Part shown: one piece after another, positions 1 through 64,000 of the stretch
Numbering within the stretch: the first letter of the stretch is position 1
Layout of the letters: each line of letters starts with the position of its first letter
From: a bacterium
GTDB lineage: Bacteria; UBA8248
Direction: 5' to 3'
Assembly (NCBI GenBank): GCA_965213625.1
Contig: CBDBZU010000004.1
Coordinates: 2,176,001-2,240,000 of the forward strand
DNA: 64,000 nt
The notes under the pieces: generated by a model
Databases searched by the model: none
The model's input: only the letters and a program-made list of their open reading frames with translations
What the model was told of the DNA's origin: nothing
Made by a program: the position numbers and the translations under genes

Positions 1-2052
1 GGATGGATGGAGAGTCGCGACGTTCCAGCCGTGGCGCAGGAGCTTCGTCGCGTTGTTGAAGGTCGAACTCGCCCGGAAATAGGTTTTCGGCGTCAAGAGC
101 TGGAGCGGGTAGCTCGCTCCCTCGTCCGCCATATTTTCTTCGGGCGGGAAATGCGTGGGCGCGTGCTGCGGGATATCCTCCAAATAAACCTGCGCCCGCC
201 CGTGCGGGGTGTCGAGATCCCAGCCGGGAGCGGCGTCGGGAACGTCGAGGGTAATTTGCCCCTCGGCTTCGAGTTTTTCGATCGTGACATCCTTGAACCA
301 GGGGAAGCGCGCGTCCGCCCGCGCGGCTTCCAGGAGTTCTTCTATCCATTCCCTCGATGATTTCCAGGGGAGATGCGCGCCGTAGCCCATTTTTTCGGCC
401 AGGCGGCAGACGATCTCGAAATCATCGAGCGATTCCCCGCGCGGCGGCATGACGCCCGGCGTATAGAGCAGGATGTGTTTGGGATTCATCTCGCGGGCGA
501 GATGATAGAAGGTGCTGCCCGCCTCCATGCCCCCGGTGATTGCGCAGCGCTCGAGCCAGGTGGAGGCCGGCAACACCACGTCCGCGCATTTCGCCGTCGG
601 CGTCATGAAGACGTCCGCCACCGCGCAGAAATCCAGAGAGCGAAGGGCGCGCTCGGTCTTGTGGGCGTTTCCTGCTTGCCCGACCGGGTTGCCCCACATC
701 ACGAGCGCGGCGTGTACGGGACCACCGTGGGAGTCGGGGTTCAGGATTGCTTCCGCGGTCTGGCCTGTCGGGATGGTGCGCTTCACCGGATTGGGGACGG
801 CCCAGCGGTCGGACATCACCTCCGCGAGGCCGGTTCCATGCGCCGTGGCGGAGGCAAATCCCGTATCTCGCGCCCCGTGGCGCAACACGCCGCCCGATGC
901 GCCCGCCATGAGGTTCAGGATGTGCAGCGCGCGGACGGCCTGCTCCCCGTGTACGGTGCGCTGGTAAGACCCGTAGTAGACGATGACTTTGCCTTTTCGC
1001 ATCGCCTGGGCGATGGCGCGCACGTGCTCCGCCGAGACGCCGCACTCGCGCGCCGCGCGCTCGGGCGTCCAGGGTTCGGCGGCGTCGCGCAGGTAATCGA
1101 GCGCGGGCCTGCAACCGGTTCCGTTCACCTGGAACGTCCCGCTCAGGGCCGGTTTTGTACAGATGTCGAACGGCCTGGCCGAAGCGGTTTCTTCATCCCA
1201 TACGAGTGGCGCGCCACCCGGGTCCCGCACGAAGCGGCCGTCTTCTGTATCCACCAGGAACGCGGCGTTGCTTCTCACCCGGAGAAAATCCTCATCGATC
1301 GCGCCCTCAGCGAGCATGAGTCTTAAGACCGCCAGCGCAAGCGCCGTGTCCGTCGAGGGGCGAATCGGCACGTGCACTTCGCCGAAGCGTTCCACCGTCC
1401 GCGTGCGGAGGGGATCCACCACGATGAAGCGGGTTCCGTTCTTCTTGGCGCTCTGTAATGACTGGAGCAGGCCGCGGTATCCCGTCTCCACCGGGTTGTT
1501 GCCCCAAAGCACGATCCACTCGCAGTCGTCGGTCGGCTTGTTGTTCACCTGCCAGTGGCCGAAGACGTCGTCGCTCGCGCCGAGGAAGGCCTTCCAGCAC
1601 AGGCTACCGCGCATGTAGGGCTGTACGGCGCCGCCCCACATGTTCAAAAGCCGCATGATGGTGGCGGGGTCGGCGTCGCGTCCGCCGGGCAGGGTGTGCT
1701 GGGCGGAGTAGTGGTACATCATCACGGATTCGTTTCCGCCCTTCGCCTTGGCGGCCTCGAGCCCACGGGCTACGAGCTCGAGCGCCTCGTCCCAGGTCAC
1801 GCGCTCGAAGCGGTTCGCGCCGCCCGGTCCGGAACCCTTCGCGCCCACGCGCTTCATGGGGTAGAGGAGCCTGTCGGGATGATGATACCTGTCCGGCAAC
1901 TGGAACCCCTTGATGCAGGGCTTGATGCGCATCCTGGGATTCGCCCGGAAGGAGGTGATGGTTTCGCCGCTCGCTTCGACCTCGAAACTGCAGGGGTTGT
2001 TCCCGCAGTGGGGGGAGCAGAGCGTATATGTTTTTCGCGTTTCGTCAGACAT
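1..2052 (-). CDS. Molybdopterin-dependent oxidoreductase, DMSO reductase family, catalytic subunit (3' end runs off the window)
   Basis: Manual translation from ATG at 2052: MSDETRKTYTLCSPHCGNNPC...PCIKG...HPDRLLYPMKRVG...FERVTWDEALE...IVLWGNNPVET...FIVVDP..T...PIRPSTDTALALA. N-terminal Fe-S cysteines and MopB motifs. Absent from the ORF track because there is no stop in the window. Confidence 0.9.
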   Translation of the reverse strand, partial: MSDETRKTYTLCSPHCGNNPCSFEVEASGETITSFRANPRMRIKPCIKGFQLPDRYHHPDRLLYPMKRVGAKGSGPGGANRFERVTWDEALELVARGLEAAKAKGGNESVMMYHYSAQHTLPGGRDADPATIMRLLNMWGGAVQPYMRGSLCWKAFLGASDDVFGHWQVNNKPTDDCEWIVLWGNNPVETGYRGLLQSLQSAKKNGTRFIVVDPLRTRTVERFGEVHVPIRPSTDTALALAVLRLMLAEGAIDEDFLRVRSNAAFLVDTEDGRFVRDPGGAPLVWDEETASARPFDICTKPALSGTFQVNGTGCRPALDYLRDAAEPWTPERAARECGVSAEHVRAIAQAMRKGKVIVYYGSYQRTVHGEQAVRALHILNLMAGASGGVLRHGARDTGFASATAHGTGLAEVMSDRWAVPNPVKRTIPTGQTAEAILNPDSHGGPVHAALVMWGNPVGQAGNAHKTERALRSLDFCAVADVFMTPTAKCADVVLPASTWLERCAITGGMEAGSTFYHLAREMNPKHILLYTPGVMPPRGESLDDFEIVCRLAEKMGYGAHLPWKSSREWIEELLEAARADARFPWFKDVTIEKLEAEGQITLDVPDAAPGWDLDTPHGRAQVYLEDIPQHAPTHFPPEENMADEGASYPLQLLTPKTYFRASSTFNNATKLLRHGWNVATLHPS

Positions 2053-2215
2053 CGCCGCCTCTTCTCGCTTTCAACACAGGGATGCTTTACACGATTTCTT
2101 TAGCAAACTAACATAGGGCTTCTTTTGTTTCTGAGCAAATGGTGTTTGCCATCATAGAGCGGAACGCGACGACATCGCTTCCATCTACATCTGACCCTTC
2201 TGGAGGTAAGAGAGA

Positions 2216-3370
2216 ATGAGCACAGACGGAACAGCACAGGCCGAATTCGTGCCCCCCTCATGGGATACCAAGATGCCCTTGCCGTCCAATCCCGAGACGG
2301 GCGAGGACGCGAACGATTATTACACCATCGACTGCGAAGTGCATGTGATGCCCGAGGATTACCGGCGCTACATCAAGTATTTCGAGGGGACCAAAACCTT
2401 CGAGTACGCGCACAAGATGTGCAACCAGTGGCAGTGGATCGACCACAGGAACAACAGGCAGTCGGCCATGCACCCGGGCATGGACTGGCATATCGACAAG
2501 ATCATCGCCGACATGGACCGCTCGGGCGTGGACCAGATAGCCCTCATGCGCGAGTCGTTCATCGACACGGCGGGCGACAGCGCGCCGTTTTCCACGAACC
2601 AGCATGTCATCGACGCCATCGAGAAATACCCCGACCGCGTCATCGGCGTCTCGAACGTGGGACCGTTCTCCAAGCGCAAGACCAAGGATTTCCTCTGGGA
2701 GATGGAATACCTCCACGACAACTACAACTTCAAGTTCACCAAGTTCTATCAGCCGGAAGACTGCCCCATCAACGACCGCAGGCTCTGGCCCGCCTATGAG
2801 ATGTGCCAGGACAAGGGCATCGTCGCCTTCTTCCACACCGGCATCACCATCCGCCTGGGCCCGACGCGCTACACCCTGCCGATTCTGCTGGACGAGGTGG
2901 CGTCCGACTTCCCGGACCTCAAAATCGTGGCCTATCACGGAGGCTATCCCTACTGGGAAGACCTCATCATGCTGATGTGGAAGCACCCGAACGTGTACGT
3001 GAGCTACTCGATTCTTCTGCCCTGGCTCATGCGCGCGCCGCACCGGTTCGCCCACATGGTCGGCACGACGCTGCAGATCGTCGGCCCCGGCCGTTTCGTC
3101 TGGGGCAGCGACTGGCCCGCTTCGGACCCCTACCAGTCGGTCGAGGCGGTCCTCAAGCTCCAGATCGACGAGGAACTGCAGGAGAAGTGGGGATACCCCG
3201 CCATCACGAAACAGGACAAGGCGGATTTCCTGGGCGGCACGCTGGCGAGGCTTGCGGGCATCGACCCGGTGAAGAACCACCTGAAATTCCCCGGCATGAA
3301 CGGCTCGCCGGAGGGTAAGACGCCCGAGGGCGACATTACCCGCGCCATCATGGCGAAGCAGGGCAGCTAG
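2216..3370 (+). CDS. Amidohydrolase family protein (Amidohydro_2 / LigI-like TIM barrel)
   Basis: IDCEVH, FFHTG, DFPDLKIVAYHGGYP, FVWGSDWP motifs; GGAGG RBS upstream. Confidence 0.88.
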   Translation: MSTDGTAQAEFVPPSWDTKMPLPSNPETGEDANDYYTIDCEVHVMPEDYRRYIKYFEGTKTFEYAHKMCNQWQWIDHRNNRQSAMHPGMDWHIDKIIADMDRSGVDQIALMRESFIDTAGDSAPFSTNQHVIDAIEKYPDRVIGVSNVGPFSKRKTKDFLWEMEYLHDNYNFKFTKFYQPEDCPINDRRLWPAYEMCQDKGIVAFFHTGITIRLGPTRYTLPILLDEVASDFPDLKIVAYHGGYPYWEDLIMLMWKHPNVYVSYSILLPWLMRAPHRFAHMVGTTLQIVGPGRFVWGSDWPASDPYQSVEAVLKLQIDEELQEKWGYPAITKQDKADFLGGTLARLAGIDPVKNHLKFPGMNGSPEGKTPEGDITRAIMAKQGS

Positions 3371-3403
3371 CGGAACAGCCCGGCAACTTTGCCTGAAAGT
3401 ATG

Positions 3404-3436
3404 AAACCCCGTCCGGGTTCGCCCGGGCGGGGTTTT
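3404..3436. terminator. Probable bidirectional intrinsic terminator
   Basis: AAACCCCGTCCGGG-TTCG-CCCGGGCGGGGTTTT hairpin between convergent genes. Confidence 0.8.
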
Positions 3437-3496
3437 CTTGTTGAGAAAATCCGGCAGCGACGATTCAGGGTGGAGCGCTTTTGTTCCCGTGAACCC

Positions 3497-4249
3497 TCAC
3501 ATCTTCGCCATGATGAACTTGATCACCAGGCTCGTGGCGATAAAGAACAAGGCGACACGGATAATCCTGAAGAAAAGCGCCTGGTCGATGCGCTCGCGAA
3601 CCCGTATGCCCACCAGATACCCGATACCCACGGGGACGACCGCCAGCAGCCCTTCGATAAAACGAGGCTTCGTGTAAATGCCCTGGTGGGAAAGGCTCAG
3701 GACCATGATGGACATGCCCGCCGCGTTGAAGATGTTCATCAGGAAGATGAAGGGGTTTTTCGGCAGTCTCAGCATGCTGAAGTAAATCGTGCTGATGACG
3801 CCGCTGATGGTCGTTGTTCCGTATACGAAACCGAGCAGCGCGCCCATTCCTGCGGCCACGATTTTTTGCAGCCCCGCGCCCAGTTCCTTGAAGGAGCCGA
3901 GGCGGCTCTCCACGAGCAGGTAGGTATAGGCCATGACCCCCATCATCAAGCGAATGAAATCGGGGTCTCCGAATCCCAGGAACCACACCCCGACCGGAAC
4001 GAACGCCAGGGCGAACGGGAGATAGAGCGATATTTCCCTGATGGCGCGCCACTCCGCACGGAGGCGGTAGGCGTCGGCGATGTTCGAGAGGAGCAACGAG
4101 AACGCAAGCAGCGTGGCGACGTTTTGGGGGACGAGGAAGAGCGCTAAAAGCGGCGCGGCCACTAGGGGCGTGCCGAAACCTATCGAACCCTTGACGAATC
4201 CTCCCAGGAAGAGAACGCAAACGACGAAAACGACTTCCCACTCGCTCAT
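3497..4249 (-). CDS. Sulfite exporter TauE/SafE (TSUP) family membrane protein
   Basis: 250 aa, multiple TM segments, GGFVKGSIGFG..L...PLL N-terminal motif. Confidence 0.88.
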   Translation of the reverse strand: MSEWEVVFVVCVLFLGGFVKGSIGFGTPLVAAPLLALFLVPQNVATLLAFSLLLSNIADAYRLRAEWRAIREISLYLPFALAFVPVGVWFLGFGDPDFIRLMMGVMAYTYLLVESRLGSFKELGAGLQKIVAAGMGALLGFVYGTTTISGVISTIYFSMLRLPKNPFIFLMNIFNAAGMSIMVLSLSHQGIYTKPRFIEGLLAVVPVGIGYLVGIRVRERIDQALFFRIIRVALFFIATSLVIKFIMAKM

Positions 4250-4372
4250 GTGTATCTCAAGGAAATATAGAGGAGTCTATCTCAAAATGAACGGCGCTCG
4301 CGGTTTCCATCTATCCCGAGCCTGTGCGGGTATCTTGCCGGGGAATGGTTCCTTGGTCCTTCGAAACGCGCC

Positions 4373-5179
4373 TCAACCGGCGATGTCCTCGCCTCCGTCG
4401 ACCCGAATCAAATCGCCTGTCATCCATTGCGTGCCGGAGGTGGCCAGCGTCGCGATGGCGTCGGCTACTTTCTGCGGCGTCGTCAGCTCTCCGTGCGGGT
4501 TGATTTTTTTCGTGCCCTCGATCATCTCGGCGTTTCCGGGGATTTTCCGAAGGGCGGGCGTGTCCGTGACACCGGCCTGGATGCTGTTCGCCGTAATGCC
4601 CTTGTGGGCGAGTTCGACCGCGAGCTGGCGGATGTGGCTCTCGAGCGCGGCCTTGGCCGCCGATACGGCGCCGTACGTTTTCCAGATGCGGTGTCCGCCC
4701 GCGCTCGTCATGGCGTAGATGCGGCCACCGAAGCCCATGAGGCCGCGCCGTACGAGCGCCTGGCTCCAGTACACGAGGCTGTTCGCCATGACGTCCAGCG
4801 TCATTTCGAGTTGCCTGGGGGAGATGGCGTCTTTCTCTTCATCGGCGATGTAGGGCTTGAGGGTGCCGAAGGCCAGGCTGTGGAGCAGGATGCGCACCGC
4901 GCCCTCCGCGTTCTCGCCCAGGCGCTCCTGAACTTGATCCAGAACGCTTTCGCGCTCTTCATGGCCCGCCGCGTTCACGTTGAAATAAAGGGATTCCGCG
5001 CCGTTGTTCCTGATTTGCTCCCGAATGCGCTCCACGTTGGGCAGCGTGGCCTTCCTGTCGAGGTGAACGCCTAAGATGTTGACTCCCAGGCTCGAGAGCT
5101 TGAGCGCGTTCGCTTCGCCAAAGCCGCTGCTGGCCCCCAGGATGAGCGCCCAGCTTCCTGCCAAATCCGAGTTCGACAC
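4373..5179 (-). CDS. SDR oxidoreductase, enoyl-ACP reductase FabL-like
   Basis: ILGASSGFG, YGAVSAAKAALE, NSIQAGVTDTPAL, TGDLIRVDGG. GTG start at 5179 chosen from AAGGAG RBS. Confidence 0.85.
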   Translation of the reverse strand: MSNSDLAGSWALILGASSGFGEANALKLSSLGVNILGVHLDRKATLPNVERIREQIRNNGAESLYFNVNAAGHEERESVLDQVQERLGENAEGAVRILLHSLAFGTLKPYIADEEKDAISPRQLEMTLDVMANSLVYWSQALVRRGLMGFGGRIYAMTSAGGHRIWKTYGAVSAAKAALESHIRQLAVELAHKGITANSIQAGVTDTPALRKIPGNAEMIEGTKKINPHGELTTPQKVADAIATLATSGTQWMTGDLIRVDGGEDIAG

Positions 5180-5393
5180 GTCGTTCTTCTCCTTTTCAGG
5201 CTGTACGAGCACCACGTTTTTATTGTTTATAGCATATCCGTGTGGGGTTCGGGGCTGTCCCGTCAAGTTGGGCCTCACGAGCTTTGGTTGAGGTTGATTG
5301 CTCATCAACTCTCAGGTGTCGGTCGTAGACGGCCCCTAACAGGTATCGGTGGACGCGCCTGCCCTTAACCGCATCGGATATACCCTGGTATAG

Positions 5394-5421
5394 GTAGGAA
5401 CAGGTAGCAACCTGTCCCTAC
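5394..5421. repeat. GTAG-type REP-like palindrome
   Basis: GTAGGAACAGGTAGCAACCTGTCCCTAC; related copies at 26100-26139 and 37369-37416. Confidence 0.65.
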
Positions 5422-5482
5422 TTCGTAGCCCCAATAACCGCTCGTCTTCGTTGGAGGTTATCAATTCCGCCATGAGTAAATC

Positions 5483-5615
5483 CGCATTTCCCCGCATTTG
5501 CGATTGCGCCGATTAGAGCGCGAGCATGTATGATGTCGAAGCGAGTCGTTGCGTTCGAGGATAAGGAATTTCTGAAAATATAGGTAAATTCACGGGGTTT
5601 TTAGATAAATTCACG
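5483..5615 (+). repeat. Dispersed ~135-bp non-coding element, homologous to the reverse complement of 19710-19847
   Basis: Colinear blocks CGCATTTCCCCGCATTTGC, TGTATGATG, GCGAGTCG, GTTCGA, TAAATTCACGGGGTTT shared by both copies. Confidence 0.85.
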
Positions 5616-5848
5616 AGGTAAAAAATAAGTGAATGTATTGAATAATTTAATGGAAACTGCCATTTTTCGTGGTTTCGGGTTGCTGCCGTGAATACTCGAT
5701 TTCGACCGTTCGGAGTGCTAGTGAATTTTGTGTTGGACGATAGAGAAATAGAATGGTAAATTTCAATTTGTCTTGTTAGAAGAGCGTTTTGACCTCGTTG
5801 GAGTAAGAAGACGAGCGAGGCATGGATTTTATAGGGAGAATGCGACAC

Positions 5849-6142
5849 ATGCGAAAAATAGCTGGTATCTTTCTGACGGTTGGAATGGTTTTCGTAGTTG
5901 CGGGATGCTCGACGCCCGAGCAAAATGTCTGGTTTAAGCGCGGCGTAGGCGTAAAGATGGACCAGGCGGTGAAAGACCTGAAGAATTGTGCGATGAAGGA
6001 AGAGTTCATATACGATGCGAAGGCCAAAGGCGGCCCCGAAGTGACCAGTTCCGCTTCGTCTTATGCGCAGAGCAATTTCGATTCGTGCATGATGGCCAAG
6101 GGCTTCAAAAAGAAGAAAATGATGAAGAAGATGATGAAATAA
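5849..6142 (+). CDS. Hypothetical lipoprotein with Lys/Met-rich tail
   Basis: Signal peptide with lipobox VAG-C; GGGAG RBS; ends KKKKMMKKMMK. Confidence 0.7.
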   Translation: MRKIAGIFLTVGMVFVVAGCSTPEQNVWFKRGVGVKMDQAVKDLKNCAMKEEFIYDAKAKGGPEVTSSASSYAQSNFDSCMMAKGFKKKKMMKKMMK

Positions 6143-6311
6143 GTTCCGAGAGCGCGCGCGGCGACCCTGCCGTGGAATCAAGGTATACTCCCGGCGTTCT
6201 CTCCTCAGGATTTATGGCAAACCTCGATAAGAACCGGAGAAATACGTTCTCCGGTTCTTTCGTTATCGGGCGTGAGTGTAAATAACGAATATCTAAGATC
6301 AGGAGATAAGA

Positions 6312-6872
6312 ATGAGCCAGGAGCAGGGCCCAACCCGCCGGGAAGTCGAGCAGGCGGCCGATCTGAAAACTTTTGAAGACCACCGCGCCGAGGGGCCTGA
6401 CGCCGTTACGTGCGGCGTGCTCACTGTGAGCGACACGCGCACGGAAGAAAGCGACACAAGCGGAAAGTTGATCATGAACATGCTGAGCGACATGGGACAC
6501 AAGGTCGCCTTCTACCGCATCGTGAAGGATGAACCGGACCAGATTCGTGAAGCGCTGCTCGAAGCGTGCGCGAACCCGGATATCCAGGTGGTGATATCGA
6601 ACGGGGGGACGGGCATCACCAAGCGGGATACGACGTACGACGTCGTCGTTTCTATCTTGGAGAAGGAAATGCCCGGCTTCGGCGAGTTGTTCCGTCACGT
6701 GAGTTTCGAGGAAATCGGTACGGCCGCCATGCTAACCCGCGCAACGGCGGGGACTTGTAGGGACACCATCATCATGACGCTTCCCGGCTCGGGAAACGCC
6801 TGTCGCACGGGAATGGAAAAAATCATCCTGCCCGAGATCAGCCACATGGTGCGGGAGGTCCTGAAACCATAA
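6312..6872 (+). CDS. moaB: Molybdenum cofactor biosynthesis protein MoaB/MogA
   Basis: VLTVSDTR..DTSG, NGGTGITKRDTT, LPGS motifs. Confidence 0.92.
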   Translation: MSQEQGPTRREVEQAADLKTFEDHRAEGPDAVTCGVLTVSDTRTEESDTSGKLIMNMLSDMGHKVAFYRIVKDEPDQIREALLEACANPDIQVVISNGGTGITKRDTTYDVVVSILEKEMPGFGELFRHVSFEEIGTAAMLTRATAGTCRDTIIMTLPGSGNACRTGMEKIILPEISHMVREVLKP

Positions 6873-7013
6873 GGGCTTCCGTCAAGGGTCTGAGGCGCCG
6901 CCCCCGGCTTGATGAGAAATCACTCAATCGGCACCGGAATTCGGCCATGTATCGGGCGAAATGGAGAATATGCCCCGATTGGTTCTCATGGTTGCGTTTT
7001 CACGTCCTTCAAG

Positions 7014-7042
7014 TTGACACGAGATATTCAAAAGACTAGTTT
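7014..7042 (+). promoter_or_regulatory. Putative sigma70 promoter of coaD-aspC
   Basis: TTGACA-N17-TAGTTT. Confidence 0.55.
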
Positions 7043-7098
7043 TAACGCGCATTTTGCGCAGGTTTTGGCTCCTTTCGTTTGATATGAGGTTCGTTTCC

Positions 7099-7584
7099 AT
7101 GGAAAGTCACGCGGTATACCCGGGAACCTTCGATCCGCCGACGAAAGGGCATTTCGACGTCGTTCGCCGGACCCAAAGGCTTTTTGCGAAAGTTACCGTG
7201 GCCATTTCCGTTCATCCTTCGAAAACGCCCCTGTTCAGTTTCGAGGAGCGCAAGAATTTTTTCCTGGAAGAATTCAGGGAATCAAACCAGATTGAGATCA
7301 TAAGCTTCGAGCGTGAACTGCTCGTGGATTTCGCCGTGAATGTGAATGCCCAGGCCATTATTCGTGGTCTGCGCGCCGTGAGCGATTTTGATTATGAGAT
7401 GCAGATGACGCTCATGAACAGAAGGCTGAACGAGGAGATCGAAACGATTTTCCTCATGCCCAGCGAACAATACAGTTTCCTGAGTTCCAGCCTCGTCAAG
7501 GAAGTCGCCTCGCTCGGCGGAGACGTAAGTGAACACGTATCCCCATCCGTCCGGGATGCGCTCGACGAGCGGTTCCGCAGCTAA
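7099..7584 (+). CDS. coaD: Phosphopantetheine adenylyltransferase
   Basis: YPGTFDPPTKGH, IIRGLRAVSDFDYE, LSSSLVKEVA. Confidence 0.97.
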   Translation: MESHAVYPGTFDPPTKGHFDVVRRTQRLFAKVTVAISVHPSKTPLFSFEERKNFFLEEFRESNQIEIISFERELLVDFAVNVNAQAIIRGLRAVSDFDYEMQMTLMNRRLNEEIETIFLMPSEQYSFLSSSLVKEVASLGGDVSEHVSPSVRDALDERFRS

Positions 7585-7611
7585 AATCATATTCTAACCC
7601 TGGAGTTTCTC

Positions 7612-8808
7612 ATGCGTTTTGCATCCCGAATGAGCAAGTTGCCTCCGATTCCCACGCTGGCGATGAACACCAAGGCGGCGGAAATGAAGGCGCAAGGCGT
7701 CGACGTCATCTCGTTCGCTGCGGGAGAGCCTGATTTCGATACACCGGATCACATTAAGGAAGGGGCCATTCAGGGTCTGCGCGACGGCGCCACGAAATAC
7801 ACGGCGGTCCGGGGCATTCCCGCCTTGAGAGAGGCGATTAGCGATTGGGTAGAGGAGCACAAGGGTCTTAAATATGACCCGAAAACGGAAGTGATCGTCA
7901 CCGTGGGCGGGAAGCAATCGGTATTCAACGCCTTGCACGTTCTTGTGGAAGAGGGCGATGAGGTCGTCATCCCCGCGCCCATCTGGGTGGCTTATGAACC
8001 CGTCGCCACCCTGACCGGGGCGAAAGCGGTACTGGTTCAGACGAGCGAGGAAAACGGCCATAAAATGACGGCCGAGCAGTTGCGCGAAGTCGTCTCCGAG
8101 CGAACGAAAATCGTGGTGATTAACAGCCCGTGCAACCCTTCGGGCTGCGTGTACAGCCGCGGGGAGTTGGAAGCGATCGCCGAGGTGGTCTTATCCACCG
8201 ATGCGATGGTCATGTCCGATGAGATTTACGGGAAAATCACCTATGACGGCGAGGAGCATTTCTCGATAGCCGGCTTTTCCGACGAAATGAAGGCGCGCAC
8301 GCTCGTTCTGGACGGTTTTTCGAAAACGTATGCGATGACGGGCTGGCGCTTGGGGTATACCCTCGCGAGCGCGGAAATCGTAGAGGCCATGGACACGCTG
8401 CAGGGCCAGAGCACGAGCAACGCCACTTCCTTCGCCCAAAACGGGGGGGTTGCGGCCCTCAGGGGATCGCATGAATTCCTGAACGAATGGCTCGCGCAAT
8501 ACGACGCGAGAAGAAGGGCGATTGTCGAGGGATTCAACTCTATCGACGGGCTCAGCGTCGTGAACCCCAAGGGCGCGTTCTACGCCTTCCCCAGGGTGAG
8601 CGACGTATTCGGGCGTCAGGGACCGGACGGAGTATTAAAAAATTCAATGGATGTGGGGCTGTATCTCCTCGAACACGCCCACTGCGCCGGCGTTCCCGGC
8701 GCGGGTTTCGGCAATGATAATTACGTGCGTTTCTCCTACGCGACTTCTCTGGAAAACGTAAAAGAGGGAATCGAACGAATCAGAGCGGCCTTGGGACAAC
8801 TTGGTTGA
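7612..8808 (+). CDS. aspC: Aspartate aminotransferase (class I/II PLP enzyme)
   Basis: AGEPDFDTP, NSPCNPSG, DEIY, DGFSKTYAMTGWRLGY. Confidence 0.92.
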   Translation: MRFASRMSKLPPIPTLAMNTKAAEMKAQGVDVISFAAGEPDFDTPDHIKEGAIQGLRDGATKYTAVRGIPALREAISDWVEEHKGLKYDPKTEVIVTVGGKQSVFNALHVLVEEGDEVVIPAPIWVAYEPVATLTGAKAVLVQTSEENGHKMTAEQLREVVSERTKIVVINSPCNPSGCVYSRGELEAIAEVVLSTDAMVMSDEIYGKITYDGEEHFSIAGFSDEMKARTLVLDGFSKTYAMTGWRLGYTLASAEIVEAMDTLQGQSTSNATSFAQNGGVAALRGSHEFLNEWLAQYDARRRAIVEGFNSIDGLSVVNPKGAFYAFPRVSDVFGRQGPDGVLKNSMDVGLYLLEHAHCAGVPGAGFGNDNYVRFSYATSLENVKEGIERIRAALGQLG

Positions 8809-9029
8809 TGCATAGCTTGGGGCGCGCTCTTCAGATTCTCGCCATGGTGGATTGCGGGATTGCCTTGCTCATAGGCATTTCTAATCCTTCGGCCTATGCC
8901 ATCCAACTCGTCATTTTGGGCTCCGCGGTCATTTTGTTTTCTCTTGGGCGTCTGGCTCAGAAAAAGGCGAACACGACTGCGACTTCAATCGGTGAACACA
9001 AGCAATCAACCATTTCTGAGAGTGAGTGA
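8808..9029 (+). CDS. Small hypothetical membrane protein (2 TM)
   Basis: ATG overlaps the aspC TGA; two hydrophobic segments. Confidence 0.6.
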   Translation: MHSLGRALQILAMVDCGIALLIGISNPSAYAIQLVILGSAVILFSLGRLAQKKANTTATSIGEHKQSTISESE

Positions 9030-10435
9030 GGGTGTCTCCAACTGCGCGGCGAGGCTTGTTTTACGATTGGTGGGAATCGCGTTGCGAGCGTTACCTGTGT
9101 GAGAATTTCGGTGATGTAGGCGAACAAATCAGACAGCATTTCACCCAAACGCTTTTTCCTCCCCATGCGGAACCCATCTTGCCCGAGCAGGTTCTACCGA
9201 TTTCTTTTATTCATTTGAAGTTGTTGGCCGGTGAAGAATTGGGATACGTGCTTCAGCGCATGGAGAAGTTGACTGCGCTTTTTGGTGCTCAGGGTGTAAA
9301 GCCGGCGATCGGCAACCTGTATCTGATGTTGACATCCCTTACGTCGAGACGCGGGAAATTATCCTCCTTGGTGAAGGCGCAATCGGCGTTTTTTAGTTTA
9401 TTGCTCCGGCGATTGGCGGGCATGTTCGACGATGGTGTGGGTGAAGATGCCATGCGGAAAGAACTTTCCGGTGTTTGGGAGATTCATACGGAGCAGGCCG
9501 CGAATGCTACATTGGAAGGCGCCCGCGGTCTTTGGCGACGCGCCAGTGATCCGAATGTCGGTTTGCTTCCTCTGCCGATGGATTTGGAGTCATGGCTTGA
9601 TGATAATGGTTTAACCGAAAAGGTCGCCGAAGCCCGGAAAATTTATGGAAATATGGGGGAAAGTCATCATTTATCCGAATTGGTGAGTCGGCTGGCGGCG
9701 ATCGAGGGATTGGGAAATTCGATTGAAGCTGAAATGTGTATCGAGAGGATGTCGGCTTGGGAGAATATGCAGGCTGAATTGATGAGAAGCCTCAATAGCG
9801 CCATGGCAGGCGTTACTCCCTGGGAGTCGGAAATATTGCGTCCCGCGCCGCCATTGTTGGGTTCTTTGCTTGCTTGGTCGAAGAAACTCCAATTGATGGA
9901 TGAGGGAGAAACGCCCACGGCTTACCCCGGCCGGGAGAGATTGCCTGATTGGTTGAAAGATTTCTTAAGCAATAATGATGAAGAAGGCGGAATTCTTTCA
10001 TCAGCCAGATTCATCGTAGGTGGTGAAACTTATATCGTGGTAGGCGTTGATGCTTCTGCCTCCACTGAGTTGCTTTCTGTCATTTTCGATTCCCCGGAAT
10101 TGGCCGATTCGACTAAGCTGAGTTTAAATTTTCGATTCGGAAATGGATTGGAAAAGTCAATTCCATTCAAGCTAGATGATGGGAAAGACCTTTTGGCAGC
10201 ATTGTATTTTGCGAGGCAGGAAGATGTTCGACTGGACTTCATCGTCCGAGGAACGGACAAGAACTGGCGTTTTGGAGCATCCTCATATTTGGTAATTTCA
10301 CAAGAGCACCGTGCAAGTTGGGTTCAAGGCCTGCTATCTTTTTTGGAAGAAAAATTTAGAAGTGATGAAAACAGGATTCGGATGGAAATATTAAAAGGCA
10401 TAAACAAGAAAATAAGAAATGATGGCAGAACTTAA
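9026..10435 (+). CDS. Hypothetical protein (469 aa)
   Basis: Long ORF overlapping the upstream stop (GTGA); no motif recognised. Confidence 0.7.
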   Translation: MRVSPTARRGLFYDWWESRCERYLCENFGDVGEQIRQHFTQTLFPPHAEPILPEQVLPISFIHLKLLAGEELGYVLQRMEKLTALFGAQGVKPAIGNLYLMLTSLTSRRGKLSSLVKAQSAFFSLLLRRLAGMFDDGVGEDAMRKELSGVWEIHTEQAANATLEGARGLWRRASDPNVGLLPLPMDLESWLDDNGLTEKVAEARKIYGNMGESHHLSELVSRLAAIEGLGNSIEAEMCIERMSAWENMQAELMRSLNSAMAGVTPWESEILRPAPPLLGSLLAWSKKLQLMDEGETPTAYPGRERLPDWLKDFLSNNDEEGGILSSARFIVGGETYIVVGVDASASTELLSVIFDSPELADSTKLSLNFRFGNGLEKSIPFKLDDGKDLLAALYFARQEDVRLDFIVRGTDKNWRFGASSYLVISQEHRASWVQGLLSFLEEKFRSDENRIRMEILKGINKKIRNDGRT

Positions 10436-10475
10436 GAACGCGGGTCTCTAAAATATTCTGATGAAAATTGATCTT

Positions 10476-11753
10476 TTATGCTCGCACCCTCCAGACGAGC
10501 AGTACCGCGATGAGTCGACTGGCCGCCATGGCCGTGAACACCCAGAACCACCCATTTGAAATTGCCAGAGACAGCCATCCAAAGAATATGGCTTGGAGCG
10601 CGCCGTAAATATAACCGTGAGCATCCAATACGCCCGCCGCTGTTCCCGCCAGCCGTCTACCGGCCAAGTCTACCCCCAGCGCCTGCACCGTGGACATATT
10701 GACGCAAAACCCACCGACGATGAGCAAAATGACGGCGAGGGGAATGTTGTCGGCAGGCGCATAGGCGATTCCCATCATAGCGGCGGCGCTTAGAAAAGCG
10801 GCGAGCATGATGACGATGGAACGATTACTCTTGAAGAATCGATCTGAAATGATTCCACCGAAGATAGGTCCGAACAGATATCCCAGAGGGTAGGCGAAGG
10901 TTAGCAAGCCCATCTCCTTGAGATTAAACCCACCAGCCTGAGCGTAGTACAAAGGCGCCCACGAGACGACGCCATAACGAACCACGTTGTCCAGTCCTTT
11001 GACATGGCATGCCAAAAAGAAGCGCAGATTGGTCATCAAGTGAAAATACGCCTTAAGCCCATGTTCACTCTCGCTTCCTGACGCTTCTGCTTCGCGGGAT
11101 ACGTCATCTGACTCTATATACTCAGGGAGGTTTAGTTCAGAGGGTTTATCTTTGGCGATAAAATAAAAAATGATTCCCAAAAGGGCGATGATCAAAGGAG
11201 GGTAGCGAATAGCGACTCGCCAGCCATATTGCGCCGCCGTCCAGGGTACGACCGCCCAAACGATGAGAAGCGCGATACCGGCGGCTGTTCCCACGAGCCC
11301 GATCGCTTGCCCACGTTCCCGTCTGGGCCACCATTGCGCCACGAGGCCAAGTCCTGGCCCCCAGGTGGCCGCGTTCACAAAACCGACAACCGCCCAGGGT
11401 ATGGCGAGGGTAGTGATGGAGTTTCCAAAACTCGCGATGAAATTGAACAACGACGTGGTTATGGCGGCGAAGAGAATGGTGTTTTTATAGCCTACTTTTT
11501 CTGCAATTCGCCCAAAAACCAGGTCCCCGAAAGCGAAGCCCCAAAACATCCATGAATTGATCCATCCGGTATCGACTCGCGTGATTCCTAAATCCTGGAT
11601 GACCGCGTATTGCACAAGACTGAAGTTGAATCTGCCCAGATAGTTGAAGGCATAGAAAACACAAAAAGCGATAAGAATCCGCCATTTCCACTGGTGAAAC
11701 TCGGGAGGCAGGTCATGATATTCGACCTGGATTGTACTTCTACGTTCATTCAT
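10476..11753 (-). CDS. MFS transporter (GlpT/OPA-like)
   Basis: About 12 TM; YLGRFNFS, GRIAEKVG, WWPRRERG, GIISDRF motifs. Confidence 0.9.
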   Translation of the reverse strand: MNERRSTIQVEYHDLPPEFHQWKWRILIAFCVFYAFNYLGRFNFSLVQYAVIQDLGITRVDTGWINSWMFWGFAFGDLVFGRIAEKVGYKNTILFAAITTSLFNFIASFGNSITTLAIPWAVVGFVNAATWGPGLGLVAQWWPRRERGQAIGLVGTAAGIALLIVWAVVPWTAAQYGWRVAIRYPPLIIALLGIIFYFIAKDKPSELNLPEYIESDDVSREAEASGSESEHGLKAYFHLMTNLRFFLACHVKGLDNVVRYGVVSWAPLYYAQAGGFNLKEMGLLTFAYPLGYLFGPIFGGIISDRFFKSNRSIVIMLAAFLSAAAMMGIAYAPADNIPLAVILLIVGGFCVNMSTVQALGVDLAGRRLAGTAAGVLDAHGYIYGALQAIFFGWLSLAISNGWFWVFTAMAASRLIAVLLVWRVRA

Positions 11754-11894
11754 GTTTGTAGAGGGGCTTTTACAGAGCTGAAACGCCGTCGGAAATGAGA
11801 ATTCATTTTCAGCATCAATATATATCTAGGAATTTTCAAGAGGATTTACTCAACTCTCATAACGAAATGCGACATTAAGGAGTTCCGTATTTAT

Positions 11895-13160
11895 TCATCT
11901 TTCAAATTCTAACAGATGATAGTTCTTTTTTCCTTTCCGAAGCAGGATGTATTGACCGAACAATATATCATCAACAGACAATACACTTTCCTCATCCGTG
12001 ATGCGGTGATTGTTCACATAAATACCGCCACCTTTTAATTCTTTTCGCGCCATAGTTTTCGACTTGGAAAGGCCGGTTTCCAATAGGATATCTACAAGCG
12101 GAAACGGCAGTGTCCTTGAACGTAGAGTTTTTGGCATCTCTTCTGCCGCTGAAAGTAAATCGTTTTTCTCGATACCATCGAGTTGAGCACCAAATAGTAT
12201 CTTGGCGGCGCGCTCTGCGCTTCGCGCTGCTGCTGCGCCATGAACAAGCGTCGTCAATTCTTTGGAGAGGTGGTGTTGACCTGCCCTTTTTTCCGGGGAT
12301 TTGAGGTGCTCTTTCTCAATTTCATCAATTTCATCAATTGGTAAAAAGGTAAAGTATCTTAAAAATCTCCCGACATCCCTGTCATCCGTCTGAATCCAGT
12401 ATTGCGAGAAACGGTATGGACTGGTTCGCTTGGGGTCCAGCCAGATATTTCCTTCTTCTGTTTTCCCGAACTTCCTGCCGTCGGAAGTCGTGATGAGCGG
12501 GAAGGTCATTCCCTGAGCGGGTTTTCCATGAACGCGTCGAATAAGATCTATACCGGCCGTGATATTGCCCCATTGGTCAGAACCACCAATTTGCAAAGTG
12601 CAATTCTCTTTTTCAAAAAGGTGGAGAAAATCATACGCCTGAAGCGCCATGTAGCTGAACTCGGTGTATGATATTCCTGCATCAGCGATGCGTGACTTTA
12701 CAGATTCTTTCGCCATCATGTAGCCGATGGAAAAATGTTTGCCTACGTCGCGGAAAAAATCGATGAGGCGGACCTCATTCAGCCATTCACCGTTGTTTAT
12801 CATACGCGCAGAGTTTGAGCCCGCATCAAATTCCAGGAACCTTTCGAATTGAGCCCTGATTCCATTGAGATTGTGTTCCAAAATCTCCGCGCTCAGGAGG
12901 TTTCTTTCTTCTGATTTTCCAGAAGGATCACCGATCATCCCGGTTCCGCCGCCGATGAGGGCAATCGGCCGGTGTCCTGCGCGCTGAAATCGCATAAGTC
13001 CCGTAATGGGAACCAAATTTCCGATATGCAAGCTGTCTGCCGTAGGGTCGAAGCCACAATAGAGGCTCATACCGCCTTTTCTTAATGTGCTCTGTATTTC
13101 CGTCTGGTCTGTGTGATTATGGACCAAACCGCGGAGTTTCAGTTCATCAAACAAATTCAT
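11895..13160 (-). CDS. tyrS: Tyrosine--tRNA ligase
   Basis: YCGFDPTADSLHIGN, QIGGSDQWGNI, KFGKT, C-terminal S4 domain RKGKKNY. Confidence 0.98.
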   Translation of the reverse strand: MNLFDELKLRGLVHNHTDQTEIQSTLRKGGMSLYCGFDPTADSLHIGNLVPITGLMRFQRAGHRPIALIGGGTGMIGDPSGKSEERNLLSAEILEHNLNGIRAQFERFLEFDAGSNSARMINNGEWLNEVRLIDFFRDVGKHFSIGYMMAKESVKSRIADAGISYTEFSYMALQAYDFLHLFEKENCTLQIGGSDQWGNITAGIDLIRRVHGKPAQGMTFPLITTSDGRKFGKTEEGNIWLDPKRTSPYRFSQYWIQTDDRDVGRFLRYFTFLPIDEIDEIEKEHLKSPEKRAGQHHLSKELTTLVHGAAAARSAERAAKILFGAQLDGIEKNDLLSAAEEMPKTLRSRTLPFPLVDILLETGLSKSKTMARKELKGGGIYVNNHRITDEESVLSVDDILFGQYILLRKGKKNYHLLEFER

Positions 13161-13316
13161 GGAAACTCCCCACGATGTTCTTGTCGTATTTGAAACAGTG
13201 CAAAGTTCATTCCCCCATCAAGCATGCTATCTTCCAGCCGATATTGTATCTTAATCGATATATATCAGGAGAGGGGGCAGGCTGAAAGTTCTAAGCTGGT
13301 AATCGGGATACTTAAG

Positions 13317-14063
13317 ATGACGCTTCGTTTTGATTTTCATGGAAAAAGAGTGCTCCTGACCGGTGCCACGGGAGATGTGGGCAAAGCACTTGTTCGTGGG
13401 TTTCTGGATTCAGGCGCAAAGCTTGTCGCCACTGGTCGAAGTTCAGAAAAACTGCGTCTCATCGGAGGTCCCGAGGAGATGCTGAAAAAAATTCCCTGTA
13501 ATTTGGAAAATTCTGATGAAGTAAAAGCCATGAGTAAAGAGGCGATTACATGGCTTGGTGGATGTGACATCTTCGTTCACACGGCGGCGAACATGTTGGT
13601 GAAAGATCCACTTTCACTTGATGAATCAGATTGGAAACGCGCCCTTCGCGTGAACCTCTTGGCGCCTTATTTTTGTATTCAAGGTGCGATGCCCGCACTG
13701 AGGGATTCTCCGGCGGGGCGAATCATCCTATTTGGTTCCGGAGCCGGGAAATCGGGAGGACTGGGCCAAAATCTCACATATGGCGCTTCAAAAGGTGGTA
13801 TTTTAGCCATGACGTTTAACCTTGCTCGTGAACTGGCGAAAACCAAAATTACCGTGAACTGTTTGGTACCCGGGCCGATAGATGGACCGTTGATGCGAGA
13901 ATTTGGACCAGATTTATACAACAAAGCGCTGGCGAAGCACCCGATGGGTAAGTTCGCGAAGGCTGCGGAATTGGTACCGCCCACTTTGTTTCTTGCAAGT
14001 GAAGAAGCTGCGCATATCACCGGAGAAGCTCTGGATGTAAACGGGGGGTATTTTACAGATTAG
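13317..14063 (+). CDS. SDR family oxidoreductase (FabG-like)
   Basis: TGATGDVG, YGASKGG, ITGEALDVNGG. Confidence 0.88.
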   Translation: MTLRFDFHGKRVLLTGATGDVGKALVRGFLDSGAKLVATGRSSEKLRLIGGPEEMLKKIPCNLENSDEVKAMSKEAITWLGGCDIFVHTAANMLVKDPLSLDESDWKRALRVNLLAPYFCIQGAMPALRDSPAGRIILFGSGAGKSGGLGQNLTYGASKGGILAMTFNLARELAKTKITVNCLVPGPIDGPLMREFGPDLYNKALAKHPMGKFAKAAELVPPTLFLASEEAAHITGEALDVNGGYFTD

Positions 14064-14169
14064 AAGTATGTCCCGGATGCAAGGGCGAGATGTTATGACT
14101 TTCGAAGCAGGAATTTGGAAATAGGAGTCAATTTTGCACGATAAAACCTCAGACAAGGAAGAATCGGAC

Positions 14170-15102
14170 GTGAGAGTAGTTAAAATCGAAGGGGTGTCCT
14201 TGCATCTAAGCGGATACACCGATTCCGATCAAGAGTGGATTGGTCAGTCAGAGGTGCTGCGCCAGCTTCTGGCTTGCTGGATGATCGTAGCGGAGGAGGA
14301 TTTTTCTCTCTCTCCGAGAATTATTGGTTTCCCGGGGATCGGGAAGACGACGCTGGCGATGGCGGCGGCGCGGGAACGAGGCCAGGAACTTTTTATTTTT
14401 CAGTGCGCCTCTGATACCCGCCCGGAGGACCTCTTGGTCACGCCCGTATTGGCGGAATCAGGCAAAATCGCCTATCACGCATCACCTCTTGTTACTGCGA
14501 TGATAAGGGGCGGGGTTTGTGTGCTCGACGAAGGTAACCGGATGAGCGAAAAGAGTTGGGCCTCGCTGGCTCCGTTGCTTGATCATCGCCGTTATGTGGA
14601 GTCTATCGTTGCAGGAATTACGGTAAAGGCGCACCCGAATTTTCGCTGTTGTGTGACTATGAATGAAGATGCCTCGACATACGAGGTGCCCGATTACATA
14701 TTGTCGAGACTCCAGCCAACCCTGGCGCTTGAATTCCCGAATAAGAAAGATGAATTAGCTATACTGAGATATCACTTACCGTTTGCTCCTAAAGAGATGT
14801 TGGCTTTGACGGTGGAGTTTTTGCAGGAAGCCCATGAACTGGATCTAGAATATTCTCCCAGGGATGGAATCCACATCCTTCAATTCGCACTCAAACGTCT
14901 CGCGCAGGACCCGGAGCACCCACTCTCTCAAGACGAAGCGTGGAGAGAGGCGCTCACCAAGGTGTTGGGAGATGATGCATTAGACTTGAAAAGTCTTGCG
15001 CACAGAAGGCGGCAAGCTCTCGGAGATGAGCCTCCTCCACTTGATTTCGGCGATATTTTCTTTGGAGGCGATAGCCCCTTGCATCCTGATCGAGACGATT
15101 GA
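14170..15102 (+). CDS. MoxR/YehL-like AAA+ ATPase (AAA_5)
   Basis: Walker A GFPGIGKT, Walker B VLDEGNR, HPNFR..TMN, SRL arginine finger. Start GTG 14170 (alternative 14134). Confidence 0.88.
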
Positions 15103-15105
15103 TAC

Positions 15106-17079
15106 ATGGCCGCTCGAGATTTCCTGAACATCACCGATCGCATCAGCGTACTTCCTGTCATCCATGGGTCGGGAGACTTCGCCGTCGAAGTGCGCGACAG
15201 GATTTTGAAACATGAACCCGATTGCATTGCGATTCCTTTACCGCCGTCTTTTCAGGATGAAGTAGAAGCAGGTGTGGATGACCTCCCATATGTCTCTATG
15301 GTGTCGGTGAATGAAGATGCCGCACCATATACTAGAGATGATGAAGCGGGATTGGATGATTCATGGGAGCAGTACGCACAACCAGAAAATGATCTAGGTG
15401 CTGAAGATGAATTTTTGGCGGAGGAAACGGATTTATCTTCTTATAACTATGTGCCCATAGACCCTTGCCAACCCGTGATTTCAGCTTTGAGAGTCGCGAT
15501 GGGGGAGCGTATTCCCAGAGCATTTATCGATTTGGAAGTAGAGCGTTTTCAGCAGGATTTTCATGCGCTGCCGGATCCTTATGCGCTGAAAAAGGTGCCG
15601 ATAGAGGCCTTTGCCGCCTCTCTATTGACGGTGGCTCCTAAACCTTCTCCCTCGACACAGCGTTCTGCTAGAATCCGCTGGATGGCCGACGCCTTGCTGG
15701 AACTCGAGGTTAGATATAAGCGCATGGTTTTTATATGTTCTGCGATGGATTGGCCCTGGATTCGCTCCGCCTGTCGAGAAGGGCCATCTGCTGATAATAA
15801 ATTATTTGAGACCTATGTAGATGAATCTCCCAATCCACCTCAAAGGATTGGAGTATCGGAAGATACTCTGGCATTCCTCCTGGGAGAGTTTCCTTATCTG
15901 ACATATTTATACGAAAAAAAACGCGAAGATTTCGTGGCTGACTCCAATCTTTCTATCGACGGCGTCAAGGAGCTCCTCCTGGAGGCGAGAATTGCATGGT
16001 TCCAGGAACACCGACCCGTGCAAAACTGGGTAACGCCTCAGAGACTCCAGATATTCCTGCAATATGTCCGGAATTTGACTCTTCAGGGAAGGAGATTAAC
16101 GCCGGATTTGTTCACCCTCACACTTGCTGCCAAGCAGACTGCAGGTGATGCTTTCGCCCTCTCTTTGTTGGAGACAGCAAGGAAATATCCGTATCAGCGA
16201 GAAACTTCCTCATCAAATGAATATGACCTAGTTCATATCGGTGTGGGTCGTGCGGCATTCCCTGATGGAGTTGTCGGAACGATTAAGAGTCGGCTGGGCG
16301 GTTCAGTAGTCACCTGGAGGAGTATTTCCCTCAAGCCGAAGCCCACTTCTTTTGAAAGACAGAAATGGGCCCAGAGGTGGAATCCATTCGGCATGTGTTC
16401 TTGGCCGCCGGAAGATGAAGCGATAGAAAGTTTTCACACTCATGTACGCGAGCAGGCCAAAGCGCTACTGGGAGAGGATTTGGCGCGTACAGAGAAATTC
16501 ACAGCATCGATAAAAGATGGGATCGATATCAGAGAAACGCTTCGCAATTGGCATACGGGTGACCTCTACGTCAAAGAAATTCCCCCGGCGCGGGGGAACC
16601 TGGAGGTCGTCGTCTTTTTGTTCGACTCGCCTGCCGATACTGGGAAGTACGCTTGGCGTACGATGTGGTATGCAGAACATGATGAAGAATCAACACTTTG
16701 TATGTATGCGACGCCATTTGAGAACAATTTAGTGGGACCGGGTATAGCGGAATCTCAGTATGGGGGGGCATTTTTTGTATTTCCTCCTCGATACATCGAA
16801 GATGTCTGGCGAGATTCGCGCTTTCACTACACGCAGACACTAGAAGAAAGATTGATCGCAGGAGCATGTTTTCACTCGAAAGAGCGATACATCGCCCTGG
16901 TGAGTCCATCTCCGCCCAAAACTCGTTGGCGGCAAATTGCGCGGTTGTATAAAAAGCATTTGATTTACATACCGATTGGTCGATTTTCTGGAGAAACGAT
17001 TGCCCGCATCCGTCGTTTTCATGTTTTGAATGGAAAAGATATTAGAAGTTATGCCGCGCAGTTTATCCGAGAAATGTAA
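15106..17079 (+). CDS. Conserved hypothetical AAA partner protein (DUF5682/YehM-like N-terminus, degenerate vWA-like C-terminus)
   Basis: 657 aa, 3 nt after the ATPase stop; VLPVIHGS..VRDRILKHEPDCIAI and GIDIRETLRN..VVVFLFD segments. Confidence 0.65.
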   Translation: MAARDFLNITDRISVLPVIHGSGDFAVEVRDRILKHEPDCIAIPLPPSFQDEVEAGVDDLPYVSMVSVNEDAAPYTRDDEAGLDDSWEQYAQPENDLGAEDEFLAEETDLSSYNYVPIDPCQPVISALRVAMGERIPRAFIDLEVERFQQDFHALPDPYALKKVPIEAFAASLLTVAPKPSPSTQRSARIRWMADALLELEVRYKRMVFICSAMDWPWIRSACREGPSADNKLFETYVDESPNPPQRIGVSEDTLAFLLGEFPYLTYLYEKKREDFVADSNLSIDGVKELLLEARIAWFQEHRPVQNWVTPQRLQIFLQYVRNLTLQGRRLTPDLFTLTLAAKQTAGDAFALSLLETARKYPYQRETSSSNEYDLVHIGVGRAAFPDGVVGTIKSRLGGSVVTWRSISLKPKPTSFERQKWAQRWNPFGMCSWPPEDEAIESFHTHVREQAKALLGEDLARTEKFTASIKDGIDIRETLRNWHTGDLYVKEIPPARGNLEVVVFLFDSPADTGKYAWRTMWYAEHDEESTLCMYATPFENNLVGPGIAESQYGGAFFVFPPRYIEDVWRDSRFHYTQTLEERLIAGACFHSKERYIALVSPSPPKTRWRQIARLYKKHLIYIPIGRFSGETIARIRRFHVLNGKDIRSYAAQFIREM

Positions 17080-17215
17080 TTTTTTGCGGTTTTCTTGATA
17101 TTTCCCAGTTTCGTATCGCACGAAGAGGAAGTGGGGAGCCAAGCTGTTCTAATTTTGTTACACTCAATGGGTCGTGCCAATAGGAATAGTCTACTCCCCT
17201 GAAGGAGTTATTAAG

Positions 17216-17551
17216 ATGAATATAAAGGAACTCGTTGTCAGATTTCCCGAAATACCAGCTGATCTTCATAATGAGGAAATTCTGTCCCGATTTGCAGTTG
17301 TATTTGAGGGGCCACTTTCCATCGCCCAAAAACCCTCTGCGTGCTCTACAGAGCATGACGCTGGAAACCATTACTATATGAAGCTCATTAACCCGATGGG
17401 CATATACCGTCTAGGGCTGATGAAACGCGAGATGCTGCTCTCACAAATCGCTGAACTTATCGAAAAACAAGTAGCGGACCCGAATTTTGCCGAAACGCTC
17501 TTACCATCTGGTGTTGCGGCGAGTGAGATCAGGGGTCCTGGCTGCGGATAG
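17216..17551 (+). CDS. Hypothetical protein (111 aa, C-terminal GPGCG)
   Basis: GAAGGAG RBS; followed by a terminator hairpin. Confidence 0.7.
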   Translation: MNIKELVVRFPEIPADLHNEEILSRFAVVFEGPLSIAQKPSACSTEHDAGNHYYMKLINPMGIYRLGLMKREMLLSQIAELIEKQVADPNFAETLLPSGVAASEIRGPGCG

Positions 17552-17565
17552 GCATTGCGCATGCA

Positions 17566-17604
17566 AAAATCCCCTCGCTCATTCGTGGGTGAGGGGATTT
17601 CTTT
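17566..17604 (+). terminator. Intrinsic terminator
   Basis: AAATCCCCTCGCTCA-TTCG-TGGGTGAGGGGATTT followed by CTTT. Confidence 0.75.
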
Positions 17605-17643
17605 GTGGGGTCAATTGGTCATTTCATAACGCGGGTTTGATAT

Positions 17644-18570
17644 ATGCATTTTATCTCCAAAATCAATCTTGTGGGCGCATTCGCCAAGGAGTGCTTTGAC
17701 GCACCGGATGAAGCAAAGGTCATCGGTGTGTTTCGCAGAAGTTTCTATATAGAAAATTCGTCTGGACGGCACGCATGTATCGGGGAACGGGGAATCGGGC
17801 CGGGACCCTTGAATGTGCTTTGTGAATTCTCGGACGACATAGATTTCACGCAAATCTTGAAACCGGGAAGCCCCACCGAAATCAGAGATACTTGGATGCA
17901 ACTCGGCCCCCGGATGAAAATCGATATATCCCATATGATGGTATGGAAGCCTGAGCCACTCCCGATTGGCTGGGATTTGGCGTTTTTTCTTGAAAATCTT
18001 CCGTTCCTCGTTCAATGGATAGCCGAAACGGGTCCTCGGGAGGGTTTGGCCCCGCTCATTGCGCACATAGTGGATGGTAAAGGAATCTCAAATGAGGACG
18101 CATTTCAAACGGTCTCCTGGAAGGGAATCTCGGATTTCCGGCATTGGCTGTCGCACTCGCAAAATCAAGGGGAAAATCTGGAATTTCCTGCCGATGCTCA
18201 TCAACTGGTTGGCCTTGGTCCGGGACTCACGCCATCTGGAGATGATTTCTGGTGTGGTGTGATGGTAGCGTTGCGAGCGCTGGGACAGCATGAAATTTCA
18301 GATAGAATTGCGAACACCATATTGAATCAGGCCAAAGATCGGACGAATAAAATCAGTTGCGCGCATCTGGAGTGCGCGGCAAAAGGCCTGGGAGCGCAGG
18401 CCCTGCATGAAACGATTTCGGCGATGGGGGTGGCGGATGAGGCGCGTCTGAGTTCCGCTCTGCACACACTGGACAAGATTGGACATACCTCGGGCTGGGA
18501 TTCTCTGGCCGGTGTTGTATGTGTTTTGAAAGCTGTGGCGAAATCGAAGAATCATCCGGTGTCCGTATGA
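17644..18570 (+). CDS. DUF2877 (YahE/AllH-like) protein
   Basis: LVGLGPGLTPSGDDF and IGHTSGWD signature motifs. Confidence 0.88.
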   Translation: MHFISKINLVGAFAKECFDAPDEAKVIGVFRRSFYIENSSGRHACIGERGIGPGPLNVLCEFSDDIDFTQILKPGSPTEIRDTWMQLGPRMKIDISHMMVWKPEPLPIGWDLAFFLENLPFLVQWIAETGPREGLAPLIAHIVDGKGISNEDAFQTVSWKGISDFRHWLSHSQNQGENLEFPADAHQLVGLGPGLTPSGDDFWCGVMVALRALGQHEISDRIANTILNQAKDRTNKISCAHLECAAKGLGAQALHETISAMGVADEARLSSALHTLDKIGHTSGWDSLAGVVCVLKAVAKSKNHPVSV

Positions 18571-18589
18571 ACTTCCTGGAGTGTCATTC

Positions 18590-19486
18590 ATGAGCAAAGT
18601 AGCGATTTTGGGGGTCGGCGCCATTGGCGGTGTGTTCGGGGTCCGGTTGTGCCAAGCGGGCAGGCACCACGTTACGCTGTGCGTACGAAAGCCCATCGAC
18701 AAACTCGTTGTGGAAACTCCAGATTCCGTCGTCGAATCGCCGGTGAAGTGCGTCACCTCTCCTGCGGAGGCAGAGCCTGTCGACTGTGTTCTCTTGGCGG
18801 TGAAAGGGCATCAGATACAAGATGTTACACATTGGTTGGAAGTTCTTGTGGGTGAAGATACCGTCATCGCCGTTTTACAGAACGGCGTGGAGCACAGAGA
18901 GCGAGTAGAGCCGTATGCCCGAGGGGCGGAGGTAGTTCCGGTTGTGGTGAATTGTCCGGCGGACCGGCTGGCTCCGGGCCATGTGGCGCAGCAGGGAGGC
19001 GCCCAGCTCGTTCCCGAAGCGGGTCGGGGCGCGCAATTTCTCGCGGCGCTGTATGAGGGCACGGACGTTCCCGTGAAGCCGACTTCCGACTTCACGACGG
19101 CCTCCTGGGCGAAATTGTGCAACAACATCGGCGCAGGCCCCGCCACTGCGCTGACGAACAAGGGCAGGGGCGTGCTGCGCGAGCCCGGCGTCGCTGAACT
19201 CTGCCGCGGGCTCGTGCGTGAATGCGCCGCCGTAGGGAGAGCCGAGGGCGCGAACCTGGCCGAAGACGTCGCCGAGCGGACCATCGAGCGCTTACGTGAT
19301 GCCGACCCAGAAGCCACCACCTCCATGCTGGTCGACAGGCGCGCCGGGCGTCCAATCGAGGCGGACGTCATGACGGGGGCGGTCGTTCGCATCGGCGCGA
19401 GGCATGGCATACCCACCCCGCTGAACGCCGCGGCGCATGCGCTGCTGAGTTCCGTCAATGCGCCGATTGTGGATATTACTACTTAA
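18590..19486 (+). CDS. panE: 2-dehydropantoate 2-reductase family protein
   Basis: GVGAIG, LAVK, LQNGV, WAKL..N, SMLVD..GRPIEAD, GIPTPLN. Confidence 0.88.
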   Translation: MSKVAILGVGAIGGVFGVRLCQAGRHHVTLCVRKPIDKLVVETPDSVVESPVKCVTSPAEAEPVDCVLLAVKGHQIQDVTHWLEVLVGEDTVIAVLQNGVEHRERVEPYARGAEVVPVVVNCPADRLAPGHVAQQGGAQLVPEAGRGAQFLAALYEGTDVPVKPTSDFTTASWAKLCNNIGAGPATALTNKGRGVLREPGVAELCRGLVRECAAVGRAEGANLAEDVAERTIERLRDADPEATTSMLVDRRAGRPIEADVMTGAVVRIGARHGIPTPLNAAAHALLSSVNAPIVDITT

Positions 19487-19604
19487 ATATCAATCATTTA
19501 TGACCCATCTCAAAGCGCCGCGCGATGTCTGTTTCGTTGAGAAAACCATCGATATTCGCAAGTGCGCATTCCGGCGAAACGCGCGCCCGGGAGGATAACG
19601 CCCC

Positions 19605-19847
19605 CGCAATTCCCCGCATTTGCCGTCATCGAGTGGCTCGCCGGTTATGGCAGAATTCCCCTGCGTCGCGATTCCGCGGCGTCAAATCCCAGGCATTTAA
19701 TTTACAGATATTTATCGATAAACCCCGTGAATTTATCGATATTTATCGAATTTTTCGGGAATTCATTATTTTCGAACACACCGACTCGCCTCGCCATCAT
19801 ACACGTGTGCGTCTTGAGTAGCGCGACGGCAAATGCGGGGAAATGCG
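19605..19847. repeat. MITE-like element with 23-bp terminal inverted repeats
   Basis: CGCAATTCCCCGCATTTGCCGTC (19605-19627) and GACGGCAAATGCGGGGAAATGCG (19825-19847) are 22/23 complementary; internal ATTTATCGA x3. Confidence 0.7.
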
Positions 19848-20643
19848 AGACATACCCGGCGTGAGCGTTGAAGTTCATATAAACCCGATAACCGCAAATG
19901 CGCGCCCGTCGCGATGTGCCGAGGACCAGGAATATGTCAATCTCGATGGAGGAGGGCTGTTGAGTTGGTCCTGGTTTCATGATTCGGGATATGTAGCCGA
20001 CCGGGGATGGAGGAACTGCATTCCTGAGCCCGGCGGAGAGATGCGCCTTTTGACCCTCCCTCATCGGTCGGGTCAAACCTTCGATGCGCCGCTTACACGC
20101 CTACTCAGGATGAGGTCGATTCCGACCGAAGAGGAAGGAATCGAGCAGTGGCCATACAAGACGAGGGTATGACACGGACGATGAGGTCAGTTCCAACCGG
20201 GAAAGGAGTCAGTTCCAACAGAATAGGGAGGAACTGCTTTACAGAGCCTGGAACCGGGGGTGTTGACATACAAGAGGGCTACGGGAACGCCGATTCTGCA
20301 CCGACACAGACAGTATGAAAACGGGCGGAAACACATATCCACAGAATCTGATCGATTCTTAACTTGGTAACCTGCCCGGCAACCAGATCGTCAACGTGCT
20401 GCGACAAGCCGTATTGCAGCACCCAATAAATTGATTTGCTTGACTTGTCCGGCCCTATGGCTCATATTCCTGCCGCAGATTGTCTCGCGATTGCGCGAAG
20501 CGCCGCCCATGGGCGGCACCATGTCCCGGGAACAATAATCCAAAAATCTACTCCTGCTGGCCGCGCCCGGTAAGGGCGACTCGCCAGGCATCGGCAGCGT
20601 CTATGACGTTTGCCGCGCCATATGGCGCATTTAGGATACTAAA

Positions 20644-21999
20644 GTGGCTATTCGTAAATTCTCAGAACTCGGTTTGGCCGATCCGATACAGCGTGCGTTG
20701 ACTGGCAGAAACCACGTAACCCCAACGCCAATCCAGGCGCGCGCCATCCCGGAGCTTCTCGCCGGTCGTGACATGCTGGGTATTGCCCAGACAGGCACCG
20801 GCAAAACCGCGGCTTTTGCGCTGCCCATTCTTCAGCGTTTGTCGCGGCCACATGGCGACGAGAGCGTCACTCGTAAAAAGCGCAACAATTTCAAAAACCG
20901 CAGTCACAACGGCGCCAACAAGGCTGCCCGCAGACCGCGCGCCCTGGTCCTGGCGCCGACCCGCGAGCTTGCTATCCAAATCGGTGAGGAATTCCGCGCC
21001 TACGGCAAAAACCTCGCGCTGCGTCAGACCGTGATCTTCGGTGGTGTCAGCCAGAAGCCGCAGGTCTCTGCGCTGGTTCGTGGGCTCGACATTCTGATTG
21101 CGACGCCCGGGCGGCTGCTCGATCTCATGGAGCAGCGTCATATCCGGCTCGATGCGATCGAATTCCTGGTACTCGATGAAGCCGACCGGATGCTCGATAT
21201 GGGTTTTGTGCACGATGTCCGCAAGATCATGGCGGCGATACCCAGGTCACGCCAGTCGTTGCTTTTTGCCGCAACCATGCCCAGCGAAATTTTCCGGCTG
21301 TCGGCCGAGATCCTGACCGATCCGGTGCGAGTGGAGGTGACGCCCCAGGCGACGCCTATCGATCGTATCGATCAGAGTATTTATCACGTCACCACCGCCG
21401 GAAAGCGGGTTTTGCTTGACACCATCCTCAAGGATCCCGCCATGTCGCGAGTGATTGTCTTTACGCGCACCAAGCACCATGCCAATCGTGTCGCAGAACG
21501 GCTCGGCAAGAGCGGCGTCGTAGCCGAGGCGATCCACGGCAACAAATCACAGGGCTCCCGCCAGCGCGCCCTCAAGCGTTTCCGCGACGGTCAGGCGCGG
21601 GTCCTGGTGGCGACCGATATCGCGGCCCGCGGCATCGATGTGGATTCCGTCAGCCATGTCATCAATTACGAACTCCCCAATGAGCCGGAAAATTATGTCC
21701 ACCGAATCGGGCGGACAGCGCGGGCCGGTGCGTGCGGTGCGGCGATTGCCTTTTGCGATCCGAGCGAGCGGGCTTATTTGAGCGATATCGAAAAACTGAT
21801 CGAGAGCCGGCTGACGGTGATTGGTGACGAACCCGCTCCGGTCGATCCCAAGCCGGCCCCACCGGATCAGCGCGGCAGGCGCAGACCTAAAGGCAGAACC
21901 CGGAAGCCCCGTAGCAGACTTGCACTCAAGACCGGCCGGCCCGGTAGAAACCGTCATCGCAATCGATATGCGAGAGGCGGAGAAAAGCCGGCGGCCTGA
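20644..21999 (+). CDS. rhlE: DEAD-box RNA helicase (RhlE-like)
   Basis: Q motif PTPIQ, AQTGTGKT, PTRELA, TPGRL, DEAD, ARGID, HRIGRTAR; basic C-terminal tail. Confidence 0.9.
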   Translation: MAIRKFSELGLADPIQRALTGRNHVTPTPIQARAIPELLAGRDMLGIAQTGTGKTAAFALPILQRLSRPHGDESVTRKKRNNFKNRSHNGANKAARRPRALVLAPTRELAIQIGEEFRAYGKNLALRQTVIFGGVSQKPQVSALVRGLDILIATPGRLLDLMEQRHIRLDAIEFLVLDEADRMLDMGFVHDVRKIMAAIPRSRQSLLFAATMPSEIFRLSAEILTDPVRVEVTPQATPIDRIDQSIYHVTTAGKRVLLDTILKDPAMSRVIVFTRTKHHANRVAERLGKSGVVAEAIHGNKSQGSRQRALKRFRDGQARVLVATDIAARGIDVDSVSHVINYELPNEPENYVHRIGRTARAGACGAAIAFCDPSERAYLSDIEKLIESRLTVIGDEPAPVDPKPAPPDQRGRRRPKGRTRKPRSRLALKTGRPGRNRHRNRYARGGEKPAA

Positions 22000-22609
22000 A
22001 GCGGCATCGTCATCCCCAATACCGGCCGGCGTTTCTTACTGTGCGGCGGGCCGATGTGACGTATGTTCCGGCGGCTATCTTCCAGCGGAAAAAATTACAA
22101 CTCTACTTTTCTCGCCGAACATTGCCGTGCGCGTTGTCGGGACGCGCGAAAACGGGGACTGCGCCGTAGGCGAGAACCGGGCGCCGCCAAGAGGAATGGA
22201 TTGGTGGTTCCTGAACCTGAGTTGCGGGGCACTGGAACATTACCGCAAACAAGCCATGAAACCGGACCGTTTTCGTCAGCCGTAATATTTACCTGACTCA
22301 TTGATTATATTTCTGCATGTCTATTCTTCCGGGCCGATTGCATATCGATCTCACATAATTCGTCTCTTCATTCGTGATACGTCAATCGCTCCTCCTCGGT
22401 CGCGATTGTTCACCGGCGTCTCGAACCGTGCAGGAGGATGCCGCTCTTGGGCTTTTCGCCATTTGCGGATTCTTTGAGGCTCGCCTCGAGACTCATCTCG
22501 TAGGCAGGGCCGAGTCGCCTGGCGACCGCAGGGGCATTTTTCGTCGAAATGCACCTCTCTTTAAGCCTGTCGAGATGGCGGATGAACGGACTGCGTCCGC
22601 CCTCTCTTA

Positions 22610-22921
22610 GCCGCCTGCATCGTCTGTGAGGACCTCGCCTGCATGAAGGCCTGCCCGAGCGGCGCCCTCTCCTTGGTGTCCCGCGAGGAGATCCGTATCG
22701 GGCTCGCGCAGGTGAGTCCCGACCGCTGCCTCGCGTGGAGCGGTACGGATCCGGGCTGCGATTACTGCGTGGACCGGTGCCCGCTCGGGTCAGATGCCAT
22801 CCGGTTCGAGCGCGCCGGAGGAGTGCGCGGCCCCGTGGTCGAGAAAGGGTGCGTCGGGTGCGGCGTATGCGAGTATTTCTGCCCGGCGCAGCCCTCCGCC
22901 ATCCGGGTGTACGGCCCCTGA
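22610..22921 (+). pseudogene. C-terminal fragment of a NapG/MauM-type ferredoxin
   Basis: AACIVCEDLACMKACPSGAL..C..CDYCVDRCP..CVGCGVCEYFCP; no start upstream of the first Cys cluster (in-frame TGA at 22583). Confidence 0.7.
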
Positions 22922-23206
22922 ATCCCGCCGGATGCGGAAAACCGCCTCTTCCCGCGCTCCCGTCAAGCCATCTTGTATCGGGGGGAGGGTAGAAACGATG
23001 TCCCCCCGAAGTGACTTATTCAACAAACCCTTATGATGGCGCTCGACTCCCGCCCCCGGCGCGCAGCGTCATCGGTGAAATTCAGGCGCAAGGCAGGTGA
23101 AGTCGTGCTACTATCGTCCCGGCATCCTGGCGCGGGTCCGGGAGATTCTCCCCGGCGTCAGGTTCGCCTCCCCAAATCCTTTTCTCATCAGGCATGGAGC
23201 GCGCAT

Positions 23207-23674
23207 ATGAGCATCGAAAAGAGGCTGGAAGAACTCGGCATCGAACTTCCCGAAGTCCCGCCCGCCGTGGCGAACTACATCCCCGGCGTGGCGGTGGGCG
23301 AGGTGCTTTTCCTCGCGGGCACCATCGGCCAGTACAACGGAGAGATCCCCGTTCAGGGGAAGCTCGGCGGCGGGGTCACCGTCGAGCAGGGCTACCAGTC
23401 GGCGCGACTGTGCGGCTTGAACCACTTCGCCATGGCGAAACATTGCCTGGATGGCGATCTCGACCGCATCGTCCGGGCCGTGCGTCTCGAAGGCTACGTG
23501 AACAGCGCGCCCGGCTTTACGGAAGCGCCCTGGGTGGTGAACGGGGAGAGCGACCTCCTCGTCGAGGTGCTCGGCGAGGAGCGGGGGAAGCACGCGCGCG
23601 CGGCCTTGAACATCAACGAACTCACTTACGACGCGCCGGTGGAGACCATTCTCACACTGCAGATTCGTCCCTAG
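23207..23674 (+). CDS. RidA/YjgF/UK114 family protein
   Basis: MSIEKRLEELGIELP..PAVANY, VNSAPGF, NGESDLLVEVLG..GKHARAA, APVE. Confidence 0.9.
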   Translation: MSIEKRLEELGIELPEVPPAVANYIPGVAVGEVLFLAGTIGQYNGEIPVQGKLGGGVTVEQGYQSARLCGLNHFAMAKHCLDGDLDRIVRAVRLEGYVNSAPGFTEAPWVVNGESDLLVEVLGEERGKHARAALNINELTYDAPVETILTLQIRP

Positions 23675-23680
23675 CTGTCC

Positions 23681-24148
23681 AGGGGTTGTTGAAAAAGCCC
23701 TCTCCGCCTCATCCTGAGGATGTCGAAGAGACGCTTCTTCGATACAAACGCTCCTTTGTCGGGGCTGTTGAAAAAGTCCTTTCCGCCTCATCCTGAGTAG
23801 CGGCGAAGCCGCGTATCGAAGGATGCCCTCTCGCCCCGGTGCGAGGCGTTCGACTCCCCTCGCCCTTCGATACGCCGCCTACGGCGGCTACTCAGGGTGA
23901 GGTCATTTCGGTAGCCAAAAATGACGAGGGGTACGCGCTCGCTACCAGAACCGGCTTTTTCAATACCTCCCTCAAGGGGGGAGTGGTTTATCCTCTCACA
24001 TCGCTCGATTACATATATCGAATGAGGAAATTAGGGTTTTTCAACAGCCCCTTGTCAGTCGCGTTTTACCTGCGGCGGCTACTCAGTTTGAGGAAAGAGG
24101 CGTTGGCGGTTTGCGTAGGTCGCAGACGGGGTTTTTCAACAATCTCCT
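23681..24148. mobile_element. Cluster of non-autonomous element ends (GGGGYTGTTGAAAAAGYCC-type TIRs) with REP-like hairpins
   Basis: Forward TIR-like copies at 23681-23700 and 23761-23779; reverse copies at 23953-23972, 24034-24052, 24129-24148. Confidence 0.6.
23786..23902. repeat. Long REP-like hairpin (CCTCATCCTGAG...TCGAAGG family)
   Basis: Arms 23786-23822 and 23864-23902 are inverted; partial copies near 20079-20115, 23707-23745 and 24073-24087. Confidence 0.75.
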
Positions 24149-25784
24149 AAGCTTCCGTCTTTGGCGATCCCAGTTCCGTGAGGCATGTGCTGACGATCAC
24201 GGCGCTGGTCGTGGCTTCCGCCGTGATGACCCTCGTGGCGCCGGCCGCCTTCAGTGAGTCCTCGTCTATATCGTAGAGGGCGCGCGCAATGACGGGAGTG
24301 TCGGGAGCCGTCCGGCGAATTGCGCGAACCGCAAGTTCCGTGGCTCGCGTGTCGTTAATGGTCACCACCACCAGACGGGCGTTCCTGCTACCAAGCTCCT
24401 CCAGCACTTCCCTCTGCGTGACGTCTCCATAAACAGCCAGTTCTCCTGCCGCTTTTGCGGCGCGAACGTTATCGACGTTCACGTCGACCGCGATGCAAGC
24501 GAATCCCGCAGTGCGAGCGGCCAGACATATATCCCGGCCTGTTCGGCCGTAGCCGGCAACGATGACGTGGTCGCTGTGCGGCTCGTGGGCATCGAATCCG
24601 GGAGGCTCGGCTCCCAGTATCCGGTTCAGCCATGGGACGCGGTCCGCGCCGAGAGCCAGGTGAGGGCCGAATGCGATGACCATCGGTGTGACCAGCATGG
24701 ACAGGATGATCGCCACGAGGAGATTGTGGGACAACTCGTCTCCAAGGAGACCGGTTCCCGAAACTGCATTAAGTAGTACGAACGAGAACTCGCCGATCTG
24801 GCACAATGTAGCCGCCGACAGAATAGCCACGCGAAGCGGCAATCTCAGGATCAACCCCATTGCGAATATAATCGCGAATTTGCCGACGAGGATGAGGCCG
24901 AGAAGCCCGAGAATCGGCGCAAAATGCTCGAACACGTCCGAAACGTCCAGCAGCATGCCCACGGAAACGAAAAAAACGCTGGCGAAAACTTCTCGCACGG
25001 GAATCAGATCTGACATCGCCTGGTGCCGAAACTCGCTTCCGGCGACGATCAGGCCGGCCAGGAATGCCCCGAGCGCGAGCGAGATTCCCGCCAGCGACAA
25101 GGCCCAGGCGATCCCGAAGCATCCGAGAAATACGGTCAGTACGAAGAGGTCCCTCTCCCTCGTCTTGGCAACGAACGCGAGCAGATACGGGACGACGCGG
25201 CTGGCTGCCACCAGCACGCCCGTGAGGATGAGAATACCGATGATGGCCGCGACTGCGATTTCCCGTGTGGAACTCTGTTGTCCGGCCAGGATGGGCGCCA
25301 CCAGGAGCATGGGAACCACGCACAGGTCCTGGAAGACGAGAATGCCGACCGCCAGTCGGCCGTGCGGCGAATCCAGTTCCCCCCGTGTGGACAGGCCCCG
25401 CAAAACGACGGCTGTGCTGGATACGGCGACGACGCAACCGAGAAATACGGCGGACCTCGTTTCGAGTCCGTACCAGACGGCCACGGCGGCGGCGCATGCG
25501 ACCGTAGCCGCCACCTGAATGCTCCCGCCCAAGAGGATGGCTTTCCATAGGCGTCGCAGGTGGCCGAGCGAGAGTTCGAGGCCGATCCCAAACAGAAGGA
25601 GGACGATGCCGATCTCGGCCAGCACCTCGACCTGATGGGAGTCGTCCACGAGGCGCAATGCCGTCGGCCCGACAAGGACGCCTGCGAGGATAAATCCGGC
25701 GATAGACGGAACGCCCACGCGGCGCAGCACCGTTGCGACCACGACCGCCGACCCGAGTACGATTACCAGATCCCAGAGATACAC
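24147..25784 (-). CDS. CPA2/Kef-type cation:proton antiporter with TrkA-N domain
   Basis: LAEIGIVLLLFGIGLE, VSSTAVV, ILVFQD, ALGAFLAG, QIGEFSF, AGYGRTG. True start about 25784-25796. Confidence 0.92.
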   Translation of the reverse strand: MYLWDLVIVLGSAVVVATVLRRVGVPSIAGFILAGVLVGPTALRLVDDSHQVEVLAEIGIVLLLFGIGLELSLGHLRRLWKAILLGGSIQVAATVACAAAVAVWYGLETRSAVFLGCVVAVSSTAVVLRGLSTRGELDSPHGRLAVGILVFQDLCVVPMLLVAPILAGQQSSTREIAVAAIIGILILTGVLVAASRVVPYLLAFVAKTRERDLFVLTVFLGCFGIAWALSLAGISLALGAFLAGLIVAGSEFRHQAMSDLIPVREVFASVFFVSVGMLLDVSDVFEHFAPILGLLGLILVGKFAIIFAMGLILRLPLRVAILSAATLCQIGEFSFVLLNAVSGTGLLGDELSHNLLVAIILSMLVTPMVIAFGPHLALGADRVPWLNRILGAEPPGFDAHEPHSDHVIVAGYGRTGRDICLAARTAGFACIAVDVNVDNVRAAKAAGELAVYGDVTQREVLEELGSRNARLVVVTINDTRATELAVRAIRRTAPDTPVIARALYDIDEDSLKAAGATRVITAEATTSAVIVSTCLTELGSPKTEA

Positions 25785-25929
25785 GATTTCAGGCAAGCGC
25801 TTTCGCCTCCAGGGTGCGTCGGTGTGTGCCGGGAGGAGGTCGCTGTCCGGGCGCCGACGGCGATTCCAGCCGGCTGGAAATGTCGAAGCCCATCTTATCA
25901 CATCCGCAAACGACCGGCTCCGAAAGATC

Positions 25930-26045
25930 GTGCTCGGGGGAAGCACGCGCGCGGCCTTGAACATCAACGAACTCACCTACGACGCGCCGGTGGGGACCAT
26001 TCTCACTCTGCAGATTCGTCCCTGGCCGTCCAGGGGTTGTTGAAA
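25930..26045 (+). pseudogene. Decayed duplicate of the ridA 3' end
   Basis: Direct repeat of 23567-23694 with small deletions and TAG changed to TGG. Confidence 0.85.
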
Positions 26046-26367
26046 TAGTCCTGATTTCGTGATTGGGCATATGTAAGAAGCCGACCAAGGAAGGGGGCTG
26101 TAACGGACAGGCCCCTGTGCCTGCCCGAGGTCGCGACCTTGGGCTGTTCACAAAAACGGCCCACTACAAGGCGGTGCGGTTTTGCCCGTCATTCCGGCGA
26201 AAGCCGGAATCCATTTTACGCCTTTTGCCTTTGGTAAGGGTTCCCGCGCATCGGCGGGGAATGAAACGCCGCCTTTCATACACCCACATCCGCAAATGGA
26301 TTCCGGCTTTCGCCGGAATGACAGCAGTGCCCAATTCCGAGCGGGGAGGACTTTTTCAGCACCCCCT
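26032..26367. mobile_element. MITE-like element with 20-bp TIRs enclosing REP-like repeats
   Basis: AGGGGTTGTTGAAATAGTCC and GGACTTTTTCAGCACCCCCT are 17/20 complementary. Confidence 0.6.
26188..26322. repeat. REP/RPE-like palindromic element (GTCATTCCGGCGAAAGCCGGAATCCA ... TGGATTCCGGCTTTCGCCGGAATGAC)
   Basis: Perfect inverted arms; spurious translation WIPAFAGMT is typical of this repeat class. Confidence 0.85.
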
Positions 26368-26425
26368 CTTGGTTCTGGCTTGAAGCACTTGTTCGGTGTC
26401 TGCTTTCAGAACGCCTGCACGCCGC

Positions 26426-26893
26426 TCATTCGCGCAGGAGCGACATAATCTCGGCGCCGAGGGTGAGGTCTTCCACGCCGCCGAACTTTTGCTTGCGCAG
26501 ACGCCCCTCCCGATCGATGAGGAGCATGGTCGGCGTGCCTTGCATGGCGTAGCGGGCCATCGTTTGCGGCGGACCCGCGCCGTCCGACGGCGCATCGATG
26601 CCCACCGGGAACGCGATCCTGTATTCATGGAGGAATGCGGCCAGCGCCTCTCGGGTTCCCTGCGCCGCATGGTGCTCGAACACCGTATGCAAACCGATTA
26701 CGGCGACATCGTCTGGGCTGAATGTCTGCCGCACGCGCATCGCCTGCGGCAAGGCGTGGGAGACGCATCCCGGGCAAAGCATCTGGAAGGCTTCCACCAG
26801 CACAATCTTGCCGCGCAACGCTTCAAGCGTGACGGGGTTGTCGGTGTTGAGCCACTCGGTGGTTTGCAATTCGGGCGCGATTTCGGGTTTCAT
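26426..26893 (-). CDS. Redoxin / AhpC-TSA / TlpA-like thioredoxin-fold protein
   Basis: LRGKIVLVEAFQMLCPGC, GLHTVFEHH, GTPTMLLIDREG. Confidence 0.88.
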   Translation of the reverse strand: MKPEIAPELQTTEWLNTDNPVTLEALRGKIVLVEAFQMLCPGCVSHALPQAMRVRQTFSPDDVAVIGLHTVFEHHAAQGTREALAAFLHEYRIAFPVGIDAPSDGAGPPQTMARYAMQGTPTMLLIDREGRLRKQKFGGVEDLTLGAEIMSLLRE

Positions 26894-26946
26894 CCGTTTT
26901 CTCCTCCTGCTTTCGCGGTCGCCTGCCTGTCCTGCTTATCTCCCTG

Positions 26947-27234
26947 TCACGCCGCACCGAACTTCTCGACCTTGATTTCGTCGATGTGGACGCGCGCCTG
27001 CCAAAGATCGTAAGCCATCTGCAGGCCGAGCCAGGTCTCCGGCGTCGAACCGAACGCCTTGGAAAGTCGAATCGCCATTTCTATGGAGACCCCCGTGCGC
27101 TCGTTGAGCAGTTCCGACAAGGTCTGGCGCGCGACGCCGATGCCCTCGGCGGCCTTCGTTACGGACAACCCGAGCGGTTCGAGACATTGCCGCCTCACGA
27201 TTCCGCCCGGATGCGGCGGATTTTTCATCGCCAT
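26947..27234 (-). CDS. higA: HigA family antitoxin (HTH-XRE)
   Basis: PPHPG, MAIRLSKAFGSTPETWLGLQMAYDL. Confidence 0.93.
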   Translation of the reverse strand: MAMKNPPHPGGIVRRQCLEPLGLSVTKAAEGIGVARQTLSELLNERTGVSIEMAIRLSKAFGSTPETWLGLQMAYDLWQARVHIDEIKVEKFGAA

Positions 27235-27247
27235 CGTTTTGCCCTCA

Positions 27248-27526
27248 TTAGTGGTAGTCGAGGTAATCCACGTCGACTACATCCCCTTCTTCGAACCGAA
27301 AGGTCACCCGCCGGTTCCCCGAGACGGCTACGGCGTAATAGCCCTTCAGTTCACCCTTTAGTGGATGGAGCCGGAAACCGGGAATATCGACGTCCCGTGG
27401 CCTTCGACTCCTGTCGAGAACAGCCAGGATGTCCCGCAGCTTCTGGACATGATCCGGCGCAACCCGCCGCGCCGTTCGGCCATCGTAGAGTGCTTTCATG
27501 CCCCGATGTTTGAAAGACGCGATCAT
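27248..27526 (-). CDS. higB: HigB (RelE-like, plasmid killer) toxin
   Basis: MIASFKHRG, PGFRLHPLKG, VSGNRRVTFRF, DVDYLDYH; toxin upstream of antitoxin. Confidence 0.93.
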   Translation of the reverse strand: MIASFKHRGMKALYDGRTARRVAPDHVQKLRDILAVLDRSRRPRDVDIPGFRLHPLKGELKGYYAVAVSGNRRVTFRFEEGDVVDVDYLDYH

Positions 27527-27532
27527 TGCTCA

Positions 27533-27566
27533 AGGCTAATGTGTCAGGTGTCGACTGTCAACTGAC
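27533..27566 (-). promoter_or_regulatory. higBA promoter with overlapping palindromic operator
   Basis: Minus strand TTGACA(27561-27556)-N17-TAGCCT(27538-27533), 6 nt before ATG; imperfect palindrome GTCAG...CTGAC at 27543-27566. Confidence 0.7.
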
Positions 27567-27646
27567 GGACCGGCGGCGATAACGCCGCAAGGCGGCTTGG
27601 GGGCGATCCGGTGGAAATCCCCTCACGCGCCCGGTCGATTTTCATC

Positions 27647-27690
27647 TTGCATGGGCCGCTCAACGTGTGATATTTTCGTATTATATTCGT
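27647..27690 (+). promoter_or_regulatory. Putative promoter and SOS-box-like direct repeat of the Y-family polymerase
   Basis: TTGCAT-N18-TATTTT overlapped by TTTC-N7-ATTC (27674-27688). Confidence 0.4.
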
Positions 27691-27701
27691 TAGGATCAGT
27701 C

Positions 27702-28940
27702 ATGCGCCGACCGCCCAAACCGAAGCGGCTCTACATCGATTTCGACGGCTTTTTCGCGTCCTGCGAGGAGCAGGCGGACCCCGGCCTGCACGGCCGCCCC
27801 GTCGGAGTCATACCGTTTGCGGGGGCGCGCAACAGTTGCGTCATCGCCGCCAACGCCGCGGCCAAGAAGTTCGGCGTCAAGACCGGGACTCCGATCGCCG
27901 AGGCGGGCCGGTTGTGCCCCCGGATAACGCTCGCCCCGCAGCGGCCGGACCTCTACGTCCGCATCCACCACCGGATCATCGCCGCGGTGCTCTCCGTGCT
28001 GCCGGTCGACGTCGTCTGCTCGATAGACGAACTCGCCGCCGTCCTGGGGGAGCGGGACCGCCCCGAGGAGATCGCCGGAAGGATCAAGCACAGCATACGG
28101 GCAGCCGTCGGGGAGCGCATCACCTGCTCCATCGGCTGCGCGCCCAACAGGTGGCTCGCCAAGATCGCCGCCGGCCTGGATAAGCCCGACGGCCTGAGGG
28201 TGCTGCTTCCGGGCGACCTGCCGGGTCCGCTGCTCCACCTCGGGCTGGATGCGCTGCCCGGGGTGGGGGAGCGCATGCGCGCGCGCTTGAAACGCGGCGG
28301 GATAGCGACGCTCGAGGACATCTGGAAGGCCGACCCCGGACGGCTGACTTCGCTCTGGGGCAACGTGACCGGCGCGCGTTTCTGGTACGCCTTACACGGC
28401 TACGCCGTGGAGCCGCCGGTGACGAAGCGCGGCTCGATAGGCCATGGCCGGGTCCTGCCCCCGGGGGAGCGCAGCGTGAAGGCCGCCCGGCCGATGGCCA
28501 GACAACTGGTGGTGAAGGCCGCCCGGCGCCTGCGCCGGGAGGGGTTCCTCGCCCGCAGGCTCGGGCTGTCGGCCGAGTGTCTCGATGCGCCCGCCTGGAC
28601 GGCCTCGACGCTCGTCGCGAGAGCGAACGACGATCTCACCTGCCTGGGCGCCCTCTCGGAGCTGTGGGCCGCGCTCGCCGCGGCGCGGGGCCGGGCCGCC
28701 CTGTTCCGGATCGCCGTCTCGTTCGACAGGTTCATTCCCTCGGATGAGATGCAGCTCGAACTGCCTCTCGGCGAGCCGGACGAGAGGCCCAGGCTGATGA
28801 GGCTGAACGCCGCCGTCGACTCGATCAATAGCCGCTACGCGCGCACCCTTGTCGGCTACGGCGGGTGCGCTCCTCCGGGCGGCTACGCGGGGGCCAAGAT
28901 CGCCTACGGGCGCATTCCCCGGCTGGAGGATTTCCAGTAA
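27702..28940 (+). CDS. Y-family DNA polymerase (DinB/UmuC-like)
   Basis: YIDFDGFFASCE, AKKFGVKTG, SIDE catalytic motif, SIGCAPNRWLAKIA, KPDGL. Confidence 0.93.
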   Translation: MRRPPKPKRLYIDFDGFFASCEEQADPGLHGRPVGVIPFAGARNSCVIAANAAAKKFGVKTGTPIAEAGRLCPRITLAPQRPDLYVRIHHRIIAAVLSVLPVDVVCSIDELAAVLGERDRPEEIAGRIKHSIRAAVGERITCSIGCAPNRWLAKIAAGLDKPDGLRVLLPGDLPGPLLHLGLDALPGVGERMRARLKRGGIATLEDIWKADPGRLTSLWGNVTGARFWYALHGYAVEPPVTKRGSIGHGRVLPPGERSVKAARPMARQLVVKAARRLRREGFLARRLGLSAECLDAPAWTASTLVARANDDLTCLGALSELWAALAAARGRAALFRIAVSFDRFIPSDEMQLELPLGEPDERPRLMRLNAAVDSINSRYARTLVGYGGCAPPGGYAGAKIAYGRIPRLEDFQ

Positions 28941-29191
28941 TGGCGCTTCTTTTGGGCGATTACGCCGAGGGAGACTGGTATTTCATCGTGGTGTGCGAGG
29001 CCTGCGGCCGGGAGAAGATTCTGGAGCCCGCCGAACTGCTCGCCGAGCCGGGGAGGGAAAAGGTGCACCGGGGAATGCGCGCGAAAGACTTGGAGCCCCT
29101 CCTGCGCTGCCGGGAATGCGGCTCCAAAAGAGCGCGCCTCGAACCGGTCGCCAGAACCCGCAAGCAAGGCTTCGTCGGCGGGATGATCTGA
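28940..29191 (+). CDS. Small Zn-ribbon protein (CxxC...CxxC)
   Basis: ATG overlaps the polymerase TAA (TAATG); CEACG...LRCRECGSK. Confidence 0.78.
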   Translation: MALLLGDYAEGDWYFIVVCEACGREKILEPAELLAEPGREKVHRGMRAKDLEPLLRCRECGSKRARLEPVARTRKQGFVGGMI

Positions 29192-29237
29192 AGGGTGGGG
29201 TGGTTTGCGGGCGACGAACACGAAGAGGGAATTGTCT

Positions 29238-30134
29238 CTACCCCTCCCTATGCTCGAACACCTTATACACCGCCGCGCTATCGAGGGAGCCGAGCCCCAG
29301 TTCCTGTCCTTCGGTGTAAAAGGGCAGGCAGAGATCGCCGAGCGGCATGTTGGCGCTCACGCTCTCTCCTAAGGCGAGTCCGAGTTTGATGTCCTTGGTC
29401 AGCACGTCGAGCGTGCTCACAGGGTTCGAAAAATCTCCGCTCACCATCCGGGGGCCGCGGTTCCTGAGCTGTCTGCTGTCGGCGGCGCTTCGCATGAAGG
29501 CGTCCAGCAGCAGTTCTCCCTTCACGCCCGCTCTCAGGCCCATGCGGAGCGTCTCGGCGATGGCGCACCGCTGCAGGCAGGTGAGGTAGTTGATGAGCAC
29601 CTTCATCGTCGCGCCGTCGCCCGCGGCGCCGCAATGAATCTGATCGGATAGTAGGCGGCCGAGCATGTCCTTAACCAAGCCGTGCGTCCGCTCCTCGCCG
29701 CCGACGAGGAAAAGCCCCACCCGATTCTTCACGTTTTCGCTGTTGCCGCTCACGCACGCCTCCATGAAGTCGAAGCCGCGTTCCTCACACAGCCGCGCCA
29801 TCTCGCGCGTGTCCTCGGGGTCCGCCGTGGTGGTGTCGATGACGGCCTTGGGCTTCTTGTCCGGATCGGCCGTGAGATACCCACCCGCACCCCGGGCGCA
29901 TTCGAGCGATATCTTCGAGTTGGGTACCGAGATGAATACGAAATCGGCCGTCTCGGCCACATCTTTGGGTGAGGCGAGCGCCGCGCCGCCCAACGCCTTG
30001 AATTCCTCCTGCGCCGCCGGAACCGGGTCTGCCCCCACGAGCCGGTAGCCGTCCTCGATCAGGTTCCTGGAAAACGCCCGGCCCATGAGGCCCAGACCGA
30101 TGAAGCCGATGGTTTCTTCTCTTTGCGTGTTCAC
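29238..30134 (-). CDS. NAD(P)-dependent oxidoreductase, 3-hydroxyisobutyrate/6PGD family
   Basis: IGFIGLGLMG, ACVSG, GATMKVLINY, KDIKL. Confidence 0.88.
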   Translation of the reverse strand: MNTQREETIGFIGLGLMGRAFSRNLIEDGYRLVGADPVPAAQEEFKALGGAALASPKDVAETADFVFISVPNSKISLECARGAGGYLTADPDKKPKAVIDTTTADPEDTREMARLCEERGFDFMEACVSGNSENVKNRVGLFLVGGEERTHGLVKDMLGRLLSDQIHCGAAGDGATMKVLINYLTCLQRCAIAETLRMGLRAGVKGELLLDAFMRSAADSRQLRNRGPRMVSGDFSNPVSTLDVLTKDIKLGLALGESVSANMPLGDLCLPFYTEGQELGLGSLDSAAVYKVFEHREG

Positions 30135-30231
30135 ACTTTTCTCCCTGCGTCTATGCTTTCATGGTGATGTGTGGGTGGTTTTTATAAGGGAAACATTATC
30201 GGGACCCGAAGGTTGCCGGAAAGTATAAAAT

Positions 30232-31281
30232 TCAGCTTTCCTGATTCGGTAAGAGCACCACCTTGATGGCCCCGTCTTTTCGCTCGCGCATCATCTCGAT
30301 GCCCCGGTGCACCATGGAAAGCGGTATCTGGTGCGTGATCATGGGTTGAATGTTCAACTCCCCGCGCGCGGCCAGGTCGATGCAGACCTCGAATGTGTCG
30401 GGGTGTCCGCGCGAGCCGATAATCTCTTTTTCCAGATGCTGGAGGTGCTCGAGCGGTATGGGCGCATCCACCGAAAACGCGCCCACGACCACGATGCGGC
30501 CTCCCTTTCGCGCCATCTCGAAGGCCTGCGCCATCGTCTTGTTCTGCGCGCCTCCCACCACTTCCAAAACGGCGTCCGCCCCGTGCCCGCCGGTCAGGTC
30601 CTGCACGGCGGTAACGGAATCATGCGCGCGCACGTCTATGGTCTCATCCGCGCCCATCTCCCGGGCGACTTCGAGCCTCTCCGACACCGCGTCGATGGCG
30701 ATCACGCGGGCGCCGACGTATTTCGCAGCGGCCAACGCGCACATGCCCACAGGCCCCATGCCGATGACGGCCACCGTTTCGCCGGCTTCCATCCGCGCGC
30801 GGTTCATCACCACGTGGTAGCCCGTCCCCAGCGTCTGCATCACCGAAGCCGTGGCGTCGTCCAGCGCATCCGGCAGGGGCAGCACGGACTTGGCGGGCGC
30901 AACCACATGGCGGCTGTAGCCGCCGTCTACGTTCATGCCGATGGAGCGCGAGTCGTTGCACAGGTTCACCCGGCCCATCTTGCAGAAATAACATTCCCCG
31001 CAGTGCACGTGGTTCTCGATGCAGGCGCGCGCGCCGACTTCCACGCCTTCGGCGCCCGGGCCCAGCGCGCTCACCACGCCCATGAGTTCATGGCCCGGCA
31101 CGACGGGGTATTTCGCGCGCCGCACGTGGCCGTCCATCAGGTGGAAATCGCTGCCGCATATCGCGCAGGCGCCGACTTCGACGAGCACCTCGCCGGGGCC
31201 GGGTTCGGGAACGGGGCGCTCCACGAGTTCGAGCCTCCCCGGTTCATGCAAAAGGGCCGCGAGTGAATTTTGCGCGTTCAA
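30232..31281 (-). CDS. Zn-dependent alcohol dehydrogenase (MDR)
   Basis: ICGSD, GHE, CGECYFC...C, GMGPVG. Confidence 0.92.
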   Translation of the reverse strand: MNAQNSLAALLHEPGRLELVERPVPEPGPGEVLVEVGACAICGSDFHLMDGHVRRAKYPVVPGHELMGVVSALGPGAEGVEVGARACIENHVHCGECYFCKMGRVNLCNDSRSIGMNVDGGYSRHVVAPAKSVLPLPDALDDATASVMQTLGTGYHVVMNRARMEAGETVAVIGMGPVGMCALAAAKYVGARVIAIDAVSERLEVAREMGADETIDVRAHDSVTAVQDLTGGHGADAVLEVVGGAQNKTMAQAFEMARKGGRIVVVGAFSVDAPIPLEHLQHLEKEIIGSRGHPDTFEVCIDLAARGELNIQPMITHQIPLSMVHRGIEMMRERKDGAIKVVLLPNQES

Positions 31282-31506
31282 GGGGAATCCTCCGGTGGCA
31301 GTTCAGTTTTCGGCAATTTGGCGACGCACTATAAGGTTTTATCCCGCGCTTCGCCAGAGGAGGGTACCTCCTGCGGTTTTCCCCACTTTCTGTTTTTCAT
31401 CCCGTCGCCGAAGTCTTCTCACCGGTTTTATTCGAAGCAGCCCTGCGCGCCTTGCGGAGCGCGGGTCGGGATTGTAGGATTCGCGCGTCTTCAAGGAGAA
31501 AGCTAA

Positions 31507-32598
31507 ATGGTGATTGACAAGAAAGAGGTCGGCATCGGCCTGATCGGCGCGGGCAAGATCGGCTCGCTCCGCGCCCATCTGGCGGCGACCTCGCCGGTGG
31601 TGAATTTTTTCGCCATATCCGACATCGACCCCCAGCGCGCCGAGGCTGTGGCCCAGCAGAACGAGGCGGCCTTTCATACCTCGGATAACCGTGAGGTCAT
31701 CGAACACCCCCAGGTGGATGCCCTCATCGTCTCCACGCCGGAGGGTGAGCACACCGAGGCCATCTGCATGGCGCTGGAAGCCGGAAAGCCCGTACTGGTC
31801 GAAAAGCCCATTGCGCTCACGCTGCCGGATGCGGACAGGATCATGGAGTCCAAGGACAAGGGTGGCGCGGAGCTCTACATCGGCTATACGCAGCGGATCA
31901 GGCGAAAGTTCCTGGCGATCAAGGAGCACATCGACGCGGGCCGCCTCGGCGAGGTGATGACCGCGCGCATGACCATCTACAACACGCGCCCCACGGCGCG
32001 GCAGGTCTACCTCCGCGCTCCGCACGCGAATCCCTTCACGGACGAGATCACCTACATGGCCGACATGGCGCTCTGGTTCTTCCAGCCCAGAAAGCCGGTT
32101 CGCGTCTACGCGCAGGCGGGCAGCGAGGTGTTCCACGATCATCCAGATGGGATGGGCGATTACGGCTGGGCGGTCGTCACCTTCGACGACGGGGCGGCGG
32201 CGTGCCTGGGCGGGAACTGGGCGCTCCCTGAGCACTGGCCCGCCACGGTGGCGACCATCAGCATGGACATCTTCGGGAGCGAGGGCGCGGTCCGCATCGA
32301 CGACGGCCACAAGGACGTGATGATGGTGGGCAACGAGCGCGTCCCCTCGCCCTATGCGCCGGATTCCTCGGTGGAGGTCGCCTTCCTGGGCTCCGCCATG
32401 CCGGGAGACTGGGCCGTGGGCGATTTCGTGGGGCCGATGCGCGATGAGACGAGGCTGTTCCTGGAGCGCGTCACCACCGGAAAGGAAGTGCCGCTCTGCG
32501 ACGCGGAAACGGGCCGCGCCGTGCTCGAACTCACCCTCGCGATGGAAGAGAGCGCCCGCCGGGGCGGCGAGGTCATCGAACTGCCGTTTAAAGGATGA
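31507..32598 (+). CDS. Gfo/Idh/MocA oxidoreductase (paralog 1)
   Basis: IGLIGAGKIG, GKPVLVEKP. Confidence 0.9.
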   Translation: MVIDKKEVGIGLIGAGKIGSLRAHLAATSPVVNFFAISDIDPQRAEAVAQQNEAAFHTSDNREVIEHPQVDALIVSTPEGEHTEAICMALEAGKPVLVEKPIALTLPDADRIMESKDKGGAELYIGYTQRIRRKFLAIKEHIDAGRLGEVMTARMTIYNTRPTARQVYLRAPHANPFTDEITYMADMALWFFQPRKPVRVYAQAGSEVFHDHPDGMGDYGWAVVTFDDGAAACLGGNWALPEHWPATVATISMDIFGSEGAVRIDDGHKDVMMVGNERVPSPYAPDSSVEVAFLGSAMPGDWAVGDFVGPMRDETRLFLERVTTGKEVPLCDAETGRAVLELTLAMEESARRGGEVIELPFKG

Positions 32599-32602
32599 AA
32601 AT

Positions 32603-33691
32603 GTGAAGCAAATCGGGTTGGGCATCATAGGTTCCGGGCGCATGGGGCGACTCCGCGCGCATCTGGCTTCGGGCTCGCCCGAGGTGAAATTTCTGGCCTT
32701 ATCGGATAGAGACCCGGCGCGCGCCAAGCTCATCGCCGAGGAGACGCAGGCCGATTTCCACTCGGGCGAAAATGAAGAAGTGCTCGCGCATTCCGACGTG
32801 GATGCCGTCATCGTCTCGACTCCTGAGTTCGACCATGCAGACGCCGTCTGCCGGGCGCTGGAGCTCGGAAAACCCGTACTGTGCGAGAAGCCGATATCCT
32901 TGTCGCTCGATGATGCGGACAGGATTCTCGCGGCGTATGAGAAATCGAATACCGAGCTTTTCATCGGCTACACCCAAAGACAAAGGCGCCGTTTCTTGAA
33001 CGCCAAGGAGCAGATTCAGCGCGGCCGCCTGGGGCATCTCCAGACCGCGCGCGCCACGCTCTATAACGTCACCACCAACGGGGCGGAGATATACAAGCGC
33101 GCCGCGCATGCTGGCCCCGTCACCGACACGCTCACCTACATGGTGGATATCTGCCTGTGGTATTTCGAGGGCAGAAAACCCAAGCGCGTCTACGCCCAGG
33201 GGGGAAGCAAGGTGTTCCCGCACCATCCGATGGGCTGCGGCGATTGGGCCTGGGCGATCCTCACGTTCGAGGACGGCGGCACCGTGAACTTCGGCTGCTC
33301 GTGGATTCTGCCCGACAACTGGCCTGCGAACATCACCTCCATCGACCTCGAAGTCATGGGCACCGAGGGGGCCATCGCAATAGATGACTCACACAAGAAC
33401 GCCGTCATGGCGACGAACAAGGGCGTGCCCTCGCCCTACGTGGACGGCATGTCGTCAGACGTTGTGTTCCTGGAATCCATGATGGCGGGCGACTGGCTGG
33501 TGGGCGATTTTTGGGGGCCGATGCGCGATGAGACGAGGCTGTTCTTGGAACGTGTGACGATGGGCCGGAGCGTTTCGCTCGCGCTTCCCCATCACGCCCG
33601 CACGGTGCTCGAAGTGACGCTCGCCATAGAGCATAGCGCCATGGAAAACAGGCCCATCGATTTCCCGCTCACGGGCGTCCATTCCCATTAA
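32603..33691 (+). CDS. Gfo/Idh/MocA oxidoreductase (paralog 2)
   Basis: GTG start at 32603; LGIIGSGRMG, GKPVLCEKP; colinear with paralog 1. Confidence 0.9.
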   Translation: MKQIGLGIIGSGRMGRLRAHLASGSPEVKFLALSDRDPARAKLIAEETQADFHSGENEEVLAHSDVDAVIVSTPEFDHADAVCRALELGKPVLCEKPISLSLDDADRILAAYEKSNTELFIGYTQRQRRRFLNAKEQIQRGRLGHLQTARATLYNVTTNGAEIYKRAAHAGPVTDTLTYMVDICLWYFEGRKPKRVYAQGGSKVFPHHPMGCGDWAWAILTFEDGGTVNFGCSWILPDNWPANITSIDLEVMGTEGAIAIDDSHKNAVMATNKGVPSPYVDGMSSDVVFLESMMAGDWLVGDFWGPMRDETRLFLERVTMGRSVSLALPHHARTVLEVTLAIEHSAMENRPIDFPLTGVHSH

Positions 33692-33703
33692 GTCCCATTC
33701 GCG

Positions 33704-34075
33704 GTGAACTCCGGGCAACAAATCCTGCTTTCGCATCACAGGTACGAACTCGGAAAAACCGCCTCGGGCGAGCGCTACACGCTCGCTGGCGATCTCGATG
33801 CGGAGGGAGCGGCCCGCGTCCTCGAAGCGATGGAAGCCCAGGTATTAACCACAGACCTCACGAGCCTCGATTTGGAGGATTTGGAACTTTTGGACGGCGC
33901 CGCCGTCGCGCTGATGGTGGACCTCACCCGCCTCCTTTTGAGCGCCTCCGGGCGAGTGCAAGTATTAAAATCTCCGCAGTCTCTGGCGCACACCCTCTAT
34001 AGGGTGGGGATGCTGGAGGGCGATTCGCGCTTAGAACTCATCGAACCCCGCGAGGAAGAGGGAACGACCAATTAA
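33704..34075 (+). CDS. STAS-like domain protein
   Basis: LAGDLDA...LDLEDLELLDGAAVALMV pattern. Confidence 0.55.
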   Translation: MNSGQQILLSHHRYELGKTASGERYTLAGDLDAEGAARVLEAMEAQVLTTDLTSLDLEDLELLDGAAVALMVDLTRLLLSASGRVQVLKSPQSLAHTLYRVGMLEGDSRLELIEPREEEGTTN

Positions 34076-34137
34076 GCGTGTGGATGATGCGCCCTCAGCC
34101 TTCATAATCCGAATATACAGGAAATACAGGAGAGGCC

Positions 34138-35025
34138 ATGAGTCCCGTTTCACCCGATGAGCCTTATGAGAGAAAGCGCGTCAAAGTCTTGGACGCGGAG
34201 ATGGCGTATATCGAGGCCGGGGAGGGTGACCCCATCGTGCTCCTGCACGGAAATCCGGCCACCTCTTATCTCTGGCGTAACGTGATCCCCCACTTGGAAG
34301 GCCTGGGCCGGTGCCTCGCGCCCGACCTCATGAACAGCGGGGCGTCGGACAACATTCCGGGGGGCGGCTGCCGCTACGGGGATCACATCCCTTATCTGGA
34401 TGCCTGGTTCGAGGCGGCGGGAGCGACGCAAAATGCGTTCTTCGTGCTCCACGATTGGGGCGCGGCCCTTGGTTTCAACCGCGTCTCCCGCTTCCCGGAG
34501 CAGGTGGTCGGCCTCTCTTATATGGAGTCCATGGTGCGCCCGCGCCTTTGGACCGACATGCCCGAGGATAGAGTCGCGCAGTTCAAGACGCTGCGAGGCG
34601 AGGCGGGGCTTCAAATAGTCATGGAGGATAATTTTTTCGTCGAGACCATGCTCTTCGAGCGGGGTGTCGTGCGAGATTTGAGCGAGGCGGAAAAAGAAGC
34701 CTACCGCGCGCCCACCCAGGATCCGCAGAAAAGGAGGCAGACCCACCAATGGGCGTGTGAGATTCCCTTCGAGGGTGAGCCAAAGGACAACTACGAGATC
34801 GTGAAGCGCTACAGCGATTATCTGCATGCGAGCGAGAATCTCCCCAAATTGTTCATCAACTGCGAGTACGGACACGCGCTCGCGGGGGCCGCGCGCGACT
34901 TCTGCCGCACATGGCCGAACCAGGAGGAGATAACGATACCCACCCGCCACTACGGGCAGGAGGATTGCCCCGATGAGATTGGCCGCGCCGTCGCGGCGAT
35001 TATCCAGAAGGTGAGGGGGAAGTGA
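34138..35025 (+). CDS. Haloalkane dehalogenase (HLD-II, DhaA/LinB-like)
   Basis: LHGNPATSYLWRNVIPHL, LAPDL, VLHDWG nucleophile, YMES acid, PKLFIN, HYGQED histidine. Confidence 0.9.
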   Translation: MSPVSPDEPYERKRVKVLDAEMAYIEAGEGDPIVLLHGNPATSYLWRNVIPHLEGLGRCLAPDLMNSGASDNIPGGGCRYGDHIPYLDAWFEAAGATQNAFFVLHDWGAALGFNRVSRFPEQVVGLSYMESMVRPRLWTDMPEDRVAQFKTLRGEAGLQIVMEDNFFVETMLFERGVVRDLSEAEKEAYRAPTQDPQKRRQTHQWACEIPFEGEPKDNYEIVKRYSDYLHASENLPKLFINCEYGHALAGAARDFCRTWPNQEEITIPTRHYGQEDCPDEIGRAVAAIIQKVRGK

Positions 35026-35061
35026 TTTAGCGCATCACGTTTATAAAGGAGAAACTGGGTA

Positions 35062-35346
35062 ATGACCAAGAACACCAGAATCACGGATGCCAAGATCATG
35101 AACGCGGTGCTTGTCATGCTTAAGGAGAGAGGCCCTCTCAGTGGAACTGAAATAAAGAAGCATGTATTGGAGGCGCTTATCACACGCACTGACTATAAAA
35201 ATGCAGGGTATTTGGAAAGCAAAAAACAAGAAGGAACACAAGAGCATAAATGGGAAATCACCAAGAAGGGTATCGAGGCGCTCGAATTGGATGATGTTGA
35301 TTTATACAAGAAAGCACGTGAAGCAAGCCGAAAAGTCAGGAAATAG
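35062..35346 (+). CDS. Mrr N-terminal-like winged-helix protein (no nuclease domain)
   Basis: VLVMLKERG, AGYLES...WEITKKG..AL; AT-rich. Confidence 0.5.
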   Translation: MTKNTRITDAKIMNAVLVMLKERGPLSGTEIKKHVLEALITRTDYKNAGYLESKKQEGTQEHKWEITKKGIEALELDDVDLYKKAREASRKVRK

Positions 35347-35371
35347 CGTTTAAGCAAGCTAGGAGAATAAA

Positions 35372-35752
35372 ATGACTATCTACAGATTCGAAGATTTGCA
35401 GGACGTGCGTCAGAACCCCGGCCTCTCCTCAGGCCACGGGGAGACCATCAAGGGGGAGAAGATGTATTTCTGCCACCGCATCTGGGAGGCGGGCACGGAA
35501 GCGAAGCCCCACTACCACGCATGCGAGCAGTTCATCTACATCATGCGCGGAAGGCAGAAGTTCACGATGGGCGGGGAGGTGCACGAACTGGGACCCGGTG
35601 ACGTCATCCACATACCCGCGAACGAGGTGCACGCGGCGGAGATGATCGAGGAGGTCGAAGCCATCTACGTCAAGGACACAACCTGGAGCCTCAAAGGAGT
35701 CGCCGCTGGTGAAGCGGCGCCCGACGCCCCGCCGCCCGATGATCCGTTTTAG
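35372..35752 (+). CDS. Cupin domain protein
   Basis: HYHACEQ...G, GDVIHIPANEVH. Confidence 0.88.
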   Translation: MTIYRFEDLQDVRQNPGLSSGHGETIKGEKMYFCHRIWEAGTEAKPHYHACEQFIYIMRGRQKFTMGGEVHELGPGDVIHIPANEVHAAEMIEEVEAIYVKDTTWSLKGVAAGEAAPDAPPPDDPF

Positions 35753-35769
35753 GTTTAGCCACCCGCATT

Positions 35770-35794
35770 GTAGGGGTCGTATATATGCGACCCT
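35770..35794. repeat. GTAG-type REP-like palindrome
   Basis: GTAGGGGTCGTATATATGCGACCCT. Confidence 0.7.
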
Positions 35795-35960
35795 CATAGA
35801 GAAGAGAAGGCCACGGGCATCGCAATCCTTCCTCCAGTGTCGCAGCGCGTTCTTATGAAATCGGCGAATGTCAGACAGCGGGCCGATGGGGTGGACGCCC
35901 CCTTCCGGCAGTTTAGAATGTGGCGAGGCAACGTCACACACCGCCCGGAAGGAGGCATCC

Positions 35961-36986
35961 ATGGAAGGAGTCTACATCATCGGCATCGACTTGGCGAAAA
36001 ACAGTTTTCAACTCCACGGGGCGCGCGCGGACGGTTCGGTAGCGTTCCGCAAGAAGCTCGGTCGGGCGGGTCTGCTGAACTTCCTGGCCAAACAGCCGCG
36101 CTGCGTGGTGGCGATGGAGGCGTGCGCGGGGGCGCACCGCTGGGGCCGTGAGATTGCGAAGCTCGGCCACGAGGTTCGGCTCGCGCCGCCGGCCTACGTG
36201 AAGCCGTACGTGAAGCGCCACAAGAACGACGCGGCGGACGCGGAGGCGATTTGCGAGGCGGCCTCACGACCGACGATGCATCTCGTGGCGGTGAAGAGCG
36301 AGGAGCAGCAGACCGAGGGGATGCTGTTCCGGGCGCGGGATTTGCTGAAGCGCCAGAAGACGCAGACGATCAACGCGTTGCGGGGACACCTGGCGGAGTT
36401 CGGGGTGGTCGCGCGGCAGGGTCCGGTGGGCCTCACGCGTCTGGCGGCGGCGGTTCGGGGAGCGGAATCGGGTCTGCCGGTGGCGGTTCGGGAGTTGGGC
36501 GAGGTGTTTCTGGAGCAAATCGCGGGTCTGAGCCGGAAGATCGGGGAGTTGGAGAGTCGGCTTCACGCGAGCGTCCACGCGGACGAGGAGGCGCGGCGTC
36601 TGATGCGTATCCCGGGGGTGGGTCCGGTTACGGCGTCTGCGATCCGTGCCTTCGCGCCGCCGATGGAGAACTTCCGGCGGGGCCGGGACTTCTCGGCCTG
36701 GCTGGGACTGGTGCCCCGGCAACACTCGACGGGGGGCAAGCCCCGCCTGGGCCGGGTATCGAAGATGGGCCAGCGCGACGTGAGGCGGCTGTTGGTCACG
36801 GGCGCGATGTCGGTGATTCGCCAGGCGCTCCGGCGCGGCGCGCCGCCGGGTTCGTGGCTGGCCCGGATGCTGGCGCGCAAGCCGAGGATGCTCGTCGCGG
36901 TGGCGCTGGCCAACAAAATGGCGCGCATCGCGTGGGCGCTGATGCGGAACAAGGACGACTACAGGGAACCGGCGCCCCTCGCCTGA
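35961..36986 (+). CDS. IS110 family transposase (DEDD RuvC-like recombinase)
   Basis: IGIDLAK, MEAC, KNDAADA, IPGVGP, GLVPRQHSTGG, ALANKMAR; GGAGG RBS. Confidence 0.97.
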   Translation: MEGVYIIGIDLAKNSFQLHGARADGSVAFRKKLGRAGLLNFLAKQPRCVVAMEACAGAHRWGREIAKLGHEVRLAPPAYVKPYVKRHKNDAADAEAICEAASRPTMHLVAVKSEEQQTEGMLFRARDLLKRQKTQTINALRGHLAEFGVVARQGPVGLTRLAAAVRGAESGLPVAVRELGEVFLEQIAGLSRKIGELESRLHASVHADEEARRLMRIPGVGPVTASAIRAFAPPMENFRRGRDFSAWLGLVPRQHSTGGKPRLGRVSKMGQRDVRRLLVTGAMSVIRQALRRGAPPGSWLARMLARKPRMLVAVALANKMARIAWALMRNKDDYREPAPLA

Positions 36987-36989
36987 GCG

Positions 36990-37240
36990 GCGGGCGCGCG
37001 GATAGAGCCGGGAGGAATGTGGGCAGGCCACAGGAGGAGTAAGGGCAAACGGTCATCGAGACGGGGTCGGGGCAACCAGTTACATGCGACGAGCGAACCA
37101 TCGAGCTCGCCGGGCCGATTCGGACCCGACCCGCGCATCTCCATACGGGCCCGCGGCCGTTACGAAGCGCCGCAACGAAGAGGCCGAATGTACGACTGAG
37201 TCGAACCGCTTTGCGCCGAACCCTCCCAAAAAACCGCTTG
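36990..37240 (+). ncRNA. Predicted bridge RNA / seekRNA of the IS1111-group element
   Basis: Stem GGGTCGGG(37064-37071)/CCCGACCC(37125-37132) encloses loop strands TACATGCG and CGGGCCG matching the target flanks; second loop contains ATGTACGA matching the donor junction. Ends approximate. Confidence 0.8.
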
Positions 37241-37272
37241 CATTCCAGGGGGGCGTCCATGTACGCATGTAT

Positions 37273-37297
37273 GTCAGACATATATGTCTGACCCTAC
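37273..37297. repeat. REP-like palindrome
   Basis: Perfect 20-bp palindrome GTCAGACATATATGTCTGAC followed by CCTAC. Confidence 0.75.
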
Positions 37298-37368
37298 ACG
37301 AACATCGTGGTTTTACGGTGGCGGGCCCAGCCTGTAACCACGTCAGACATCACCAGGGAGAAGAAAGG

Positions 37369-37416
37369 GTAGGGACAGGTCGCGACCTCGGACAGGCACA
37401 AGGGCCTTGTCCCTAC
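37369..37416. repeat. GTAG-type REP-like element
   Basis: GTAGGGACAGGTCGCGACCT...CCTTGTCCCTAC; near reverse-complement copy at 26100-26139. Confidence 0.75.
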
Positions 37417-37436
37417 AGCCGACATCATCCGATTAC

Positions 37437-37853
37437 CTACACCGTCCCGTAGAGTTCCTCCGCCTTGGCGTCGAGATGCTTGATGATGTCCGCCAGATCG
37501 TCGGGGTAGTGGTGGTCCGCCCCCAGGTCGGGGTCTTCGGCGGGTGATTTCGCCACGAACATCACCGCCTTTTCGGTCAGCGTTCTCCCGCCGTGGAGCG
37601 TCCCTCTGGGAATGTGAAGTATGTCGCCGGGGCCGATGATTCGCTCCTCATCGCCGAGTCTCATGTATCGCTTGCCCTCGATGATGTAGACGTATTGTTC
37701 CTCGTTGTTATGCCAATGAGGTTTGGAGCCCGTGCCCCTGCGGTAGGTGACCATCCCCGCCTTCATGAACTCCCCGGCCAGGGGCTTGTACTCGCCCGGG
37801 TTTCCCGTGCTGAGCTGTACGTTCTCGATGGTGTCGGTGCTGTAAAATGGCAT
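37437..37853 (-). CDS. Cupin domain protein
   Basis: HWHNNEEQ, GDILHIPRGTLH. Confidence 0.88.
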   Translation of the reverse strand: MPFYSTDTIENVQLSTGNPGEYKPLAGEFMKAGMVTYRRGTGSKPHWHNNEEQYVYIIEGKRYMRLGDEERIIGPGDILHIPRGTLHGGRTLTEKAVMFVAKSPAEDPDLGADHHYPDDLADIIKHLDAKAEELYGTV

Positions 37854-38007
37854 TTTACGCGCTCCTGCAAGTGTTGTGCATACGAGATAGTTGCCAAAAG
37901 GACCCGCGAATCATAACCCGATTCCAAGAAAAGCGTCATCTCGCGTATACTTTCATCATCCGAGAGAGTTGTTTTATTCCAGATTCTTGCATTTGAGGAG
38001 AGAGCGC

Positions 38008-39186
38008 ATGGTCGTCAACGCGGTACGCAAGGTTCCATGGTTCACATACTTTCCCGACAATTATCGCTGGTCTTTCATCGTCTCCATCGGCCTGATGCGC
38101 GTGGCGGGCGGCGGGGCCGATACGGCGGAAATTTTTGAGGTCTGCAGGAATCTGGATAGAGACGTCGGCAACGACGATCTCTGGTTCGATGAGTGGGCAG
38201 GCATGGGTGATCGTTTGCGGGCGATGGGGATGGCGGCTTTGCGGCGCGGCCACGACCTCACGGCGGCGGGCCATTTTTCCCGTTCCGCCACCTATCACCA
38301 GATGGCCGATCGGTTCCGTTTCCCGAAGGACAAGGTATCGCAGGGCGTGTACCGCAAATCCATCGACAGCTTCAAGCGCTACGTCCGCCTGAACGACAGG
38401 CCGAAGACGGAGATCGTCGAGATTCCCTATGAGGGGGGCAAATCGCTGCCCGGCTATTTCATCCACGCAGAGAATACGCGTAAATCAAAACCGCCCGTGG
38501 TCGTGCTCTACACAGGTTTCGACGGCACCAAGGAATCGCCCATGGTTATCTCGGCGTTGGAACTCGCCCGGCGCGGTATGAGCGTGGTGGTGCCCGACAC
38601 CCCGGGCGTGGGCGAGGCCATCCGCTTCCGCAAGATTTTTCTGAGGCACGACTACGAGGTGGCGGGCTCGGCGGTTCTCGACTGGCTGGAGAAGCGTAAA
38701 GACGTGAACGCGAAGCGCGCGGGCATCATGGCGTCGAGCCTGGGGGGATACTACGCGCCCAGAACCGCCAGTATGGAGCGCCGCTTCAAGGCTTGCGTCG
38801 CCCACGGCGCGATTTGGGACTACCACGCCATCTGGAAAAGGCGTATCGACGCGGCGTTCAAGATTCAGCTCCCCTCGCCGGGTAACCACCTGGCGTGGAG
38901 CTTCAATGTCAAGACGGCGGAAGAGGCCCTGGAGAAGCTCGAAGGCTTCCGGCTCGACGGCGTGGTGCAGAAAATGAAGTGTCCCTTTCTGCTGGTGCAC
39001 GGGGAGGACGATCAGCAAATCCCGCTCTCGGACGCGAAATTGCTCTACAAGGCGGCGGGTTCGAAGGACAAGACGCTCCGGGTTTACAAGGGGACCGATG
39101 GCGGCTCCCAGCATTGCCACATGGACTACATCACGCCCGTCGTGGGGCATATGGCGGACTGGATGGCCGAGAAACTGGGCGCGTAA
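38008..39186 (+). CDS. Alpha/beta hydrolase (2,6-dihydroxypseudooxynicotine hydrolase / FrsA-like)
   Basis: GFDGTKE, DTPGVGE, ASSLGGYYAPR nucleophile elbow, HGEDD, QHCH. Confidence 0.85.
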   Translation: MVVNAVRKVPWFTYFPDNYRWSFIVSIGLMRVAGGGADTAEIFEVCRNLDRDVGNDDLWFDEWAGMGDRLRAMGMAALRRGHDLTAAGHFSRSATYHQMADRFRFPKDKVSQGVYRKSIDSFKRYVRLNDRPKTEIVEIPYEGGKSLPGYFIHAENTRKSKPPVVVLYTGFDGTKESPMVISALELARRGMSVVVPDTPGVGEAIRFRKIFLRHDYEVAGSAVLDWLEKRKDVNAKRAGIMASSLGGYYAPRTASMERRFKACVAHGAIWDYHAIWKRRIDAAFKIQLPSPGNHLAWSFNVKTAEEALEKLEGFRLDGVVQKMKCPFLLVHGEDDQQIPLSDAKLLYKAAGSKDKTLRVYKGTDGGSQHCHMDYITPVVGHMADWMAEKLGA

Positions 39187-39280
39187 GGCCGGACAGGAGT
39201 TTAATGTGGCGTGACTAAGCCGGCCATATGTGCATACCCGCACGAGCGCAGGCGTTTGACGCGTGATTGAGGAGTCATAG

Positions 39281-40105
39281 GTGGCGACGCTGGGAATCGA
39301 GAGCCGGGGAAAGGTCAAGGTCTACTATGAGGAAGAGGGCGCGGGCGAGCCGCTGGTCATGGTGGGCGGCCTGACGGCCACGGTGGAGGTCTGGGGCAAG
39401 CTCCGGGGCCTGCTTGCGGCGAGGTGCCGCCTCGTCATGCCGGACAACCGGGGAACGGGCCGAACGAAAGCGCATCAGGATGACGGCGACCGCGCCCCGG
39501 CGCGCATGGCGGAAGACCTCCTGGGCCTGGTCGACGGACTGGGCCTCGATTCTTTTCACCTGATGGGCGGCTCCTACGGCGGGACCATCGCGCTCTCCTT
39601 CGCGGTGAAACACCTCCAAAGAATAAAAAGCCTCATCGTCGCGTGCTCTCATTTTGGAGGAGTCGATAAGGTCGCATCCGCACCGGGCGTCCGCGAGACG
39701 CGCGCGCGAGGCGGCGCGCCCGATGCGAGTGATGAAGAACGCCGCGCGGCGCTGGAGACGCTCTTCCATCCCCACACGATCGACGAAAGGCCAGAGGTGG
39801 TCGCTTTCTATGACGGCTTCAAGCGCCGCTTTCCCATCAGCAAAGAAGAGATCGAAAGACGCAACAAGGGGATGGCGGAATTTGATGTTTCTGAAGAGAT
39901 CGAGACCTTGCGCGTCCCCACGCTCGTCATCTCGGGCGAGGCGGACGTTCTCGTGCCCACCGAGAACTCAAGGCGCATGGCCGGGAGGATTCCGGGGGCG
40001 GAGTTGGTGATTGTTGAGAACACGGGCCATCATTTTTATTCCGAACAGCCGGAAGCCTCGGCCGAGGCGATTCTGGCGTTTCTGGCGAGGCATAAGTCTG
40101 GATGA
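39281..40105 (+). CDS. Alpha/beta fold hydrolase
   Basis: DNRGTG, GGSYGG, PTLVISGEAD, GHH. Confidence 0.88.
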   Translation: MATLGIESRGKVKVYYEEEGAGEPLVMVGGLTATVEVWGKLRGLLAARCRLVMPDNRGTGRTKAHQDDGDRAPARMAEDLLGLVDGLGLDSFHLMGGSYGGTIALSFAVKHLQRIKSLIVACSHFGGVDKVASAPGVRETRARGGAPDASDEERRAALETLFHPHTIDERPEVVAFYDGFKRRFPISKEEIERRNKGMAEFDVSEEIETLRVPTLVISGEADVLVPTENSRRMAGRIPGAELVIVENTGHHFYSEQPEASAEAILAFLARHKSG

Positions 40106-40929
40106 ACGCGCCTGCTTTCGAGACGCTTCTGTTCGAGGTGCGCGGCCACGTTGCGCTCGTGAGCCTGAACCGCCCCGAGCGGCTGAACGCCATGAACCGC
40201 ACGATGCTGCGCGAGTTGAACGAGGCGTGCGATTTCATCGAGGCGGAAGACTCCATATTCGTCGCCGTTCTAACGGGGGAAGGCAAGTCTTTCTCCTCAG
40301 GCTTCGATCTCAAGGAACAGGCTGAGAACACCCCTGTCGGCTTCACCGAGTGGCGGTGCGCGCTCAGACAGGATTTCGACGCCGTCATGCGCTTCTGGAA
40401 TCTCTCGAAACCAACTATCGCCGCCGTTCGCGGACACGCTTTGGCGGGAGGCTGTGAGTTAGCCTTGGCGTGCGACGTCACCGTCGCGGCGGAAAACGCC
40501 GTGTTCGGGGAGCCTGAGCTCAAATTCGGCGCAGGAATCGTCGTCATGCTGCTACCCTGGCTCACGAACCCCAAGCTGGCGAAGGAGATCATCCTGACCG
40601 GGGAGGATGGAGTTCCGGCGGCTGAGGCCCATCGCATCGGGCTGGTGAACCGGGTCGTTCCGGAGGCCGAGGTGATGGATACTGCGATGTCACTGGCCGG
40701 GAAAATGACGCGGATGGACCAGAGCCTTCTGCGTGCCACCAAGCTGGCGCTCAACCGAACCTACGAGATCATGGGAATGGGCCGCGCGCTCGAAGCCGCG
40801 CTCGACCTGGACCTCATGATCGAGGGCAGGGGAACCGAGGATAAGGCCCGGTTCCTGGAGATTGCGCGAACAGAAGGCCTTCGCGCCGCCGTCGTCTGGC
40901 GCGACGCCAGGTTCGAGGGTTCCGAATAA
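40102..40929 (+). CDS. Enoyl-CoA hydratase/isomerase family protein
   Basis: LNRPERLNA, FSSGFDL, KPTIAAVRGHALAGGCELALACD, FGEPE. Confidence 0.92.
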   Translation: MNAPAFETLLFEVRGHVALVSLNRPERLNAMNRTMLRELNEACDFIEAEDSIFVAVLTGEGKSFSSGFDLKEQAENTPVGFTEWRCALRQDFDAVMRFWNLSKPTIAAVRGHALAGGCELALACDVTVAAENAVFGEPELKFGAGIVVMLLPWLTNPKLAKEIILTGEDGVPAAEAHRIGLVNRVVPEAEVMDTAMSLAGKMTRMDQSLLRATKLALNRTYEIMGMGRALEAALDLDLMIEGRGTEDKARFLEIARTEGLRAAVVWRDARFEGSE

Positions 40930-41072
40930 AAACTCCCCGCGAAATCCTGGGTCGGCTATCATCCGCCGCCTAATTGTGGAATCATGCCGGGCGTTCTCTC
41001 GCAGGCGTCATCGCGGATGAGACGCTGTTTTGTTTTGCGCTTTTTTTGTTCATCCAAGGAGGAAGTCAGCAG

Positions 41073-41627
41073 ATGCACCCACTCATCAAGAACCGCAGAA
41101 GCCTGCGCGCGTTTAACGGCGTGCCGCCCGAACCGGAAAAAATCGAAGCCCTGCTCGAGGCGTTCCGCTGGGCGCCGTCCTCGAACAACCGCCAGCCCTG
41201 GCGCGTCATCGTCGTGGAGTCCGAAGAGGCGCAAGCGAAGTTCAACGAATGCCTGAACGAGGGGAACCGCCAGTGGGCGGCTGCCGCCCCGCTCAAGATG
41301 ATTATTCTCGGAAACCCGGAGGAACAGCCCGAGCGTAACGGGCAGGATCGTTACCTGCTCGACGTCGGCATGGCGCTTGAGAATCTCCTGCTTCAGGGCA
41401 GTGATTTCGGGCTGACCGTGCACGCCATGGCGGGGTGGGACGAGGCGAAGGTGCTCGAGAGTTTCAACATACCCGAGCCGTTTCGCGTCGCGGCGCTGTT
41501 CGCCGTAGGGTATCCGGGAAAGACCGAGGAACTGCATCCCGACGTACAGGCCAAGGACAACAAGCCGCCCGCGCGCAAAGACCCCGCCGAAATTTTCTTC
41601 CGGGACGAATTCGGCAAATCGGGATAA
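41073..41627 (+). CDS. Nitroreductase family protein
   Basis: RRSLRAF, WAPSSNNRQPW, AVGYP; AGGAGG RBS. Confidence 0.9.
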   Translation: MHPLIKNRRSLRAFNGVPPEPEKIEALLEAFRWAPSSNNRQPWRVIVVESEEAQAKFNECLNEGNRQWAAAAPLKMIILGNPEEQPERNGQDRYLLDVGMALENLLLQGSDFGLTVHAMAGWDEAKVLESFNIPEPFRVAALFAVGYPGKTEELHPDVQAKDNKPPARKDPAEIFFRDEFGKSG

Positions 41628-41787
41628 GCTTGAAGTCGGCGTTTCGTGGCGCGTTTCGCGTTTGACCCTCTCCGTCCAAGCCCCTAGAATCCGGCTGGTT
41701 CGCGGGATGAGGTTCCCGGCTTTGTGATTTTCAGTGGTTCATGTCGCCTGCTATTTGTCGGTTCTCTTGTCGCTGTAAGGGACGGTC

Positions 41788-42459
41788 TTGTTCTCATCCG
41801 ACTTCATTCAGCAGTTGCTAATTGCTGTGCCGGCCATTCTGCTGGCGCTCACCTTTCACGAGGTGGCGCACGGCTGGATGGCCGACAAGCTGGGCGACAA
41901 CACGGCGCGTATGCTGGGCCGCTTGAATCTCAACCCCATCGTCCATCTCGATCCGCTGGGGACGCTCGCCTTCGTCATCTCCATGGTGGGGGGCGTGGGC
42001 TTCGGCTGGGCGAAGCCTGTGCCTGTAAATCCGGGTAATTTCAGTCACCCCAGACGCGGGATGATGTGGGTGGCCCTCGCGGGACCGGCGACGAATTTCA
42101 TACTGGCCATCATCAGCGGTTTTTTGTTTTCTCTGTTGCGCAGCTCGGGTATGGGCTTCACCTTCGTGGGCGAGCCGCTCATGTTGATGCTGCGGGCGAG
42201 CTTCACCATCAACACCGCGCTCGCGGCGTTCAACCTGATTCCCATCCTCCCCTTCGACGGGGGGAGGATCGTGATGGGGCTTTTGCCCAGAAGATTAGCG
42301 TGGCAATACTCGCGCAGCGAGCCGTTCGGGTTCTTTATCGTGCTGGGCCTTTTGCTGCTGGGTGTGCTTCACACGATTATGATGCCGATTTTCGTCGCTC
42401 TGGCTACGGCCGAGCAGGTTTTTGTGTTAAATCTTCTCAGAATCTTTGGATTGGCGTAG
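41788..42459 (+). CDS. Site-2 protease (peptidase M50)
   Basis: HEVAH, GWAKPVPVNP, AGPATN, FNLIPILPFDG. Confidence 0.92.
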   Translation: MFSSDFIQQLLIAVPAILLALTFHEVAHGWMADKLGDNTARMLGRLNLNPIVHLDPLGTLAFVISMVGGVGFGWAKPVPVNPGNFSHPRRGMMWVALAGPATNFILAIISGFLFSLLRSSGMGFTFVGEPLMLMLRASFTINTALAAFNLIPILPFDGGRIVMGLLPRRLAWQYSRSEPFGFFIVLGLLLLGVLHTIMMPIFVALATAEQVFVLNLLRIFGLA

Positions 42460-42495
42460 CGGGTTTTTTGTAGTGAGTGGATCAAGGATACACGG

Positions 42496-43518
42496 ATGAA
42501 GGACAGCCGGAACCAGAAAAACAGGCCGACGCGGTTTCTCTCCGGTGTGCAGCCCTCGGGAAAACTGCACCTGGGTAATTATTTCGGCGCGCTCAAACAG
42601 CACATCGCGCTCCAGGATGAGGCCGAGGCCTTCTACTTCATCGCGAACTATCACGCCATGACGACGGTGCAGGACAAAGACCTGCTGGCGGAGCAGACGC
42701 TTGCCGTGGCGATGGACTACCTCGCTCTGGGGCTGGACCCCGAAAAGGCGGTTTTCTTCCGCCAGTCCGACGTGCCCGAGGTGAACGAACTCGCCTGGAT
42801 GCTCTCCGCCGTCACGGGCAAGGGACTTCTGGATCGTGCCACGTCGTTCAAGGACAAGGTGGCGAGAGGCATCACGCCCTCGATGGGGCTTTACTATTAC
42901 CCGATGCTCATGGCCGCCGACATTCTGATCTACCGCTCCACCATCGTGCCTGTGGGTGAGGATCAGGTTCAGCACCTCGAAATGACGCGGGATATGGCGC
43001 TGGCCTTCAACAACACGTATGGGGAAATCTTCCCCCTGCCCACCGTCAGGCTCGATGCAGGCGCCAAGGTGCCGGGCTTGGACGGCCAGAAGATGAGCAA
43101 AAGCTATGACAACACGATAGAGATTTTCGAGGAGGGAAAACGCTTGAGAAAGCGCGTGATGTCGATTGTTACCGACTCCACCCCGCTCGAAGAACCCAAA
43201 GACCCCGACGCCTGCAATGTGTTCGCCTTGTATCAGCTCTTCTCTGATGAGGCGGAACAGGAGGAGTTGAGGGATAATTACCGGACGCCCGGGTTCGGCT
43301 ACGGCAACGCGAAACAGGTACTCTTCGAGAAGATGGACGCGTATTTCGCGCCTTATCGGGAAGAAAGAAAACGCCTGGAAGGGGATATCGGCTATGTAGA
43401 GGGCGTCCTGGCCGAAGGCGGAGCCAAGGCGAGAGCGGAGGCGCAAGAGACGATGCGCCTCGTCAGGGCTGCGGCGGGAATACCCGGGATGCCCGTATCG
43501 GCGGTCGAAACGACCTAA
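42496..43518 (+). CDS. trpS: Tryptophan--tRNA ligase
   Basis: [36 protein letters not shown]. Confidence 0.98.
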
Positions 43519-43535
43519 AAAGACTGGATGGGAGA

Positions 43536-46387
<2,852 letters not shown>

Positions 46388-46391
<4 letters not shown>

Positions 46392-46897
46392 GCCAAAGTC
46401 TGGGGCTCAAACCGTTTTTCCTCATTGCCGCTCTTTTCGCCTTGGCCGATCAGGCCATCAAGCAGGTTGTCGACAAGACTTTCGCACTCGGCGATTCGCA
46501 CGCCGTTATCCAGGGATTTTTTAACCTTGTATATCTGAGAAATTCCGGCGGCGCGTTCAGCATTCTCGACGGCCTGCCTCCCCTGTGGGGTCGCCTTTTC
46601 TTTATCTGCGCTACCCTGGCGGCTTTGGCGTTCGTCCTCTATCTGTACTGTTCTCATCCGCCGGGAAATCTCTGGGGAAGAGCGGGCATGATTCTCGTTT
46701 TCGGCGGCGGTCTGGGGAATCTGGTCGACAGGGTCGCGTATGGCGAGGTGATTGATTATCTCCTGTTCTATTATGGGCAATACCATTGGCCCGCTTTTAA
46801 CCTGGCGGACTCAGGCATCACGGTCGGGGTCGGTATGATGATACTCGATATCATACGGGGTCCGGCCGAGACCGCATCGACGGGGGAGAGCAGGTAG
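46388..46897 (+). CDS. lspA: Lipoprotein signal peptidase II
   Basis: DQAIK, NSGGAFS, GNLVDR, VIDY, FNLAD; GTG overlaps the ileS stop. Confidence 0.95.
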
Positions 46898-46933
46898 AAC
46901 GAATCGCCCGGACAATAGCCGGTTTCACGAGAG

Positions 46934-47503
46934 GTGGATTATCTTTCCGGAGGGTTGGAGATGCTGGGCCCTTTCCCGTTTTCGGGGACGCATGCGAGCC
47001 GGAACAATCCCTCGATAGGCTCGGCGACCAGGGCGCGCGGCTATGCGCGCCATTATTTATGGAACACCTCTATTTTCTGGGGACTGGTTTCCCTGGTGTG
47101 TATTTCGTGCCTGGGATTACTGGTCGCGCAGCGCCCCATTCAACAAGAGACGCTCTTCTACGCCGCCGCATCTGTTCTTGGCGCTTCGCTCGCCTATGCG
47201 TTCTGGAGAACCTCGCGCGCCCTCACGGACCTGATGGGCGAACCCGTGAACTTCGAGGGCCGGGTGGCGTCCAAGTCCTCTTATATCTTCTGGAACAAGC
47301 TCGCTTTTCTGGAGGAGAAGTATCATCTCCAGATCGTACGCGGTATCGGTATGCGTCCGCTGACGCTCGGGAGCGGAAAAAGCATAAGGGAAGGCTGGTT
47401 TCTGGCCGCGCAGGGTTATCACGACCTCCTGGCTCAGGGCGACCAGGTCCGCGGGACAATTTATCCCCGAACGCGCATCGTCGGCACCCTCGTCAAGGTG
47501 TGA
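46934..47503 (+). CDS. Hypothetical membrane protein (2 TM plus soluble domain)
   Basis: Fills the lspA-rluD gap on the operon strand; start uncertain (46934 or 46961). Confidence 0.6.
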   Translation: MDYLSGGLEMLGPFPFSGTHASRNNPSIGSATRARGYARHYLWNTSIFWGLVSLVCISCLGLLVAQRPIQQETLFYAAASVLGASLAYAFWRTSRALTDLMGEPVNFEGRVASKSSYIFWNKLAFLEEKYHLQIVRGIGMRPLTLGSGKSIREGWFLAAQGYHDLLAQGDQVRGTIYPRTRIVGTLVKV

Positions 47504-47505
47504 GT

Positions 47506-48465
47506 ATGGCGGAGCGAGGCGAGAGGACCTGGACGCTGACCTGCCATGAAGGCGCCAAGCGGATCGATTCGTTCCTGGCCCATAGGCTGAAAGAACTCTC
47601 TCGTTCGCGCGTGCAGGGGCTCATCAGGGACGGCATGGTCTCAGTCGATGGAAGAACCGAGACAAAGGCGGCGCACTCCCTTCCAGGCGGCGCGCGTGTC
47701 GTGGTGACGTTGCCGCCTCCCGTGCCCTCTCACATCGAGGCCGAAGAGGTTGCGCTCGACGTTCGCTACGAGGACGCGCACCTTCTCGTCGTCAACAAGC
47801 CCCCCGGCATGGTGGTTCACCCCGGGGCGGGTCAGCGCAAGGGAACCTTGGCCGCCGCTCTTTTGCATCATTGCATGGGGCAGCTTTCGGGCATCGGTGG
47901 TGTGGAAAGGCCCGGCATCGTTCACCGGCTCGACAAGGACACTTCCGGTCTTCTGATTGCGGCGAAAACAGACGCCGCGCACGGAAAACTCTCCGCCGAC
48001 CTCAAGGCGCGCCGGATTCACCGGCACTATCTGGCCATCGTTCGGGGCATACCTGCGCAGGGGGAAGGGACGATAGACGCCCCCATTGGGCGGCATCCGG
48101 CTCACAGAACGGCCATGGCGGTTGTGGAAAGCGGTCGTCGGGCGGTGACCCATTACAAGGTCCGGGAAGTGCTGGGAGACGCATCGGTTTTGGGTATTAA
48201 GCTGGAGACGGGCAGAACGCACCAGATCAGGGTGCACATGAGCCATATCGGGCATCCCATCGTGGGAGATCCGGTGTATGGCCTGGGGCGGTTGCCGAGA
48301 GGGCCGCGCAAGAAAATAAAATCGAATCAAAAAAGCCTCATCGAGAGACAGGCCCTCCATGCCCACAGGTTGGCTTTTCGCCACCCCATCGACGGGGAAG
48401 AGCGGGAGTTGATGGCCGAACCGCCGGCGGATTTTCTCAAGCTGCTGGAGGATTTGCGGGAATAG
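47506..48465 (+). CDS. rluD: RluA/RluD family pseudouridine synthase
   Basis: S4 domain, NKPPGMVVHP, HRLDKDTSG, GRTHQIRVH. Confidence 0.93.
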   Translation: MAERGERTWTLTCHEGAKRIDSFLAHRLKELSRSRVQGLIRDGMVSVDGRTETKAAHSLPGGARVVVTLPPPVPSHIEAEEVALDVRYEDAHLLVVNKPPGMVVHPGAGQRKGTLAAALLHHCMGQLSGIGGVERPGIVHRLDKDTSGLLIAAKTDAAHGKLSADLKARRIHRHYLAIVRGIPAQGEGTIDAPIGRHPAHRTAMAVVESGRRAVTHYKVREVLGDASVLGIKLETGRTHQIRVHMSHIGHPIVGDPVYGLGRLPRGPRKKIKSNQKSLIERQALHAHRLAFRHPIDGEERELMAEPPADFLKLLEDLRE

Positions 48466-48672
48466 CTTTCTGGCAGAGAGTGTTTTATGCCCGAAACGTC
48501 CGTTACGCCATGCGATTTCAGTGCGCTTCATTCCTTGCCTATCGCGTTCGAGGTATGCCATAAGAACCCCTGGTTTATGAAAATACCAATTCAAGCATTT
48601 TAGTACTCCGTACCGAATTTGGAATACCATATGGTCGGATACAATTCATCTCTTTGAAAATTGAGGGTTTAC

Positions 48673-49857
48673 ATGAAAGATGTCGTCATTCTCAGCAGCG
48701 TTCGTTCTCCGGGCGGGGCCTTCGGCGGCACGCTCAAGGGCATGACCGCACCGGAGTTGGGCGTACACATCGCGCAAGAGGCTATTCAAAGATCGGGGGT
48801 GGATCCCGAACATTTCGACGAGACCATTATCGGCCACGGATGGCAGGCGGGCGTGGGGCCCAATTCCGCGCGGCTCATCTCGGTGAGCGCAGGTCTTCCG
48901 AAGGAGACGCCCGCGTACACGATCAACAAGCGCTGCGGTTCGAGCATCAAGGCCGCCGCTCTGGCCGCGCAGGCGATTCGTGCGGGCGATGCGGAGGTCG
49001 TCCTCGCCGGAGGAGTGGAGAGCACCTCCAACGTGCCCTTCGTGAACCCGGGTGCGCGGTGGGGGAACCGCTTCGGGCACGCGCAGTTTCTGGACCTGAT
49101 CTACAAGGACGGCTATGAAGATCCCCTCTCGGGACAGCTCATGGGCGTGACGGCGGAGAATCTGGTGGAAAAATACAACCTGAGCCGAGAGGAGCAGGAC
49201 GAATACGCGCTCGAAAGCCAGGAGAAGGCCGTAGCGGCCATTGAGAGCGGGAAGTTCACCGGGGAAATCGTGCCGGTCGAAATGAAAGGGCGTAAAGGCG
49301 AGGTGAACGTGTTCGATAAGGACGAGACGCCCCGCAGCGGCATGTCGATGGAAAAACTAGGGCGCCTCAGGCCCGTTTTCGACAAGAACGGCTCCGTCAC
49401 CCCAGGCAATTCGTGTTGTCAGGCGGATGCGGCCTCCGCACTCGTGCTGGCGTCGCAGGAGAAGGCGGACGAGTTGGACGCAAAGCCCATCGCCGTCCTG
49501 CGCGGCTACGCCTCAACGGGCGTGGAGCCTCGCTACATGGGGCTGGGTCCCGTCACGGCTATTCCGAAGGCGCTCGAACGTGCGGGTCTCGCGCTCGAGG
49601 ATATGGACTTGATAGAGGTGAACGAGGCGTTCGCCGCCCAGGTCATCGCCTGCGAGCGCGAACTCGAGTGGGACAGAAAAAAGCTGAACGTGCATGGCGG
49701 CGCCATCGCCCTCGGGCATCCGGTGGGTGCTACGGGCGGCAAAATTATCGCCACCTGCCTGAGCGCGCTCGAGCAAAGGGGCGGGCAATTCGGCGTCGTG
49801 AGCGCCTGCATCGGCGGGGGCCAGGGTGTGGCCGTCGTTTTGGAGCGCGTCGCTTAG
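48673..49857 (+). CDS. Acetyl-CoA C-acyltransferase (thiolase)
   Basis: NKRCGS, NEAFA, GGAIALGHPVG, CIGGGQG. Confidence 0.95.
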   Translation: MKDVVILSSVRSPGGAFGGTLKGMTAPELGVHIAQEAIQRSGVDPEHFDETIIGHGWQAGVGPNSARLISVSAGLPKETPAYTINKRCGSSIKAAALAAQAIRAGDAEVVLAGGVESTSNVPFVNPGARWGNRFGHAQFLDLIYKDGYEDPLSGQLMGVTAENLVEKYNLSREEQDEYALESQEKAVAAIESGKFTGEIVPVEMKGRKGEVNVFDKDETPRSGMSMEKLGRLRPVFDKNGSVTPGNSCCQADAASALVLASQEKADELDAKPIAVLRGYASTGVEPRYMGLGPVTAIPKALERAGLALEDMDLIEVNEAFAAQVIACERELEWDRKKLNVHGGAIALGHPVGATGGKIIATCLSALEQRGGQFGVVSACIGGGQGVAVVLERVA

Positions 49858-49896
49858 GCGCGGTGATTGTAAGACTTAAGGACGCAAGAGGGTGAG

Positions 49897-50751
49897 ATGG
49901 GGATAGAAAAGGCAATGGTGGTGGGTGCGGGAACGATGGGCGCAGGAATCGCCCAGGTGTTCGCGCAAAACGAGATACCGGTGGTACTGACCGACCTGAA
50001 CGAAGAGATGGTGGTGAAGGCCATCGGGAGTCTCGAGGCGCGCGCGGCGAAACGCGTCGAGCAGGGAAAGATGTCTGCTGAGGCGAAAGACGCCATATTC
50101 TCGCGCATCACGCCGGGAACGGGCTACGCGAAGGCGGCGGATGCGGACATCGTCGTCGAGGCTGTTTTCGAGGACATGGAAATCAAGAAAAAAGTGCTGG
50201 GCGCACTGGATGAGGCGGCGCCCGAGCGCGCGATTGTCGCATCGAACACCACTTCCCTCTCCATCACCGAGATGGCGGCGGCCACTTCCAGGCCGGAGAA
50301 GGTCGTGGGCGTGCATTTCTTCAATCCGCCCCTGGTGATGAAGCTCGTCGAGATCATGCCGGGCCTCGGTACCTCCAGGGAGACGGTGGAAGCGGCGCGC
50401 ACACTCGCCGAGCGGCTCGGCAAGACGCCCGTAATGGCGAATTTCGACAGCCCGGCGGGCATCGGCAGCCGTGTGCTGGCGGGGATGCTCAACGAGGCGG
50501 TGGAGGTATATGCGGGTGGTCTCGCGTCCGCCGAGGACATCGACAAGGCGATGAAGATGGGCGCAGGCCTGCCCATGGGGCCGCTCGAACTCATCGACCT
50601 GATCGGCGTGGACATCCACCTCGCCAAGACGGAGACGCTCTACCGTGAACTGGGAGATACGCGCTACCGGCCCAATTTTCTGTTGCGCAAGATGGTCAGG
50701 GCGGGTCATTTAGGCCGAAAGTCCGGCCGCGGCTTCTTCACCTACGAATAA
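49897..50751 (+). CDS. 3-hydroxyacyl/3-hydroxybutyryl-CoA dehydrogenase
   Basis: GAGTMG, VEAVFE, ASNTTS, HFFNP, PMGP, GRKSGRGF. Confidence 0.93.
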   Translation: MGIEKAMVVGAGTMGAGIAQVFAQNEIPVVLTDLNEEMVVKAIGSLEARAAKRVEQGKMSAEAKDAIFSRITPGTGYAKAADADIVVEAVFEDMEIKKKVLGALDEAAPERAIVASNTTSLSITEMAAATSRPEKVVGVHFFNPPLVMKLVEIMPGLGTSRETVEAARTLAERLGKTPVMANFDSPAGIGSRVLAGMLNEAVEVYAGGLASAEDIDKAMKMGAGLPMGPLELIDLIGVDIHLAKTETLYRELGDTRYRPNFLLRKMVRAGHLGRKSGRGFFTYE

Positions 50752-50772
50752 GCATCATATCCTGAGAAAACA

Positions 50773-51924
50773 GTGGATTTTGAACTCAACGAAACCCAGC
50801 GGCTGATCAAGGAAACGGCGGCGGAGTTCGCCCAGAGGCGAATCGTGCCCGTGGCCCGGGAAAACGACGAGAAAGAACGTTACCCGGCGGAGATCGTCGC
50901 CGAAATGGGCGAGTTGGGCATGTTCGGCGGGCCGATTCCCGAGGAATACGGCGGCGCGGGTCTCGACTATATCTCCTACGCCATCATGAACGAGGAGATC
51001 AGCAAGGCGTGCAGTTCGGTGCGCACCGTCTTGTCTGTGCAGCTCTCTCTCGTCGCCACCACGATTCTGAAGTGGGGCAGCGAGGCACAGAAGAAGAAGT
51101 ATCTGCCGAAACTCTGCACGGCGGAATGGATTGGTTGTTTCGGCCTCACGGAGCCGGACGTGGGCTCCGATGCGCAGCACCTGAAGACCTTTGCGCAGAA
51201 GACTGCTGGCGGCTGGAAACTGAGTGGCCAGAAGATATGGATCAGCAACGGCGGCGTCGCGCAACTCGCACTCGTGATCGCGCAGACCGATCGTGAGAAC
51301 CCCCGCAAGATGGCGGCGTTCCTGGTGGAAACCGACCGACCCGGCTTCGAGGCCAAGACAATGCACGGAAAACTGGGTCTCAGGAGCTCGAACACCGCCG
51401 AGCTTTTCCTGGCGAACGTGGAAGTGCCGGATGACGCCTTGATGGGGGAAGTGGGCGATGGCTTCAAGGTCGCGATGAGCGCGCTAGACAACGGTCGCTA
51501 TTCCGTGGGCGCGGGTTGCCTGGGCATCGCACAGGGTTCCCTCGAAGCGTCTGTCGCCTACGCGAAAGAACGCCACACGTTCGGAAAGCCCATCGCGGCG
51601 CATCAACTCGTACAGGACATGATTGCCCGGATGGTAGTCGATATCGACGCGAGCAGGCTCCTGCTCTACCGGGCGGGGGAACTCAAGAACGCAGGGCAAC
51701 CGAACACGCGCGAGACCTCCATCGCCAAATACTATTGCAGCGAAGCGGCCCTTCGCTGCGCGAACGACGCCATTCAGATTCACGGCGGCATGGGCTACAG
51801 CAACGAGTATCCCGTGGAGCGCTATATGCGCGACGCCCGCGTGGCGACCATTTACGAGGGAACCAGCCAGATTCAAAAGATCATCATCGCAGGCTTTGAA
51901 ACCGGAATCCGCGCGTTCGCGTGA
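50773..51924 (+). CDS. Acyl-CoA dehydrogenase
   Basis: FGLTEPDVGSD, GQKIWISNG, QIHGGMGY, IYEGTSQIQ. Confidence 0.95.
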   Translation: MDFELNETQRLIKETAAEFAQRRIVPVARENDEKERYPAEIVAEMGELGMFGGPIPEEYGGAGLDYISYAIMNEEISKACSSVRTVLSVQLSLVATTILKWGSEAQKKKYLPKLCTAEWIGCFGLTEPDVGSDAQHLKTFAQKTAGGWKLSGQKIWISNGGVAQLALVIAQTDRENPRKMAAFLVETDRPGFEAKTMHGKLGLRSSNTAELFLANVEVPDDALMGEVGDGFKVAMSALDNGRYSVGAGCLGIAQGSLEASVAYAKERHTFGKPIAAHQLVQDMIARMVVDIDASRLLLYRAGELKNAGQPNTRETSIAKYYCSEAALRCANDAIQIHGGMGYSNEYPVERYMRDARVATIYEGTSQIQKIIIAGFETGIRAFA

Positions 51925-52088
51925 GCGAATAATATCGCAAGTCTTTGAATTTCTGTTATTTGAATGTTGTCAGGCACCCAGTCATCGATTGTTCTCGGAA
52001 TCATGATGCAAGAAACCTCTTGAAATTCGTTCCGATACGCGGTAAGGCTCAAGAAGGGCAGTGATATCAGCCGCTACGCGAGGTTGTC

Positions 52089-53198
52089 ATGACGAATCCC
52101 GAGCAGGAACTGCACAGAACCTCCCTGTATGAAACCCACAAGGCCGCAGGCGCCAAGATGGTGCCCTTCGCAGGCTATGAGATGCCCGTCCAGTACACGG
52201 GCGTCATCGAGGAGCACCGTGCGGTGCGGGAAGCGGCCGGTCTGTTCGACGTGAGCCACATGGGCGAGTTCGAAGCGCGCGGAAAAGAAGCGGGCGCTTT
52301 CGTCCACAAGTTGGTGACGAACAACGTCCGCAAGCTCGAGGTGGGCGGCGTCCTTTATGCGGCCATGTGCAGGGAGGAAGGCGGGATCGTGGATGACCTC
52401 ACGGTCTACCGGCTCGATGATGAGCGCTATATGGCCGTCGTGAACGCGGCGAACATCGAAAAAGACTGGGAGTGGATGGCTTCCCACCACACCGAGGACT
52501 GCGAGTTCGAAAACGTGAGTGAGCGGATTGGCCTCCTCGCCTTACAAGGCCCCAAGGCGGAATACATATTAGGCAAATTGATTCCGGGCGGAGGAGACCT
52601 CGCCGGCATCCCCTACTACGGGGCGCATCACAAGGATGTGGCGGGGTGTGAAGTGCTGGTCTCCCGCACGGGCTATACCGGAGAGGACGGTTTTGAGCTC
52701 TATTGCAAATCGGCAGATGCGCCTGTGCTCTGGGATGCGCTGATGAGCGAGGGCGTGGGCGAGGGTCTCAAGCCCTGCGGCCTCGGCGCGCGGGATACAT
52801 TGCGCACCGAGATGAAATTCGCTCTGTATGGAAACGACATCGATGAGTCCACCCATCCGCTCGAAGCGGGTCTCGGCTGGGTGGTGAGGTACAAGGCGGG
52901 GGATTTCATCGGCCGCGAGAAACTGTTGGCCCTCAAGGCCGAGGGCGTGAAGCGAAAACTGGTTGGATTCGAGATGGTGGATCGTGGTATTCCTCGTCAT
53001 GGAGCGCCCATCCTCATCGACGGCGAAGTGGCCGGTGAGGTGACGAGCGGGACGATGAGTCCCTCTCTTGGCAAAGCCATCGGGATAGGCTACGTTCCTG
53101 CCTCGAATGCAGGTGAGGGTGCTGCTCTCGAAATCGACATCCGCGGCAAAGCGAGGCGGGCGCAGATAGTGAAGACACCTTTTTACAAGAAGAGCTAG
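52089..53198 (+). CDS. gcvT: Glycine cleavage system aminomethyltransferase T
   Basis: FDVSHMG, SRTGYTGEDGFE, GLGARDTLR. Confidence 0.97.
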   Translation: MTNPEQELHRTSLYETHKAAGAKMVPFAGYEMPVQYTGVIEEHRAVREAAGLFDVSHMGEFEARGKEAGAFVHKLVTNNVRKLEVGGVLYAAMCREEGGIVDDLTVYRLDDERYMAVVNAANIEKDWEWMASHHTEDCEFENVSERIGLLALQGPKAEYILGKLIPGGGDLAGIPYYGAHHKDVAGCEVLVSRTGYTGEDGFELYCKSADAPVLWDALMSEGVGEGLKPCGLGARDTLRTEMKFALYGNDIDESTHPLEAGLGWVVRYKAGDFIGREKLLALKAEGVKRKLVGFEMVDRGIPRHGAPILIDGEVAGEVTSGTMSPSLGKAIGIGYVPASNAGEGAALEIDIRGKARRAQIVKTPFYKKS

Positions 53199-53270
53199 CG
53201 GAGAAAATTACATTTTCTCATAACAAATCATCAGAAACTGCCGTCATTTAAGAGGGAGGCATTCAGGAGC

Positions 53271-53660
53271 ATGGAACTACCGAGCGGCCTCAAATATTCC
53301 AGAGAGCACGAGTGGGTGAGAGTAGAGGGAAACATCGCGGTGATTGGGATCACGGACTTCGCCCAATCGGAACTGGGAGACGTAGTGTACGTCGAACTCC
53401 CCGAAGTCGGCGCCGAGGTGGAGGCGAACAACACGTTCGGTGTTGTGGAGAGTGTCAAGGCGGTATCTGACCTTTTCGCGCCTGTCTCCGGCGTCGTCGT
53501 CGAGGCGAACACCACGCTCGAGGATCAACCCGAACTCGTGAACTCCGAGCCCTATGAAGACGGCTGGATGATTCGGGTGGAGATGAAAGACGAGTCGGAG
53601 TTGAACGATCTCCTGGAAGCCGATTCGTACCGGGCTTACACCGAGGAGGAAAGCGGTTAG
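53271..53660 (+). CDS. gcvH: Glycine cleavage system H protein
   Basis: EHEWV, GITDFAQ, VESVKA lipoyl lysine. Confidence 0.98.
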
Positions 53661-53763
53661 CCCGAACGGCTCTTCTTCGCGCTGGAGGGAGTATTCATCT
53701 CCCGTGAACCGGAGCGGAAATGATTTGTCCGCCTGAATCCCCATAACCTGAAGGGGCGCATTC

Positions 53764-56652
<2,889 letters not shown>

Positions 56653-56654
56653 TA

Positions 56655-57503
56655 ATGGAACGCACAGATTCTGAACCGCAAGAAGTCCCCCATGCACGTT
56701 TCTTAAATACGGGCGAATCTACTGCCGCCTGGAACATGGCGGTGGATGAGTTGTTGTTCGAGTGTTGCCAGACACATCTGAGAGAAGGTCATCCTTCCAA
56801 GGAGGCGCCCCTCACGTTTCGCGTCTACGCATGGTCGCCCCCGGCTATCTCCTTGGGCCGCGGCCAGGCCGCCGAGCGCGATATTTTTCTGGAGAAGTTA
56901 GTGGATGAGGGGATCGACATCTGCCGGAGGCTCACCGGCGGGCGCGCGGTGCTCCATGATTGTGAATTGACGTATTCCATCACGGGTTCGCAGGCACTGT
57001 TGGGTGATGCGATTGGGGAAACGTATCACAAAATCAGCGAAGGACTGGCCGAAGGATTGGCGGCCTTGGGCGCGGAGGTCGAATTGGCTCCCCCGAGCGG
57101 GAGTGCGTATGCTTCGCAAGGCTCTTGCTTTGCCACGGCATCGGTGTGGGAACTCGCGATTGGCGGGAAAAAGATGGTGGGCAGCGCACAATGCCGCGAG
57201 GGCGGCGCGGTTTTACAACACGGAAGCGTGCTGCTCCGCTCCTCGGAGGAGCGACTGGCGGGTCTCCTCAAACCAAGGAGAGCCGAGCGGCTGCTCTCCC
57301 GCAACGCGCACGCGATTGGTCTTTGGGAAGTGTTGGGCGGAGAAATTTCGTTTCATGAGGTGGCCGACTCCTTGAAGGCAGGTTTGGAGAAGGTGTTTGG
57401 TTTTCGCTTTGAACCAGGCGAGTTGTCGGATATTGAGAGTGCGGGAGCTTTGGAAATTTCCCGCGCCCGATACGAAAACCAGGAGTGGACGCTGGCAAGG
57501 TAA
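56655..57503 (+). CDS. Lipoate-protein ligase / octanoyltransferase (LipM-like)
   Basis: NMAVDE, RRLTGGRAVLHD, KMVGSAQ, LQHGS. Confidence 0.9.
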   Translation: MERTDSEPQEVPHARFLNTGESTAAWNMAVDELLFECCQTHLREGHPSKEAPLTFRVYAWSPPAISLGRGQAAERDIFLEKLVDEGIDICRRLTGGRAVLHDCELTYSITGSQALLGDAIGETYHKISEGLAEGLAALGAEVELAPPSGSAYASQGSCFATASVWELAIGGKKMVGSAQCREGGAVLQHGSVLLRSSEERLAGLLKPRRAERLLSRNAHAIGLWEVLGGEISFHEVADSLKAGLEKVFGFRFEPGELSDIESAGALEISRARYENQEWTLAR

Positions 57504-57543
57504 CGAGACGTTTGCCGATTGCATTATTTTACCTTCCATTTCC

Positions 57544-57573
57544 TTGACACTATCGGCGACATGGCCCTATCGT
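57544..57573 (+). promoter_or_regulatory. Putative sigma70 promoter of tRNA-Gly
   Basis: TTGACA-N18-TATCGT, 10 nt before the tRNA. Confidence 0.55.
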
Positions 57574-57583
57574 TCGTATGTAG

Positions 57584-57658
<75 letters not shown>

Positions 57659-57712
57659 TTCTTCGAGCCGGGCGGAAGCCGGAGTTTCCCTCGCATCCAG
57701 GAATCTGTATCC

Positions 57713-58588
57713 ATGTCGCATGACTTTCATTTCAATGGTCTCTCTCTCGATGCAAAGGTTGTAGAGCTTCACACCCATTCGAATATGTCCGATGGCTTGG
57801 AGTCTCCCGAAAAACTCATGCAAAGGGCGAAACGCGCCGGGGTGCGTGCCATATCGCTCACGGATCACGACACGGTTGCGGGTTTGTCTCGTGCGGACGC
57901 GGAGGCGGAAAGACTGGGGATGGATTTTATTCCCGGCATCGAGTTCACATGCGACCATGATGGTCGAAGCGTGCATGTTCTCGGCCATTTTATTCAGCCG
58001 GACGCGCCCCGTCTGGCGGCGCAAATAAAAGTGCGCGGCTTTGCCAGGGTGGAGAGAATGGGTGAGATAATTGATCGTCTCAATCATGCCGGTTTGTGTT
58101 TGGATAAGGAGGATTTTTTCGCCGCCTATGCTGATAGCCCGAGCATCACACGGGGACAGTTGGGCGCATACATGCTCAAGAAAGGGTTCGCCAGGTCACG
58201 CGAAGAAGTTTTTACGAAATACATCGGTGAAAACGCGCCTTGCTACGTGGAACTGAATACGCTTACTCCTTATGACGCGCTAGATCTCATTCATGAAGCC
58301 TGTGGAGTCGCCACTCTCGCACACCCGATGTTGAGCGCGTGTGATGAAATTATCCCGGCCTTGGCGGAAGCGGGTCTCGTGGGCCTCGAAGTGGAGCATC
58401 CCTCGCAGGATTCGGACGCACAGCGCCATTACCGGAAAATGGCCGAAGAACATGGTTTGTTATGCCTGGGAGGATCGGATTGTCACGGTATTCCCCACAA
58501 GCGGGATAGACTGGGACAATTCTCACAGCCCTTGCATTTGTTGCTTGAACTTTCGAAGCGTGTGAATACTCGCCGGGCGGCAACATAA
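57713..58588 (+). CDS. PHP domain protein (TrpH/YciV-like phosphoesterase)
   Basis: LHTHS..SDG, LTDHDT, GIE, HVLG, LAHP, GGSDCHG. Confidence 0.92.
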   Translation: MSHDFHFNGLSLDAKVVELHTHSNMSDGLESPEKLMQRAKRAGVRAISLTDHDTVAGLSRADAEAERLGMDFIPGIEFTCDHDGRSVHVLGHFIQPDAPRLAAQIKVRGFARVERMGEIIDRLNHAGLCLDKEDFFAAYADSPSITRGQLGAYMLKKGFARSREEVFTKYIGENAPCYVELNTLTPYDALDLIHEACGVATLAHPMLSACDEIIPALAEAGLVGLEVEHPSQDSDAQRHYRKMAEEHGLLCLGGSDCHGIPHKRDRLGQFSQPLHLLLELSKRVNTRRAAT

Positions 58589-58598
58589 GGAACGCTAC

Positions 58599-59666
58599 AT
58601 GGCGCTTCAGGATCAATTCATTCGACGGTGGCGGCTTCTCAGAGCTCTGGAGAGCGGAGAAAGCTGGTCTTATGAAGAACTCCTTGCGCTCTTGGGAAAG
58701 GAGTCCGCTGGAGATATCGCCCAGAAGTGGAGTTTGAGAACGCTTCAAAGGGATATATCGCATTTGCTGAAGGCTGGATTCCCGCTGGAGAGGGTTCGCA
58801 CGGGTCGCAAGATGCGATATCGTTTGTTAAGAGATTATGTGGATTCGGTTCCGAAGCCGTTTTCGCCTTCTCAGTGGGCGTCTTTGTATTACGCCCTTTG
58901 CATGTTGCGGGATATGCCGAGTAGTCCGTTAAGGGAGGAATCGTTCAGCGATAGTGTCAGCGGCGTTTTCAGCCGGTTGCGAAATTACATCCCCGCGGCT
59001 TTGCGCGCATATGCAGAGGGAGTGGAGCCGCGTTATGCCGGTGTCGTAGGGGCGCTGAGGGAGCACGGGCGGCAGCGCAGGGTTGGCGGCATTCTGATCG
59101 AAGCGATAGAGAAGGGAAAACCTGCGAGAATCCTGGCGGCCCGTGCGGGCGAGATTCGTAAACGCTGGTGGAAGATAGACCCCTATCTCCTGCATTTCGA
59201 TGGCGGAAGCTATCATCTACTGGCGCGCGAATCAGAAAAAAATGCCATGGACGTCTGGCATCTGGAGGGCATAGAGAGCGTCCGCGTCATGGCCGGGGCT
59301 TTTCAGATGCCTTTGGGTTTGGATTTGAAGGCTTTGCTGGCCGAGTGCTTGCGCGATGCGATGAATAATGGTTTGAATGTGAGAGTTCGATTCGGGAAGG
59401 ATGTGGCGCTTCATGCAGTTATCGCTTTCATGAAAGAAGCGTTCGGCGAAGTGGAGCAATTGAAAAAATTGAGCAAATCGAGCCGCGATGTCACGGTTCG
59501 GGTAAGTGACGTTTGGGGTTTCAGGCGATGGCTGATGTCTTTCGGTCAGGAAGCGGAGTTGATGGCCCCGGCCGAATTACGCGATGCGTTCGCTCAGGAT
59601 CTGGAAGCTGCCTTGAAGAAGTACCGCAAGGGCCGCCGCGGAAGAAAAGTAGCTAATCCGGCCTGA
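58599..59666 (+). CDS. HTH-WYL-WCX transcriptional regulator (degenerate WYL)
   Basis: SLRTLQRDI HTH, IDPYLL..GGSYHLLA, WLMSFG..AELMAPAELR WCX. Confidence 0.8.
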   Translation: MALQDQFIRRWRLLRALESGESWSYEELLALLGKESAGDIAQKWSLRTLQRDISHLLKAGFPLERVRTGRKMRYRLLRDYVDSVPKPFSPSQWASLYYALCMLRDMPSSPLREESFSDSVSGVFSRLRNYIPAALRAYAEGVEPRYAGVVGALREHGRQRRVGGILIEAIEKGKPARILAARAGEIRKRWWKIDPYLLHFDGGSYHLLARESEKNAMDVWHLEGIESVRVMAGAFQMPLGLDLKALLAECLRDAMNNGLNVRVRFGKDVALHAVIAFMKEAFGEVEQLKKLSKSSRDVTVRVSDVWGFRRWLMSFGQEAELMAPAELRDAFAQDLEAALKKYRKGRRGRKVANPA

Positions 59667-59689
59667 TAAATTGTTGAGGAGGGCCTGAT

Positions 59690-59971
59690 ATGAGATTGAG
59701 AAAAGAGATGATTGAACGAATCGCCAACAAGATTGTCGAGCGGCTGATTCGTCGTGAAATGATATCCGAGGATTCGAATGAGGAAGTGCTCAGGACCCGG
59801 ATTACGCACGTCATCGAAGCGGATCTGATGGTGGAAGATCGCCTCAACGACGAGGTCAAAGAAATCCTGCGGGATTTCGAAGAGGAAATGGACAGGGGCA
59901 ACGTGGACTACAGCCGGATGTTTACGATGGTGAAAACAAAGCTTGCGCGCGAGCGAAATCTCGTGCTTTGA
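59690..59971 (+). CDS. DUF507 family protein
   Basis: MRL..E.I..IA, EDRLNDEVKEIL, VDYSRMF..VK.KLARER. Confidence 0.85.
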   Translation: MRLRKEMIERIANKIVERLIRREMISEDSNEEVLRTRITHVIEADLMVEDRLNDEVKEILRDFEEEMDRGNVDYSRMFTMVKTKLARERNLVL

Positions 59972-60022
59972 AGGGGTAGCGAGGAGTTTTCAGTTTTATT
60001 TTAATTTAAGGAGAACGCGGCC

Positions 60023-60298
60023 ATGAAACTCAGCCGCGAGAAGATCAATCATCTGACGAATCTGGTCGTCAAGGACATTGAAGAGTGTGAGGATGTGGAC
60101 TTTCTGGTCGAGCCCCAGGAATTGCGTATGAATGTGTTGCGCGCCATTAGCAATGAGCTGATCATTGATGATGAAATAGAAGAGGAGGTGCGAAGGATTT
60201 TGAGCACCTATTCCAGCAGGTTGGTCGAGGGTAGCCGCGACTGGGAGATACTCTTCAACAAGCATTATGAGCAAGAGGCGAAACGACGCGGCATTTGA
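60023..60298 (+). CDS. DUF507 family protein
   Basis: MKLSREKINHL, EGSRDWEILFNKHYEQE. Confidence 0.85.
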   Translation: MKLSREKINHLTNLVVKDIEECEDVDFLVEPQELRMNVLRAISNELIIDDEIEEEVRRILSTYSSRLVEGSRDWEILFNKHYEQEAKRRGI

Positions 60299-60353
60299 TC
60301 TCCTCAACTGGTGCCTATGATATGTTGCCTCCCGATAGCCGAAAAGCGATGAC

Positions 60354-60953
60354 GTGCGCAAAGTTGGTTTGACTGGAGGAATCGCCAGCGGGAAATCCAC
60401 GGTGAGCCGCATGTTCCAGGACCTGGGTGTTCCGGTCATCGACGCGGACGTCATAGCGCGCGAGGTCGTCGCTCCTGGGTCTCGGGCTCTTGAGGCGATC
60501 GTCGACGCTTTTGGCGAAGAAGTCCTTACTGATGAGAAGAGCTTGAACCGCGCCAGACTCGGAGAATTAGTTTTTTCCGACTCTTCAAAAAAGAAGGTTC
60601 TGGAGGGTATCCTGCATCCTGAAATCATCGCCGAGCAAGACAGGCGGCTGAGCGACTTTGAGCGGGAAGGACATGCACCCGTCGCGATTGTGGACGCAGC
60701 CGTCATGATTGAGTCGGGAAGCTGGAAGCGATTCGACTCGCTAGTGGTTGTCGATTGCGATGAATCCCAGCAGATTAGCCGATTACGCCGGCGAAACGCG
60801 ATGAATGAAGAGGAAGCCTTGAGGCGCGTTCATGCGCAGATGCCGCTTTCTGAAAAAGTGAAGTATGCGGATCACGTGATTGACAATCGCGGTTCAATCG
60901 ATGATACCCGTAAGCAGGTAGAGGAGTTGATGAAATTACTTTCTGAGAAATGA
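60354..60953 (+). CDS. coaE: Dephospho-CoA kinase
   Basis: GLTGGIASGKSTV, IDADVIAR, ILHP, AQMP, ADHVIDN. Confidence 0.96.
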   Translation: MRKVGLTGGIASGKSTVSRMFQDLGVPVIDADVIAREVVAPGSRALEAIVDAFGEEVLTDEKSLNRARLGELVFSDSSKKKVLEGILHPEIIAEQDRRLSDFEREGHAPVAIVDAAVMIESGSWKRFDSLVVVDCDESQQISRLRRRNAMNEEEALRRVHAQMPLSEKVKYADHVIDNRGSIDDTRKQVEELMKLLSEK

Positions 60954-60964
60954 ATTGAAAAGTG

Positions 60965-60993
60965 TTGACAAAATTGTTTGAACTGATTATTTT
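60965..60993 (+). promoter_or_regulatory. Putative sigma70 promoter of rho
   Basis: TTGACA-N17-TATTTT, about 400 nt upstream of the rho ATG. Confidence 0.55.
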
Positions 60994-61400
60994 TTTGAAA
61001 CACTTATGAATTCTATTCCTGACACTTTTCGTCGCCCTGAATTTCAAATTCCATCTGATGTGTAACGATTTGGATTTTTAGAAAAGAGAAAATGTATCTT
61101 AGGAAATATAGGCACGCGAAGTTATAGTTCTCTCCGCGTACAAATATGTTCCCATGAATGGGTTCACGCGCGCGCCCATGATTGGCTCTGCAAATTACCG
61201 AATGCGCGCTTCACATCGCACCCGGCGATGAGAACCTGCATTTGAATCTGACATGAAGGAATTTCATTACATCAACTTTACCGCTTGAGGCTAGGAGGAA
61301 AAGTCTCCCCGCGCAGAATGTGGCGAGTGGTGCGACCAGAAGGCGCCATCTCACGTTCCAGGTGGTAAAAAGTGCCCACCCAACCGAGGAGAAGGGAGTT

Positions 61401-62693
61401 ATGGCAACAACAGAAACAAAATCTAGAAGCTTGAACCTGGCGGAACTGAAGAAAAAGACCATTGGAGAACTCAACCAGATTCTCAAGGAGTTCAGTACCG
61501 AAAGTGCCAGCGGACTCAGAAAACAGGATCTGATTTACAAGATACTCGAGGCGCAGTCCGACAAGGACCGCAACGGCGGTGGTGGAACCATCACCGGAGA
61601 GGGCGTACTCGAGATTTTGCCGGACGGATTCGGTTTCCTGCGTTCGCCCGCTTACAATTATCTGCCCGGCCCCGACGACATTTACGTTTCCCCCAGCCAG
61701 ATCCGCCGCTTCGATCTTCGCACCGGCGATACGGTAAGCGGTGAAATCCGCCAGCCGAAAGAGGGGGAGCGGTATTTCGCGCTGTTGAAAGTCGAGAAGA
61801 TCAATTTTGAACCTCCCGAAGCGAGCAAGGACAAAGTTCTGTTCGATAACCTCACCCCCTTGTATCCGGATCGCCGGATACAACTCGAAATATCCGGGGA
61901 AGAGGTCAGTTCGCGCGTACTGGACCTCATGACGCCGATAGGCTTCGGGCAGCGCGGCCTCATCGTCGCCGCGCCCAGAACCGGTAAGACGATGATGCTT
62001 CAGTCCATCGCGAAGAGCATCGCGACGAATCACCCCGAAGTTCACCTGATCGTTCTGCTCATCGACGAGCGCCCCGAGGAAGTCACGGACATGGAACGCT
62101 CCGTACGCGGGGAAGTGATCAGCTCTACTTTCGACGAGCCGGCGTCTCGTCACGTTCAGGTGGCGGACATGGTGATCGAAAAAGCGAAAAGACTCACCGA
62201 GCACAAACAAGATGTCGTTATCCTGCTCGATTCCATCACGCGTTTGGCGCGCGCGCACAACACCATCATCTCGCCGAGCGGAAAGGTTCTCTCTGGTGGC
62301 GTGGACTCGAATGCGCTGCAGCGGCCCAAGCGCTTCTTCGGCGCGGCGCGAAACCTGGAAGAAGGCGGGAGTCTCACCATTCTCGCCACGGCGCTGGTGG
62401 AGACGGGCAGCCGGATGGACGACGTGATTTTCGAGGAGTTCAAGGGCACCGGCAACATGGAAGTGCACCTCGACAGGAAGCTCTCCGACAAGCGCGTGTT
62501 CCCCTCGGTGGACATCAATAAATCCGGCACGAGGAAAGAGGAATTGCTGCTCAGCCCGCAGGAACTCAACCGCGTCTGGGTGTTACGCAAGGTTTTACAA
62601 CCACTTGGCGTGGTGGATTCGATGGAGCTCCTGCTCGAGAAAATCCAGGAGACGAAGACCAACGAGGATTTCCTCGCCTCGATGAACAACTGA
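61401..62693 (+). CDS. rho: Transcription termination factor Rho
   Basis: [51 protein letters not shown]. Confidence 0.98.
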
Positions 62694-62888
62694 CGCTTAA
62701 TGCCAACCTCTTGTTTTTACCTACTTTTGGGGGTAGACAAGGCGCTGGAGTTTCGATATAAAGCGCTCTCCTCGTAGGAGAGGGGGCTGGTTTTATTTCT
62801 CGAAAAACCACGTCTATTTAGCGTAATTTATCGAAATTTACGGAATTGTTTCCGACGTTTCGACCCCGAGATTTTGGAGCGCCTGATT

Positions 62889-63440
62889 ATGAAGGCCGAG
62901 ATTCATCCCGAGTTGTTCGAGTGCAAGGTTTCCTGCAGTGGTTGCGGCACCGAATTCACGACGTTCTCCACGCGCAGTGAAATCCGTGTGGAGGTCTGCT
63001 CGCAGTGCCAACCGTTCTTCACCGGAAAACAGGCGCGCATCGTCGATACCGAAGGCCGCGTAGAGAAGTTCGTCAAGAAGTTCGAGGGCAAGGAGGCGCG
63101 GGTCTCCAAGCGCAAGAGAAAGCAGGCCTCCGCCGAGGCGGAACGGGTCGCCCGGTTGGAGCGTGAAGCGAAGCAGGCCGCCGAGAAGGCGGAGGAAGAG
63201 AAAAAGCTCAGAGAGGAAGCCAGGCAGAAGCGGGCCGAGGAGCGCGCCGCGAGGCAGGCCGCCCAGGCGCAGAAAGAAGAATCCGCCGAGGCCGAGGCTG
63301 TCGCCGCCGCTGAGGATGCTTCGCCTGCGCCTGAACCCGCCGGTGCCGATGCGGCTGCCGCCGCGGCTGAAGACGCCGCACCCGAAGCATCGCCTGCGCC
63401 CGAACCGGACGGAGAAGCCGAAAAGCCCGAGGATTCATAA
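62889..63440 (+). CDS. rpmE: 50S ribosomal protein L31 (Zn-binding) with long charged/Ala-rich C-terminal extension
   Basis: [34 protein letters not shown]. Confidence 0.93.
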
Positions 63441-63560
63441 GCACGGAGCCTACCGTGTTTGCCTGGGGGCCGCCCCTGGGCGGAGGTTCCTCGGCAAACG
63501 CGAATCCGTGGCCTGAGGACGATTCCGGGCCACCCCATTCGCTGCCCGTCGGTTGATCCC

Positions 63561-64000
63561 ATGTTCGAAAAAATCGAACAAATCATCGAAAAACACCAGA
63601 CGCTGGAGATGCGCCTCTCGGACCCGGCCTTGCTCAAGGACCGCAAGAAATTCGAGCAGACCGCGCGCGAGCACAAAGAACTCACCCAGGTCGTCCAGGC
63701 CTTTGAGGAATGGCGCGGTTACGAAAACGCCATCGAGGAGGCGAAGGTCTTGCTCGATGACGGCGATCCGGAGATGAGCGAACTCGCCCAGGCGGAGCTC
63801 GAGGACGCGGGCGCGAAGCGCGAAGAAGTGGAGGAGAGGCTGCGCCGGCTCCTCCTGCCCAGAGATCCGAACGATGAGAAAAACGTCATCCTGGAAGTTC
63901 GCGCAGGCACGGGCGGCCAGGAGGCCGCGCTCTTCGCGGCCGATTTGTACCGCATGTACGTGCGCTACGCCGAGGTCCAGGGCTGGAAGGCGGAGGAGCT
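63561..64000 (+). CDS. prfA: Peptide chain release factor 1 (partial, runs off the window)
   Basis: Manual translation MFEKIEQI...[36 protein letters not shown]. Confidence 0.95.

What the first reader, a model, noticed from the sequence alone, without database searches (positions are those of the whole stretch)
36990..37265. Readable RNA guide: IS1111-group bridge/seekRNA whose loops match its own target and donor sites
Seen: removing the IS at a shared CG core rebuilds the empty site CGGGC-CG-CATGTA (35879-35885 plus 37266-37271) and the circle junction CCATGTA-CG-ATGG. In the 3' non-coding region an outer stem GGGTCGGG(37064-37071)/CCCGACCC(37125-37132) and an inner hairpin CGAGC(37090-37094)/GCTCG(37105-37109) frame an internal loop. 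Its two strands are TACATGCG (37081-37088, reverse complement of CG-CATGTA, 8/8) and CGGGCCG (37111-37117, identical to CGGGC-CG, 7/7). A second stem GGCC(37148-37151)/GGCC(37182-37185) is flanked by CCAT (37141-37144, complement of donor ATGG) and ATGTACGA (37188-37195, identical to donor ATGTA-CG-A). Established: IS110/IS1111 DEDD recombinases use a bispecific ncRNA, encoded downstream in IS1111-group elements. Inference: an intact, potentially reprogrammable RNA-guided recombinase with a CG core.
Basis: partly seen in the sequence, partly recalled or inferred. Interest (0 to 1): 0.82.

Follow-up and report, generated by a model that had tools for sequence, protein, structure and literature searches.

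The report
IS1111-type insertion sequence with guide RNA

Summary
Window 35886-37265 is a 1,380-bp IS110-family element of the IS1111 group. It has a 341-aa DEDD transposase, 11-bp subterminal inverted repeats, a CG core repeated at both junctions and a 279-nt non-coding region downstream of the gene. The genome holds 3 identical full copies and 2 identical deletion copies. All five are flanked by GGGCCG and CATGTATG. Nine unoccupied GGGCCGCATGTA sites lie in REP-like palindromes.

The decisive evidence is comparative. In 38 relatives with different targets, three RNA segments follow each element's own flanks or right end: the two target-loop strands and the 3' donor segment. None of 10,000 flank permutations reached the observed score for any of the three. 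Same-genus relatives show single-base guide and flank co-changes. The stems show compensatory changes.

The GGCC stem and the CCAT/ATGG match never vary, so covariation cannot test them. RNA expression and transposition are not shown.

Verdict: observation confirmed and interpretation supported. This is a new member of a known kind (Siddiquee 2024; Durrant 2024), of modest interest.

The parts
35879..35885 (+). Left half of the target plus the left copy of the CG core (CGGGC-CG). This is host DNA.
   Evidence: GGGCCG precedes the IS in 5 of 5 copies; the base before it is C in 4 copies and A in 1.
35886..37265 (+). The whole insertion sequence, 1,380 bp. The boundary can slide by 2 bp because the CG core is repeated.
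   Evidence: three copies in the genome are 100% identical over these 1,380 bp; the boundaries are fixed by 5 occupied and 9 empty sites.
35886..35891 (+). Left terminal extension ATGGGG, the right-hand side of the circle junction (donor).
   Evidence: ATGG begins the left end in nearly all of the 50 relatives anchored.
35892..35902 (+). Left subterminal inverted repeat TGGACGCCCCC.
   Evidence: an 11/11 inverted repeat with 37249-37259. The same repeat is found in most relatives.
35892..35919 (+). Promoter-like site TGGACG-16 nt-TAGAAT upstream of tnp.
   Evidence: 1 site found against 0.1 expected in shuffles. This is a consensus match only. An xxxAAT word stands at the same distance from the repeat in many relatives (by eye).
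35961..36986 (+). tnp, a 341-aa DEDD (RuvC-like) plus Transposase_20 recombinase.
   Evidence: PF01548 at 2.3e-12 and PF02371 at 5.5e-23. NF033542 at 316.5 bits against a cut-off of 140; aligns to the ISCro4 and IS621 transposases. A GGAGG ribosome site lies just upstream.
37056..37204 (+). Conserved bridge/seekRNA scaffold, defined as the extent of the covariance-model match.
   Evidence: 101 bits, and the only match in the 64-kb window.
37064..37132 (+). Target module. P1 is 37064-71 with 37125-32. P2 is 37076-79 with 37120-23. P3 is the hairpin 37090-94 with 37105-09. Together they frame an internal loop.
   Evidence: pairs with compensatory changes are 6 of 8 in P1, 1 of 4 in P2 and 3 of 4 in P3. 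In this copy P2 carries one A-C mismatch.
37081..37088 (+). 5' loop strand TACATGCG, complementary to the top strand of core plus right flank (CG-CATGTA).
   Evidence: Across 38 relatives the self-match sum is 220 against 118.0 +/- 6.1 in permutations (0 of 10,000 reach it).
37111..37119 (+). 3' loop strand CGGGCCG, identical to left flank plus core and so able to pair with the bottom strand. It is followed by AT, the first two bases of the IS left end.
   Evidence: sum 271 against 139.6 +/- 6.8 (0 of 10,000). The AT extension is conserved in most relatives.
37139..37144 (+). CTCCAT, complementary to the left-end ATGGGG with one G-U pair. This is the proposed 5' donor segment.
   Evidence: The covariation signal is only weak because both sides are nearly invariant: 172 against 163.3 +/- 3.4, with 106 of 10,000 permutations as high.
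37148..37185 (+). Donor-module stems. P4 is GGCC 37148-51 with GGCC 37182-85. P5 is GCGGC 37153-57 with GCCGC 37169-73.
   Evidence: P4 is invariant in 36 of 36 sequences, so it is untested. P5 has compensatory changes in 3 of 5 pairs.
37188..37195 (+). 3' donor segment ATGTACGA, identical to the right-end tail plus CG core plus the first base of the left end, that is, to the circle junction.
   Evidence: sum 276 against 161.1 +/- 8.7 (0 of 10,000).
37238..37243 (+). TTGCAT, a possible -35 box of a promoter that would be completed only in the excised circle (18 nt, then TACGAT spanning the junction).
   Evidence: My reading. CTTGC is at least 90% conserved in 36 relatives although it lies outside any helix or guide. 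This is an inference by analogy with the junction promoter described for ISEc11 (PMC11187229, sections 8 and 14).
37249..37259 (+). Right subterminal inverted repeat GGGGGCGTCCA.
37260..37265 (+). Right terminal extension TGTA plus the right copy of the CG core.
   Evidence: the dinucleotide here equals the one before ATGG in 44 of the 50 relatives anchored (CG, TG, AG or CA).
37266..37292 (+). Right half of the target (CATGTA) followed by the REP-like palindrome at 37273-37292. This is host DNA.
   Evidence: CATGTATG follows the IS in 5 of 5 copies. Similar palindromes occur throughout the genome.

Best explanation
Window 35886-37265 is an intact and probably recently active insertion sequence of the IS1111 group of the IS110 family. 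It encodes a 341-aa DEDD recombinase. Downstream of the gene lies a structured non-coding RNA of the bridge/seekRNA kind.

Target module (37064-37132). Stems P1, P2 and P3 hold open an internal loop. The 5' loop strand (TACATGCG) pairs with the top strand of the CG core plus the right half-site. The 3' loop strand (CGGGCCG) pairs with the bottom strand of the left half-site plus the core. Together they specify the 13-bp site CGGGC-CG-CATGTA, which lies in a REP-like palindrome.

Donor module (37139-37195). CTCCAT and ATGTACGA flank the P4/P5 stems. They match the two sides of the circle junction, ...CCATGTA-CG-ATGGGG...

Reaction. The recombinase-RNA complex would bring the excised circle and the target together and exchange strands at the CG core, leaving CG on both sides of the inserted element.

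Shown here: the anatomy, site specificity in 5 of 5 copies, unoccupied sites, stem covariation, and guide-to-flank covariation in relatives.

Inferred from published relatives: that the RNA is made and bound by the protein, that a circle forms, the strand-exchange chemistry, and that changing the loops would retarget the element.
For: 1. Family. Pfam matches DEDD_Tnp_IS110 and Transposase_20. NCBIfam gives 'IS110 family RNA-guided transposase' at 316.5 bits against a cut-off of 140. The protein is 41% identical over 98% of its length to IS5075/IS4321-family transposases. The subterminal repeats are 11 bp. The downstream non-coding region is 279 nt against 75 nt upstream.

2. Site specificity. 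Five of 5 copies are flanked by GGGCCG and CATGTATG. There are 9 unoccupied GGGCCGCATGTA sites. The one-base variant GGGCCGCATATA occurs 21 times and none is occupied by this IS.

3. Recent activity. Three copies are 100% identical over 1,380 bp. Two identical 1,035-bp deletion copies lie at different loci.

4. Core. In 44 of the 50 relatives anchored, the dinucleotide before ATGG equals the one at the right end, and it varies among CG, TG, AG and CA.

5. Guides covary with flanks. In 38 relatives at under 90% non-coding-region identity, summed longest matches to the element's own flanks were compared with 10,000 flank permutations. The 5' strand scored 220 against 118.0 +/- 6.1. The 3' strand scored 271 against 139.6 +/- 6.8. 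The 3' donor segment scored 276 against 161.1 +/- 8.7. No permutation reached the observed value for any of the three.

6. Single-base co-changes in same-genus relatives:
- guide GGGACG with flank GGGACG (L113, L128);
- guide GGGTCG with flank GGGTCG (L114);
- guide TATATGCG with flank CATATA (L114);
- a 10-nt match to a different target (L115, L129).

7. Structure. Of 935 cells, 92.7% form a pair against 86.3 +/- 0.5% in shuffles. Thirteen of 26 pairs have compensatory changes against 7.0 +/- 1.3 (0 of 500 shuffles reach either value). Controls with partners slid by 1-3 columns pair only 24-43%.

8. Breadth. A covariance model built from 36 relatives finds the RNA just downstream of tnp in 22 of 24 held-out relatives (79-128 bits). 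It also finds it in an E. coli plasmid IS (68.6 bits) and weakly in IS5075 (21.9 bits). At the model's guide positions those two elements carry 8-9 nt matches to their own flanks (by eye).

9. Agreement with print. The strand order (top-strand match first) and the overlap at the insertion point are as described for IS1111-type seekRNAs (PMC11187229, section 9).
Against: - No direct evidence that the RNA exists. No promoter-like site lies immediately upstream of it. The only transcript hint comes from contigs of RNA libraries, which can contain DNA.
- The single-sequence fold of the non-coding region is no more stable than shuffles (z = +0.80; 162 of 200 shuffles fold at least as well). The minimum-free-energy fold pairs parts of the proposed guides.
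- The 7-mer CGGGCCG alone turns up in 15% of shuffles.
- The P4 stem and the CCAT/ATGG match never vary, so covariation cannot test them.
- The 5' donor segment is not complementary to the core: the RNA reads CCAT-AC where CCAT-CG would be needed.
- No conserved stem closes the donor part into a loop.
- Some relatives match their flanks poorly, with longest matches of only 2-4 nt (L044, L060, L092, L109). Guide matching is therefore not perfect at every insertion.
- P2 has an A-C mismatch in this copy.
- Related sequences are not independent, so the permutation counts overstate the significance somewhat.
Confidence: 0.92

Rival explanations
1. The element is a real IS1111-type IS, but target choice is made mainly by the protein recognising the REP hairpin and the subterminal repeats. 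On this view the RNA matches are secondary or only fine-tune the choice.
For: All targets here lie in REP-like palindromes. The subterminal repeats and the ATGG end are strongly conserved whatever the target. Some insertions match their guides poorly. A preprint title and abstract report a 'sequence-structure dual-match logic' for ISPpu10 (seen only in the listing).
Against: Relatives with the same conserved ends insert into unrelated sequences that track their loop sequences. The one-base variant site CATATA is more abundant than CATGTA (21 against 14) yet none is occupied by this IS. A relative whose guide reads TATATG sits at CATATA. The seekRNA was shown to be essential and reprogrammable for ISEc11 (PMC11187229, section 10).
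Confidence: 0.05
2. The matches between the non-coding region and the flanks are coincidence or a by-product, for example captured REP fragments. On this view the region is just a 3' UTR or regulatory hairpin of tnp.
For: The region is GC-rich, so short matches are common: the 7-mer appears in 15% of shuffles, and the lenient two-match test passes in 4.8%. The fold energy is not exceptional. Rfam has no family for it.
Against: The 8-mer and 7-mer appear together in 7 of 30,000 shuffles. Homologous positions in 38 relatives match their own different flanks, with 0 of 10,000 permutations as high. Compensatory changes support the stems. The loop strands are the most variable part of an otherwise conserved scaffold.
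Confidence: 0.01
3. The element has the right anatomy but is no longer mobile in this genome. The copies would then have spread by recombination or conversion among REP doublets rather than by RNA-guided transposition.
For: Three of the five copies share an identical 48-nt left flank. That flank belongs to a REP-doublet repeat family. The deletion copies cannot make full-length transposase. No circle junction or transposition event was observed.
Against: The three full copies have an open 341-aa frame, and the catalytic-type residues align with solved relatives. The copies have different right flanks and different outer left flanks, which conversion alone does not explain. All five sit at exactly the guide-specified position.
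Confidence: 0.02

Closest known systems
IS1111-family elements with an experimentally shown seekRNA: ISEc11, ISPa11, ISKpn4 and ISPst6 (Siddiquee et al. 2024, PMC11187229; sections 6, 8, 9, 10, 13 and 14 read)
   Same: - A transposase of about 340 aa with a DEDD domain and a C-terminal domain carrying the S/T-G motif.
- Subterminal inverted repeats and a long non-coding region downstream of tnp.
- An RNA with a segment complementary to the top strand lying 5' of one complementary to the bottom strand, the two overlapping at the insertion point.
- A REP target, as for ISPa11.
- Natural retargeting among relatives through changed loop sequences.
   Different: The sequence is different: about 41% amino-acid identity to the IS5075/IS4321 family. 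The four studied elements themselves were not compared here. The target (CGGGC-CG-CATGTA) and the host are also different. Nothing has been shown experimentally for this element. That paper describes the target matches of a short RNA of about 82 nt; the sections I read did not describe donor-matching segments.
IS621 / IS110-group bridge RNA (Durrant et al. 2024, PMC11208160, passages; Hiraizumi et al. 2024, PMC11208158, passages; solved structures 8wt6 and 9t56)
   Same: - One RNA with a target-specifying part and a donor-specifying part, each reading both DNA strands around a 2-nt core.
- A homologous recombinase (E 2.3e-08 to IS621 and 2.5e-11 to ISCro4, over the C-terminal domain).
- A REP target.
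- Two bases after the left-flank guide (AT) equal the first bases of the IS end. This resembles the 'handshake guides' described for IS621.
   Different: - The RNA lies at the 3' end rather than the 5' end, and the order of the strand matches is reversed.
- The subterminal repeats are long (11 bp).
- The donor segments flank a stem; a closing outer stem was not found.
- The core is CG rather than CT.
- The position aligned with ISCro4's conserved Ser-Gly (the motif holding the IS621 S241 nucleophile; the IS621 alignment was not printed) is Thr (T257-G258, my count). This TG variant is noted for IS1111 transposases in PMC11187229, section 6.
IS1111-group bridge RNAs predicted by Durrant et al. 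(ISCARN28, ISAzs32, ISPa11; Fig. 6 and the Extended Data Fig. 10 legend, read as passages only)
   Same: A bridge RNA predicted in the right end of 93.0% of IS1111 elements in ISfinder, with loops complementary to target, donor and core.
   Different: The figures are not held, so I could not compare the architecture directly. Whether this element is an ISfinder entry could not be checked, because no ISfinder search was available.
ISPpu9 of Pseudomonas putida (PMC12288879; abstract and outline read)
   Same: An IS110-family element in REP sequences, with modules that move separately. This is comparable to the deletion derivative seen here at two loci.
   Different: [quoted passage not shown] No separate RNA-only module of this IS was found here.

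Membership tests
IS110 family, IS1111 group (insertion sequence) | N-terminal DEDD (RuvC-like) domain and C-terminal Transposase_20 domain, related over the full length to IS1111-type transposases | tested here: met
   PF01548 at 2.3e-12 and PF02371 at 5.5e-23. NF033542 at 316.5 bits against a cut-off of 140; 41% identity over 98% of the length to IS5075/IS4321-family transposases.
IS110 family, IS1111 group (insertion sequence) | Conserved G-L-x-P-x4-S/T-G motif and DEDD residues present | tested here: met
   GLVPRQHSTG is present. T257-G258 aligns with the S-G of ISCro4. D10, E53, D90 and D93 sit in the GIDLAK, AMEA and NDAADA contexts (my count on the translation). Catalysis itself was not tested.
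IS110 family, IS1111 group (insertion sequence) | Subterminal inverted repeats of 7-17 bp with short terminal extensions | tested here: met
   An 11/11 repeat at 35892-35902 and 37249-37259, each 6 nt from the element end.
IS110 family, IS1111 group (insertion sequence) | The longer non-coding region lies downstream of tnp | tested here: met
   279 nt downstream (36987-37265) against 75 nt upstream (35886-35960).
IS110 family, IS1111 group (insertion sequence) | Insertion at one specific sequence in one orientation | tested here: met
   Five of 5 copies have the same flanks and orientation. Nine empty sites exist.
IS110 family, IS1111 group (insertion sequence) | A circular intermediate with abutted ends | not testable with these tools
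   Only contigs of RNA libraries were laid.
Bridge RNA / seekRNA | A structured RNA in the non-coding end, conserved in relatives, with covariation-supported stems | tested here: met
   13 of 26 pairs have compensatory changes, with 0 of 500 shuffles as high; the model finds it in 22 of 24 held-out relatives.
Bridge RNA / seekRNA | Two loop segments that match opposite strands of the target, overlap at the core, and change with the target | tested here: met
   0 of 10,000 permutations reach the observed score for either strand.
Bridge RNA / seekRNA | Segments matching the element's own ends (donor) | tested here: inconclusive
   The 3' donor segment is met and covaries with the right-end tail and core (0 of 10,000). 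The 5' donor segment (CCAT against ATGG) is nearly invariant, giving a weak signal (106 of 10,000), and is not complementary to the core.
Bridge RNA / seekRNA | The RNA is transcribed, bound by the recombinase and required for transposition | not testable with these tools
   Contigs from RNA libraries cover close relatives of the region but do not prove transcription.
Rfam families | A match to a curated RNA family | tested here: not met
   no match at E up to 1 over 35500-37600. No matching family is held in Rfam 15; this does not bear on the function.

The most novel reading that the evidence does not exclude
In this IS1111-type RNA the donor half may work differently from the closed donor-binding loop of IS621. 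The two donor-matching segments sit outside an invariant GGCC/GGCC stem with no conserved closing helix. The 5' segment never pairs with the core.

The two bases after each guide may act as 'handshake' bases for the recombination products. AT after the left-flank guide equals the start of the IS. In relatives, the two bases after the donor guide match the first bases of the right target flank at 29 of 72 positions, against 18.0 +/- 3.0 in permutations (5 of 20,000 as high). This element itself does not show that second match.

If real, this family would give a sequence-level picture of how IS1111 elements divide donor recognition between the RNA and the protein-bound subterminal repeats. According to the discussion of PMC11187229 (section 14), how ends are recognised in this group is still open.
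Probability: 0.25. Interest if true: 0.45.

Novelty: new member of a known kind. Interest (0 to 1): 0.3.

Why it matters
RNA-guided DEDD recombinases are being developed as genome-writing tools. Each natural element with a readable guide, a defined core (here CG), known ends and a clear target adds a candidate and a data point on the rules.

This family is useful for three reasons. First, 38 relatives share one scaffold while their guide segments differ. Second, close relatives differ by single guide bases that match single-base differences in their sites. Third, within one genome the IS occupies only the CATGTA form of a repeat and none of the 21 CATATA forms, which is a natural measure of specificity.

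For the biology of the host it is an ordinary, apparently active IS living in REP-like repeats. It does not change what is known about the mechanism.

Tried and rejected
- Rfam scan of 35500-37600 at E up to 1: no family matched.
- Single-sequence fold of the non-coding region: not more stable than shuffles (z = +0.80). The minimum-free-energy fold is not the comparative structure, so it is uninformative.
- Search for an outer stem closing the donor part: RNAalifold on 37120-37265 and its homologues gave only P4, P5 and a weak 5-pair helix with the right inverted repeat. That helix had almost no compensatory change, so I did not adopt it.
- Apical CCATCG in the P3 hairpin. In this copy it is complementary to CG-ATGG, and I considered it as an alternative donor guide. 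It is not conserved in relatives, so I rejected it.
- Co-mobilisation of the left flank. Three copies share an identical 48-nt left flank. I rejected co-mobilisation as the main reading because the same REP-spacer-REP doublet occurs unoccupied, at 84-96% identity, in other genomes of the genus and once in this genome. Why the three flanks are 100% identical is not settled.
- Sequencing runs. Four RNA-library runs were laid, all as contigs. X15 and X17 gave identical figures and are probably one data set.
  - Contigs 90-99% alike cover parts of tnp and 36948-37273. No contig covered about 36424-36891.
  - The tool states that such contigs do not show transcription and that uncovered parts prove nothing. 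I use them only as a hint.
  - The habitat labels of the runs are not used as evidence.
- Supplementary files of the papers were not opened. Supplementary figures of PMC11187229 (long seekRNA folds) and the tables of PMC11208160 (covariance models, the ISfinder list) may already contain this element or its scaffold.
- No protein-database search, structure prediction or complex prediction was run; the family assignment did not need them.
- Rows dropped before counts:
  - Of the 80 loci, 50 had both repeat anchors by my pattern.
  - Of those, 43 had at least 8 nt of flank on both sides.
  - Thirty-nine remained after removing non-coding regions at 90% identity or more.
  - L032, the same IS as L031, was dropped for the permutation tests, leaving n = 38.
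  - L032, L063 (gap in the donor part) and L092 (target part aligned poorly) were dropped for alignment A1, leaving n = 36.
  - L031 and L063 were lost because no anchor was found, leaving n = 36.
Full report
**What is in the sequence**

The region 35886-37265 contains one long open frame, 35961-36986 on the + strand, preceded by a GGAGG ribosome site. Its 341-aa product matches Pfam DEDD_Tnp_IS110 (2.3e-12) and Transposase_20 (5.5e-23). It also matches NCBIfam NF033542, 'IS110 family RNA-guided transposase', at 316.5 bits against a cut-off of 140.

By sequence it aligns to the solved ISCro4 (9t56) and IS621 (8wt6) transposases. It is 41% identical over 98% of its length to IS5075/IS4321-family transposases on enterobacterial plasmids. 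The closest plasmid-borne relatives, at 62-67% identity, are in Alphaproteobacteria.

An 11-bp perfect inverted repeat (35892-35902 and 37249-37259) lies 6 nt inside each end. The non-coding stretch after the gene is 279 nt; the one before it is 75 nt. These are the features that define the IS1111 group (PMC11187229, section 6; PMC11208160, passage on IS1111).

**Boundaries, target and copies**

The window's genome (4.15 Mb in 4 contigs) holds five copies. Three are 100% identical over 1,380 bp. Two are identical 1,035-bp derivatives with the same in-frame 345-bp deletion inside tnp, and they lie at different loci.

All five are preceded by GGGCCG and followed by CATGTATG. Beyond those bases the flanks differ. 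Removing the IS together with one copy of CG rebuilds GGGCCGCATGTA.

That 12-mer occurs 9 times unoccupied in the genome, always in REP-like palindromes. The one-base variant GGGCCGCATATA occurs 21 times, and none of those sites carries this IS.

**Relatives**

A scan of one genome per species found 544 stretches encoding relatives, and the best 80 were kept (57-80% amino-acid identity). In 50 of these I could anchor both inverted repeats.

In 44 of the 50, the dinucleotide just before the ATGG left end equals the dinucleotide at positions 5-6 after the right repeat. That dinucleotide differs between elements (CG, TG, AG, CA). One of the six exceptions is cut off by a contig end. This is the behaviour expected of a recombination core.

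**The RNA**

The downstream regions align into one scaffold. The order of its parts is:
- an 8-bp outer stem P1;
- a short stem P2 (CCAG with YTGG);
- a variable stretch of about 10 nt;
- a hairpin P3;
- a second variable stretch ending in GAT;
- the return strands of P2 and P1;
- a linker carrying CCATAC;
- an invariant GGCC stem P4 enclosing a hairpin P5;
- a stretch that repeats the element's own right-end tail.

I counted the 26 pairs of this structure on 36 sequences. Of 935 cells, 92.7% form standard pairs, against 86.3 +/- 0.5% when partners are shuffled (0 of 500 shuffles as high). Thirteen pairs show changes on both sides, against 7.0 +/- 1.3 (0 of 500). Structures slid by 1-3 columns pair only 24-43%.

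P1, P3 and P5 carry most of the compensatory changes. P4 never varies, so it is neither supported nor contradicted. RNAalifold found the same helices on its own. It found no convincing helix closing the donor part. Rfam 15 has no family for this RNA.

A covariance model built from the 36 sequences was searched against 28 sources:
- It finds one match in the whole window (37056-37204, 101 bits).
- It finds a match of 79-128 bits just downstream of tnp in 22 of 24 relatives that were not used to build it. One further relative gave 14.8 bits. The last locus holds only the 5' part of an interrupted copy and gave none.
- It scores 68.6 bits in an IS of an E. coli plasmid (44% amino-acid identity) and 21.9 bits in IS5075.
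- It finds nothing in IS5708.

**Do the variable stretches read the flanks?**

For each of 38 relatives (non-coding regions under 90% alike) I took four aligned segments and measured the longest exact match to that element's own flanks or ends. I then compared the sum with 10,000 permutations of the flanks among elements.

| Segment | Compared with | Observed sum | Permutations (mean +/- sd) | Permutations as high |
|---|---|---|---|---|
| 5' loop strand | reverse complement of core + right flank | 220 | 118.0 +/- 6.1 | 0 |
| 3' loop strand | left flank + core | 271 | 139.6 +/- 6.8 | 0 |
| 3' donor segment | right-end tail + core | 276 | 161.1 +/- 8.7 | 0 |
| 5' donor segment | reverse complement of core + left-end extension | 172 | 163.3 +/- 3.4 | 106 |

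The 5' donor signal is weak because both partners are almost invariant. That segment is never complementary to the core.

Not every insertion fits. L044, L060, L092 and L109 have longest matches of only 2-4 nt on one or both strands. Related elements are not independent, so the counts overstate the significance somewhat.

**Close relatives give the clearest picture**

Genomes of the same genus hold versions 76-90% identical in DNA. Where the left-flank guide reads GGGACG the flank reads GGGACG (L113, L128). Where it reads GGGTCG the flank reads GGGTCG (L114). Where the right-flank guide reads TATATGCG the flank is CATATA (L114).

A more distant version has a 10-nt match to a quite different palindrome (L115, L129). 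Others follow the same rule with one or two mismatches (L112, L116-L121, L130, L131). A second IS of this family in the same genome (76% identical) has its own guides, which match one of its two readable insertions well and the other only partly.

**For this locus alone**

The 8-mer occurs in 53 of 30,000 shuffles of the non-coding region, the 7-mer in 4,574, and both in 7.

**How it most likely works**

By analogy with ISEc11 and IS621, the element is transcribed through tnp into the non-coding region. One promoter-like site lies in the left end (35892-35919). A conserved TTGCA box near the right end could complete a promoter only in the excised circle. That is my reading, made by analogy with the junction promoter discussed in PMC11187229, sections 8 and 14.

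The RNA would be trimmed and bound by the recombinase. The 5' loop strand pairs with the top strand of CG-CATGTA. The 3' loop strand pairs with the bottom strand of CGGGC-CG. The donor segments hold the circle junction, and strands are exchanged at CG.

The order (top-strand match first) and the overlap at the insertion point agree with what Siddiquee et al. report for IS1111-type seekRNAs, the reverse of the IS110 type (PMC11187229, section 9 and abstract). The AT after the left-flank guide equals the first two bases of the IS, which recalls the handshake guides of IS621 (PMC11208158, passage). In relatives the two bases after the donor guide tend to equal the first bases of the right flank (29 of 72 positions against 18.0 +/- 3.0; 5 of 20,000 permutations as high). 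In this element they do not.

All of this paragraph is inference. No RNA, circle or transposition event was observed. Contigs from RNA libraries cover close relatives of the region but cannot prove transcription.

**Comparison with what is known, and verdict**

The element meets every defining feature of the IS1111 group that could be tested. It also meets the sequence-level features of a bridge/seekRNA. Expression, protein binding and circle formation could not be tested.

The mechanism was published in 2024. Durrant et al. already predicted bridge RNAs in the right end of 93.0% of IS1111 elements listed in ISfinder (PMC11208160, passage), and NCBI already names the protein family 'RNA-guided transposase'. 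This is therefore a correct reading of a new member of a known kind.

Its value is as a clean natural data set (one scaffold, many guides, single-base specificity) and as a candidate CG-core recombinase. It is not a discovery of principle. I could not check whether the element already has an ISfinder name. The supplementary files of the two key papers, which may list it or its scaffold, were closed.

Noticed in passing
G000 contig C4 near 592778 (+) and 2343134 (-); equivalent to window 36249-36586 deleted: Two identical 1,035-bp derivatives of the IS lie at different loci. They carry the same in-frame 345-bp deletion in tnp, with 7 nt of microhomology at the break, leaving a 226-aa product. 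Both ends and the whole RNA region are kept. This suggests a non-autonomous copy moved in trans.
   Followed up: partly
G000 C4 left of the copies at 1823689 (-), 2343134 (-) and 592778 (+); loci L003, L004/L007 and L005/L008: Three of the five copies share an identical 48-nt left flank. It belongs to a REP-spacer-REP doublet family (REPIN-like; that label is recalled). The family is found unoccupied at 84-96% identity in other genomes of the genus, including a perfect empty target in L144. Why the three flanks are 100% identical is not settled.
   Followed up: yes
window 35770-35793 and 37273-37292; many places in G000: The genome is rich in several types of REP-like palindromes, built around GGGNCGCAT(A/G)TATGCGNCCC and GTC(A/G)GACATATATGTC(T/C)GAC, often as compound units. 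The IS sits in an intergenic space between two convergent small ORFs, 35372-35752 (+) and 37437-37853 (-).
   Followed up: partly
G000 C4 about 927580-928990 (+), 4129700-4132500 (-) and 4124800-4125000 (-); loci L006, L009/L010 and L013: A second IS of the same RNA-scaffold family (76% DNA identity) has its own guides. One copy is interrupted and one is truncated. Two of its RNA copies differ by one base in the left-flank guide. Copy b's guide matches its own left flank exactly; copy a's does not (5 of 7).
   Followed up: partly
L141 (E. coli plasmid record, 2295-2436) and L140 (K. pneumoniae plasmid record, IS5075, 2276-2414): The RNA model built from alphaproteobacterial elements also finds the RNA of two enterobacterial IS1111-type elements. 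At the model's guide positions these carry 8-9 nt matches to their own flanks. In L141 the target looks like the terminal repeat of an IS5-family element (IS903-like; that name is recalled). An unoccupied copy of the site lies about 100 nt upstream.
   Followed up: partly
window 37083 and 37073 (contigs of X15/X17); 37080 (contigs of X19): Contigs from public RNA libraries hold near-identical relatives of the RNA region. One has C>T at 37083, which would fit the abundant CATATA site variant. Others are alike up to 37079/37080 and then diverge exactly where the guide begins.
   Followed up: no
left ends of relatives, equivalent to window 35903-35935: Most relatives share a conserved GGCATCGCAATGTGCC-like palindrome between the left inverted repeat and tnp. 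This element and L031/L032 have a different sequence there, containing TAGAAT. Its function is unknown; it may be a promoter or operator.
   Followed up: no
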